DNA of 64,000 nt. Origin: Octopus vulgaris. Lineage: Eukaryota. A program made the translations under genes and the position numbers. The notes under the pieces are model-generated. The model did not search any database. It worked only from the letters and a program-made list of their open reading frames with translations, and had not been told where the DNA came from. Shown here piece by piece: positions 1 through 64,000 of this stretch. Position 1 is the first letter of the stretch, and each line of letters starts with the position of its first letter. Location: NCBI GenBank assembly GCA_951406725.2, contig OX597820.1, positions 35,278,001-35,342,000 on the forward strand. Direction: 5' to 3'.

Positions 1-131
1 ATGCATGTGCCTGGTGTACTCTTGTCAGACGGTTAGTCATGATGGGTATACTGGGCTTCGTATATTTTACCCCAGTGTCACTTTGATGGCATACATTGCT
101 CTCACCCAATATTAATAATAATAATAATAAT

Positions 132-331
132 AAAGTAAGCAAAAATCTCGAGAAGTACGTGGAACAAATAGGTGTTGCAATAAGGGTGGAGCACTCGCAG
201 AAAATAATACTGCTTGGAACCGCTCAAATACTCCGGAAGGTGCTCGAAAAATAAGAGGCGTTACCTTAGTTCACTGGTAGTGAACAGCTGACACTGTAGT
301 ACATCTCCAGCGTTAGAAGCTGAGCAAAAGC
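132..331 (+). mobile_element. 3' stub of Dong/R4-like RLE non-LTR retrotransposon between (TAA)n tracts
   Basis: 132-254 translates KVSKNLEKYVEQIGVAIRVEHSQKIILLGTAQILRKVLEK*, similar to the C-terminus of the 44-46 kb element (QKIVLTGTSHVLRRALSM*). Short 3'UTR; TAA repeats on both sides. Confidence 0.75.

Positions 332-424
<93 letters not shown>
332..424. repeat. (TAA)n microsatellite
   Basis: Perfect AAT repeats; similar tracts at ~820-905, 1191-1257 and 44163-44220. Confidence 0.98.
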
Positions 425-808
425 CCTTCCTACTACAGGCACAAGGCCTGAAATTCTAGGGAGGTGATTAGTCTATTATATCGACTCCAGTGTATCCCTG
501 GTACTTAATCTATCGACCCCGAAAGGATGAAAGGTGGAATTTGAACTCAGAACTTTTAAAGACAGACGAAATACCTATTTCTTTACTACCCACAAGAGGC
601 TAAACACAGAGAGGTCAAACAAGGACAGACAAACGGATTAAGTCGATTATATCGACCCCAATGCGTAACTGGTACTTATTTAATCGACCCCAAAAGGATG
701 AAAGGCAAAGTCGACCTCGGCGGAATTTGAACTCAGAACGTAACGGCAGACGAAATACGACTACGCATTTCGCCCGGCGTGCTAAAGTTTCTGCCAGCTC
801 GCCGACTT
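424..808 (-). mobile_element. SINE family B (Meta-domain-like), dimeric copy
   Basis: Reverse complement of 11875-12600: head ggcgagctggcagaaac, B-box gagttcaaattcc, core ctttcatcctttcggggtcgat..aagtaccag, (ATT)n tail. Confidence 0.85.
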
Positions 809-830
809 AATAATTAGAATAATAATAATA

Positions 831-906
<76 letters not shown>

Positions 907-1190
907 TAATATTTTGTCATTATTTATCGACCCTTATGATGTCTCCTTTATCAGCCATCTTTAAAAAAAATTGAAAAATTTGCGAAATATTTGTTTTTGC
1001 CGAAAGCAATTAAAATTCAAAAATTATTTATGCGCACCCCATGCAAATCAGGGGGTGTTTCTACACAAAAAACTATCTGCACAATCTCGAAAATCTCCGA
1101 AATATAATGGAAACAACAGGCTGAAAAGATTACAAATATTTTTTCGACATACGGAGCAACAAATTTCAGTAACTTCCCAGCATGGCGGCC

Positions 1191-1258
<68 letters not shown>

Positions 1259-1450
1259 TTCTACAATAGGCACACGGGTTGGAATTTCAGGCGAGGGGTA
1301 TCACATTGACCCACTGGTACTTAATTTATCGACCTCGAAAGGATGAAAAGCAAAGTTGACCTCGGCGGAATTTGAACTCAGAACGTAGCGACAGGTGAAG
1401 TGCTGCTAAGCATTTCACCCGGCGTGCAAATGATTCTGTCAAATAATAAT

Positions 1451-1697
1451 ATGAATGAGAGCTGAGGAAACTGCGGAAGATTAAGACAGCAATTATTTCT
1501 GTAGTATTTGGTGCACTTGGCACAACACGCAAAATGCTACGTAAAAGATTGAAAGAATTTGGAAATGAAACTGCAATTCTCGACTTGCAAAATGTACCAT
1601 CCTACAATATGCAAGAATCTTTAAAAATTCTCGAGATCTGAAGAGACTTGTTGTCGCCAAACCTCTAGATAAAATACCTGCTAACTAAATTAGCGAA
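1451..1697 (+). mobile_element. 3' stub of a second Dong/R4-like RLE LINE
   Basis: Translates ELRKLRKIKTAIISVVFGALGTTRKMLRKRLKEFGNETAILDLQ, similar to EIEKMWHLKAVTISVIVGALGMIKK..LQEVQK of the 44-46 kb element. Short aataataa runs on both sides. Confidence 0.7.
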
Positions 1698-1990
1698 ATA
1701 ATAATAAGAATTCTCTATGCTATAGGCACGAAGTCAGCAATTTTGAAGGTGTGGGAGGCAAGTGAATTACTTGTCGGATACCTTATTTTATCGACATCCA
1801 AAAGAGGAAAGGCAAATGCGACTTTGGTGGAATTTGAATTCTGGAGTAGAAAGAAATGTTTTGTTGGTCCGTTGTATATTTCAGTGTAATTCGGTGGTTT
1901 AATTGGAGATTCAACTTCTTTTTCCAGCAAGTTGGCGCCTCGTGTGCCCTCTATTGTAGTTATAGTTAATTATAATTATACACACACACA

Positions 1991-2075
<85 letters not shown>

Positions 2076-2327
2076 GTATATGTATATGTGTATGTATGTA
2101 TGTATGAATGTATGCATGTATGTATGTATATATGTATGTATGTATATTGACAAAGAGCTGTGCTCGAAACTTCAAACTCTCTTTCCAGCATCCTCTTGGT
2201 GTCCCTTAATTTTATTATTCGTCTTTCTGAACTTATTGTTTATTTGACTTGACCAAACACACACACACACACACATGTATAAATAATATGTATATATTTT
2301 AGATATCATATTATATATACATATGAG

Positions 2328-2401
<74 letters not shown>

Positions 2402-2842
2402 GACAGAGAGACAGAGACAGAGGGAGAGAGGGAAGGGAGGGAAGGAGGGAGAGAGGGAGAGAGAGGGAGAGAAAGGGAGAGAGAGAGGGGGGTGAGAGTA
2501 TATTAAAGAAGACTTTGTTCGTAAAATATTTAGTTGCATCATCCCACACGGCTTTCATTAACAATGAAAAAATGCCATATCAGATAAATCTGATAAGCCG
2601 ATGTCATTGTCAACTCTGATTAGTGATTCATCTTTTAACTTTTACTTGTTTCACAGCCTTGAAGAAGTTTTAGCTGATCAAATCTACACCAGTCTTAATA
2701 AGCCTGATACTTATTCTATCAAATGTCAATGGCTGAACCGCTAAGTTACGGGGGCGGAAATACAACTAAATAAGTTGTCAAGCTGTGGTTCGGGGACACA
2801 AAGATACAAAGATGCAAAGACTCACACACTCACACACTTACG

Positions 2843-3342
<500 letters not shown>

Positions 3343-3576
3343 ATGTATATACGACGGGCTTCTTTCGGCAAGGCTTTGGTCGGCCCGAGGCTATATCTAA
3401 AGACACTTTTAGTATTGATACTGGACTGCTAAAACAACTGAGTAAAATTGGTTTATCGATTTAGTTTCTCTACTTATTGTCTTGTACAGAGGGATAACAG
3501 AGTGACGCCATTGTAGAATGGTGAGAGGGGTGCTATGCTAAAAGTTCCCTATTATCACTCTATACCAGACCACATG

Positions 3577-3878
3577 TGGAGGCACATGGTCTAGTGGTTA
3601 GAGTAGCAGACTGGCGGTCGAGGGATCGCGGGTTCGAATCTCAGACCGGGCGATGTGTGTGTTTATGAGCGAAACACTTAAGCTCCACGCGGCTCCGGCG
3701 GAAGGCAATGGCGAACTTCTGCTGACTCTTTCGCCACAATTTTCTCTCACTCTTTCCTCCTGCATTTTGCGGCTCACCTGCGACGGACCGGCGTCTCATC
3801 CAGATGGGGAACCTATACGCCAAGGATACCGGGAGACCGTCCCTTATGAGCCAGGCGTGGTTCGAGAAGGAACAAACT
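3577..3878 (+). mobile_element. SINE family C (tRNA head)
   Basis: A box tggtctagtgg, B box ggttcgaatc; head shared with 25129-25495 and 55143-55260. Confidence 0.8.
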
Positions 3879-4249
3879 AGATCACAACCATGTTGTCTGA
3901 GATACACCAGTATCTTTTATACTTATTAGGAGGAACATGCTTGATACATAAAATGGAGATTGTTTGTTATTGTGCATCTCACTGCATTAGATCTATGTCT
4001 AGAACTATCAGGTTTCAGTGGTCCCAGCATGTTATCCCTTTGATATATCATTTTTGTTGACTGTTAGCTTGCTAATTACCGTCCGTTCTCACACACGCTG
4101 GTTTGTACGTGTACACAAAAATTCCCAAACGCACATGTATGGCAAAAACAAGAGGGTATACTTATATATCTATGCATGCACACATACAAACTCGTGCTCG
4201 TACACACACACGCGCATACACACTCACAAATAAGTCGTGAATTTCTTTC

Positions 4250-4346
4250 TAAAATAATATTGTTGAATTTTGTTTGATTGTTATTGTAAAAATATTGATT
4301 TCTATATTGTTATTTGTTAATTATTGTTATTTGTTAATTTATTTAC

Positions 4347-4395
<49 letters not shown>

Positions 4396-5473
4396 CATCA
4401 TTATTATTATTATTGTTGTTGTTGTTGTTATCTTGTGAACTATAATCTTAACGTATTACGTATAATTTACATTGGGAAATAGTTTTGTAAGACAAAATCT
4501 TATCGAATTCGTAGTAATTTTTTTATTTGTTATGTAATATTGCATTTAAGTAAATATTTTTAATAATAATAGAAACTTTGGTTAATTCTATAAATGAGTG
4601 AAATAATAAATCTATAATAAATTGAATTAATTATATAATAAGTTTAATTAATTTGTGTGTATATATTTGAACCATTTGCTATGTTTAATTCTTGTAATTA
4701 TAGTTTGTAGTAGTATTATGTATATAAGTTAGCATGAAGGTTTTTAGTATATATTAAATAATTAGAATAAGATTAAACTTAAATGTTTATTAAATTAATA
4801 CATAAATAAATAATGTAATGAATATAGATTAAATTATAGTATTTTAGCTTCACATAATGTATATTATTTATTTTATATATATTTTTTGTTTTAAATATTT
4901 TGTTTTAATTACTTGTATTTTAATTTTCTAGTAATGATATACTATAGTTTGTTATTTTTTTCCTTCTATAAGCTAAATTATATTTTCAAGGATAAAATAA
5001 ATATTTCAAACTATTTATTCTAGTTTCATTTACACCACGTTTTTAACGAGATAAATTTACTGAGTCCTACCTATTAAGTTTAAGGATTTAGTTAACAGAA
5101 TATATTCAATAAGATATTTTATGTTTTTATTCTAAGATATATTGTTGAATTTTGTTCGTTTTTTATTGTAAAATTTTTATATATATTTATATTTTCTTAT
5201 AAGATACAATACGAACATTTATTTAATTATTTTATTGTTTTTATCTTAGACCTGAAGAGTGACTATATTCAAACTGAATTGATTTTATTGTTATCAATTT
5301 GAAAATATAGCCCCGAAACACGTGTAATCTATTTACTAATTATATACTATTTATTTATTGCTTCGCACTTTATTTAGTTCTAGATAAATGTTTTATCGTA
5401 TCTTTAATTTATTTTTAATATGGTATGATTTAAAAATATCATTGTTATATTGCTACATGGTGGTTCTTCTCTA

Positions 5474-5475
<2 letters not shown>
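4250..5475 (+). mobile_element. AT-rich Penelope-like element remnant with direct repeat and hammerhead motif
   Basis: Imperfect direct repeat atattgttgaattttgtt..ttattgtaaaa at ~4257 and ~5139; hammerhead core at 5247-5331; 5302-5400 matches 46342-46430. Confidence 0.5.
5247..5331 (+). ncRNA. Type I hammerhead ribozyme motif with long helix II
   Basis: tagac-CUGAAGA-(gtgactatattcaaactga...tcaatttgaaaatatagcccc)-GAAA-C-acgu-G-UA-atcta; palindromic helix III loop; one mismatch in helix I. Confidence 0.6.
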
Positions 5476-5514
<39 letters not shown>

Positions 5515-5552
5515 CTACCAAGTATACACCCACGCATAGATATGTATATGCA

Positions 5553-5883
5553 CCGCATAATGCTAAAGACACCGTGTTCTTCATCTCAGGTAAGAATCCA
5601 GTATTGCATCAGCTTGGGTTTCAGGGGACCCAAACTGTTTAACATGCTGCCAAAGAACCTAAGAGATGTGCAAGGTGTAGAAGTGGAAACGTTCAAAATG
5701 TACCTGAACGAATTTCTATCTGAAATCCCAGATGAGCCCACAGGAGGAACAAAGAAGAGCAGCTTCATCCAACTCGCTTCTTCACCAAAAGCAGCACCGA
5801 AAGGAGACCCCCAAAACACTGAAAGGCGGCACTCCAGCATGGCCCCAGCCTCTGACTGAAACCAGTAAAAGCAGTAAAAGAAT

Positions 5884-5885
<2 letters not shown>
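5553..5885 (+). mobile_element. 3' fragment of CR1-group LINE
   Basis: SLGFRGPKLFNMLPKNLRDVQGVEVETFKMYLNEFLSEIPDEP is a typical CR1/L2-group ORF2 C-terminus; short 3'UTR ending in gtaaaag repeats. Confidence 0.75.
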
Positions 5886-5919
<34 letters not shown>

Positions 5920-5923
5920 CACA

Positions 5924-5979
<56 letters not shown>

Positions 5980-6655
5980 CACACATACACAGGCACTAAG
6001 ATATATACACATGTGTGTGAGTGTGTGTATTTGTATGTGTCTCTGTGTGTATGTGCGTGTGTACGTGTGTGTGTTTAAAGCGTATGAAACAAAATGGTAC
6101 CCAGGAGACTCATTAACAAACGTAATAGTGTCTATCGTGTGCAATATATCTTGAAGCAAACATCCATCTCGCAGTTGGCATTTTATCACCTGTACATAGC
6201 CACACCCTTCAACAGACATGTCATTTCTCTCTCTCTCTCTTTCTCTCTCGCTCTCTCTTTCCCAATCTTTCTCTGCTTCTCTTTCTCTCTACTCAATCTC
6301 TCTGCGCAGTAAATTCGCTTTTGTTTTTTTACGTTATTTCATATATCTTTTTTCATGTGTGCTCGTTTCTGACATTTTCTTAGCGACCTGCTGCAATATT
6401 CTGGCAGGTAAATGACAAACAAACAGGATTTCATGAGACATAAATAGACCACAGTTCTGTTGTTGAAAAGCAGTAATGTTCACAGTGTCATGCTATGGAA
6501 AAGTAGCTTGTGCGTAGTAATGGCGAGCTAAACCGCTTTCAAATTCAGATTGTGTCTAAGAGGTTTTGACAAGATTTTTTTTCTTCAGCTGCAGGCAGAA
6601 GCTACTGCATTTCATTTGTAGGTGGAATCTTGTAGAACAAAAATTTTACGGAACT

Positions 6656-6694
<39 letters not shown>

Positions 6695-7069
6695 TCACAT
6701 GCACACACACGCACGCACACACATATATATACATAAATATACATATGTGTGTGTGCACGTGTGTTTGTCGGTGTGTGTACACTCATACACACACATACGC
6801 ACACACAAATACATATATATGTATATTGATATTGACACACTTCATCTGATGAAGGCTACATAGCTAAAACTTTGAAGTAACTATTAACTATTTCCTTGTA
6901 TAGATAATATATGCGTATGAGTGTATGTATATATGTATGTGTTTGTCAGAGAAATTATTTTACATCGACTTAAACCTATAATAACCTTTAAAATAAACAT
7001 AAATATCGCACAGACTCTTTTTTTTTTGTTTTACCTCATCAGAATTTGTTATATTTTTAACACTTTAAC

Positions 7070-7440
7070 ACACCGGGAAAAATGCTTAGCGGTATTTGGT
7101 CTATCGTTACGTTCTGAGTTCGAATTCCGCCGAGGTCGACTTTGCCTTTCATCCTTTCGGGGTCGATTAAATAAGTACCAGTTATGCACTGGGGTCGATA
7201 TAATCGACTTAATCCGCTTGCCTGTCCTTGTTTGTCCTCTCTGTGTTTAGCCCCTTGTGGGTAATAAAGAAACAGGTATTTCGTCCGTTTTTACGTTTTC
7301 AGTTCAAATTCCGCCGAGGTCAACTTTGCCTTTCATCCTTTCCAGGTCAATAAAATAAACACCAGTTGAACTCTCGGGTCGATGTAATCGACTTACCCTT
7401 CCCCGGAATTGTTGGCCTTGTGCCAAAATTTTGAAACCAA
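7070..7440 (+). mobile_element. SINE family B dimer, followed by degraded copies to ~7900
   Basis: Same sequence and internal junction as 11875-12600. Confidence 0.85.
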
Positions 7441-7900
7441 AATTTTTATTAATACTATTTAAAGAAACCTCGTCGAATTTATTTCATTGGTAAACAGACT
7501 TTTATGTCGTGAGTTCAAATCTTGTTGATGTAAACTTCACCTCGCATCTTTCGGTGATTGATGAAATAAAGTACCAGTCAAGTACAGGGGTCGATATAAT
7601 CAGTTGTAATCTTTCTTCCAAATTCAAGACCTATATTAAGTAGTTATCATAAGGGTAGTGGACTGGCATAACTCTTAGAGTATTGTAAGAATCAGTTTGT
7701 GATGTCTGTTCCGGCTCATTAGTTTTTGAGTTCAAATCCCGTTGGAGTCAACTTTGTCTTGCCTTGTTACGGAGTCGATGAAATAAAGTACCAGTCATGT
7801 ACTAGGACCGTTTGTACCGATTATCCCTCCCACTTCAAAACTGCTTACCTTGAATTTCTAAATTATTTTTGGTTCACTAACTTCTGAGTTCAAATCTTGC

Positions 7901-8053
7901 CTAGTGGTTAAGAGTGCGGGCTACTAAAACCCAAGATTCCGAGTTCGATTCCAGGCAGTGATCTGATTAATAATAATAACATCGAAAAATACCCAGGTTC
8001 GACATTTCCCCAAGACACCCGATGAAGGCTGATACAAGATAAGGACAAATATC
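7901..8053 (+). mobile_element. Deleted copy of the tRNA-headed hammerhead-tailed element
   Basis: tagtggttaagagtgcgggctactaa..gagttcgattcc..taataataacatcgaaaaata..caagacacccgatgaaggctg matches the reverse complement of 47603-47865. Confidence 0.75.
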
Positions 8054-8158
8054 ACCTCAATAACTATTTGGAGTCATCGATACTGAACTGGTTTAGCCTG
8101 AGTTAGCCTGGTATGGCAGTGCTTGAAAATACTACACTTATTCACACATATACATGTA

Positions 8159-8379
8159 CGGTAATACCTCGACTATCACAGATGTTACGTTCTAAAACAC
8201 CCCAGGATAAGTGAAAATCCAATTATATACTGTATATATAATTTGTATGTATTTATTTTATTATAAATGCAAAACAACACCACGGAGGAATCGACGTGAG
8301 CGTAAATAATAAACTGCGATTGGCGCACCGCGATAAGTGCACCGCGATAGATGAACCGTGATATGGCGAGGGATAACTG
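8159..8379. mobile_element. pogo/Tigger-like MITE
   Basis: Imperfect TIRs cggtaatacctcgactatcac / gtgatatggcgagggataactg, flanked by TA. Confidence 0.6.
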
Positions 8380-8429
8380 TATATGTATATATTTATGTGT
8401 TTATATATACACATGCACACACAGAGAGG

Positions 8430-8461
<32 letters not shown>

Positions 8462-9162
8462 TGTATATTTGTGCGTGTGTGCATTCGTGTATATATGTAC
8501 GTATGTATGTAGTTAATGGTCTCATAGCTTGTTTCCATCCTTCATTCTATAGTCATATCCCTCAGTCTAACTTTCTGTATGTCTCTCTCTCTCTTTTTCG
8601 CTTCCTTATCTCTCTCCCTCTCACTCCATCCCCTTCCTCTCTCTCTCACAGTAAGCTAACATAGACGGCTGCGTAAAGAATGTGTGAAGTTTTTGTGCTT
8701 TTCTCAATCCTACTTGCAAATTCTGGTCATGGACAAAAGAAATATTTGGGTACCGAACTTCCAAACCTCGCCCTCATAAATTAAAAGAAAATGCTTCAGA
8801 ACGAAAAACCAGTTATACGAGACATTATTTGCGAAACAGGGTCGCGGAAAAATGAAATAAAAAAGGAAAAACCCAGCTCAGGGAAGCAGTGTGCATATTA
8901 GACACTTGCACAGTTGTGTCAAGGCTGTTTACGTCACTGATCTATTGTGAGAAAAGAAGCGAAATAGGAAAACAAATATACAAGCAGTCTAAAATTATAA
9001 CGTACCGCCCACTCGTTTTTGCTAGTTAGTGTATGGTGAACCGTGAGGAAAGAAACAAAAGTTTGTTGAATGAAATGTGGTGTTCATAGTTAATTAAAAT
9101 AATAAATATCTTCGATGAATTCTTAATTGTATTATTATCTTTCGAAATAATTAAACTCAACT

Positions 9163-9273
9163 CAGGCGTGGCTGTGTTGTAAAGAACTTGCTTCCCACCC
9201 ACGTGATTCCGAGTTCAATCACATTGCGTGGCATCTTCTTCTAGTATAGCCTTGGACAGATCAAAGCTTTATG

Positions 9274-9333
<60 letters not shown>

Positions 9334-9830
9334 TTGTGTCTGTGTTTGTCCTCCACTACCGCTTGACAACTAGTGTTGTGTTCACGCCCTCGTTACTTAA
9401 TGGTAAAAGAGACCAATAGAATAAGAATCAAGCTTAACAAAAAATTAGTGCTGGGGTCGTTTCTTTCGACTAAAAATTCATCAAGGTGATGCCCCAACAG
9501 GGGCATCACCTTGGCCGCAGTCCAATGATTGAAATAAGTAAGAGATAAAAAATGAAAGATGTGAAATGAAGCATTTTTCTTTCAGGTATCTTTTATTTCA
9601 TATCTTACTTGTTCCAATTATTAGACTGCAGCCATGCTGGGGCACCGCCATGACGGATTTAGTCTAGCAAACCGACCCCAGTATTTACTTTTCTTTTTAA
9701 GTCTGGCACTTATTCGATCGCTCACTTTTGCCGAATCGCTAAGTTATGGTTATTATAAAAAAAAACTAACACCGGTTGTCAAGTGGTGGCGGGAAACAAA
9801 CACCAACAAAAAGACCAACACACATACGCG
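9163..9830. mobile_element. Two SINE A copies, tail to tail (9163-9550 +, 9600-9830 -)
   Basis: Head/CORE-like and tail motifs as at 2962-3342. Confidence 0.75.
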
Positions 9831-10590
9831 AGAACCGATCTTCGAAAATGCTAAAATCATATACGTGAAATATATAGGGTAGCGAATATTTTTAGAAATT
9901 TCACTACCAGTGGCCTAGCATGTATAAAAAATCAATAGATAACATATTCTCAATATAAAAAAGTGTACTTGTAAACACAAGAGAAACTACCTTTAACAGG
10001 TAATTTTACACGCTAGAAGAAGCAGTCAAAACGACCGAAAGCATATTTAAGAGCAATTTCGAAGGGAATGAAAGATAAAAAACTTTTACTTTCTTATTTT
10101 TTTATGGTTATACCTAGGTTTAAAATTTTTTTTAGCAAATAAAATAATTTGCCAGGCGAAATTCTCATCAGTAACCGCGCCATAACATCAACATACAATT
10201 TAGAGACAAATAACCCGAGTCTCATCATTATGTGTTATAACTTTTCAAATTCACCGCGCAAGCGCAGTTTCAGTCGGCAGTAAATGAAAAAATGGCCGAA
10301 CTAAGTTCTCCGTCATATGAGGGGCAAATCTATGGTTCATATATAAAGTTTAAGCTATTTTAAAACATAATACTCACATCAATTTGGATTAATCAAATTT
10401 TATTGATAACAATAGGATATTTCTTCACATTGGATTTGTGTCATTAGATTTGAAAACAATTTATCGTTTGATTAGATATGCTTCAACGGGAATTGGATTG
10501 TTGCAGAGAAAATTTACAATCTTTTAATGGGCGCGGAGTCCTCCCCGTCTAGTACACCCAGAATATTTGCAATAGGTAAACATGCACACT

Positions 10591-10655
<65 letters not shown>

Positions 10656-11284
10656 GTAACAGGCTTCTTTCAGTTTCCGTCTTCCAAATCCACCTAGAAG
10701 GCTTTAGTCGGTCCGAGGCTTTAATAGAGGACACTTGCCGAAGGTGCCACGCAGTGGGACTGAATCCAGAACTATGTGGTTGGGAATATACACATATTAA
10801 TATATTTACATACAGGTCCCCTGTTTGAGGATGCTTTCCCTCGTCCCTCCCACACGTCTGAGAAACCTCCACAACGGGTCATAACCGCTGCTTTTTCTCT
10901 TGGCTATAAAGATAAAAAGAAACAAAATTTCTTACCGTTTCCAAGCTGAAAGTAGAAAGGTCATATCGACCTGTGGAGTTTGTCTATCGCTTATCAGTTT
11001 TAACAGAGACTATATATATTTAGATCTTGATGGCTGCACCGCTCCCCAGCAAACTATCATGATGTTGGAAACAGCCTCGGGCGCAATGATGTTTGTTATG
11101 TACTATAATGGTATTTTTTAAAATTCTTATCTTTTATTTGTTTCAGTACTTAGTGTGCATCTCGAAGAATTTTTAGTCGGGTACATTTTTATCGGTCTCT
11201 TTTATCAAACTGCTAATTTACGGAGGCGTAAACATGCCAACACCGGTTACAAGCTGTTGTGGGGAAAAACATATAAACAAAGAC

Positions 11285-11323
<39 letters not shown>

Positions 11324-11874
11324 TACGACGTGCTTCTGTCTCCATAATTTAGTGTTTGTTTTTAGAAGAAATAAGATCTATAGAATAAGTAAAACTCTTG
11401 GGTGCATTTATTCACCTAAACACTTTGGAGAAGTGCCCCAGCTTGGCCGCAATTCCAATTACTGAAATAAGTAAAAGAATAAAGAAATATAAGGTAAATC
11501 CTAAGGAACGTTTCAATTATAAACATACGTTCATACACGTATATAATATAATGGTTTCGAATTCTGGCACAAGGAGAGAGAGGGCAAGTCAGTAACATTG
11601 AACCCATTGTTCAACTGGTACTTATTTTATCAACCCCAAAATGGTGAAAGGTAAAGCCGACCTCGGTTAAATTTGAACTGAGAACGTAAAGATAGACAAA
11701 GGCTGCCTAGCATTTTTGCCCGAGGTGCTAACAATTCTAATCTGATCTAATGTAAATATAATATAATATAATATGATGTAATATAATATAACATAATATA
11801 ATAAATGATATAATAATATACAATACAATATGATATAAAACAATATAAAATACAAGATATAAGATATGATATAA

Positions 11875-12600
11875 AGGCGGCGAGCTGGCAGAAACGTTAG
11901 CACGCCGGGCGAAATGCGTAGCCGTATTTCGTCTGCCGTTACGTTCTGAGTTCAAATTCCGCCGAGGTCGACTTTGCCTTTCATCCTTTCAGGGTTGATA
12001 AATTAAGTACCAGTTACGCGCTGGGGTCAATGTAATCGACTTAATCCGTTTGTCTGTCCTTGTTTGTCTCCTCTGTGTTTAGCCCCTTGTGGGTAGTAAA
12101 GAAATAGGTATTTCGTCTGCCGCTACGTTCTGAGTTCAAATTCCGCTGAGGTCGACTTTGCCTTTCATCCTTTCGGGGTCGATTAAATAAGTACCAGTTA
12201 CGCACTGGGGTTGATATAATCGACTTAATCCGTTTGTCTGTCCTTGTTTGTCCTCCCTGTGTTTAGCCCCTTGTGGGTAGTAAAGAAATAGGTATTTCGT
12301 CTATCTTTAAAAGTTCTGAGTTCAAATTCCGCCGAGATCGACTTTGTCTCTCATCCTTTCGGGGTTGATAAAATAAGTACCAGTTGCGTACTGGGATCGA
12401 TCTAATCGATTAGAGCAGAAATCGATTAGCCCGCGGAGCAAAATACTTAACATTTTGTACGTTTCTACGTGCCAAGTTCTATTTATGCAGAGGTCGACTT
12501 TGCTTTTCATCCTTCCGGGGTTGATAAAATAAGTACCAGTCGATGTATTTAACTTGCAGCCTCTCCCACAATTGCTGGCCTTGTGCTAAAATTTGAACTC
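11875..12600 (+). mobile_element. SINE family B multimer with 184-bp internal tandem units
   Basis: gtatttcgtct at 11924, 12108 and 12292 (period 184); only the first unit has the 5' head; an older degraded copy follows. Confidence 0.9.
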
Positions 12601-12645
12601 AGTATAATACTATCTATCTGTCTGTATGCAGAAACATTTACTAAC

Positions 12646-12707
12646 AGGCTCCATGGGGTTTCGAACCCTCGATCCCCAGTTTACTAGACTGGCGCTCTAA
12701 CCAACTA
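12646..12707 (-). pseudogene. 5'-truncated tRNA-Thr(AGU) copy
   Basis: Minus strand tagttggttagagcg-ccagt-ctAGTaa-actgg-ggatc-gaggg-ttcgaaa-cccca-tggagcct. Anticodon arm intact, T arm nearly so; the 5' acceptor strand is missing; no CCA. Confidence 0.8.
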
Positions 12708-13855
12708 TATTTATATTGATTCATTGTTTTTCTCTTTGCCTACTTAAAAAGTGTTACTGTCGTGGAGATTCTTACAGTAGTAGAAAAGGAATTTTTAACT
12801 CCTATTTCTAACTTCGGTGAAGCAATTAGCTGGCCCCTAATTATAATTATGTTTATAATTATAGAATCTTTCTTTATGTATGTATGTATGTATGTATGTA
12901 TGTATGTATGTATGTATGTATGTATGAATGGATGGACGCGCTCGGACAATTATTCCATTCAGGTTTTGGCAGTTATTGTTAATTGCATTCAATGCCCACT
13001 GTTGCACGTTCACGTGGAATCTTGTACAGCCTCAGGTGAGCTATAACATAAATATGAAGTTTACATTCATAATGAGAGAAAACAAAACACGAATTTGAAC
13101 TTGGTACTCCTTTGTTTCACCTGTAATACATATTTTAGTATTCACTAACACATGACGTAATACTATGAGTGCAATATGCATATGGGCCTCATAAGAGCAG
13201 CATGCATAAAGAAACAGATATTCAGAAAGATAAGTGAGAAATACGCACCAAATACGTTGTAACCATATTTAAATACCTAAGATGCTCAATGCTAAAGAAG
13301 GAGGTGGAGCAGGAGGAAGGTTGGGTGGGATCAGAGCCGCACAACTGCAACTGTGGACTCCACTGTCCAGAGTTTGGGGAAACGGGTCGCACTTAACGTG
13401 TCCTTTACGATAAGAGACAAGAGTGAGCATAAAATAAGACATTGGGTTGCTGGGCAGGTGTTTCGTGAGTAATAAACGAACACTGCTTGTGTTTGAAGTG
13501 TTTGAGGCCTCCGAGTACACACGCCACGTACATACGTAGAAGCGTACATACTAATAAACTCAGACATCTATCCATATCTACACACACAGATGCACATACA
13601 CACATATGTATATATGTGTGCATACACACACACAGAGACACACACACAAACATACATATACACACACACAAACACATACACACGCAAACACATGAACACA
13701 CAGGTGAGTTTGCAAATGAAAGACAAAGAATAACATATAATTAATATCTCTTTGACTCGGATTCATAGCATGTCGACAATCATCAGATGCATATATACAT
13801 ACATACATACATACATAGATATACACATGCATACATACATAGGTGCACACATATA

Positions 13856-13921
<66 letters not shown>

Positions 13922-14272
13922 TATATATGCATACACACACACACACACAGACTCATAAATACATATGTATACAATTTTTTTATCCCCTTCTCACACAATA
14001 GGATAGCACTATTTTTTATATCAGAAGTTATTTTGATGTCTACAAGGTGGAACTTTGGAACTTTGCCATTATCAAAGATAATTTAGCCAGTATAGAAACA
14101 TATTTCAGTTTTTACATGTATATACACACAAACAAACAAACACGTATAAAATTTAATACACATATACACATTATTGTATATACACTTATGTACATTATAC
14201 ATACACAAACATTTATATAATATATATATATATATATACAAATACACACTCATATACACACACACATATACG

Positions 14273-14306
<34 letters not shown>

Positions 14307-15238
14307 TGCAGGCGTACGTATCTATATGACTGTATATGGCTGCGTGTGTGTGCTTGTGTGCGAGTGCGCGCGCGAGTATGTTAGAGAAGGATGATTCATT
14401 ACATTGTCATTGAGAGGATCTTCGAGTCACCTAACTGAACGAACAAAGGGTAAAACTCGGAGAAGCTACACAGTGAGTCACTAAACACAGACAAACACCC
14501 CCATACACACACGCACACACGCACACACACACACACACATACACACACAAACACACAAATACACACATGTACACACACATGCATAATAACTATTTCAAAT
14601 TTTGGCCACAAGGACTGCTTGGAGCAGGGTTGTGGGATGAGTCGATTACATCGACCCCAGTACGCAATTGCTACTTAATTTATCGATCTCGAATGGATGA
14701 AAGGTAAAGTCGACTTCGGTGGAATTTGAACTCAGAACGTAGCGACGGGCGAAATAACCACTAAAAATTTCCTTACGCACATGCATAATAATGCCAAAAC
14801 AATGCAAGTAAAAAATTTTAAATACATTTTGGTGGTTACTACTACTCACCTGGTATCTCAATATTTCAGGGTTAACAAGGCGGTGAGCTGGCAGAAACGT
14901 TAGCACGTTGGGTGAAATGCTTAGCGGTATTTCATCTGCCGTTACGTTCTGAGTTCAAACTCCGCCAAGATCGACTTTGCCTTTCATCCTTTCGGGTTCG
15001 ATAAATTAAGTACCAGTTGCGTACTGGGGTTGATCTAATCGACTGGCCACCCCCCCAAAAAAAGATCATGCCTTGTGCTTAGAGTAGAAAAGAATATTTC
15101 AGGGTTAGGGCCCTTTTTTGGAAATGTCAAGCAATAAAGCAATAATACTAACCATCGACTTGTATTTATAATATATTAACTTGCATTATTTTAACTTGAA
15201 AAAATCAAAATATATTCACACACGCACACACACACATA

Positions 15239-15290
<52 letters not shown>

Positions 15291-15499
15291 CTCTCTTATA
15301 CACACACGCACCTTCGCGTAGGGGCGAAGTCACTTGACCCTGTTATCTCCCCTACTATCCCTCCAGCGTCTAACGTCTGACCTCTGACCTCTGACTTCTG
15401 CCTGAAGTCAGAACGCCATAATGGACCGTTAGCTCCTACACGCATTTTTTTTTCTCCTTGTTTCTCTCCTTGTTTCTCTCCTTGTTTCTTTTCTGTGTA

Positions 15500-15537
15500 T
15501 CTTTCTGTCGAAGAGCGTAGGCTCGAAAATTAAAAGA
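15500..15537 (+). ncRNA. Degenerate minimal hammerhead motif (gagc/gctc family)
   Basis: tcttt-CUGUCGA-a-gagc-gtag-gctc-GAAA-auua-aaaga; core mutated; same family as 25612-25646. Confidence 0.45.
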
Positions 15538-15859
15538 CTAGTTCTATTTCTATTCCTGACCGCCATACTAATACATTTGTTTGTTTGTACTCCACCTGCC
15601 TTCGTCTTTTGTTTATTTTCGTAAACCTTCCCGTTATATATGCATGTATGTAGGAATATTATTGACAGTGACTTCGAAGCTTCAGCCAGTGAGGCCATCA
15701 TCGGGCAGTGCGACAGTGGTTTGTTTGGCCAAGACTTCGAAGTCACTCTCAGCAATATTCTTGTTTAAGAAAAAACTTGTACTCTACAAAACTATAGAAC
15801 AAGCTCTCAGAGTAATGTAAAATTGTTTTTATTATAACTAAACATAAAAAACAAACATT

Positions 15860-15919
<60 letters not shown>

Positions 15920-15921
<2 letters not shown>

Positions 15922-16047
15922 GCGTAGGAGTGGCAGTGTGGTTAGTAGCTTGCTTACTAACCACATGGTTCCAGGTTCAGTCACACTGTGTAGCACCTTG
16001 TGAGTGGATTTGGTAGACGGAAACTGAAAGGAGAATGTCGTATACAA

Positions 16048-16096
<49 letters not shown>

Positions 16097-16292
16097 TGCG
16101 TGCGTGTGTCTGTATGTGTCCCCCCATCATCGCTTGACAACCGATGTTGATATGTTTACTTAGCGGTTCGACAAAAGAGACCGATAGGATAAGTACTAGG
16201 CTCACAAAGCATAAGTCCTGGGGTCGATTTGTTCGACTAAACGTAGTGCTCCAGCATGCCCGCAGTCAAATGACTGAAACAAATAAAAGAAT
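15920..16292 (+). mobile_element. SINE family A
   Basis: Head to tail, with internal (TG)n. Confidence 0.85.
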
Positions 16293-16519
16293 ATATACAT
16301 ATATATCTCATGTATGTTGATGCCAACAGGAAACAGAACTCAAAATATGAGTATATGTATATTTTCATTAATATTTAATATTTGATAAGTACCAACGCAC
16401 GAAAATCTTGGACCTTTAGTCACTCTGGTACTTCTGAAAGAGTGAAAGGTGAAAGCGGGTAAATGAATAAAAACCCTAAGGTCCTCGTGCCAATAATGAG
16501 AATAATCGAAAATTGAAAA

Positions 16520-16595
16520 GTCAGACATACCCATATCACCGTGATTTCGGACTTTGAGAAATACCCTTAGTTCCTCTTCAGCAAGTCTTACTGAC
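16520..16595 (-). ncRNA. Type I hammerhead ribozyme motif with extended helix I
   Basis: gtcag.taag.acttg-CUGAAGA-ggaact..agtcc-GAAA-ucac-g-guga-UA-tgggt.atgt.ctgac. Confidence 0.65.
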
Positions 16596-16714
16596 ACCCA
16601 AGGTTGTAGAGTTTACTCATCTCAACCAATGTGTGCAATGGCCGTTTTTAATGCTGCAACAAATTTTAAAAAGAGATCGAATTGAATAAAAATTATTCAT
16701 ATATATATATATAT

Positions 16715-17088
16715 CAGGATATTATTGTTTATAATAATATCAGTGGTTTAGCATGCGTAATAAAAGTCCATAATGGTATAAATTATCAATTAATAACTAA
16801 GGGAACTAACAGAGGAACTAAGGATATTTTTCAAAGTTCGAAATTATGGTGATTCGCGTATGTCTGACGTTTCAAATTTTCGATTATTTTCGTTATTGGT
16901 ACGGGGTTCTTAGGGTTTTTATTCAATTACCCGCTTTCACCTTTGTGTTTAAACGAAAACTTGTGGTTTGGTTACTTTGACTGCTATGTCAACATGCCTG
17001 TTAGTACCCTTAACAACTAATTGATAATTTATACTGTTATAAATCTTTTTACGCATGGTAAACCACTGATATCATTATAAACAATACC

Positions 17089-17091
<3 letters not shown>
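16715..17091 (+). mobile_element. Fold-back Penelope-like element in (TA)n
   Basis: ~90-bp inverted arms (16723-16812 / 16998-17086); 16811-16943 is an inverted homolog of 16446-16577 containing the 3' part of the hammerhead. Confidence 0.6.
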
Positions 17092-17128
<37 letters not shown>

Positions 17129-17635
17129 AAAGGATTAGTCGTGTAATCGTGTTAGGATGCAGTTTGTTAGTGTCTACTATTAACACGGCTTGTATAGAGA
17201 ACACAGAAGACTCGATAATTGATCAATAAATATATTAATCAAAGCATCAAATACAGTTCCTGTTATATCAAGATCAGACAGAAAATTCCAACGAAATGAC
17301 AAGTACTAGACAACTCAATTTTGAAATCATCAAAGGTTGCTTATAATGTGATAATCAAATCTTTAAATAAAAAGGATGGAAGAGGTCTTTGATTACAGCA
17401 ACTCTTTCAAAAAGCACTTAGAGTGTATGCTGCCGTCACGACAGATTATTTTTGACTAAACCAGCTATAGGTAACTGGCGAGAAAGTACACCCGACAGTT
17501 ACAGGGCATTCGAAATATTAGCTGATGTACACTCAAAGTTTATTTATTTATTTTTTAAATCGTAGTCACCAACGATCTCCGCCATCTCTTATTTACACAC
17601 ACGGACCCATACACATATGTATGTATGTATGTATG

Positions 17636-17669
<34 letters not shown>

Positions 17670-17705
17670 TGTATGCTTGTGTGTGAGTGCGTGTGTATGT
17701 GTATG

Positions 17706-17758
<53 letters not shown>

Positions 17759-17789
17759 ATCCATTCATCCATTCGATGTATCTTATTCG

Positions 17790-18485
17790 ATCCTGAGAGG
17801 TCGTTAGAGTAGAGTCCTGTAGCCCCTTACTTAAGGTCCTATCAGAAATCGTCTGACTATGCTGCTGTATTCCCAAGTACATTCAACTGAGACTATACAT
17901 ATTATCCAGCCATCTTGATTTGGGTCTGCCTCTAGGTCTCCTATTGGTTGGCTCGACTTGAAGAATCTGTCTTGCGACTCTTTCCTGCGACTTTCTAATC
18001 CCATGTCCGTAGTACCAAGTTGTGGCCCTTCAATGCAGAGAAGAAGGGGCTCGACCTCCAATGACTCCTTTGATCCCTGAGCTACGCTTTCCGACATATA
18101 ACGATACTCCAGAGATTCTTTGGAGTAACTCCATTTCGGCACTTGCATTCGCGATCGTACTCTTTTGGTTATTACCCAACATCCATAACCATAAGTGATG
18201 AAAAGCACGTAAACCGAAACGAAGATTGTCAGTTTGGCTTTTTTACTAACCTTTCATCTTCTGAGTATCGAACGTGTCTGATAGTGCATCATTGTGCCAG
18301 CACCTCCAATTCTTGCATCCGGTTTAGCCTCCTCTCATCCTTCACACGTGTCCCAAGATGGTCCCAAGATGCTTTAACTTCCTTCCCTCTCTCAGTGATG
18401 TTCTATAATATGTAGAGTGCACTATGAAGACTTTCTTGAGAGGAACGGCAACTCGGGCTTCGTAACACTAATTCTCATCCCTACC
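17790..18485 (-). mobile_element. Decayed RTE-clade LINE 3' portion
   Basis: FITYGYGCWVITKRVRSRMQ...ESLEVEPLLLCIEGPQL, and an RPRGRP-like motif in another frame; frameshifted. Confidence 0.75.
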
Positions 18486-19099
18486 ATACACCGACCAAGG
18501 ATATTTTTCTCTATAGGGAGAAGCTTAACCGAGTTCTTAATGGCAGGTGTGGAAGCAGGCCTCTTATGAAGAAGTCGACGGATGGTCAGCTAGAATACTT
18601 TATTGGCAAATCTATAGTTAGGGTCTGCTTAATCCCAAAGTCCTCCAAATGTCTTAGACGTCGATGTTTTTACTGTCTCTACGGCAACTTTTCTCACCTC
18701 AGTGAACCGCCATTGTAAAGATTTATAAGCCTCTTTCTTTGCTCAGATGATATTTTTAACTACCTGGTTGAACCAAAGGATTCATATGCCACATGGCTCC
18801 ACACAGAGCCGCTTTCTTCCACAGCCTTGTACGAAAGAAGAAGAAACTGCAAAACCAAAACGATCCTTGTTTCTTTTCGACATTCTTAGTTGGCCCACAA
18901 AGATCTCTGAAACTGGATGCAATAGTGCCCACATATTTTTCCGGATCCCCGCATCCACCAGTGCACCCTACTTTATCCTATAAGTCGCACTGGACTTACC
19001 AGTTTTGTGAGTTCTCCCTCTGTTGATAGGTTCATGTTGCAGACAACTAATTGGAAATATACATGAACGTCCAGCACAGAATCAAAAAGGTTAGAGGTA

Positions 19100-19130
<31 letters not shown>

Positions 19131-19454
19131 TGTATGTATGTATGTATGTATGTATGTATAAACTTAGATATGTTTCGACCAAAGATTGGTACCGATCATG
19201 TCTAACTTAATAGCACCACCTGACAAGATTATCTAAATCCTTTTTTTAATTCGTTTTGGGATATCATGGTTCATTCGAACAGGGAGTACTTGACGAGTGA
19301 GTTGTATCAAGGTATAGGTGGCTTATCCGGTATTCTTTGAAGAAATTTGTCCAGATTCCGTTTAAAGGTAATTGGATCATTTTCTTCTTTGATCTGTTAC
19401 GAGAGAATGTTAAATATGTTATATATATGTACATGTATGTATATATATAATAAA

Positions 19455-19512
<58 letters not shown>

Positions 19513-19517
19513 TATCA

Positions 19518-19565
<48 letters not shown>

Positions 19566-19568
<3 letters not shown>

Positions 19569-19583
19569 TCTAAGTTTAAGAGA

Positions 19584-19647
<64 letters not shown>

Positions 19648-19848
19648 CATATATATATATATATATATATAAACCAATTGTGTGACATTATTTACATTTG
19701 ACGGATATTTGTCCTCATGTTGTTTGTTGTTAACAGGTTCGAAATTTCCCCCAAGACACCTGATGAAGGCTGGAGGGTATATCAGCCGAGACGTTGTGTT
19801 AACAACAAACAAGATGACAACAAATATCCGTCAAATGTAAATATTGTG
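19566..19848 (+). mobile_element. Fold-back hammerhead element (gacac/ggctg family)
   Basis: Inverted arms 19685-19735 / 19798-19847. Motif gacac-CUGAUGA-a-ggctg..cagcc-GAGA-cgUU-gtgtt at 19755-19800. The terminal extension at 19566-19587 matches the reverse complement of 47913-47936. Confidence 0.7.
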
Positions 19849-19866
19849 TATATATATATAAATATA

Positions 19867-20247
19867 CTAGCAGTATCACCCGGCGTTGCTCGGGTTTGTT
19901 TCGACCCTTTAGAATTGGAATTTTTGAAAAGTAAAAACTCTGCATTATGTAGCGTATTGTTCTCTTCAAGTGAACATTTTTCTTTTTGAAATACGCCGAA
20001 AAATGGCGACACAGCAGTAAAAAAATCGTGAAAATATAGGGATTTTCATAGAAAAAAAGGCCCCTTTTTGATGTAAATAATTTTTGGTCTTAACATGGTC
20101 CGATTTGAATTTTTCTTCTACGGAAGGAAGAGCAAGCCTTCTATCATAAACTCAATTTTGGTCAACTTGCGCCGCAGGGTCTCGGAGGAGATAGTGTTAG
20201 TTGAAGGCTACCAAACCTGTCATACACAGACAACTTCAGTTTTATAC

Positions 20248-20250
<3 letters not shown>
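19867..20250 (-). mobile_element. Non-autonomous Helitron
   Basis: Minus-strand 3' end aacccgagcaacgccgggtgatactgCTAG|t (hairpin plus CTAG), shared with 24025-24402. Confidence 0.65.
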
Positions 20251-20333
<83 letters not shown>

Positions 20334-20829
20334 TGTATGTATATATGCGAGTATGTGTGCATGTATATCATATACATATATATATATCTATATATGTAAT
20401 GTAATATATATATATATACATCATGTATTTATATATGTGTGTGTGTGTGGCGGGGTGTATAAGTAAAAGGTGTGTTATGAGCATTTATAGTATATAATCC
20501 TATATAAACTCAATTAACAATCACAAAATAGAGAAGAGAAAATGTTAAAAGTTTTTATAAAGTTTTAATCCATACGGTCGTTTCGAATGATAATACCAAT
20601 ATGTAAGAAACATGTAAAATTAAATTAATTCTGATAATAATTAAAATGATAATTGAATTAATTCAATTTAATTTTATTACGTATTACCATACTCCTCCAG
20701 CTACTACTTGAACTAAACCTTTTTCACACATATATGTACGTATATGTATATATTTCTCCTCTTCTCTCTCTCTCTCTCTCTGTACCTATATATATATATA
20801 TATATATAAGTATATATGTGTGTATGTAT

Positions 20830-20860
<31 letters not shown>

Positions 20861-20874
20861 GACGTATGTATATA

Positions 20875-20938
<64 letters not shown>

Positions 20939-20940
20939 TA

Positions 20941-21692
20941 CCGGAGTAAACACATAAATGTGAAACAAGGTGGAAAAAAGAGTACTCAAATACCAGTGGT
21001 AGAGTAATATGCTTTATTATAAGCAGCAGTATCTGTTACTCTGAGTTTCTCGTTTGTTCATCAGACAGTTTTTGCTAGAATGGAACATATATATTAATTC
21101 AATCTATACTCTTACAAACGCTACACCTATAAAGAAATGGACTTGTTTGATTATAGAAATATCAATCTTCGAGCGATAAAGGTCAAAAAAGGTCAAAATA
21201 TATGTATATATATATAAAAACTTATAAAATTATAAAATCCGAGGAAAATACCGAGAAAACCTGTTGCCGTTAATGAAGACAGTACAAATTAATGCATAGA
21301 AATTAAACCTGTTATAAATACTGCAATACATATTTGTGGATTTTAATATAAATATGTATTGCAGTATTTATAACAGGTTTAATTTCTATGCATTAATTTG
21401 TACTGTCTTCATTAACGGCAACAGGTTTTTTCCTCGGTATTTTCCTCGGATTTTATAATTTTTATAAGTTTTTATATATATATACATATATTTTTGACCT
21501 TTTGTTTATCGCTCGAAGATTGACCGTTTTTTCTAAAGGGCCAATCAAACAAGTCCATTTCTTTTTAAAGGTGTAGCGTTTGTAAGAGTATAGATTGAAT
21601 TAATATATATGTTCCATTCTAGCAAAAACTGTCTGATGAACGGCAACGAGAAACTCAGAGTAACAGATTTTGTTGAATTTTCTGCTGCTTAA
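20941..21692. mobile_element. 750-bp fold-back element with a hammerhead in each arm
   Basis: Arms 21021-21335 / 21350-21690; hammerheads at 21033-21068 (-) and 21629-21666 (+); unpaired extension 20941-21020 abuts (TA)n. Confidence 0.85.
21629..21666 (+). ncRNA. Minimal type I hammerhead ribozyme motif
   Basis: ctgt-CUGAUGA-a-cg-gcaa-cg-a-GAAA-cuc-a-gag-UA-acag: intact core, GNRA-capped helix II, 1-nt helix III loop, GUA site. Confidence 0.75.
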
Positions 21693-22636
21693 AATATATA
21701 TATACATATATATACATGCATGTTTTTGTATGTGTGTGCAAGTGTGCATGTGAAGATGCGTGGATTAGTGGTTAGTGTATTCGGACCACGATCCGAAGAT
21801 CATGAGTTCGATTCCCAGCGACGCGTTGTGTCCTTGAGAAAAACACTTTATTTTACGTTTCTCCAGCTGGCAAAAATGAGAAAAATGAGTAGTACCTGCA
21901 TTTCAAAAGGCCAACCTTGTCACATTCTGTGTCACGCTCAATCTTCACGAGAACTACGTTAAGGATACACGCGTCTATGGAGTGCTCAGCCACACGCACG
22001 TTAATCTCACCTCCTCAAGCAGGTGACAACACCGTGTAAAAATGTACAGTTCAGCAGCAAGGTTTGCTTCCTCAACAGATGTTAAATAGTCAGTATGTTT
22101 CGTAAACATTAACGTATACGCAAATACATACACACACACACATACACGCACATACACACTTAATTGCTCATGTACCAATCATCCTTTCTCGACGTCACGA
22201 ACGTACCAGACGTTCATGCATCAAAGACAAACCTGCCAATCTATATAGGTGAATTACTTGAAAAAATGTTATTTACAGTTTTCGGTGCAAGACAATTGTA
22301 CATTGCCAATCCTAATGTCTAGCTCATAAGCACTGATCCTGTATCGGTGCACAACATGCACCCAGTGGTATCTGTTACTGTTTTGCTTTTATTCTTTTAC
22401 AGATCCGGAGGAAACAAGTCTGGTTGCATTTGGGTTTGTTGGTTCTATATAATATTAATACAGTGTGTTCATATTGCCTAATGTAGCATAAAGCAGGGAA
22501 TATAGTGTGTAAAAGTGTGCGTGCGTGGGTCTATATGTATGGAATAGAGTGTTTGGGCATTTATGTATTTGTTATGGTATTCAAACATATACACCGACTT
22601 ACACACACAGACACACACACATGAATGTATAATATA

Positions 22637-22704
<68 letters not shown>

Positions 22705-22912
22705 TTTATATAAATATATATACATACACGATGCATGATATATATACGTAAATATGTTTGAGTGTGTATGTATGTACGTAGGTATGTATCTGTATATATA
22801 TATGTGTGTGTGTGTGTGTGTTTATATATATATACATATATTGGTATATATGTGTATGCATGCATGCGTGTAGATTAAAAATTTTCACCAGCAGACTAAG
22901 ATCCGGTACCGA

Positions 22913-22963
<51 letters not shown>

Positions 22964-23299
22964 CACGCACACACACACATGTATCTATACGTATGACTTT
23001 AAGTGTGTATGTTTCTTGGTATGCATATATGTATGTGTAAGTGCATGTATGTTCGTAAGTATGAATATATGTCTATATGTATATATATATATATTTATGT
23101 ATACACGTATGTATGAGATATGTGCATTTGTATTTATGCATTTATATACGTATGTACGTTTGTATGTATATATGCATTCCTTCAATTTTATAATTTATTT
23201 ATTGTTCATACGTGCATATACGAAGTATGTTACAGAAGTTATAACTGTCTCAGATTATTGTAATTTTAGAATATCGTTGCTATGCATCTAATAAGCTGA

Positions 23300-23615
23300 C
23301 TCCTCAACTTTTGCTATTTCAGATTGAGGGACACGACAGTAATTTCTCTTTGAACACGCTGTGCTAAAAACTGCTTCTCAGAATTCCATCGTGGCAACCA
23401 ACTATTCATTAAAACTGTCCCTCAAATTCCTTGCAGCCCAAGCCTTCCTTCTTGTGACTTTTGGTTATTCCCCAAACTGAAGGAAACCTCAGGGTCAGTC
23501 GTTTTGAATATGAAGAAGGCAGTGTCAGGGGTCATGGATACCTTAACTTTGGAGAATATCCATGAGACCTTTACAAAGTGGTTGCATCCCTACAGCAAGT
23601 GGCTTTAAGTTAGCA
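23300..23615 (+). mobile_element. Mariner transposase C-terminal remnant
   Basis: IKTVPQIPCSPSLPSCDFWLFPKLKE resembles the PYSPDLAPCDFWLFPKLK motif. Confidence 0.7.
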
Positions 23616-23621
23616 CGTACA

Positions 23622-24008
23622 TTGCTAGAAATAAGTGATAAAAGCCTTTATAGTCACAGGAAGCACATATCTACGCATCGACAGGGGAAATAACCGCCCC
23701 GCAGCAAGCGAGATCGCCATACAAGTCTAGTTTCGTTTCGAATGGAAGCTCCTCAGTGGTGACTACTCCGTCAAGGAGCTGTCACCACAGAGGAGCTTTA
23801 ATTCGAAGCCAAACTAGACTAAATTCGGAGCGAAACTAGATTATTATGGTGATTTCGCTCGCTGTAGGGTGGTTATCTCCCCTGTCAGTGCATAGTGCAT
23901 AGAAAAGTGCTTCCTGTGGTTATAAAGGCTTTTAGCTCTTGTTTCTAGCAAAACTGACAATTGAAATTTTCCGTTTTGGTTAAATATTGCATATAGCCGC
24001 CTTGGTTT
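23622..24008. mobile_element. Fold-back element with hammerhead motifs
   Basis: Arms ~23622-23769 / ~23774-23951. Minus-strand tcacca-CUGAGGA-gcttc-cattc-gaaac-GAAA-cuag-a-cuug-UA-tggcga at 23714-23762. The extension ends at (TA)n. Confidence 0.7.
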
Positions 24009-24024
24009 TATATATATATATATA

Positions 24025-24402
24025 CTAGCAGTATCGCCCGGCGTTGCTCAGGTTTGTAAGGGAAATAACTATAAAGCATTTTTAGAGAGTTATAGCCAAA
24101 AAATAGCAAAAAAAATGGAAAAAAATTATGGTAAATTTTTTTAGAGTTAAAAAAGGTGGAGTTGTGTCCCCTAGACGGTCTGTGGTTTGGGTTTCTGATT
24201 CTCGACCCCATGTCGAATTTATCGATTTTTTTCAGAACTGGGAGAACTTTTCAAAATTTTCGCTGCGTTAGTTTTGAATTATGACATTGGGCTATGTGTG
24301 TGTCAAATTTCATCAGAATCGGTTGAAAGCCGTGGTCAGAGTGAGGGTACGAGAAAACAAACACACAGAAAACGCACAGACAAACTGCCGTTTATATATA
24401 GA
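24025..24402 (-). mobile_element. Non-autonomous Helitron
   Basis: 5' a|TCtatatataaa, 3' hairpin plus CTAG|t on the minus strand; inserted in (TA)n. Confidence 0.75.
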
Positions 24403-24698
24403 TATATATATATATAGGAGACCCACTTCGGCCATGAATGACCATGGGATTGTACCCAGAAAATTACCCTCCGAGGCACAAGTCCGGGCAAGGTTGTTTG
24501 TGGAAGGCCAACAGTCGCCCATGCACACCACTGATGTTGTCCGAGGGAAATGCAAAGACCGATACAACTTGGCACCAGTGATGTTGCAATTCATTTCTAC
24601 AGCTGAGTGAACTGGAGCAACGTGAAATAAAGTGTCTTGCTCAAGAACACAACACGCAACCCGGTCCGGGAATCGAACTCACATGATCGTATATACAT

Positions 24699-25105
24699 CA
24701 GTGACGTGCCGTCTAGGTAGGCAAGGTAGGCAGTGCCTACCTTGGATAAAATAAATCTATAGCAACATTTTCCTTTCATGGTAAAATATGCACCTAATTC
24801 AATAAAATCATGGAGGTTACTCTGATTACAAAGTATAAAATGCAAAATATTTTATTTTCTTAGAGATTAGATAGGCATAATACGTCCCTGCTCTTCAATC
24901 TCATTATTTAAGCTACGCATAATGTTGCTATAGTACACGTGTCGTGTACATTCCTACAACAACATTTTCTTTACGTGCTATAAAGGCAGAAGTAGATCTG
25001 CCTACAAGTCAGCTGCGCGCCTTTGTTTCGATTATTTTGTGTGTGTTTTACAACATAAAGGTCTCCAACTGCCTATCCAGAGTACTTACTTACGGCACGT
25101 GCCTG
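24699..25105. mobile_element. TIR MITE (hAT-like ends)
   Basis: TIRs cagtgacgtgccgt / acggcacgtgcctg (12/14); no clean TSD. Confidence 0.5.
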
Positions 25106-25128
25106 ATAAATCTATATACATATAGCGT

Positions 25129-25495
25129 GGTGGCGCAATGGCCCAGTGGTTAGGTCAGCGGACTCGCGGTCGTAGGATCGCGGTTTCGATTCCCAGACCG
25201 GGCGTTGTGAGTGTTTATTGAGCGAAAACACCTAAAGCTTCACAAGGCTCCTGCAGGGGGTGGTGGTGAACTCTGCTGTACTTTTTCACCATAACTTCTT
25301 CCTGTTTCTGTTGTACCTGTATTTCAAAGGGCCACCCTTGTCACACTCTGTGTCACGCTGAATCTCCTCGAGAACTACGTTAAGGGTACACGTGTCTGTG
25401 GAGTGCTCAGCCACTTGCACGTTAATTCCACGAGCAAGCTGTTCCGTTGATCGTATCAGCTGGGACCCTCATCGTCGTAACCGACGGAGTGCTCC
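25129..25495 (+). mobile_element. tRNA-derived SINE (family C head; tail shared with 21753-22020)
   Basis: A/B boxes tggcccagtgg / ggtttcgattcc. Confidence 0.8.
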
Positions 25496-25611
25496 TATAT
25501 ATATATATATACATATAGCAAATCCCCACCCACCACAAAAAAAGCGCAGAGTACACACAAAGAAACAACAGCGTTAATATTGGCAGACGCTCAGGGAGGG
25601 AAAGAAAGGTA

Positions 25612-25646
25612 GTTTTACGTTTCGAGAAAAGCTCTTCCTCAGAAAC
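25612..25646 (-). ncRNA. Minimal hammerhead motif essentially lacking helix III
   Basis: gttt-CUGAGGA-a-gagc-ttt-tctc-GAAA-cg-UA-aaac. Confidence 0.65.
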
Positions 25647-25830
25647 AGGAGACAGAGGAAAGTCCAATAGAAAGGAAAGACTGAGGAAAAAACAAATTCA
25701 CACACACACACACATGGTTGCAGAACAAACAAATATAAGGTCATCCACGTAACATTTCATATCTCGAACATTTAATCACATAATGCTTTTTCTTTCAACA
25801 TAGAATATACATGCATAAAATCACCGAAGA

Positions 25831-25874
<44 letters not shown>

Positions 25875-25876
<2 letters not shown>

Positions 25877-26116
25877 GGAGTAAACACATAAATGTGAAAC
25901 AAGGTGGAAAAAAGAGTACTCAAATACCAGTGGTAGAGTAATATGCTTTATTTAAAGCAGCAGAAAATTCAACAAAACCTGCACTCTGAGTTTCCGTTGC
26001 CGTTCATCGGACAGTTTTTGCTATTTTGCTAGAATCTAGCAAAAACTGTCCGATGAACGGCAACGGGAAACTCAGAGTAACAGGTTTTGTTGAATTTTCT
26101 GGTGCTTTAAATAAAG
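25875..26116. mobile_element. Short fold-back copy of the 20941 family
   Basis: Same terminus ccggagtaaacacata after (TA)n; arms ~25945-26023 / 26036-26116; both hammerhead copies read CCGAUGA. Confidence 0.85.
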
Positions 26117-26236
26117 TATATATATATATATATATACAATTTAAAAATAGGATTTATTTTGGTAGTTTTGACTTTAAGTGTCCCTCCTAGCTTGTGGCAT
26201 TTATGTATAGTAATGCCCTCTATATAATATAAATAA

Positions 26237-26276
<40 letters not shown>

Positions 26277-26590
26277 TTAATAAAGTAGAAGATGGAATGT
26301 ATATTAGACTTTTATTAAGTACAACATTATATATATATAATAACAAATTAATAAATAAAACATGCATATATATATGTATACATATATGTACGTACCCACA
26401 TCTATAAGCATATATACATGCATATAAGGGTACGCCGAACACAATGAGAAACGAAAACAAACACAAAACCAAGGAAATGGACATTTTTCTTAAACAACGA
26501 AAAAATAGAGTACAGGACATACAACACAAGGAACATTCCCCTTCATCAGCCGCCTCTGTTTCATCTACTCCGCGTTGCGCACAATTGCAT

Positions 26591-26988
26591 ATAATAATAA
26601 TGAAATGAATTGTATACAGTGCTCAGGTGCACCACAACTTGTCAGAAAGTGCATATAAAGTACATGCAGTAATGTAGAAATGTCTGGAAAGCGAACAATG
26701 TATGAGTCAGATACATGCTTGTGTGTGTATGGAGGGGAGAAAATCAAGTGTAGTGTTGGCGAATCTCAGGAAGCATGGAAGTTTTGAAGGATGCAGTGCT
26801 CCGACAACTAACAACTGATGCCGGCAGTTTGTTCCATGCTTCAGCAACCCTCAGCGTGAAAAAATGTTTCCTGAAGTCACGGGAGCTGTGCTGTTTTCTT
26901 ACTTTGTAAATATGTCCACGGGTGTTAGATGGGTGGAGTTTGAAAAGGTGCTCAGAGTTATTGTTTGTACGATGGTTGATAATTTTAT
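26591..26988 (-). mobile_element. CR1 LINE 3' end
   Basis: SNTRGHIYKVRKQHSSRDFRKHFFTLRVAEAWNKLPASVVSCRSTASFK is a classic CR1 C-terminus; 3'UTR with short (ATT)n tail. Confidence 0.85.
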
Positions 26989-27485
26989 GTTAATATATAT
27001 GTTAATTTATTCTATTTCAAAAAAAGTTTATTTTTACAATTTCTCACCATAACGCTATGAGCCGGATGCCTACTAGGAAATAACAATGTGCAAAAACATC
27101 AGAGCCGTATTCATGTACGGAGGTATTCGCCCACGTGGGTAAAAAGAAAAACAATGTGAATGTGTATGAATGTGTTTACATCCTTATCAGGTACACAGAA
27201 ATACCCGATGAGAAGAAACACCCGAAATACAGGACATTTTAATATTCAAATCTACTTCAGTACCTCTGATTTATGACGTGTTGAGCTTAATATACATAGA
27301 TGTATACACACACACAAATACACACACATACACACACATGACACACAGGCATACACATACACACATATATACTATAAGTATATTGTATATACCTCTTGGT
27401 ATATAAACAAGCGTTTATACATACATACATAAACACATAGATAGATAGATACATACATACATACATACATACATACATACATACA

Positions 27486-27518
<33 letters not shown>

Positions 27519-27951
27519 TACATACACTATAGCTGTGTGGTGATGAAGGTCGATTGGTACAAAATCGTCTCAAAAACAGTCCCACTACGTGGCGCTTTGG
27601 GCGAGAGTCCTCTACGATAACCCAGATCGACCAATCATTCCTAGATGAATTGGATATACAGAAATTGTGTGAAGGCGGCGAGGTACCAGAAACGTTAGCG
27701 CGCCGGGCGAAATGCTTAGCGGTATTTCGTCTGCCGCTACGTTCTGAGTTCAAATTCCGCCGAGGTCGACTTTGCCTTTCATCCTTTCGGAGTCGATTAA
27801 ATAAGTACCAGATATGCACCGGGGTCGATATAATCGACTTAGAACGTTTGTCTGTCCTTGTTTGTACCCTCTGTGTGTAGCCCCTTGTGGGCAGTAACGA
27901 TTTAAGAAATTGTGTGAAAGCTTGTCGGTCACACATACGCACAAACGTGGG

Positions 27952-27999
<48 letters not shown>

Positions 28000-28466
28000 A
28001 CCCGTGGCTGTGTGATAAAAAGCTTGCTTTCCAACCCAACCGCATAGTTCCGGGTTCAATGCTACTGCGTGGAACCTTGGGCAAGTGTCTTGTACTCTAG
28101 CCTTGAGTCGACCAAAGTATTGTGAGTGGATTTGATAGACGGAAATTGAAATAAGCCCGTCAAATATATGTGTATAAACATGTATTGTTTGTCTCTCTCC
28201 CATTGCTTGATAACCGATGCTGGTGTGTTTATGTTCCCCGTAACCTAGCAATTCAGCAAAAGAAACACATAGAATCAATACTTGGCTTACAAAGATTAAC
28301 GCGGTGCTCTAGCATGGCCGCAGTCAAATGACTGAAAGAAGTAAAAGAATAAAAGAATATGCACGATGGACTTCGACACAGTTTTTGTCTGTCTGTGTGT
28401 GTGTGTTTGTGTGTGTGTGTGAGTGTGTGTGTGTGAGTGTATGTGTGTTTGTGTGTGTATGAGTGC

Positions 28467-28507
<41 letters not shown>

Positions 28508-28537
28508 AGTGTGTTTGTGAGTGTGTTTGTGAGTATG

Positions 28538-28575
<38 letters not shown>

Positions 28576-28766
28576 TGTGTGTGTGTGTGAGTGTGTGTGT
28601 GCGAGTGTGTGTGCGCGTGTGTGCGCGTTCGAGTTTCTGTATGAGATTGACACCCCACTTACCCCGTCACTAGACAACTGTTGTTGCTTGGTTTACGATT
28701 TTGTAACTTAGCGCTTGGGCATAAGAAATCGAGAGAGAGAGAGAGAGAGACAGAGAGAGAGACAGC

Positions 28767-28797
<31 letters not shown>

Positions 28798-29429
28798 AGT
28801 ACTAGACTTAAAAAACAACAACAACAAAAACTATGCGATTTGTTCAACTGAAACACACGCACACACATACAAACACACATACGCATACACATACACACAA
28901 ACACTCACAAACACACACATGAAAATCTGACGCAGAACGCTTGAATTTATCCGCATCCGCAAATATTAAGTTATTTAAAACATATTACTTTGATTTCAGT
29001 ATTTATATAATTTCTTTTTGCTAGTCGTTGTATCGTTATTTGTTATTTCACGGTTTAATCGTCTGTTTTTTAATTATCATCATCATCATCATCATCATCA
29101 TAATCATCATCACCATCGTCATTATTATCATTATTGCTGTTGTTGTTCATATCGTTATTACTATTTTTTTGTTGTTGCTGTTGCAGTTGTTGATGTTGTG
29201 TTACAATATATTATAAGCCACGCAGAAAAGAATTACAAAGATTATCAAGATTATGAAAGATTTCGACACATGCCAGTTCGGATAAGAAGGGAATATCAGA
29301 AAATAGAACTGCAAATTAAAAGCAGAATATGGCGAAGTAACCTTTATGTCCGTGTGTGCGCGGGCCTATGTATTCATACACATTATATGTGATTGTGTCT
29401 ATGTATGTGTGTATATTTATATTCATATA

Positions 29430-29512
<83 letters not shown>

Positions 29513-29790
29513 ATGCATATATATATATATACATATATATATACACACACATACACATATATAGACATATACATGTAAGTATAAAGAAGTGTATACGTGC
29601 GCGTATATACAAATGTACACAAACACACATTTATATCCTTACGTAGACAGAGGCATACACAAACACATACATACAATCACACACGCACGTTAGTCATGTG
29701 CTTACATATATCATATTGTTCGTTTATTTATTTATTCCACCTTCGCGTTGTTAATTTCAAGTATTTGGGAAAATAAATGGACATATCCAC

Positions 29791-29842
<52 letters not shown>

Positions 29843-30218
29843 GCATACAAACATACATACATACATACACACATACATACGTATATACATGCATACATAC
29901 ATACATACATACATACATACATACATACATACATACATACGTATATATATATATAAATATATATATACACACATTTATACATATATATTCATCTATACAT
30001 ATATATATATATTCATATATATACATATATGTATATATTAATGTATGTGTTTACATGTGTATGTGTCTGGGTGGGTGTGAATGTATGTGTGTGTAAATAT
30101 ATAGTTGCTTGTATGTATCTGCGTATATACGTATGTATATATATTTATATACATATGTACATATATATATACATAATATATATATATATATATATATACA
30201 TATAATTATATATACATA

Positions 30219-30287
<69 letters not shown>

Positions 30288-30455
30288 TTGCATAGTGTAC
30301 ATACAGAAATAGATTAAAGCATGCATACATACATACAATAATACGCGTTTGCATAATAAAAATGAATATCCAGCTGATTGCCAGCAAAAATTGCTTCAAG
30401 CGATGCATTTTCACAAGATTTCCGCCATTACGGATAATAATAGCTTAATTACTCA

Positions 30456-30496
<41 letters not shown>

Positions 30497-30868
30497 TGAT
30501 GATGATGATGATGATGATAGTAAATTAACAATAATGATAAGGGGGGAAAGAGAAAAGGTGTAAAAGAAGAAGAAAAAGAAAAGGAAGAAGAAAAAGAAGA
30601 AGGAGAAAAAGAAGAAGAAGAAGAAGAAGAAGAAGAAGACGAAAGACAAATATATTATATTATTTTATATATAATATGGACATATCCATATACATTTATT
30701 AACATATTATTTTTATAGACAGAGGCGCGTATATATATGCAGATATACACACGCATATATGTATGTAGGCATGTATGTGTGTATGTATGTTTGTATATAC
30801 ATAGACAGAAAGGTAGAGAGAGAGGTGAGAAAGTAAATAACTCAGTGTGTGTGTATATATATACATAT

Positions 30869-30913
<45 letters not shown>

Positions 30914-30967
30914 TACATATATAATATATATATATGCGAATATATGTGTATATATTCATATATATGA

Positions 30968-31301
30968 ATGGCTCAGTGGTTAGAGCGTCGAGCTTATTAT
31001 CGTGAGGTTGTGAGCTCGAATCCCGGACCGGGCTGCGTGTTGTGTTCTTGAGCAAAAGCACTTTATTTCACGTTGCTCCAGTTCACTCAGCTGTAGAAAT
31101 GAGTTGCGACGTCACTGGTGCCAAGCTGTATCGACCTTTGTCTTTCCCTTGGATAACATCGGTGGCGTGGAGAGGGGAGGCTGGTATGCATGGGCGACTG
31201 CTGGTCTTCCATAAACAACCTTGCCCGGACTTGTGTCTAGGAGGATAACTTTCTAGGTGCAATCCCATGGTCATTCATGACCGAAGGGGGTCTTTACCCT
31301 T
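30968..31301 (+). mobile_element. SINE family D (tRNA head, CORE-like block, RTE-like tail)
   Basis: tggctcagtggttag..ctcgaatccc, gtgttcttgagcaaaagcactt; copies at 24418-24690, 50578-50912 and 59140-59460 (all -). Confidence 0.8.
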
Positions 31302-31627
31302 TTTATTCATATATATTCGCAAGTTTCGCTATGAGGTATGTAGCTTGCTTACCAATCAAATAGGTCCGGGTTCAGCCTCACTGCGTGGCACCTTGAGCTG
31401 GTGTTTCCTACTATAGGCTCGGGCCTTGTGAGTGGATTTCGTTGACGGAAACTGAAAGAAGCTCGCAAATTACCAGTTCGGTAAAAGTGACCGACAGAAT
31501 AAGGACTAGGCTTACAAAAAATAGTTCTGGGGCGATTTGTTCGACTAAAGGTGGTGCTCCAGCATGGCCGCAGACAAATGACTAAAACAAAATAATAAAA
31601 GAATATACATACATATTTACATATATA

Positions 31628-31935
<308 letters not shown>

Positions 31936-32329
31936 GGTGTCCGCGTGAGCGTGCGGTAAATAGTTAATTAAAAATAACGGGAAAAAGACAAGAAGGAAAC
32001 TCCAACTCTATGTGTATGTGTTTGTGTGTGTGGTATTAACTGTTTACATGTGTTTGCTTTGTGTGAGTGGGCTGTGTGTGTTAATTTCATAGTGAGAGAT
32101 CAGCAGCTATGGTGACAGGTTACGACATTAACATACACACGTAGACCACTAATACAAACACATGTAAAGAGTTAATACCACACATTTATCCATACACACA
32201 GTTACCACCACACGCACACATGCTACCACGCACACACACGATATTACATATGTACACGTGCCACCACATGCACATACACACACCCACGATCAAACACGCA
32301 CACGCACACACCCACGCACGCGAGCGCAG

Positions 32330-33200
32330 TTGATTACATCAACACAAATTCTCAGCTGGTACTTATTTTATCGATCCGAAAGGACGAAAGGCAAAATCGA
32401 CCTCAGTGCAAATGGTATCAAAATTTGCCACAGGGACAGCAAGTTCGGAGGAAGGGATGAGTCAATTACATTGACGCCAGTGTTTAACTGGTACTATCAA
32501 CCCAGAACGATAAAAGACAAAATCGACCTCTGCGGAATTTGAACTCAGAACGGACCGGCGGGCAAGATATTGAAAAGCATATATTTTCTACTCTATGCAC
32601 AAGGGCCGAAATTTTTGAGGTGGGGGCCAGTCGATTAGGTCGACCCCAGTGCGTAACTGGTACTTAATTTATCAATCCCGAAAGGATGAAAAACAAAGTC
32701 GATCTTGGTGGAATTTAAACTCAGAACATAAAGATAGACGAAATACCGCTAAGCATTTCGCCCGGCGTGCTAACGTTTCTGCCAGCTCGCTGCCTTAATA
32801 ATTCCAAAAATTTCAAATAATTTCAAAAATTTGGCATAAGACTGGCAATTTCTGAGTGGGTAATGCAGTCGATTATGTCTACTCCACTACTTAACTGGTA
32901 TTTATTTCACTGCTCACCAAATAGATGAAAGGAAAAGTCGAGCTGAGCGGAATTTGAACTCAGAACATAAAGACGGAAGAAATTCAGCTAAGCATTTTGT
33001 CGGACGCCCTAACGATTCTGACTGTTCTTCGCCATAATAATAATTGTCCTTTCTACTACAGGCACAAAGCCTAAACTTTTGAGGGTATGGCTCGGCGATA
33101 AAAAGGATGAAATGCAAAGTCAACCTCGGTGGTACTTGAACTCGGAGTGCAATCACAGACGAGATGCCGTTAAGCATTCTGTCCATCGCACTAATGCCGC
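32330..33200 (-). mobile_element. Cluster of same-orientation SINE B copies
   Basis: Repeated ggaatttgaactcagaac / gatgaaaggcaaagtcgacc motifs. Confidence 0.8.
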
Positions 33201-33848
33201 TTCCCTTGTCCGTATGACTGAATTATATTTTCTCCTTTTGGAGACTATATTTTTAGATATATAGAATCAGCAATAATTAAAAAGTGGGTGTATATTCTTT
33301 AGGTGCAAGAACACCATAAATGAGTTGGCTGAACAACAGCAGGGAATTGCCAAGAATATAAATGATAAAAGATATAAGGTTGATTGACCAACGAGAAGGT
33401 TAAAAGACGTCATCATCTCTTGCTGTGAACCTACAACCTCTCCAGGCTACATACGTCGATCGGTTAATATTAGATAACAAAATCTTTTGTTATAAAACAT
33501 GTATGGCTTCATCATTGGTGCTGGCCCTTCTCGGTTCGTTCTTTGTATTCTATTGTTAGATTTTATGTTAATCAGAATCACCGTAAAGATGCGTGTACAG
33601 AAAGACGGATGGAGTTTTATGGCGTCGTTTGGGAAAATGAATAGACGGCAATCTGTGTCAACATTAATGGTAAGAAATGGCAAATAATAGAGGAAGAATG
33701 CAAAACAGATCTAATACAGAGCAAGGAAGACAATGAGAGTGGAATAGTGTGATATATGTGTGTGTATGTGTGTGCATCTATTTATCTATCTATCTATCTA
33801 TTTATCTATAGATATACATACACATTTATATAATATACATATATACAC

Positions 33849-33942
<94 letters not shown>

Positions 33943-34125
33943 ATATATATATATATATATATACATGTGCGCACAAACACGCACACACACACGCACGCGC
34001 ACATACACATACGTTTGTAAAACTTTCATACAGAAAAGATTGACACATTCATATGTATGTATACATATGTATATGTATATATGTATATTCATATGCATGT
34101 ACATATATGTGTGTATACAAGCAGT

Positions 34126-34158
<33 letters not shown>

Positions 34159-36117
34159 ATGTATGTATGTATATATATACATAGATACAAACATATACAC
34201 ATGCAAACATAGATATACGCATGCACACACATATATACATACATACATGCATAAAAAAAAAGAGATAGAAGTCAAAACGATGCAAAATATAAACAAAGAA
34301 TATAGGGGAAGGAAATGGACAGAAAAACAAAACAAAAAATAGAAAGACGGAAAAGAAAAAAGAAGAAAGATTGATTGAAAAGAAAAGAAAAATGAAGAAA
34401 GATTGATTGAAAAGAAGAGAAAATAAAAGAGACAGAAGACAAAAAATGCAGTGAAAAAACAGGAAAAACATAGAAAGAAGATGATAAAAACCTAAAGGCG
34501 TGAGAGATAATAAAAGTGCCCACTAAATCAACAAAACATAAAAAGAAAAGGACTCAAATCTTATCATAACAATAAATAAAAGAACGACCAATCAGATAGA
34601 CGATATCAATGAATTAATGCAAATACAAGGCAAATGTGTGTAAATAGAATGATACTTATTGAGTATTTATGAACACACAACAGGAGAGAATCAAAGCAAT
34701 CGTTTTTTGTTGATATTTGCGGCAAGCAGACGACACCTTCTAAGATGGCGTTCTTGTAAACTGTTACTCTAACGAATTATTTAAAACATATAGGAAATTG
34801 CCTGCATTTCCTCTGAGATTGCCATTCTTTTTGGGTTTTTTTTTACATGTTTCTATTTGTTTGCTTCAGTCATTTAACTGCAGCCATTTTGGAACACCTC
34901 CTTGAAGAATTTTTGGTCGAATGGTTCGATCACAGTACTTTCTTTAAAAGTCTGGTACTTATTTTATCGTCAATTTTTGCCGAACGGCTAAGTTACGAGG
35001 ACGTAAACACACCAACATCGGTTATCAAACGGTGGGAACACAGTCACAAAGATAGGCACACACACACACAAACACACACTTTTTTCTTTCTTTGCGATTT
35101 TTTAAAGCCTAGCCAGGCACATGGGCCCAGTTTCTACGGCTTAAGTGTTCCCCGGCTGGACGGGACGCCAGTCCATCGCAGCGTTACTCATTTTTGCCAG
35201 CTGAGTGGACTGGAGCAACGTGAAATGAAGTGTTTTGCTCAAGAACACAACGCGTCGCCCGGTCCAGAAATCGGAACCACAATCTTACGATCATGATGCT
35301 GACACCCTAACTACTAAGCTACGCGCCTCCACCACACACACGTGTATATATATATACATATAAAGCAGTCAGATCTAATTGGCCTGAACCATCTTCTGAC
35401 AAAGCAACAGCAACGATGACAAGAAGAACAACTGTTCCTCCTTTTGTCTATAATAATCCTTTCTTCTTTAGGCACAAGGCCTGAAATTTCGATGAAGGAG
35501 GAAAGTCGATCATAATAACCCTATTGACTGGTGCTTAATTTATCGACCCAGAAAGGATGAAAGACAAAGTCGACCTCGGTGGAATTCGATTTTAGAACAC
35601 GAAGAGAGACGACATGCCGCTAAGTATTACACCCGGTGTGCTAACGATTCTACCCGCTCGTTGACTTCCTCTTGTCTGTAATAATGAATTATATTTTCTC
35701 ATATCGGAATTCCTGTTGTTAAATAAATTTCGTCAGCAGCAGTTAAGCAGTTAAGAAAATTCTTTAGGCAAAAGTATTGTTCGATTCCAGTTATGAAATA
35801 TAGACAGAAATGGGGCTGTTCGATCGACAGGCCAATGCCCGACCGATCGACAATGCTGACATCGTCAGCAAATTATAATTGCACAGGAATATTAATCTTT
35901 TGTTAGATTTTATCAGTTTGGAAATATAAATTTAGAATGTTGAATTAACAAAAGGATTATTTTCTTAAGGCTTAATCATAAAGATTAAAGAAATGACTGG
36001 AATCGTAGAAACCTTAGTATTTTTGTTGTTAATTTCACGACACAAATATATTCTGATATATGTGCATACATAAAAATATAGCAATTATTACAATGCATTA
36101 TTTACAATGATTTACAA

Positions 36118-36246
36118 AGGCGCAGGAGTGGCTGTGTGGTAAGTAGCTTGCTTACCAACCACATGGTTCCGGGTTCAGTCCCACGGCGTGGCACCTTGGA
36201 CAAGTGTCTTCTACTATAGCCGACGGAAACTGAAAGAAGCCCGTCG

Positions 36247-36281
<35 letters not shown>

Positions 36282-36495
36282 GCATGTATATGTTTGTGTG
36301 TGTGTTCATCCCTCCAACGTTGCTTGACAACCGATGCTGGTATGTTTACGTTTCCGTAACTTAGCGGTTCGGCAAAAGAGACCGATAGAATAAGTACTAG
36401 GCTTCCAAAGAATAAGTCCTGGGATCGAGTAAATGCGGTGCTCCAGCATGGCAGCAGTCAAATGACTGAAACAAGTAAAAGAGTAAAAGAGTAAT
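36118..36495 (+). mobile_element. SINE family A
   Basis: Head to tail, ending aagtaaaagagtaaaagag. Confidence 0.88.
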
Positions 36496-37643
36496 GATTT
36501 TTAGTAGAAGATGAATAGATGGCCCTGGAAGGCTGTGGTGTAGGAATTTGGTACAATATTGGTATAATGTACATTTTGATAGGCTTAAGCAAGAATTCTC
36601 TTCCATGTGATCAACAAGAAGTATCTAAATGTTGTTGATTTACCTTTTCCTTGTGTGTGTGTGTGTGGATTCTACAGTCGTCAATAACAGACGTGAGTTC
36701 TGCAATTTCTTGCTGAACAATCTGCTCACTTTATTTATATGTTTGTGCTGTACTTTAGCTCACTTTCCTTCATCAAATCAACTTTGCTTATACAATTCCA
36801 CAGTGTGCCGTGCCCCAGATCAGATGTCGAAGTGAATGCAGAGCAACATAAAATGAAGTGTTTTCCTCAAAAACACAACACACAGCACGGGCCTGGAGTC
36901 GAAAACGAAATCTTGCGTGTAACACCCTAACTTCTAAACCATGCTAGTTAACACCTAAATATAATAAGACTATGCAATTTCTTCCACCAACTTTTGGCTA
37001 AGTATCTGTATTAATGATAGCTATAGTTGCTTGAAAAACATCCCAACTCAAAAATCCTATAAAAGACAATGCCATAATCCCTCGGGGTTGCTGGAGTTAA
37101 ATCGACAAATCAATATTTCTTTCGTTGTCAGCTGTTCGTTGTAGGCTCGTATATTCAACTAAGCAAATTCTTTTTATCAGAACACTGAATAACAGAACAA
37201 GAAATATAGCCTGCCTCAGAGGTCTTGCGCTGAATATGATACATTTCAGTTAGGATTTCTTCTGTTATTCGATTTAAAAATTCAAGAATATATATATATA
37301 TATGAAGTAAAACATAAAGCATTTGTCTTATAACATTTTCTTAAGTGACTAAATTAAAATTATCAATAAACACAGGCTCAAGAGCTTCATACATCATAGA
37401 AGCTAGTAAAACTTCAACTTTATGCTTACATCCGCATTACAATAGAAAATACTGGAAATATAATTATAGTCAAAAAAGTACCAGATGCAAAATCTTCCCG
37501 TAACTTATACCACTTAAGTTTAGGAAATGATTCTTTATATTCGGCATTCGGGCAACGTTAGGTCCCACTGCTAGTGCACGCGCGCGCGTGTGCGTGCGTG
37601 CGTGGGTGTACGTGAGTGTGTGTATGTGTTCAAACATATATAC

Positions 37644-37693
<50 letters not shown>

Positions 37694-37850
37694 GTCTTTC
37701 TCTCCATCTCAGACTGTATGTTTACATACATACAAACATACATATAAACATACATGCATGAGTACGTACGTGCTTACGTACGAACATGCATAAAACAAAA
37801 TATACAAATCTGCATGCATACATACATACATACCTACAAACACACATACA

Positions 37851-37883
<33 letters not shown>

Positions 37884-37946
37884 GCATACATACATACATG
37901 CATACATGCATACATATATGCATGCATGCATACATACATACATACA

Positions 37947-37980
<34 letters not shown>

Positions 37981-38413
37981 CATACAAAAATACCCCGTTG
38001 TTGATGTTGAAATTCCAATGAAGGAACCCTGAATCTAAATTAGAAAGACCGGCTCTTTCTCTATTGGCAAAAAAAAACTTGAAATAAAACTGAACAATGA
38101 CATACATACATATGAGTGCATGAATGTGTGTGTGTGTATGTGTGTGTGCGTACGTGTGTGTGCGTGCGTGTGTGTGCGCGCGTGTGTGTGCATGTATGTA
38201 TAGTTTAACATCAGTATGACTGGACTCCATGCAACTTAAAGCTTCGTAGTTACGCAGAACGAATCGATGGAACTCCAAGTTGCACGCGGATCAGTCAAAG
38301 TGTAATTAAAAGATATATGAAACACCTACCAGATATGTTCAGGGCCACTCTCTTTACTTTGTCCACACACACACCTATGTGTATGTGTGTTTCTATGTAT
38401 GTATGTACATTTA

Positions 38414-38463
<50 letters not shown>

Positions 38464-38473
38464 CATACATACA

Positions 38474-38505
<32 letters not shown>

Positions 38506-38974
38506 CACACACACACGCACGCACACACACGCACGCACACACACACACACATAGTTAATTCAATTAAACGAACAATTACAAAACAGAAAAAAAGGAAAAG
38601 GCAAAAAGACAAACATGAAGATATGTACAAGAAGTATATTAATTTGATGCTCGATGAAGGGAGAGAGTTGTTGTTAATATTCCGAGCATAGCTCTTCGTC
38701 GTAAACAGGAAAGTCCAAAGAGAAAGTAGGAAATATAAGGAAAAATCGCCGATAATACGGTTTCCAACGATTAACATGTATATATATATATTTAATCGGT
38801 AAAACGCTTACAATACATACTCGTATGCACACACATACACATACATCTATGTATATAGACCTATATGTGTGTGTATTTATATATATACATATATCGTTCG
38901 TGAACAGTTGGCGATTTTTCCTTATATTTCCTTCTTTCTATTTCGAATTTCCTGTTTCCGACGAAGTATGTATA

Positions 38975-39402
38975 TATTCTTTTATTCTTTTAGTTGTTTC
39001 AGTCATTTGACTGCGGCCATGCTGTAGCACCACCTTTAGTCGAGCAAATCGACCCAGGACTTACTCTTTGTAAGCCTAGTACTTATTCCATCGGTCTCTT
39101 TTACCAAACCGGTGACGTAAATGCACCTGCATCGGTTGTCAAGCGATGTTGGAAGCACTAACACAGATACACAAATACACACACACACACACCTACACAC
39201 CCACACACACACGCACATACACACACACATATATATATACATACGATGGGCTTCTTTCAGTTTCCGTCTACCAAACCCACAAGGCTTTGGTCGGCCCGCG
39301 GCTATAGCGGAAAACACTTGCCCAAGAACTCACGCAGTCGGACTGAACCCGGAACGGTGTGGTTGGTAAGCAATCTACTTAACATACAGCCACTTCTGCG
39401 CC
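38975..39402 (-). mobile_element. SINE family A
   Basis: Reverse complement of 36118-36495, with internal (CA)n. Confidence 0.85.
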
Positions 39403-39449
39403 TATAGGTAGATAGATAGATGCATATATACGCATAAATATATATATAA

Positions 39450-39506
<57 letters not shown>

Positions 39507-39507
<1 letters not shown>

Positions 39508-39710
39508 CGCGCTGCTTGCCTTGGAGATTCTGTTGATGGTTTCAGCATCTATGTTGGCATTGCAGGAGAGTGCTGCCCAGGTAGTGTGAAGTTTTCCACC
39601 ACTCGTAGGATCCGTCCGTTCACCCTTATCTGAGGCTCATGGTATTGTTTGCCGGGGGCTGGCTGAAACATCACTTCGGTTTTCTTGGCACTGATGGTGA
39701 GACCGAAGTT
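39507..39710 (-). mobile_element. RTE (BovB-like) RT fragment
   Basis: NFGLTISAKKTEVMFQPAPGKQYHEPQIRVNGRILRVVENFT. Confidence 0.8.
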
Positions 39711-39724
39711 CTCTCTCTCTCTCT

Positions 39725-39786
<62 letters not shown>

Positions 39787-40369
39787 GAAACCTGCCCGGG
39801 AAGTAAACCCAAGTGCAAGTGCTCCTACCAGCACCAAAAGCCATGGAGATGAAAGAGCCAAAAAAGAAATAAAAGGAGGAAAAACTAAAAGAAGAACAAA
39901 AGATGAAACAGCCAAGGATAGAAGCAAACCTGACTATCCATGTACCAAAAAGGATAGAAACAGACAGCGCACACGAATATGTAAATTCTACATGAAAGGT
40001 GTCTGCTGGCATGGAGAGGAAGGTGCAGACTGCCGTTTTGCACATCAAAGACCCTGTCACATAAACTCGAAACACGTCAGAAACCAACTACCAAAAGGAA
40101 AAGGAATGGACCACGCACCACCTGCCCCAAAACGGAGGTACGCAGATGTGGTGCGTGCTACAAACCGCCAACATGTTATTGAAAGGGCAGCTGCTGAACA
40201 AGAATCTTTTTTGTGCATGGCACAAAAGATTGTACATCAGCTAACCTGGCTCCATCAAACTCAAACTCGCAGATGGGACTATCCACAATACACAAGACCG
40301 CCACAGCAAATAGACCCAAGGTGGACACCGCCGGCAACAGCATACACCTCATCTCGATGCTCCTACTGA
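39787..40369 (+). CDS. LINE ORF1 (5'-truncated) with CCCH zinc finger
   Basis: CKFYMKGVCWHGEEGADCRFAH (C-x7-C-x8-C-x3-H); basic; overlaps the start of ORF2. Confidence 0.7.
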
Positions 40370-42877
40370 ACATCAGAGGACTGCTAACACTCAGTAATAG
40401 GACAAAAATCCCGTTCTTGAGATACTTTGTTGCATGCAATCAAGCCTTATGCATAGCACTTACGGAAACACACCTCAAACCGGACATAGCAGATGCGGAA
40501 TTATACATACCACAGTATGTTGTACTACGGACCGACAGAAAAGAAAGGAGTCATGGAGGAGTTGCTATGTCCTTCCGTGAGGACCTCACACCCCAGTTCC
40601 TTTTGTCATACTCAAACTCGGTGTGTGACACACTAATTGTACATATAAGGCAACTTGGTGTAGTTGTGTGTGCTACATATCGCCCTCCAGATGCCCCAAG
40701 CCATGTAGGCAAGTTTGAAGACTGCCTTATAAAAATAGAAGTTCTAGTCACATTAGAACAACACATAAGTGTACTTCTTATGGGAGACTTCAATCTACCC
40801 AATGTCAGATGGCCCGAGGGCCTTTCTCTCCCAGGAATGACACGATGTGAACGAGGACAGGCGAGGTCCCTCCTGAACCTCATCAACACCCTGTACATGG
40901 AGCAAGTAATACTCCAACCAACCAGGGCAGGTAACATACTGGATCTCTGCTTCACAAATAATATGGATCTCATCCATAATGTGACACCGACACTACTCTC
41001 GGATCACAACATGGTAGAGCTGACCATGTACGGGCCAAAGGAAAGCATGGACATGCAGCCTACAAGAAACTCTCAGAATCTTTCCAGCTTGAACTTCCAT
41101 AAGGCAAACTGGAAACAAATTGAGAAAGAGATCCTCAAACAAAACTGGCCTGAATGTCTCTCCTCGCCAGACATCGACATGAAACTTCAACAATTCATGT
41201 CTGTAATGCAAGCCATATGCTACAAATGTGTCCCAGAGAGAAAGGCCACTGTACACAAGAACAAAATCCCCAGAGAGAGGAAAATTCTAATGAGACGGCG
41301 TACAAAAGTTTCAAATCGCCTGAACAAACAAATTGAAAGCAGTGAAAAGTCCCGCCTGAAAATAAAACTGTTGGAAATTGAAAAATGTCTGCAACTCTCC
41401 CATGAAAAGGAAAGAGCAGGCAAAGAAGCCTGGGCTATAGACAACATAAAATCTAACCCCAGAGCTTTCTACAGGTATGCCAAAGAAACAGCTACGGTGC
41501 ACTGTAGGATAGGGCCACTCCTTGAAAAGGATGGCACACTCACAGGAAATCCAATGAGGGTAAGTGAAATACTAAATGAGCAATTCAAGAGTGTTTTCAC
41601 TCCACCCCTTGGGCATTTCCAAGTCAGCAATCCAACTGACTTCTTTACCACTGCAGATATAAAATCAGAGGCAGCGATGATTGATTACATCAATATAAAG
41701 GAAGACGATGTAATAAAGGCTATTGATGAAATGAAAACAAACTCAGCTACTGGCCCCGATGGATTCCCAGCAATCCTTCTAAAAGTATGTAAGAGAGTCC
41801 TAGCAAGACCACTGCAGTTCCTCTTTCAGAGCTTCCTTGCAACTGGCAAACTTCCAAGAAAACTGAAGGAAGGTAAAATATGCCCTATTCATAAAGGAGG
41901 TAGCAGAGCGGAGGCCAAGAACTACAGACCTATCTCTCTGACCTCACACATCAGCAAAGTCATGGAACGAATAGTCAGAAGGAAACTAATCATCTTCCTT
42001 GAAGAAAATGACTTGCTGCCTGACACCCAACATGGTTTCCGACCAGGAAGAAGCTGCTTAACTCAGCTCCTACAACACTATGACTGGGTGCTGAAACGAC
42101 TGCTCAACCACTCAAATGTGGAAGTGATATATCTCGACTTTGCAAAGGCCTTTGATAAAGTCGATCATGGAATGATATGTTACAAACTGCGTGATCTTGG
42201 CATAGTTGGAAAATTGGGAGAATGGCTTCATGACTTTCTCAAGGATAGAAGTCAGGTGGTAGTAGCCAATGAGGCCACTTCCATTAACACGCAAATAGTG
42301 AGCGGTGTCCCGCAGGGCACTGTTTTGGGATCACTACTGTTCATAATGGCCCTCTCAGACATGCCCTCAGCCACACAGAGAGCCACGATCACAAGTTATG
42401 TAGATGATACAAAAGTTTCACAGGCAATACAGAACCCTGAAGACACTAAGCACCTGCAATGTGAGCTGGACAAAATATACAAGTGGGCTGAAAAGAATAG
42501 CATGCAGTTCAATGCTGAAAAGTTTCAAGCTTTATGCTATCAGCATGCAAAACTAAATGCAATACCCAATGAATACACTGGACCTGGAGGGATTGCAATC
42601 CCAGAGGCACAATCAGTGCGTGACCTGGATATTTACATGAGTGATGACGTAACCTTTCATGTACATGTTGCTAAATTGGCAATGAAATGTAGGCGGCTGG
42701 CAGGATGGATTCTTAGAACCTTTAGAACAAGAGAACAAGAAACCATGATGGTCCTCTGGAGGACACTTGTCCTAAGCCACTTTGACTATTGCTCTCAGCT
42801 ATGGTCACCATCCAGTATCAAGTTGATCACAGAACCTGAGGCGATCCAACGAAGCTACACGAAGAAGATAGCCTCTG
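40213..42877 (+). CDS. LINE ORF2, APE endonuclease plus reverse transcriptase (CR1/L2 group), 3'-truncated
   Basis: NIRGL, LTETHL, YRPP, GDFNLP, LDLCF, SDH; [49 protein letters not shown]. Beyond ~42877 the ORF reads through a microsatellite. Confidence 0.95.
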
Positions 42878-42956
42878 TGTATCTATGTATGTATGCATGT
42901 ATGTATACATATCTATTTATCTCTCTCTCTATCTATGTATCTGTCTATCTATCTAC

Positions 42957-43016
<60 letters not shown>

Positions 43017-43041
43017 TTATCCATCTATCTGTCTATCTACT

Positions 43042-43211
<170 letters not shown>

Positions 43212-43546
43212 AGTTCTTTCCTAAATGGATAGCATCAATTGAAGGAGATTTGGAAAAGGGGATTAAGACATTTTTTCGATTATAATGGATCTGAAGACGG
43301 CAACGTGTGTACGAATCCTTAGGTAATACATTAAATCCTAATGGAAATCCACTGGCACAAAAGCGAATCAGAAACGCATACAAAGTAATAGTGAATATTT
43401 TTATATATCTTTAGTGTTGCTACACGTATAAATTGTTCTTTACTTTGTGAGTAGGACTAGATGCAAATATAATACTACATGCATGCTTACTCATACGTGC
43501 AAATATATGTATACACGCACAAACATGCACATGCAAGTCTGTATAT

Positions 43547-43628
<82 letters not shown>

Positions 43629-44087
43629 ATGAGTAGAGTTAGCTCCTGGAATAACCGTCTAAGGGATAAGAATATCCGTTCTTACTACTGGTATCAATAA
43701 CCTATGTTAATCCTGGCCATGGGTATGCAAGCACACTAGATTATTATTTGCTAGTTCACGCTTTTGCCCATCGACTTGCACTGCAAAACGGTATGATTCT
43801 AATATATTGAGCCTTCTTGCCTCATCTCTAGGCCCTGTTCATTCCTCTTCCCTCTTCCCTTCTTTTATTTTATGTATTTGTATTCACTCTGATGAAGCTC
43901 CATTCACTAGATCGGATGTGCTATAAAGATGACGAATATTATTTTCGGAATTTTCTTCGGAGGCAGGCACCGACTGATATTGGTAGCTGAAGCTGCCGTA
44001 AACAATGTTAAAGTTTTGTATTAAAATATAATTAACCGATGTGGGTCAATTTGTTTGTTTGTTGCTCAAAGGTTTTCTCCTTTTCTG

Positions 44088-46088
<2,001 letters not shown>

Positions 46089-46129
46089 ATAATAATAATA
46101 ATAATAATAGTGAAAGAAAAAAAAAAGAA

Positions 46130-46501
46130 TATAATTCCAAAACTTATAATAGTAGGGAATATAATTCCAAAACTTACAGGGAAAATTCAATTTAACAATT
46201 TGAAATCAAATTTCACAATATATAATATATATATATATATATAATTTAGAGAAAAAAACCTCTATTAAACTATTCAACAGAATTAAGTTTAGATCGATTT
46301 GATTTTAAATCGAATTGATTTAATTATTATTATCTATTTTTAAATATAGCCATGAAACGCGCGTAGTCTTTTTACTATTTATTTACTATTTATTGCACTT
46401 TATTGTTTTCTAGAATAAGGTTTTTATAGTATATATTTTCTATATGGTGTGAATAACATCTTTCGTTATTGAATTGTTTAATAGAGGTTTTCTTCTCTAA
46501 A

Positions 46502-46505
<4 letters not shown>
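46130..46505 (+). mobile_element. Fold-back Penelope-like element with the 3' half of a hammerhead
   Basis: Inverted 46243-46277 / 46469-46502; aaatatagccat-GAAA-C-gcgc-G-UA-gtct; same family as the 5.3 kb motif. Confidence 0.55.
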
Positions 46506-46593
<88 letters not shown>

Positions 46594-46658
46594 TCTGTAT
46601 ATATATACGTAAGTATAAATGTCTATATCTCTATCGACTATATATATATATATATATG

Positions 46659-46930
46659 TATATAATATAATTCGAGACAAAACCACTATTTTAAAACCAA
46701 ACAAGAAAAGACTTAATCAATACATAAAATTTTAATATAAATTAAATAAAATAAATAATTTATTTAATTTATATTAAAATTTTATGTATTGATTAAGTCT
46801 TTTCTTGTTTGGTTTTAAAATAGTGGTTTTGTCTCGAATTATATTATATAATATTTTACTATAAAATTGGATTTAACCCTAAATCTTATTTTTCCCTGTA
46901 ATTTTGGATTCATTCCCTAATATTTATTAT
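46659..46930. repeat. 92-bp-arm palindrome with unpaired extension, in (TA)n
   Basis: Arms 46659-46750 / 46759-46850; the extension resembles the reverse complement of 46148-46190. Confidence 0.85.
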
Positions 46931-47110
46931 TATATATATGTATCTATATATATATATATATATATATACATGCATACATATATATATATATATATATATA
47001 CATTTATATATATACATAGATGTATATATATATATATATACATACATATATTTGTGTGTGTGCGTGTATATAGACACATATATACATATTTACAGGTGTG
47101 TACATCCCCA

Positions 47111-47144
<34 letters not shown>

Positions 47145-47602
47145 TATATATGTGTGTGTATGTAAGTATGTATTATGTATGTATGTATGTATACTAATAC
47201 ATGACCCGTCTTCTTATAATAGGTATTGCTTTGTTTTATTGAAATGCAAGTATATAATCAACGAAAAATAAGCACATACTAAAATAAAGAGTTAAAAAGT
47301 GTTAACATCAAAATAAGTACAATGTAAGTCTATCTGTCTATTTCTATAGACAACATTGTATACAATAGCCTACAGGCAAGAAAGTTTGACAGTCATACAT
47401 TGTCTGTGCATATACTATTTGTAGTGAACTTAACGCTTTCATAATTAGGATGCCTGTGGTTTCCTCTTGATATAGTAGGAGGGTGGGCAGAAAAGTTCAT
47501 AGGTAGAGTAAAGGTACAGCTGTAAAACCTTGCATGCATTAATCCCAACTCCTCGTATTAATATCTGCATTATTTCCTTCCTAGTAAACAAGACCTCTGA
47601 CT

Positions 47603-47937
47603 ACATTATTTACATTATTTACATTCGACGGATAGTTGTACACATTATGTTTGTAGTTAACACAACGTTTCGGCTGATATTCCCTCCAGCCTTCTTCAGG
47701 TGTCTTGGGGAAATTTAGAACCTGGGTTCTCATTCCTAAGGTATTTTTCGATGTTGTTGTTGTTATTATTATTATTATTATTATTGTTCAGGTAACTGCT
47801 TGGAATCGAACTCCGAATCTTGGGGTTAGTAGCCCGCGCTCTTAACCACTACGCCATTTGCCCATGAGCGAATATCCGTCGAATGTAAATATTGTAAATA
47901 ATGTACATAATTCTTCATCTCTTAAATATAGAATTGT
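47603..47937 (-). mobile_element. tRNA-headed element with hammerhead tail, nested in the mariner
   Basis: A/B boxes, (AAT)n linker, hammerhead at 47659-47704, inverted tail copy at 47873-47905; flanked by aagacctctgact / aagacatctgact. Confidence 0.8.
47659..47704 (-). ncRNA. Minimal type I hammerhead ribozyme motif
   Basis: gacac-CUGAAGA-a-ggctg-gagggaatat-cagcc-GAAA-cg-UU-gtgtt; intact core. Confidence 0.72.
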
Positions 47938-50214
47938 AAGACATCTGACTGTTCAAAGAAAGCTTTAAACGTAACTAGTAGCGACTTCTCTTGAAACAGG
48001 TCAAAATTTGGCATTGCCGTGCAATCAAGAACCCGCAGAAAAAATACTTGGCCCCCTAACAACATACATGTTGATATGGTTGCTACGTTAGCGGTGATGC
48101 TCCAGTTTTATAAACAGTGCCAAAGTGGGCAACTGAATTTTAAAAAGGAAGGAAGAGTTTTGAAGATGACACAAGGTCTGGACGTCTTGAAACTACCATC
48201 ACAGAGGAAAACCTTAATATCGTTCACCGCATAGGGATGGATGACAGGCAGTTGACTATGAATAAAATAACCAATGCAATTAGCATTACCCTTGAGAAAG
48301 TTGAACATATTCAGCACAATGAACCTGGCATGAAGAACGTTTCTGCTCTGTGGGTACCACATCGGATGCTTGATCAAAAGTACACTAGGCTGATCACATC
48401 ACGGGAAAATCTGACATTGTGTCAGGTAGATCCAAATGGTTTACACGAATGTTTCCTAACTCAAGATGAGTGTTGGCTTCATCGCTTTGAGCCAGAAACA
48501 AAGAGATAATCTATGCTTTGGAAACACTCCTCTTCACCTCCTCCAAAGAAGGCCAAGGTCAAGGTCATTTCATCTGGAGAGAAGATGATGACCTTAGGTT
48601 TTTGGGGATGCAAAAGGAATTATGTTTATTGGTTATCCTCAGAAAGGCTACACCATCAATGGAGATCATTATGCCAACTTTCTGAGGCAGTTATGAAACG
48701 TTATGTAGAGCAAACACAGAAAACTGGCGAAAGTGATCTAATCTCATCGGGACAATCTTCCTTTGGTTTCAATGGCTGCTGTGCGTAACTGTGGCTTTGA
48801 ACCGGTTGAGCAGCTTCCTTATTCCTTTGATTTAGCCGAATTTGACTATTATTTGTTCTCCAGCACGAAAAAAAGAAATTCACTAGGAGCCAGTATCGCA
48901 GTGATGGTAATATCATATCTGTTGTTGATGACTTTCTTGACCAACACGATGAAAGTATCTGCACCAATGGACTCCAAGCACTGCAACACCGACGGAAGAA
49001 GTGTGTAGACCGCAAAGGGGACTATGTTAAAAAATAAACTTCATTTGGTCATATTCTATGTGGGTATCTTCGTCAACCTATGAACTTGTCAGCTGACTCT
49101 CGTACATTGAGTTTGATCATAAATATCTTAATGCCTGGTGGAACTACAAACAACGTACACCTACCCATGTGAGAACACGTCTGTAGTATCGTGAAGAAGC
49201 TAACTTATTAAAATTTTACTGAGAGAAACGAATACTAACTCGTAAGTTTTCTGAAAACGAATTTAAAGAACAGAAATTCAATATTTTCTTTTTGTTTTAT
49301 AATAAAATTCTTCTAAAGAAGCAATTTCTTTATTTTCGAAAAGGACACTTTGATGTCATTAACGAACGTGTTCAGAAATATCTATGATGTGTGTCTGTGT
49401 ACATGATGGTTGTCTGCTAGTGACCGAGGAAGACCATCACTGACCGCTAAGAACACTGTGTGCTTAATTTTATGTGAAACTGGGAGCAATGTTTTTTTTT
49501 TTTTATTTCTTTTGTCTTTTGATTGAATTTTGTCACCGGAAAAGTATTTTCACTTAACCATCTGTCTGCTAGTGTATGTGCATGTATTGTTTGTGTGTGT
49601 ACGTGTGTGTGTGTGTGTGTGTATGTGTGTGTGTGTGTGTGCGTGCATGTGCGTGTGTGTCTGTGTATGTGTCTGTGTGTGTGTTTGTGTGTGTTTGTGC
49701 GTGTGAGTGTGTGTTGTGTGTGTGTGTACGTGAGAGAGAGAGAGAGAGAGTGTGTGTGTGTGTGTGTGCGTGTGAAAATAAAACAATGTAGTCATTATAG
49801 ACTATTAAAACCTTTCCCTCTGCAATATAATGATATAGTGTTGAACTCCAGAAGACTACGTATATAATACGCGTCATTGTAGTCTTCATAACGTCACAGT
49901 ATTGTGACGTAAAAAAATTGCATGGGAAATCCAGCACGCCATTTTATACGAGGAGCGCACAAACACGCACACACGTACATATTTCACACCTATATATAAA
50001 ATTTTTCATGCCATAAAAATAGATTGCCGAGCTAACAAGTGTGACGAACCAACAAGGAAGTTATTACATGTCTACCTAACCATCTAGAAATAGCAGCCAA
50101 GATATTCCTCAAATCATGCTCACACGTCTGAAAGTTCATTTTGGATAGTGTAGATTATCCTCTCACCCAAACTTACAGTTTAAGCTTGCGCTCGCGAACA
50201 AACGTCATCTTCTT

Positions 50215-50577
50215 CTTTAATCCTTAGCTGCTATGGGTGCCTTTGGATGACGGACGCTGGTGAGGATGTTATTCGAAGCTTTACGATCCATAGCGCCGGC
50301 TTTAGCATGCTCGAAGTCGAATGGCTGCGACTTCAGGTCTTCCACAGTTTGTTTCGCCCATGTCATCTTTGATGAGCCGCGCTGAATTCTCCAGTTCGTG
50401 AGTCTCAGCCGCTGCAAAAGTTGAAGTGGTAGTCTTCCATTGTTCATCTTGCTGCAAACGTGACCAAACCACCGTAGCCTGCGCTGCCTAATGCGGTCTT
50501 CAATAGTCGACTGCTGCTGTCGCTGTTCTCAGATGTTGCGGTTCGAGGCTTGGTGTGATGGTAAGAGTCTGACCATA
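50215..50577 (-). mobile_element. RTE-like LINE 3' fragment
   Basis: TIEDRIRRRRLRWFGHVCSKMNNGRLPLQLL...TWAKQTVEDLK. Confidence 0.75.
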
Positions 50578-50917
50578 AAGACCCCTTTCGGTCATGAATG
50601 ACCATGGGATTGTACCTAGAAAGTTTCCCTCAGAGGAACAAGTCCGGGCAAGGTTGTTTTAAGGAAGACCAGCAGTCACCCATGCATACCAGCTTCCCCT
50701 CTTCATGCCACCGATGTTATCCAAGGGAAAGGCAAAGGCCAATACAACTTGGCATCAGTGATGCTGCAACTCATTTCTACAGTTGAGTGCACTGGAGCAA
50801 CATGAAATAAAGTGCCTTGCTTAAGAACACAACACACAGCCCCGTCTGGGAATCGAACTCACTACCTCATGATTGTGAGTCCGACGCTCTAGCCACTGAG
50901 CCATGCGCCTTCAAACC
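50578..50917 (-). mobile_element. SINE family D with 10-bp TSD
   Basis: tctgaccata at 50568-50577 and 50918-50927. Confidence 0.85.
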
Positions 50918-51352
50918 TCTGACCATATGATCAAGCAATTTGTGATGTCTTTCCTCAGTTCTTTATCAGCCAAACTGGACGAAATGTATTTTGCTACACA
51001 CCGACAACGTTTCACTCCAACAAGAAAAAGTACCTATGGCCTTTCTGGAGTCCCACATAATTGCGTACGCCTTTCATCATTAAGTTTTCTCATTTTATAT
51101 GTGCCCACATATGTTACCTTTCCGTTGCACGGTCAATTCATCAATCAATATATTTTTCGCATGTCAGACCATGTCATAACGCCTGGCCATTGCTACATTA
51201 TAGAAATATGGCAAAGGAACACGATTACTTCCTTCAAAACCACTTGCATATATATATATATATATATATGCGCGCGCGTCTGTGTGTAGATGATTGTGAA
51301 TGTATATGAATATGTGTGTGTGTGTGTGTGTGCGTGTGTGTGCGTGTGTGTG

Positions 51353-51461
<109 letters not shown>

Positions 51462-51469
51462 GCGGAAAC

Positions 51470-51878
51470 TTTTATCTTTTACTTCTTTCAGTCATTAATT
51501 AGACTGCAGCCATGCTAGAGCACCGTCTTGAGGAATTATTCTTTCAATAGAATGAATCGACCCCCAGTACTTTTGTTTTTTAAACCTGGTAAATGTTCCA
51601 TCGGTCACTTTTGCCAAACCGCTAACGTCACGGGAACGTAAGCACACGAAAACCGGTTGTCTAGCGGTGATGGAGAGCAAACTCAGACGCAAAGATACCC
51701 ACACATACGCACATACGACGGGCTTCTGTCAGTTTCCGTCTACTAAATCCACTCACAAGGTTTTGGTCGTCATGAGGCCATAGTAGAAGATACTTGCCCA
51801 AGATGCCACGAAGTGAGACTGAACATAGAACCATGTGGTTGGGAAGCAAACTTCTTTCTTCGCAGCCACGCCCGAGCA
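51470..51878 (-). mobile_element. SINE family A
   Basis: Head and tail motifs on the minus strand. Confidence 0.8.
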
Positions 51879-52119
51879 TATTTCAAACAATAGATGATTA
51901 AACAAAAACCGATTCGGATTACCAGATGAAACACTAGTAATGGGTAACTCAGAGTACAGCAACTTGTAAGCTTTTCGGTTAGAATGCATTAAAGGATATT
52001 CTACACATTTAAGTATTGAGTTCTGTAACATACATACATACATACATACATACATACATACATACATACATACATACATACATACATACATACATACATA
52101 CATACATACATAAATACAT

Positions 52120-52677
52120 ACATGGTGGCTGCCCTCTAGTTATCGATTATGGCCATTGCACCCAGCTTAATCAATGTTGCTATCGTGCAATGCCTTTGCA
52201 AGAAGATTTTTTTTAAAGTGAGGAAAGGCTGTGCACTGAGACAATCCCACTCACTAAGCAACAGCAGCCATAATCCGAAAAGAAGAACAAGTCAACATTA
52301 TCGGTAACCACTGTGCCGCAGGTTTTATATCGGAGTTATTCCAGTTACCTCAGTTACCTTCTCCTTGAAGGATGCCCTGACAAAGGCTAGGAGTCCTTCA
52401 CTTTCAATAGTTTAACCGCGCGATCGGGTATTCAGTCCGATTATTTCTATGTCCCTGCGCATGATACAGCCTTAAGATATTTATTGGATGGTCATTGACT
52501 CTCAAGAGTTCCTCCGCCCTTTGACGGGTTTTGTTTTTCATCCAGCAGGGTGTCCAATAAACACCATCCTCACCAAGCAAGCTTGGTGGGGTTGCCGGTT
52601 TAGTCGCCGACGACCCGACCATGCAACAGGTTGTACTGGGTTACATGTGACCAGTAGCACACGAAAGTGACCTGACA
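52120..52677 (-). mobile_element. Probable non-autonomous RTE-derived element
   Basis: GC-richer non-coding unit between (TACA)n tracts, with structured 5' part and a gggtgcaatggccataatcga tail resembling RTE 3' ends; identification by resemblance only. Confidence 0.35.
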
Positions 52678-52681
52678 TACA

Positions 52682-52714
<33 letters not shown>

Positions 52715-52949
52715 GCATACGCTGGTATGCACATACATATATAGATATGGGTATGCGAGAATGTGTGTTATGGCATTATGCATCTGAAGAGGCCTTCTAA
52801 AGTTATATCAAGATGAAATAAATGATAAAGTTATATAAAGTTTTGAAAAACTAACATCATCATTTTTATGAAAAAGTAAATAAGCAAATATAAATGTAAA
52901 TAAATAAGATATATATATATATACATATATATATACATATATAATTATG

Positions 52950-52992
<43 letters not shown>

Positions 52993-53519
52993 AGGGAGAG
53001 AAAGAGAGCGAGAGAGAAGGAAAGAGAATGATATATATTTATACACACACATATATATATGCGCATACATACGTATATACATACATAATTAAATAAATGG
53101 ATAAAAGCCTTATGCTATAATTGATATAGTGTATGAGACGCTGCCTTTTCATTGGATGTGATGACTATAGCCAACACGTTCACCAGACGTCTTTGATCAC
53201 GAGACTTGATTAATATCACGTGCGGTTACGCCGTTTGATTCGAGTTATTTTTTTTTATCTCTGCAGCCATTTTAGATTTTTGTATTTCTTTATGTTTTAT
53301 GCATTTAAAAAAAAATTGTTTTGGCTAGGCAGAAGATTACATTGTGTTATATTTATTGTTGTTTAGATTTGGTATTTGTTGGTTGTGTTATTGCTGTTTG
53401 TTTAAGTTTAGGTATCTGTTTTATTACCGGAGGTACTGCAACCGATTCGTTTGAACTCATCCTGGCCTTTGATGTGTGTGTGTGTGTGTATGTACCTGTG
53501 TGTGTATACATACAAGTAA

Positions 53520-53550
<31 letters not shown>

Positions 53551-53715
53551 GATATATATATATATATATATATATATGCGTATGATGTACGCGTGTATAT
53601 GAATCTACATACATCTATACATACATGTAAGCATATATCTATACATACATATATATATGCGTGTGTGTGTGTGTGGAGAGAGAGAGAGAGAGTGAGATAG
53701 AGAGAGAGACAGACA

Positions 53716-53766
<51 letters not shown>

Positions 53767-53927
53767 ACACACACAAACGAACACACACACACGAACACAC
53801 ACACACGAACACACACGCAAATATATCTTACCGCGTAATATAAAAAAATGACCACTGAAAATAGATATGGTCCATATATGAGTGTGTGTATGTGTACCGT
53901 TATTATGCATATATATTTATATATACA

Positions 53928-53967
<40 letters not shown>

Positions 53968-54294
53968 CATATATCTATCTATCTATATATATATATATAT
54001 ATACATACACACTCATACGCATACACACATACATACTCTCACACACACGTACACACACATAGAGACACACGCATACAGACACACACATACAGACTCACAT
54101 ATACATATATTCTCTTTACAAAGAATTTTTTCGTAGCAATTATAGGTGCATAAATGTTTATGCGTTTATAATGATTCCAAGCACAAGCGATCGAAAAGTC
54201 TAGCTTCCCCATCCTTTATCACAGAATTTTTGCGTACTTTGATATTACTTTTAATTCAATGAGTACTCTGGTAAACCTTGCACCAAAGCAGTTT

Positions 54295-54509
54295 ACTCTT
54301 ACTCTTTAGTCTTTTACTTGTTTCGGTCATTTGACTGCGGCCATGCTGGAGCACCACCTTAAGGCGAGCAAATTGACCCCAGGACTTATTCTTTGTAAAC
54401 CTAGTACTTATTCTATCGGTCTGTTTTGCCGAACCGCTAAGTTACAGGGATGTAAACACACCAGCATCGGTTGTCGAGCGATGTTTGGGGGACAAACACA
54501 GACACACAA

Positions 54510-54549
<40 letters not shown>

Positions 54550-54802
54550 GCGCGCGTGTGTGTGTATGTGTGTATGTTTGTGTGCCTGATTTTTTTCCCC
54601 CAGCATCGCTTGACCACCGACGGTGGTCTGTTTACGTCCCCATACGACGGGCTTCTTTCAGTTACCAAATCCACTCACAAGGCTTTGGTCGGCCCGAGGC
54701 TATAGTAGAAGGCATTTGCCCATGGTGTCATGCAGTGGGACTGAACCCGGAACCATGTGGTTCGTAAGCAAGCTACTTACCACACAGCCATTCCTGCGCC
54801 TT
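54295..54802 (-). mobile_element. SINE family A with an inverted internal piece
   Basis: Tail 54295-54545 (-), inverted fragment ~54560-54641, head 54642-54802 (-). Confidence 0.8.
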
Positions 54803-56739
54803 TGTTGTAGAATCAAATATGATTTCTTGATATTTTTTTCACAAGAACAACAATATCAACCGTCATCACCATCATAGGCAAGAGTACAACAGCAACAGTT
54901 GCAGCATGAATTACCACTACGGCAACCACAACTGCTACTACCACAACTATACAACATCAACTACCACTACCACTACTGCAGAGAGTACAATAGCCGTATC
55001 AACCAACCATCGCCATCACAGCAATAATTTGAACCAACACGCCATCACCACCACCATCACCACCGTCACCACCACTCTTTCACAACCACAGCTAGAACGA
55101 CAACTAATTCTATCATTCGACTACTACTGCTACAACATGTGTTGAGGCGCAGTGGGCTAGTGATTAGGGAAGCGGACTCGCGGTCGTAAGAATGCGGTTT
55201 CGATTCCCAGGCCGGGCATTGTGAGTGTTTATTCAGCAAAAACACCTAAGCTCCACGAGGAGCTTAGGTGAGTGGGTGGAGGTGGGGGGTTGATCACAAC
55301 TACCACAGTAACAACAACTACAAATACTATCACCGCCAATGCAACTGCAACCACATCAACATCAGATCCACCACCACCATAAAAACAATCCTTGAAACCT
55401 GCACATTCACGACAACACGATAACAACGACTTCGGCCGACACCATCACTACAATAGCAACGATAGCATCAACAACTTCCACCACCACGACCACCACTGCC
55501 ACCACCATAACCACTGCGAGCAACAAAATCAGCAACGACATAATCGCCACTACCACCATCACTTTAACAATAATAGCTACGAAAATGTATCTAATTGGTA
55601 GTTCAACCTTATAAAAATTATCAGCTAATAAGCGCAGGCGTGGCTGTGTGGTAAGAACCTTGCTTCCCAACCATACTGTTCTGGGTTCTGCCCCACTGCG
55701 TGGCACTTTGGGCAAGTGTCTTCTGCTATAGCCTCGAGCCGTACAAAACCATGTGAGTGGATTATAGAGTATATGTGTGCGAAAAACACCACTGGGCTAT
55801 GAATGACCTCATCGGACCGTAGGACACGTGTTGGCGCATCGTTATGTTTCATCAGGTTCTGATACTGAATCCATTATTCTATGTTTGAATGTAGAGCAAC
55901 TTGTTAAACATATCTGTATAGATATATATTACAATCAAATTGCTTTGCGCACATCCACTTAATCAACTCTAGCTTGACAAAGCTTTGCACAAAGTAGACA
56001 CAGATTGCCTATATTCCAATTAAGTTTGACAATATTAAAAATTTTACTTAAATAGATTTGTCATTATTAAGCTGACATTTCGAACATATCACGTGATCGC
56101 ATGGTCAAATAGACTATGGGGTGTTGTTATATATCGCTGGTTACAATGCACTTATGTATCGTTTTAGCTTTCGAATGATGCCACATCATTGACTTGGTGA
56201 GCAGGCCAACATTAGTCTCTCGCAGGATTAGCCATTTACAGCTAACATGAAATGAAATGTTTTGCTCTAAAGTACAACACACTGCTCGGTCATGAATCGA
56301 ACCCACGGCCTAGCGTGAAATTTTGATGGAAGGTTTTAATTTAGATCACTTTAAAGTTTAAGAGGCATTTCTTAATGGTCTGTGTCCTATGGATTCCGTA
56401 TCCACAGGGGATGAAGCACAACGATACAGAAACACGTGTCCTACGGTGCGATGATGTGCTTCATAAACTAGATATTTTACCGTCTAACATCATTCATAGC
56501 TGAGTGGTACGTTTTTTACGAACATTGTCAGTAAGCAAAATTTCTCTACCGTGCCAGTTTCTGAGCGAAGGTCTTTATACGTGTGAGTGTGCACAAACGT
56601 GTTCAATATAATTGTACTCACATATATTTTAACCAACGCTGCTTCGTGTAACCTTAGTTAATTAATTCCAATTGTGCAAAGATTTGTGCACACCTGAAAA
56701 TTTACAATTTAGTTCAGTACAAGATCAGCAGCTTTTAGT

Positions 56740-57130
56740 GGGTCGTCGTAAACGATGGATTTGGTGTTCGTAGCTGATGATACGAAATTGAGATGTCACA
56801 TGCTGTGAGACCTTCTCCAGTGGCAAATTGGCGTGTTCAGCTACCAGCTCAGATTCCACTGCTCGTCAAAGTATCGGTCGCTTTCTGATAGGATTATGAT
56901 AGAATCTGTAGAAGGTTTATGGTAGAACCTCTGGTATTCTTACCCCCACCCTCACCACCCAATAGCCACTGCTACTGGGACAGATATGGCTATCTACAAG
57001 TGCGAGCCCCGTGAGTCAAAGTGGCTCTTCCAGCACATCTTCATCGCCATCTTCCGGGGCAACGCCTTTTCTATTTTGCCTTCAGGAACTATGAGGCGGT
57101 CTGAATTACAGGAAATTGAAAGAATATAAA
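56740..57130 (+). mobile_element. CRE-like RLE retrotransposon C-terminal remnant
   Basis: *DVTCCET (WDxTCxDT), KYRSLSD, and EPRESKWLFQHIFIAIFRGNAFSIL (FQRxSxAxQRGNA motif). Confidence 0.6.
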
Positions 57131-57779
57131 TTTCAAAGCTTAATTTTCTCTTTTTCTGCTTTTTCTTCTTTCCTTTCTTATAAGCCATTTAAAAGCACAC
57201 AAAAACCGCTAGATTCACGTCAACATTTAAATTTAATTTGTCAAAATATTTTCGTCACTTTGAAATTGCTATTGTTTACTGACAAAATTCTGTGCTGAAT
57301 TTTGTCAGTGAATTGTAAATATTATTGATTGTAATTATATTTAAATAAAAATATATATATATCGCGAAAAACACACGTGTCCTACGGTCTGATGACGTCA
57401 TTCATAACCCAGTGATTTGTTTTTCCCACATATTGTCTACAAGGAGAATTTCTTCCCCGAGGTAATTTCCATAACGAATGCACATTTGAGTGTATACGAA
57501 TGTGTACACACTTATACTTTGAGCAACGCTGCTTAGTTCACTTCTAGTTAACCATCTAAAAGGTGTCTGCGGCTCAATGACTCTCAAATGACATTTAATT
57601 TGAAGTAGTTTGTTTTTTTAGAACAAAAAACTCGATGCGCGTAGAGGATACCTCGGTTGTTTATTCATGTTCTGTGAGACCATTGTCGAACCTTGATCCT
57701 CATAGTCAGAGTAGATATGGAAGCTAAAATACCACCACAACAAACACAACAACTACAACAACTACAACTACAACAACAA

Positions 57780-59140
57780 TAACGTTGGAGAAATTTGAAC
57801 TCAATGCCGTTACTAAATACCCATTCGGAGGAACAAAAGACAAAACTAGCTTCAGCTGGAACTGAACCCAAAAACGTAAAGAACCGGAAGAAATGCTGCT
57901 TAGCATTTATCCGACGCTCTTACAATTCTGCAAGCTCACCAACCTAAACAGTTCCACGTTTTAGCTCAGACAGCAGCTTTGAAGGAAAAAACGTAGTTGC
58001 TACAATCGAACCCAAAACTTAACTGGTATATTATTTTATTAACTTATAAAGAAAAAAGTTAACCTCTGCAGGGTTTGATCTCAGAATGTAGATAGCCAAA
58101 AGGAATACCGTAAGGCATCTAGTCCGAGGCTGTAATAAGTATATTAATCTGTTGGCTTGACAACAGCAGAAATAGTCCTTTCTACTATAAGTACAAGGCT
58201 TGACATTTTGTGGGGTCTCCAGTCTCAAATATTAGTTATTTTATCGACCTCGGCGCAATTTGAATTCAGAACATAAAGAGTCGGAAGAAAAACCGCTAAG
58301 TATTTTGTCCGGCGCGCTAACAGTTCTGCCAACTCCGCGCCTAAATGGTTTCAAATTTTGGCACAAGGCCAGCAATTTTAGGGGAGGAAGAAGTTGATTA
58401 CAATCCTGCCGAATTCGACATTACCTTGTACTGAGAAGACTAAAGAATTACCACTAAGTATTTTGCCTGGCACGCTAAAGATTCTGCCAGCTCGCCACCT
58501 TAGCAATAGCAGTAATAAATATTTCTACTATAGGCACAAGGCCAGCAATTTCGTGGGAACGGGTAAGTCGATTACGTCGATTCCAGTGCCCGAATTATAC
58601 ATATGTTATTGACCCCAATATGATGAAAAACAAAGTCAACCACGGTGGAATTTGAACTCAGAATATAAAGAGAGACGCAGCGCCGGTAAGAATTTGGTCC
58701 GGTGTGCTAACAATACTGCCAGCTAACCGTCTTGGCAGTAACATTACTAACGGTTTCAAATATTTTCACAGAAGGCCAGCAATTTCGGGAAGCGGGTGGA
58801 TGGGTAGGTGGGCTAATTCGACCCCAGTATTCAATTGCTACTTATTTTATCGACTCCGATATGATGAACAGCAAAGTCGACCACGGCGGAATCTAAGCTC
58901 AGATCATAAAGACGGTCACAATGCCGGTAAGTATTTGGTCCGATGTGCTAACGATTCTGCCAGGTCGCTGCCGGCAATTTCGGGAAAGTGGGTAAGTGGA
59001 TTACAACAACTGGTGCTTGATTTATTGACTCCAAAAGGGATGGAATACTAAACTGACGACAGCGGAATTTGAACTCAGAACGTAAGGACGGACGTAGCGC
59101 CGGTAAGCATTTGGTCCGACCTGCTAACGATTCTGACTAA
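57780..59140 (-). mobile_element. Head-to-tail cluster of degraded SINE B copies
   Basis: Repeated ggaatttgaactcagaa and ggcacaaggccagcaattt. Confidence 0.8.
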
Positions 59141-59966
59141 AGACCCCCTTCCGTAATAAGTGACCATGGGATGCACCTAGAAAGTTCTCCTCCGAGGCAC
59201 ACAAGTCCGGGCAAGGTTGTTTATGGAAGACCAGCAGTCGCCCATGCATACCAGCCTCCCCTCTCCATGCCACTGATGTTATTCAAAGGAAAAGGAAAGG
59301 CAAAGACTAGTACAGGTTGGCCCCAGTGACGCTGCAACTCATTTCAACAGTTGAGTGAACTGGAGCAACGTGAAGTAAAGAACGTAACACACAGTCCAGT
59401 CCGAGAATCGAAATCACTACCTCATGATTATGAGCCCGATGCTCTGACCACTGAGCGCCCTTATATAATGGTAAGAAAACAACAACAGCTGCAGAGAACT
59501 ATTGTAATATTAATAATGGTGGAATAAACAAACAGGAAGTTGGACACTTATGAACAAACAACATCCGTCTTTGATGTGATAAATCTATATAGACGTCAAG
59601 AAGTAGGGAACTTGATATGATAAACTGCTTGTATCAGTTATGTTATCACATTAGGTTTATCACTGAGACTGCAAAACTGGAACTGTGGAAAAACAAACAA
59701 GCAGCTACGTAGGATGTACTGTGTTGACAGACAAATACCCTGGGTGGATGATGGGAAAAGATAGACTTCAAGATGTACATGCGTATATACATACATAAAT
59801 GCATACACACATAAACACAAACATAAATACATAAGCACACACGCACATACATATTTATGTGTATGTATGTCGTGTATGTATGTGTTTGTGAGTTTATATA
59901 TAGGTAAATACGCATACATATATGTATATATATATATAATATTAGTATATATACACATATATTAGA

Positions 59967-60069
<103 letters not shown>

Positions 60070-60112
60070 TACGAAATCGTAAAATATATTTGCCAACTAA
60101 ATGTGGCAGTCC

Positions 60113-60164
<52 letters not shown>

Positions 60165-60218
60165 CTATTATTAAAATATAATTTAGGGTATCTAAGAGAT
60201 ACCACCACGCTGGAAATA

Positions 60219-60363
60219 GCAGCCAAAACTTGACTCTAAAACCACATTAAATGTTCACACAGCACCAGGAGAGTAATTTTTTGCTAGTTTATTTTGTCCT
60301 TTTGTCTTCTCTCCTGGTGCTGTATGAACATTTAATGTGGTTTTAGAGTCAAGTTTTGGCTGC
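60219..60363. repeat. 55-bp inverted repeat with 35-nt spacer
   Basis: Arms 60219-60273 / 60309-60363, one mismatch. Confidence 0.9.
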
Positions 60364-63182
60364 ATACACTCTCACATTGTACGAGTCTTTTCATATTATG
60401 GAATTGATAAACTTTTAAGAAAACTAACTCACATCTCAAGACAATAATGTTCGTGTTTAAGAAGGTTTTTTTTTTAATATTCTATTGTCCCTCTTAACAT
60501 AGTCTTCTATTTTGTTGCAAACAACGGGTCCTGAGTTCCAATCGGAGGAAAAGTAGTTGTCTTAATATCCTGTTTTCTATGAAAGCAACAATCCGATTTA
60601 ATTATGACCCAATGAAAGTTGAGACTACTTCTGACGTATTGAAATGTTATATTAATTCATTTTTAATTCAGCAATTAGGAACATAACTCTTCGATATAAA
60701 AAGGTATACTATCTTTAAAATCTCTGCATTACCATCTTTGTTTTATTATTTATTTATTTATTTGTTAATTACTTAGTTAATTAGTTCGTTAGTAACTGAG
60801 CTGGTTAATGAATACCAGACAAACTCTTCTTCTTGTAGTAGTAATCATCGAAGGCTTTTCCTTCTGTCTTAGTAAATAAAAAAATGGTTCAGAACACAGT
60901 TATTGAAAAGGCAATTTTCTGGAACAGTGGTTCTCAACCGGGGTACATATGATCCATGAGACTCCATGTAAGATTTTATCGTCAAAATGTATGAGCAATA
61001 AATTGTTTTTACTTCTAGAATACACAAAATATTCTTAGAATTTTTCTACTGCAATTCCTAATCTAGGATTTTCCGTATATGACACATATTACTAATAAAA
61101 GTACTGAGGTATGTCTATCCCCATCTTTTGTTCTTTTACTTATTTTCCTCGTTTCAGTCATTGGACTGCGGTCATGCTTGGGCATTTCCTTGAAGGGTTT
61201 GGTCGAACATGTCGACACTAGGGCTCATTCTTTGTTTAAGTCCGGTACTTTATGTTATCGTCACCAGACAGTGCTCCAGCATGACCGCAGTCCACTGCCT
61301 GAAATAAATAAAAGAGTAAAGAAATATTTGCGTAGTAAAACACAGCAAAAGTCATCACAGATGTTTTTTACAGCCACCTACAATGTCGAACAGGAAAAAT
61401 ATATTACGTAAACAGTGCATTCCGTCATTCATACATGCATGTACGTATTCGACTTTCAAAGGTAAGTGACCATACATTCCAAATTGAAACATTAAACTAA
61501 GGAAGAAGGTAAAATTTCATTAATATATTAGCTTCTGTATCTTCCTGGTTATCTTACGTAAGTTGTACTCTTCCTTAAGTTTATGAAACATTCACCACAA
61601 CAGAATTACTAAACTCAAACTTCCGTTCCTTCGGAAATACAAGTTTTCCAAAAATTTATACCTTCAAGTATTTACACTTTGTCTCTGCTCTGTGGGCAAC
61701 CCGTGGATAAGGATATAGTCATCTCCCTTTTCTCATTATCCTACTCAGAGAAATTTCAGAAAGCTTATGGGTGTTGCTCTTTCTCCAGCGATTCAGCACC
61801 ATCATCATTAGCACCATCATCATTTAGCGCCCACTTGTCCGAGCTTACATGGGTGAGATAAAATTTTTTGGAACAAATTTTCTGTGGCGAGATGCTCTTC
61901 TTATTGCCAACCCTCACCAGTTTCCGAGCAAGGTAACTGGTAATTATGATATAACAATCGTTTTATTTTAGGTACAACGACAGCAATTATTAAAGTTTGG
62001 GTGTTAAGCGACAATAAAGACTCTAATACTTGACTGATATCTTATTTTATTGAACACGAAAGAATGAGGGCAAAGTTGACCTCGACAGGATTTGAACTCA
62101 AGAAATAAAAACCGTAAGGAATTCCGCACAGTATTTCTTTCGACGCTCTAGCAATTCTGCCTGGTCACCAATATTTTTAAGATATAAGAATTTTCAAAGA
62201 TATTTTTTAAAAAATACAGGATTATTAATGACAAGTAAGGAACGTAGCTATTTCTGTGTCTATCTGAATTAGTCATCTGATAGCATAGCCGTAGGTTTAA
62301 GAAGCTTACTTTCTTATGACGTGGTTCCAGGTTCGATAACGCTGCGAAGAACTTTGGACAAATGCATTCTATCATGGACTTGGGTCGGTCAAAGTTTCGT
62401 GGAAACATATCGAATACATGCATAACGCATTATGTTCGTATAGCCACACACACACAATAAATTAAAACTTGTTAAAAGGCCTACACAATGAAAACTAAAC
62501 GAAATACAGGCGTGGAATCAGAACAACAGTTAATGCTTTAGCATGTATTCCTTCAGTATTTCGGTGGTTAAAACTTCTTCATCAGGACATGGGGAGAAAT
62601 GGGTGACAGTATACCTTTGTTATCTTGGCTCAGCTATGTAGGAGAGGGTAATAGCATGCGCAGACCTGCGCATATATCGTAACCAATATTATGAGTCCGG
62701 AGTTTATTCAAATTTGCATGGTGTCTAAGCTGACAATATAAAACTGACTTATTTCCCCGCCACTCAACACGCTGAGATACTGAATGGGATGCTAGTCCAT
62801 TGTGGACTAATCCCTCACCACTCGCTCAGTTTTCACTGGTACTCATTTTCGATTATGTATGCTGGTGGAAGGTTAAATGAGGTGTCTTGTTCAATGCCGC
62901 AATGCTCTGCTCGCCTCGAGAATAGAAAACACGACCTAACGACTATGAGCTCAATGCCTAAAACACTGGGCAAGTTGCTTTTATATGTTGGAATGCATTA
63001 TCGTTTATAATTTCTTTACTTTTTTTACGTTGACGGAATGGATTACTGTTTCTAACACGCTTTAACATCACCACTAGGCTCTTTGGTACATCTAGCATAG
63101 TGCACTCTGGTTTAATGCAAGCATTCGAAACAGGTCCCTGGTTTAAGGAGACTTTCTTACCACTCCTCATTCAAACTCGGAC

Positions 63183-63251
63183 CTTCGGAAAATAGTCATG
63201 CGCACTACTAAACGATAAAACGAAATAAACAAACAAACCACCAAACCACAT
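63183..63251 (-). CDS. Candidate first coding exon encoding a signal peptide
   Basis: MWFGGLFVYFVLSFSSAHDYFPK followed by AAG|GT; non-repetitive context; TATAAA upstream; weak donor. Confidence 0.3.
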
Positions 63252-63307
63252 AGTAGTCTCAGTGGTGGCGGTGATTTGTGTCCCGGCTAGCGACGTAAAC
63301 AAGAGTG

Positions 63308-63313
63308 TTTATA
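63308..63313 (-). promoter_or_regulatory. Candidate TATA box
   Basis: TATAAA ~57 nt upstream of the candidate ATG. Confidence 0.22.
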
Positions 63314-63459
63314 TTGCAGGAGAAGCCGATTCGAGAGGTTTTCTCACGGTAACTATCGCAGTAACCTGTGTTCTAACAGAGCATCCACTTTTAAGTGGGT
63401 ATGAATATTACATCTTGGTGTTAATACTGCTTCTATCGCTACTATTTATATATAAAATA

Positions 63460-63508
<49 letters not shown>

Positions 63509-63637
63509 AAGCGCGTATATGTATATATTATATGTGTGTATATATATATATGTGTGTGTGTGTAATTATAGATAGATGGATAGATAGATAGATAGGTAGG
63601 TAGGTAGGTAGGTAGGTAGGTAGGTAGGTAGGTAGAT

Positions 63638-63706
<69 letters not shown>

Positions 63707-64000
63707 TTGATGACGTCATAACTACTTAGAATCTTCGAAAGGACTTGAAATAATTCTATTTTGGTAGCAGTGGGTCTCGAAGAAAATAATACTATAAATA
63801 ATAGCGTGTCCCACGGGCAGCTTTCGCTTATTTCTATATTTTAATACAATATTTACACCCTAAAATTATTGCCTTATTTGCTTCGAGATCCACTATTTCT
63901 CAAAAGAACACACCCCCCATACGTACACATGTGATATACATCACGTACATGAGCTTAGAGATTTAATACAAAATTATACGAGAAAGATAAAACATCAACA

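What the first reader, a model, noticed from the sequence alone, without database searches (positions are those of the whole stretch)
25875..26116. Arm-shared variants suggest each palindrome is made at insertion
Seen: same family and identical terminus (TA)n|ccggagtaaac as 20941, but a different fold-back point. Both arms here have CCGAUGA, whereas both arms at 21 kb have CUGAUGA. Inference: the two arms derive from one template molecule (template switch or fold-back synthesis), with a fixed 3' end primed at (TA)n and variable 5' truncation. This fits retrotransposition rather than a MITE with fixed TIRs.
Basis: partly seen in the sequence, partly recalled or inferred. Interest (0 to 1): 0.7.

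Follow-up and report, generated by a model that had tools for sequence, protein, structure and literature searches.

The report
Penelope-type retrotransposon palindrome remnant
This short hairpin-shaped piece of animal DNA is most likely the cut-short leftover of a known kind of jumping gene, and its two mirror-image halves were probably made together when it landed, which specialists have already proposed.

Summary
25875-26116 is (TA)n, a 71-nt one-sided tail, and two head-to-head arms (78 and 82 nt) with a minimal hammerhead-like core. It shares an identical 78-nt end with the copy at 20941, whose arms turn back about 250 nt further in. Arms pair by locus at 2 clear sites plus 1 weak and 1 ambiguous, and by side at 0. 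CCGAUGA is derived: under 2% of family depth in 4 runs. This layout (5' truncation, inverted truncated copy, one-sided tail, hammerhead, microsatellite target) is the published Penelope-like element pattern, and self-priming was proposed for it in 2013. So 'retrotransposon, not MITE' holds but is known. 'One molecule folded back' is not shown. Same-donor copying or later arm-to-arm conversion also gives shared variants. The tail arms carry private deletions missing from the other arm. At 21 kb the tail-less arm is the longer one at the centre. A second family in the window gives one site for locus pairing and one against. Best model: both target nicks primed on one donor transcript. No encoding protein was found, so family membership is inferred from structure.

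The parts
25836..25874 (.). (TA)n target microsatellite, left flank
25875..25945 (-). 71-nt one-sided 3' extension ('tail'), present on the left end only
   Evidence: identical to 20941-21011; family contigs run from this end into (TA)n in 4 of 4 runs, and one contig per run in 3 of 4 runs shows this 71-nt unit repeated in tandem
25946..26023 (-). left arm, 78 nt, 5'-truncated pLTR-like end with hammerhead-like core starting at 26010 (U4C variant at 26009; two private one-base losses)
26024..26035 (+). inversion junction: 8-nt tandem duplicate of 26016-26023, then 4 more left-arm family bases; symmetry centre at 26034; 1-nt overlap with the right arm at 26035
26035..26116 (+). right arm, 82 nt, no tail; hammerhead-like core 26050-26071, palindromic helix III, predicted cut after 26079; by-locus variants at 26051, 26084 and (weak) 26108
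26117..26136 (.). (TA)n target microsatellite, right flank
20941..21011 (-). second locus: same 71-nt tail after a TA-rich microsatellite
21012..21335 (-). second locus: left arm, 324 nt, with 8 places lacking letters relative to the right arm and 1 insertion
21339..21696 (+). second locus: right arm, 358 nt, no tail, canonical CUGAUGA core at 21633; its first 11 nt form most of the central spacer
   Evidence: loose ends behind 21335

Best explanation
A non-coding, 5'-truncated insertion of a very abundant Penelope-like (PLE-type) retroelement family, with the palindrome built during integration. Shown: layout, tail end adjoining (TA)n, two different inner ends, hammerhead-like core, pairing of arms by locus. 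Inferred from known PLE biochemistry: an RT plus GIY-YIG protein encoded elsewhere nicked both strands of a (TA)n tract. The top-strand 3' end primed reverse transcription at the tail end of the RNA, giving tail plus left arm. The bottom-strand 3' end primed at the second start site at the pLTR end, giving the tail-less right arm. Both cDNAs stopped at nearly the same place and were joined head to head with 0-1 nt microhomology and a local 8-nt slip. The arms share variants because they came from one donor transcript that already carried them, including the rare U4C change. Private differences arose in separate synthesis, later mutation or sequencing error. Odds: made at insertion from one donor about 0.7, split about 0.4 for this two-primer route and 0.3 for fold-back.
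For: Layout matches published PLE insertions: 5' truncation, an inverted 5'-truncated copy at the 5' end, a tail on one end, microsatellite bias (PMC8557442; PMC3846280). Pairs of minimal hammerheads 100-700 bp apart on opposite strands are reported for PLE remnants (PMC4209133). A purified PLE protein cuts and extends both strands, prefers AT-rich DNA and starts RT at two sites that bound the tail (PMC11167929). A relaxed hammerhead descriptor gave 5 hits in the window, 2 of them the right arms here, against 1 hit in 10 shuffled windows. Helix III is a self-complementary palindrome (duplex -8.8 kcal/mol). Contigs laid on the 21-kb tail plus arm: 2640, 4636, 4432 and 1390 in 4 runs of 4 studies, with loose ends at the tail end reading (TA)n. 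By-locus sites 3, by-side 0. The U4C change has no row at the 2% threshold, so it is rare and derived, yet it is on both arms; the 26084 site shows both letters across the runs' loose-end consensuses, and each locus has one of them on both arms. The inner ends of the two arms lie 2 and 11-14 nt apart within loci but about 250 nt apart between loci (chance about 0.01 and 0.08 if ends fell evenly over 345 nt).
Against: Only 2 loci and 2-3 informative sites (chance 0.11 to 0.04). A second hammerhead family with 2 palindromic loci (19.7 kb, 47.7 kb) gives 1 site by locus and 1 site against in 25 shared bases, and its inner ends are about 60 and 240 nt apart. No RT/GIY-YIG reading frame was found for this family, so PLE identity rests on structure. 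The tail is 71 nt, not the usual 30-40. The G10.1-C11.1 pair typical of PLE hammerheads is absent, and Rfam gave no hammerhead match. Within-locus divergence is nearly as large as between-locus divergence while the tails are identical. One search listed no strand-changing joints, so the spread of turning points across the family was not measured.
Confidence: 0.7

Rival explanations
1. Strict fold-back or self-priming: one cDNA, primed at the tail, turns on itself, and the second arm is a DNA copy of the first that stops at the first TA-rich stretch and joins the other target end.
For: Explains a rare derived variant on both arms and the near-coincident inner ends. At 26 kb the tail arm is the longer one at the centre, by about 2 nt. 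Self-priming was proposed for such head-to-head palindromes in PMC3846280.
Against: The register at 26034 leaves a 1-nt loop and at most a 1-bp primer. At 21 kb the spacer is family sequence of the tail-less arm, and a strand primed at that end could not copy a tail. Eight deletions in the 21-kb tail arm and 2 in the 26-kb tail arm are not in the partner arm, so they would all have to be later events or sequencing errors.
Confidence: 0.3
2. Later homogenisation: the arms began different or identical, and a mutation on one arm was copied to the other by template switching or gene conversion within the palindrome.
For: Arm homogenisation of short inverted repeats by template switching is a described process (PMC8604942, search listing and start of abstract only). 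The rare U4C site lies within 25 nt of the centre, and the 80 bases next to the 21-kb centre are a perfect match while differences sit further out.
Against: The by-locus site at 26084 lies beyond unconverted differences at 26066 and 26079-80, so conversion would have to be patchy. It does not explain the tail or the variable centre.
Confidence: 0.12
3. Assembly effect: the palindrome is real or partly real, but arm-shared and arm-private letters come from read errors or polishing across a hairpin in a huge repeat family.
For: Private changes are mostly small deletions, fall on the left arm 8 of 8 times at 21 kb (sign test 0.008) and spare the adjacent non-palindromic tail. Public contigs show the right-arm form at 7 of those 8 places. 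The best listed runs hold 15 of 22 sampled words of this copy. Reduced long-read accuracy in hairpins is recalled, not from a call.
Against: Several unrelated families in the window show the same head-to-head layout. The tail|(TA)n end and the family letters are in independent public data. Error would not readily give the same substitution on both arms.
Confidence: 0.07
4. A ready-made palindrome that moves as a unit (foldback or MITE-like element, or a re-retrotransposed palindromic transcript), with the short copy a central-deletion derivative.
For: TA-flanked hairpins are typical of Tc1/mariner-type MITEs (recalled). A target duplication cannot be read inside (TA)n.
Against: The ends are not inverted repeats of each other (71-nt one-sided tail). 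The right ends differ by a few bases between loci. The centre at 26034 is almost exactly symmetric and has a tandem slip, unlike a simple deletion.
Confidence: 0.06

Closest known systems
Endonuclease-positive Penelope-like elements (Penelope/Poseidon, Neptune, Nematis, Hydra): truncated insertions with an inverted pLTR and tail (PMC8557442, PMC3846280)
   Same: 5' truncation, head-to-head inverted truncated copy, one-sided 3' extension, simple AT-rich target, hammerhead in the terminal repeat
   Different: No reading frame in either copy; tail 71 nt rather than 30-40; clade not determined; target duplication unreadable
Minimal type I hammerheads of metazoan PLEs (PMC4209133; review PMC6765202)
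   Same: CUGAUGA and GAAA core, one extra base after position 9, short helix I, palindromic helix III suited to dimers, pairs on opposite strands
   Different: Helix II is only 2 bp with a GCAA loop and lacks G10.1-C11.1; this copy has U4C on both arms; no Rfam match
Poseidon element PAc of Anolis (PMC11167929)
   Same: Tail bounded by two ends, AT-rich target, hammerhead just upstream of the tail; cleavage was not needed for insertion in vitro, which fits a core-mutant copy having moved
   Different: In the parts read, that work does not address how inverted copies form; here no coding frame starts in the hammerhead
Non-LTR retrozymes (bioRxiv 10.64898/2026.07.22.740005)
   Same: Non-coding, hammerhead-bearing, PLE-related; the long copy has a decayed second half-hammerhead about 230 nt upstream
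   Different: Retrozymes are head-to-tail tandem arrays; these are head-to-head with a tail
MITEs and foldback DNA transposons
   Same: Short, hairpin-forming, TA-flanked, high copy
   Different: No terminal inverted repeats; variable centre; ribozyme-like core

Membership tests
EN+ Penelope-like element | Single ORF with telomerase-like RT and GIY-YIG endonuclease | tested here: inconclusive
   No such frame in either copy or nearby. The two RT frames found in the window are LINE-type and unlinked (5 ORFs scanned, not all 45). No whole genome was held, so an autonomous partner could not be sought.
EN+ Penelope-like element | Hammerhead motif in the terminal repeat | tested here: met
   Descriptor hits at 21633 and 26050; 5 hits in the window against 1 in 10 shuffles; palindromic helix III. 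Sequence pattern only; cleavage not tested; no Rfam hit.
EN+ Penelope-like element | Inverted 5'-truncated copy adjoining the 5' end (head to head) | tested here: met
   2 of 2 loci
EN+ Penelope-like element | One-sided 30-40 bp tail | tested here: inconclusive
   One-sided extension present at 2 of 2 loci, but 71 nt long
EN+ Penelope-like element | Variable 5' truncation with a fixed 3' end | tested here: met
   Inner ends about 250 nt apart between 2 loci; the tail end adjoins (TA)n in family contigs of 4 runs. Only 2 junctions seen.
EN+ Penelope-like element | Insertion bias for AT-rich or microsatellite DNA | tested here: met
   Both flanks of both loci; (TA)n consensus of loose ends at 20944 in 55, 55, 80 and 38 contigs
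EN+ Penelope-like element | Direct pLTR / partial tandem structure and target-site duplication | not testable with these tools
   No full-length copy available; a duplication cannot be read inside (TA)n
Metazoan PLE minimal hammerhead | G10.1-C11.1 pair closing helix II | tested here: not met
   Helix II region reads A-CG-GCAA-CG-A/G against the consensus described
MITE / TIR DNA transposon | Inverted repeats at both termini | tested here: not met
   The inverted repeat starts at 25946, 71 nt inside the left end
Non-LTR retrozyme | Head-to-tail tandem monomers bounded by two intact hammerheads | tested here: not met
   Arms are inverted; the upstream direct copy at about 21402-21429 lacks the GAAA half

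The most novel reading that the evidence does not exclude
PLE palindromes form by twin priming on one RNA: two RT units, started at the two tail-bounding sites from the two target nicks, copy the same stretch of one transcript, stall together and are joined head to head. This would explain the one-sided tail, coincident inner ends, locus-shared variants and arm-private errors at once. A genome with very many such short palindromes would let the question be settled from sequence alone.
Probability: 0.25. Interest if true: 0.65.

Novelty: new member of a known kind. Interest (0 to 1): 0.3.

Why it matters
As an object it is ordinary: a remnant of an abundant Penelope-type family in an animal genome. 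Its value is as test material. How PLEs make inverted pLTRs and tails is still named as an open problem (PMC8557442). Searches of the held library listed no paper that tests it by arm-to-arm variant sharing across loci; that library lacks most subscription papers. This family is very abundant, has short arms and has polymorphic sites, so a whole assembly could separate fold-back, two-primer and later-conversion models. Such remnants would also be easy to mislabel as MITEs.

Tried and rejected
No whole genome was held, so the many-locus tree could not be built. Pattern scans: the hammerhead 24-mer gave 0 hits in metagenome, prokaryote-genome and viral collections; the tail 20-mer gave 0 in metagenomes and 1 in a bacterial genome, a chance match with no similarity beyond the 20 letters. 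Rfam: 0 matches at gathering score; the 97 weak matches at 20800-26300 were mostly microRNA-hairpin look-alikes and none was a hammerhead; rejected. Monomer RNA folds of the four arms were no better than shuffles (z -1.07 to 0.30), as expected for a dimer-type motif and not evidence for one. Sequencing runs: no RNA holder listed. Shares of 0.55-0.68 cannot show whether junction words are held: 81 of 212 31-mers avoid all copy-specific sites and 54 touch one. Laying contigs (4 of the 24 listed runs, on the 21-kb tail and left arm only) listed no strand-changing joints; contigs break at such points, so this is no evidence. Summed depth falls from tail to arm, but the tool warns it is no copy number, and the tail is shared with diverged subfamilies; it was not used as proof of truncation. 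A-to-I editing as the source of the shared variants was considered because three are transitions; rejected, as a T-to-C change on both sense arms does not follow from editing a sense transcript. CpG decay from an ancestral CCG was rejected because neither C nor the opposite-strand product has a row at 2%. A coding frame starting in the hammerhead closes within about 20-30 codons. Three look-ups of earlier findings returned nothing. The paper on small PLE hammerhead variants (Lunse et al.) is not held; only its title was seen.

Full report
Observation. The window is animal-like DNA, rich in microsatellites and about 36% GC; it resembles octopus genomes from memory, which I did not test. At 25875-26116 the sequence is (TA)n, a 71-nt unique stretch, a 78-nt arm, a 12-nt junction, an 82-nt inverted arm, and (TA)n. 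It folds as a hairpin at -93.6 kcal/mol, z -21, with 0 of 200 shuffles as good. blastn finds one other copy in the window, at 20941-21696. The first 78 nt are identical. The arms there are 324 and 358 nt, so the turning point lies about 250 nt further into the element. Both arms here have CCGATGA and both there have CTGATGA.

Arm comparison. In the 80-column alignment of the four arms, 3 sites split by locus (26051, 26084, 26108), 0 by side and 0 crossed. 26108 is at a T/A run boundary and weak; 26066 is ambiguous. Chance for 2 or 3 such sites is 0.11 or 0.04. The arms are not clean copies: 2 substitutions and 2 gaps here, against 5 substitutions between the two right arms. At 21 kb the left arm lacks letters at 8 places and has 1 insertion. 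The junction here has an 8-nt tandem duplicate, a 1-nt centre at 26034 and a 1-nt overlap.

The family outside the window. No whole genome was held, and collection scans gave only one chance match. 20 of 24 listed public runs, from 9 studies, hold over half of the sampled words. I laid contigs of 4 of them on 20941-21345; 1390 to 4636 contigs fitted per run. (a) Loose ends at 20944 read (TA)n in 55, 55, 80 and 38 contigs, so this end adjoins that microsatellite in many family copies. (b) No row shows the CCGATGA letter at the 2% threshold, so it is rare and derived, yet on both arms. (c) The 26084 site shows one letter in the loose-end consensus of 3 runs and the other in 1 run, and each locus has one form on both arms. 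(d) At 7 of the 8 places where the 21-kb left arm is short, contigs show the right-arm form, in shares from about 12% to 99% where a share is given. (e) Depth stops at 21335, and loose ends there continue with the 11 bases that the 21-kb right arm carries, so the spacer belongs to the tail-less arm. (f) One contig per run in 3 of 4 runs has the 71-nt tail repeated in tandem. (g) No strand-changing joints were listed, so turning points across the family were not measured.

Hammerhead. Each arm has CUGAUGA (or CCGAUGA), one extra A, a 2-bp helix II with a GCAA loop, GAAA, a palindromic helix III and a GUA cut triplet, enclosed by helix I. A relaxed descriptor gave 5 hits in the window and 1 in 10 shuffled windows. 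Rfam has no match. The G10.1-C11.1 pair described as highly conserved in PLE motifs is missing. Activity is untested.

What is known. PLE insertions are 5'-truncated, often have an inverted truncated copy at the 5' end, a 30-40 bp tail at one end and a bias for microsatellites (PMC8557442, passages; PMC8969392, passages). Minimal hammerheads sit in their terminal repeats and also occur as pairs 100-700 bp apart on opposite strands (PMC4209133, parts 1-2 of 4; PMC6765202, passages). Head-to-head palindromes were interpreted as self-priming in 2013 (PMC3846280, passages and part 3 of 5 of its main section). A purified PLE protein cuts and extends both strands, prefers AT-rich DNA, starts RT at two sites bounding the tail and does not need ribozyme cleavage to insert (PMC11167929, parts 1-2 of 4). 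Retrozymes are PLE-related but tandem (bioRxiv 10.64898/2026.07.22.740005, passages). Recently active Penelope-like families are listed for Octopus vulgaris (PMC13282606, passages); no link to this family was tested. No supplements were opened; they may hold this family's consensus.

Mechanism. The top strand from 25875 is what a cDNA primed by the left (TA)n end at the RNA's tail end would read (inference). The right arm ends at the pLTR end and has no tail, as a cDNA primed by the right (TA)n end at the second start site would (inference). Within a locus the two inner ends are 2 and 11-14 nt apart; between loci about 250 nt. That coupling, more than the variants, argues that the palindrome was made at insertion (chance about 0.01 and 0.08 under even truncation). 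I put formation at insertion from one donor at 0.7: two-primer 0.4, fold-back 0.3. Against fold-back from the tail strand: the 1-nt loop here, the spacer from the tail-less arm at 21 kb, and left-arm deletions not copied to the right arm. Against two-primer: it needs the donor to carry the rare U4C, which was not shown. Later conversion (0.12), assembly effects (0.07) and a ready-made mobile palindrome (0.06) remain.

Independent check in the window. Other head-to-head repeats with hammerhead-like cores lie at 16.4-16.9, 19.7, 23.6-24.0, 38.7-39.0 and 47.6-47.9 kb. The 19.7 and 47.7 kb loci are one family. In their 25 shared bases one site pairs by locus, one does not, and one is private; their inner ends are about 60 and 240 nt apart. 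This check is therefore inconclusive, though it shows that the layout is common here.

Membership and verdict. It works like an EN+ PLE truncated insertion: 4 structural features met, tail length atypical, defining ORF not found. It fails the MITE test (no terminal inverted repeats) and the retrozyme test (not tandem). New member of a known kind; interest 0.3, mainly because the family could make an open mechanistic question testable.

Noticed in passing
window 21402-21429 (and mirror about 21256-21283): A decayed direct copy of the 5' half of the hammerhead about 230 nt upstream of the intact one, missing the GAAA/helix III part; 6 of 1000 shuffles scored as well. Possibly an old tandem unit.
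   Followed up: partly
window 19656-19866, 47602-47940, 7899-8031: A second hammerhead-bearing family, with a tRNA-like or SINE-like head in two of the copies (resemblance recalled; ARAGORN finds no tRNA); two copies have short inverted arms. The 7.9-kb fragment also reads CCGATGA, a second case of the U4C change.
   Followed up: partly
window 16445-17109: Two interleaved inverted repeats (134 and 114 nt, 83-87% alike) with a hammerhead-like core at 16581 on the minus strand.
   Followed up: partly
window 23622-23951: Head-to-head repeat with 129-nt arms and a hammerhead-like core at 23756 on the minus strand.
   Followed up: no
window 38687-38970 and 25518-25700: A further family: a decayed palindrome at 38.7 kb and a single hammerhead-bearing copy at 25.6 kb, 200 nt left of the finding.
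   Followed up: partly
window 60219-60363 and 57275-57312: A 55-nt-arm inverted repeat with 1 mismatch and no hammerhead seen, and a 38-nt near-palindrome.
   Followed up: no
window 40198-43224: 1008-aa stop-to-stop frame with AP-endonuclease and RT domains (LINE-type), running into microsatellite at its end.
   Followed up: no
window 44025-46000: RT-bearing element in two frames next to an (AAT)n tract; the C-terminal motifs look like a restriction-like endonuclease of Dong/R4-type LINEs (recalled, not tested).
   Followed up: no
joint 21015 to 20945: In 3 of 4 runs one contig at single-copy depth has the 71-nt tail repeated in tandem, which suggests re-priming at the tail end.
   Followed up: no
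loose ends behind 21015-21018: Many contigs share the tail but continue with a diverged arm sequence, so the tail is shared by several subfamilies.
   Followed up: no
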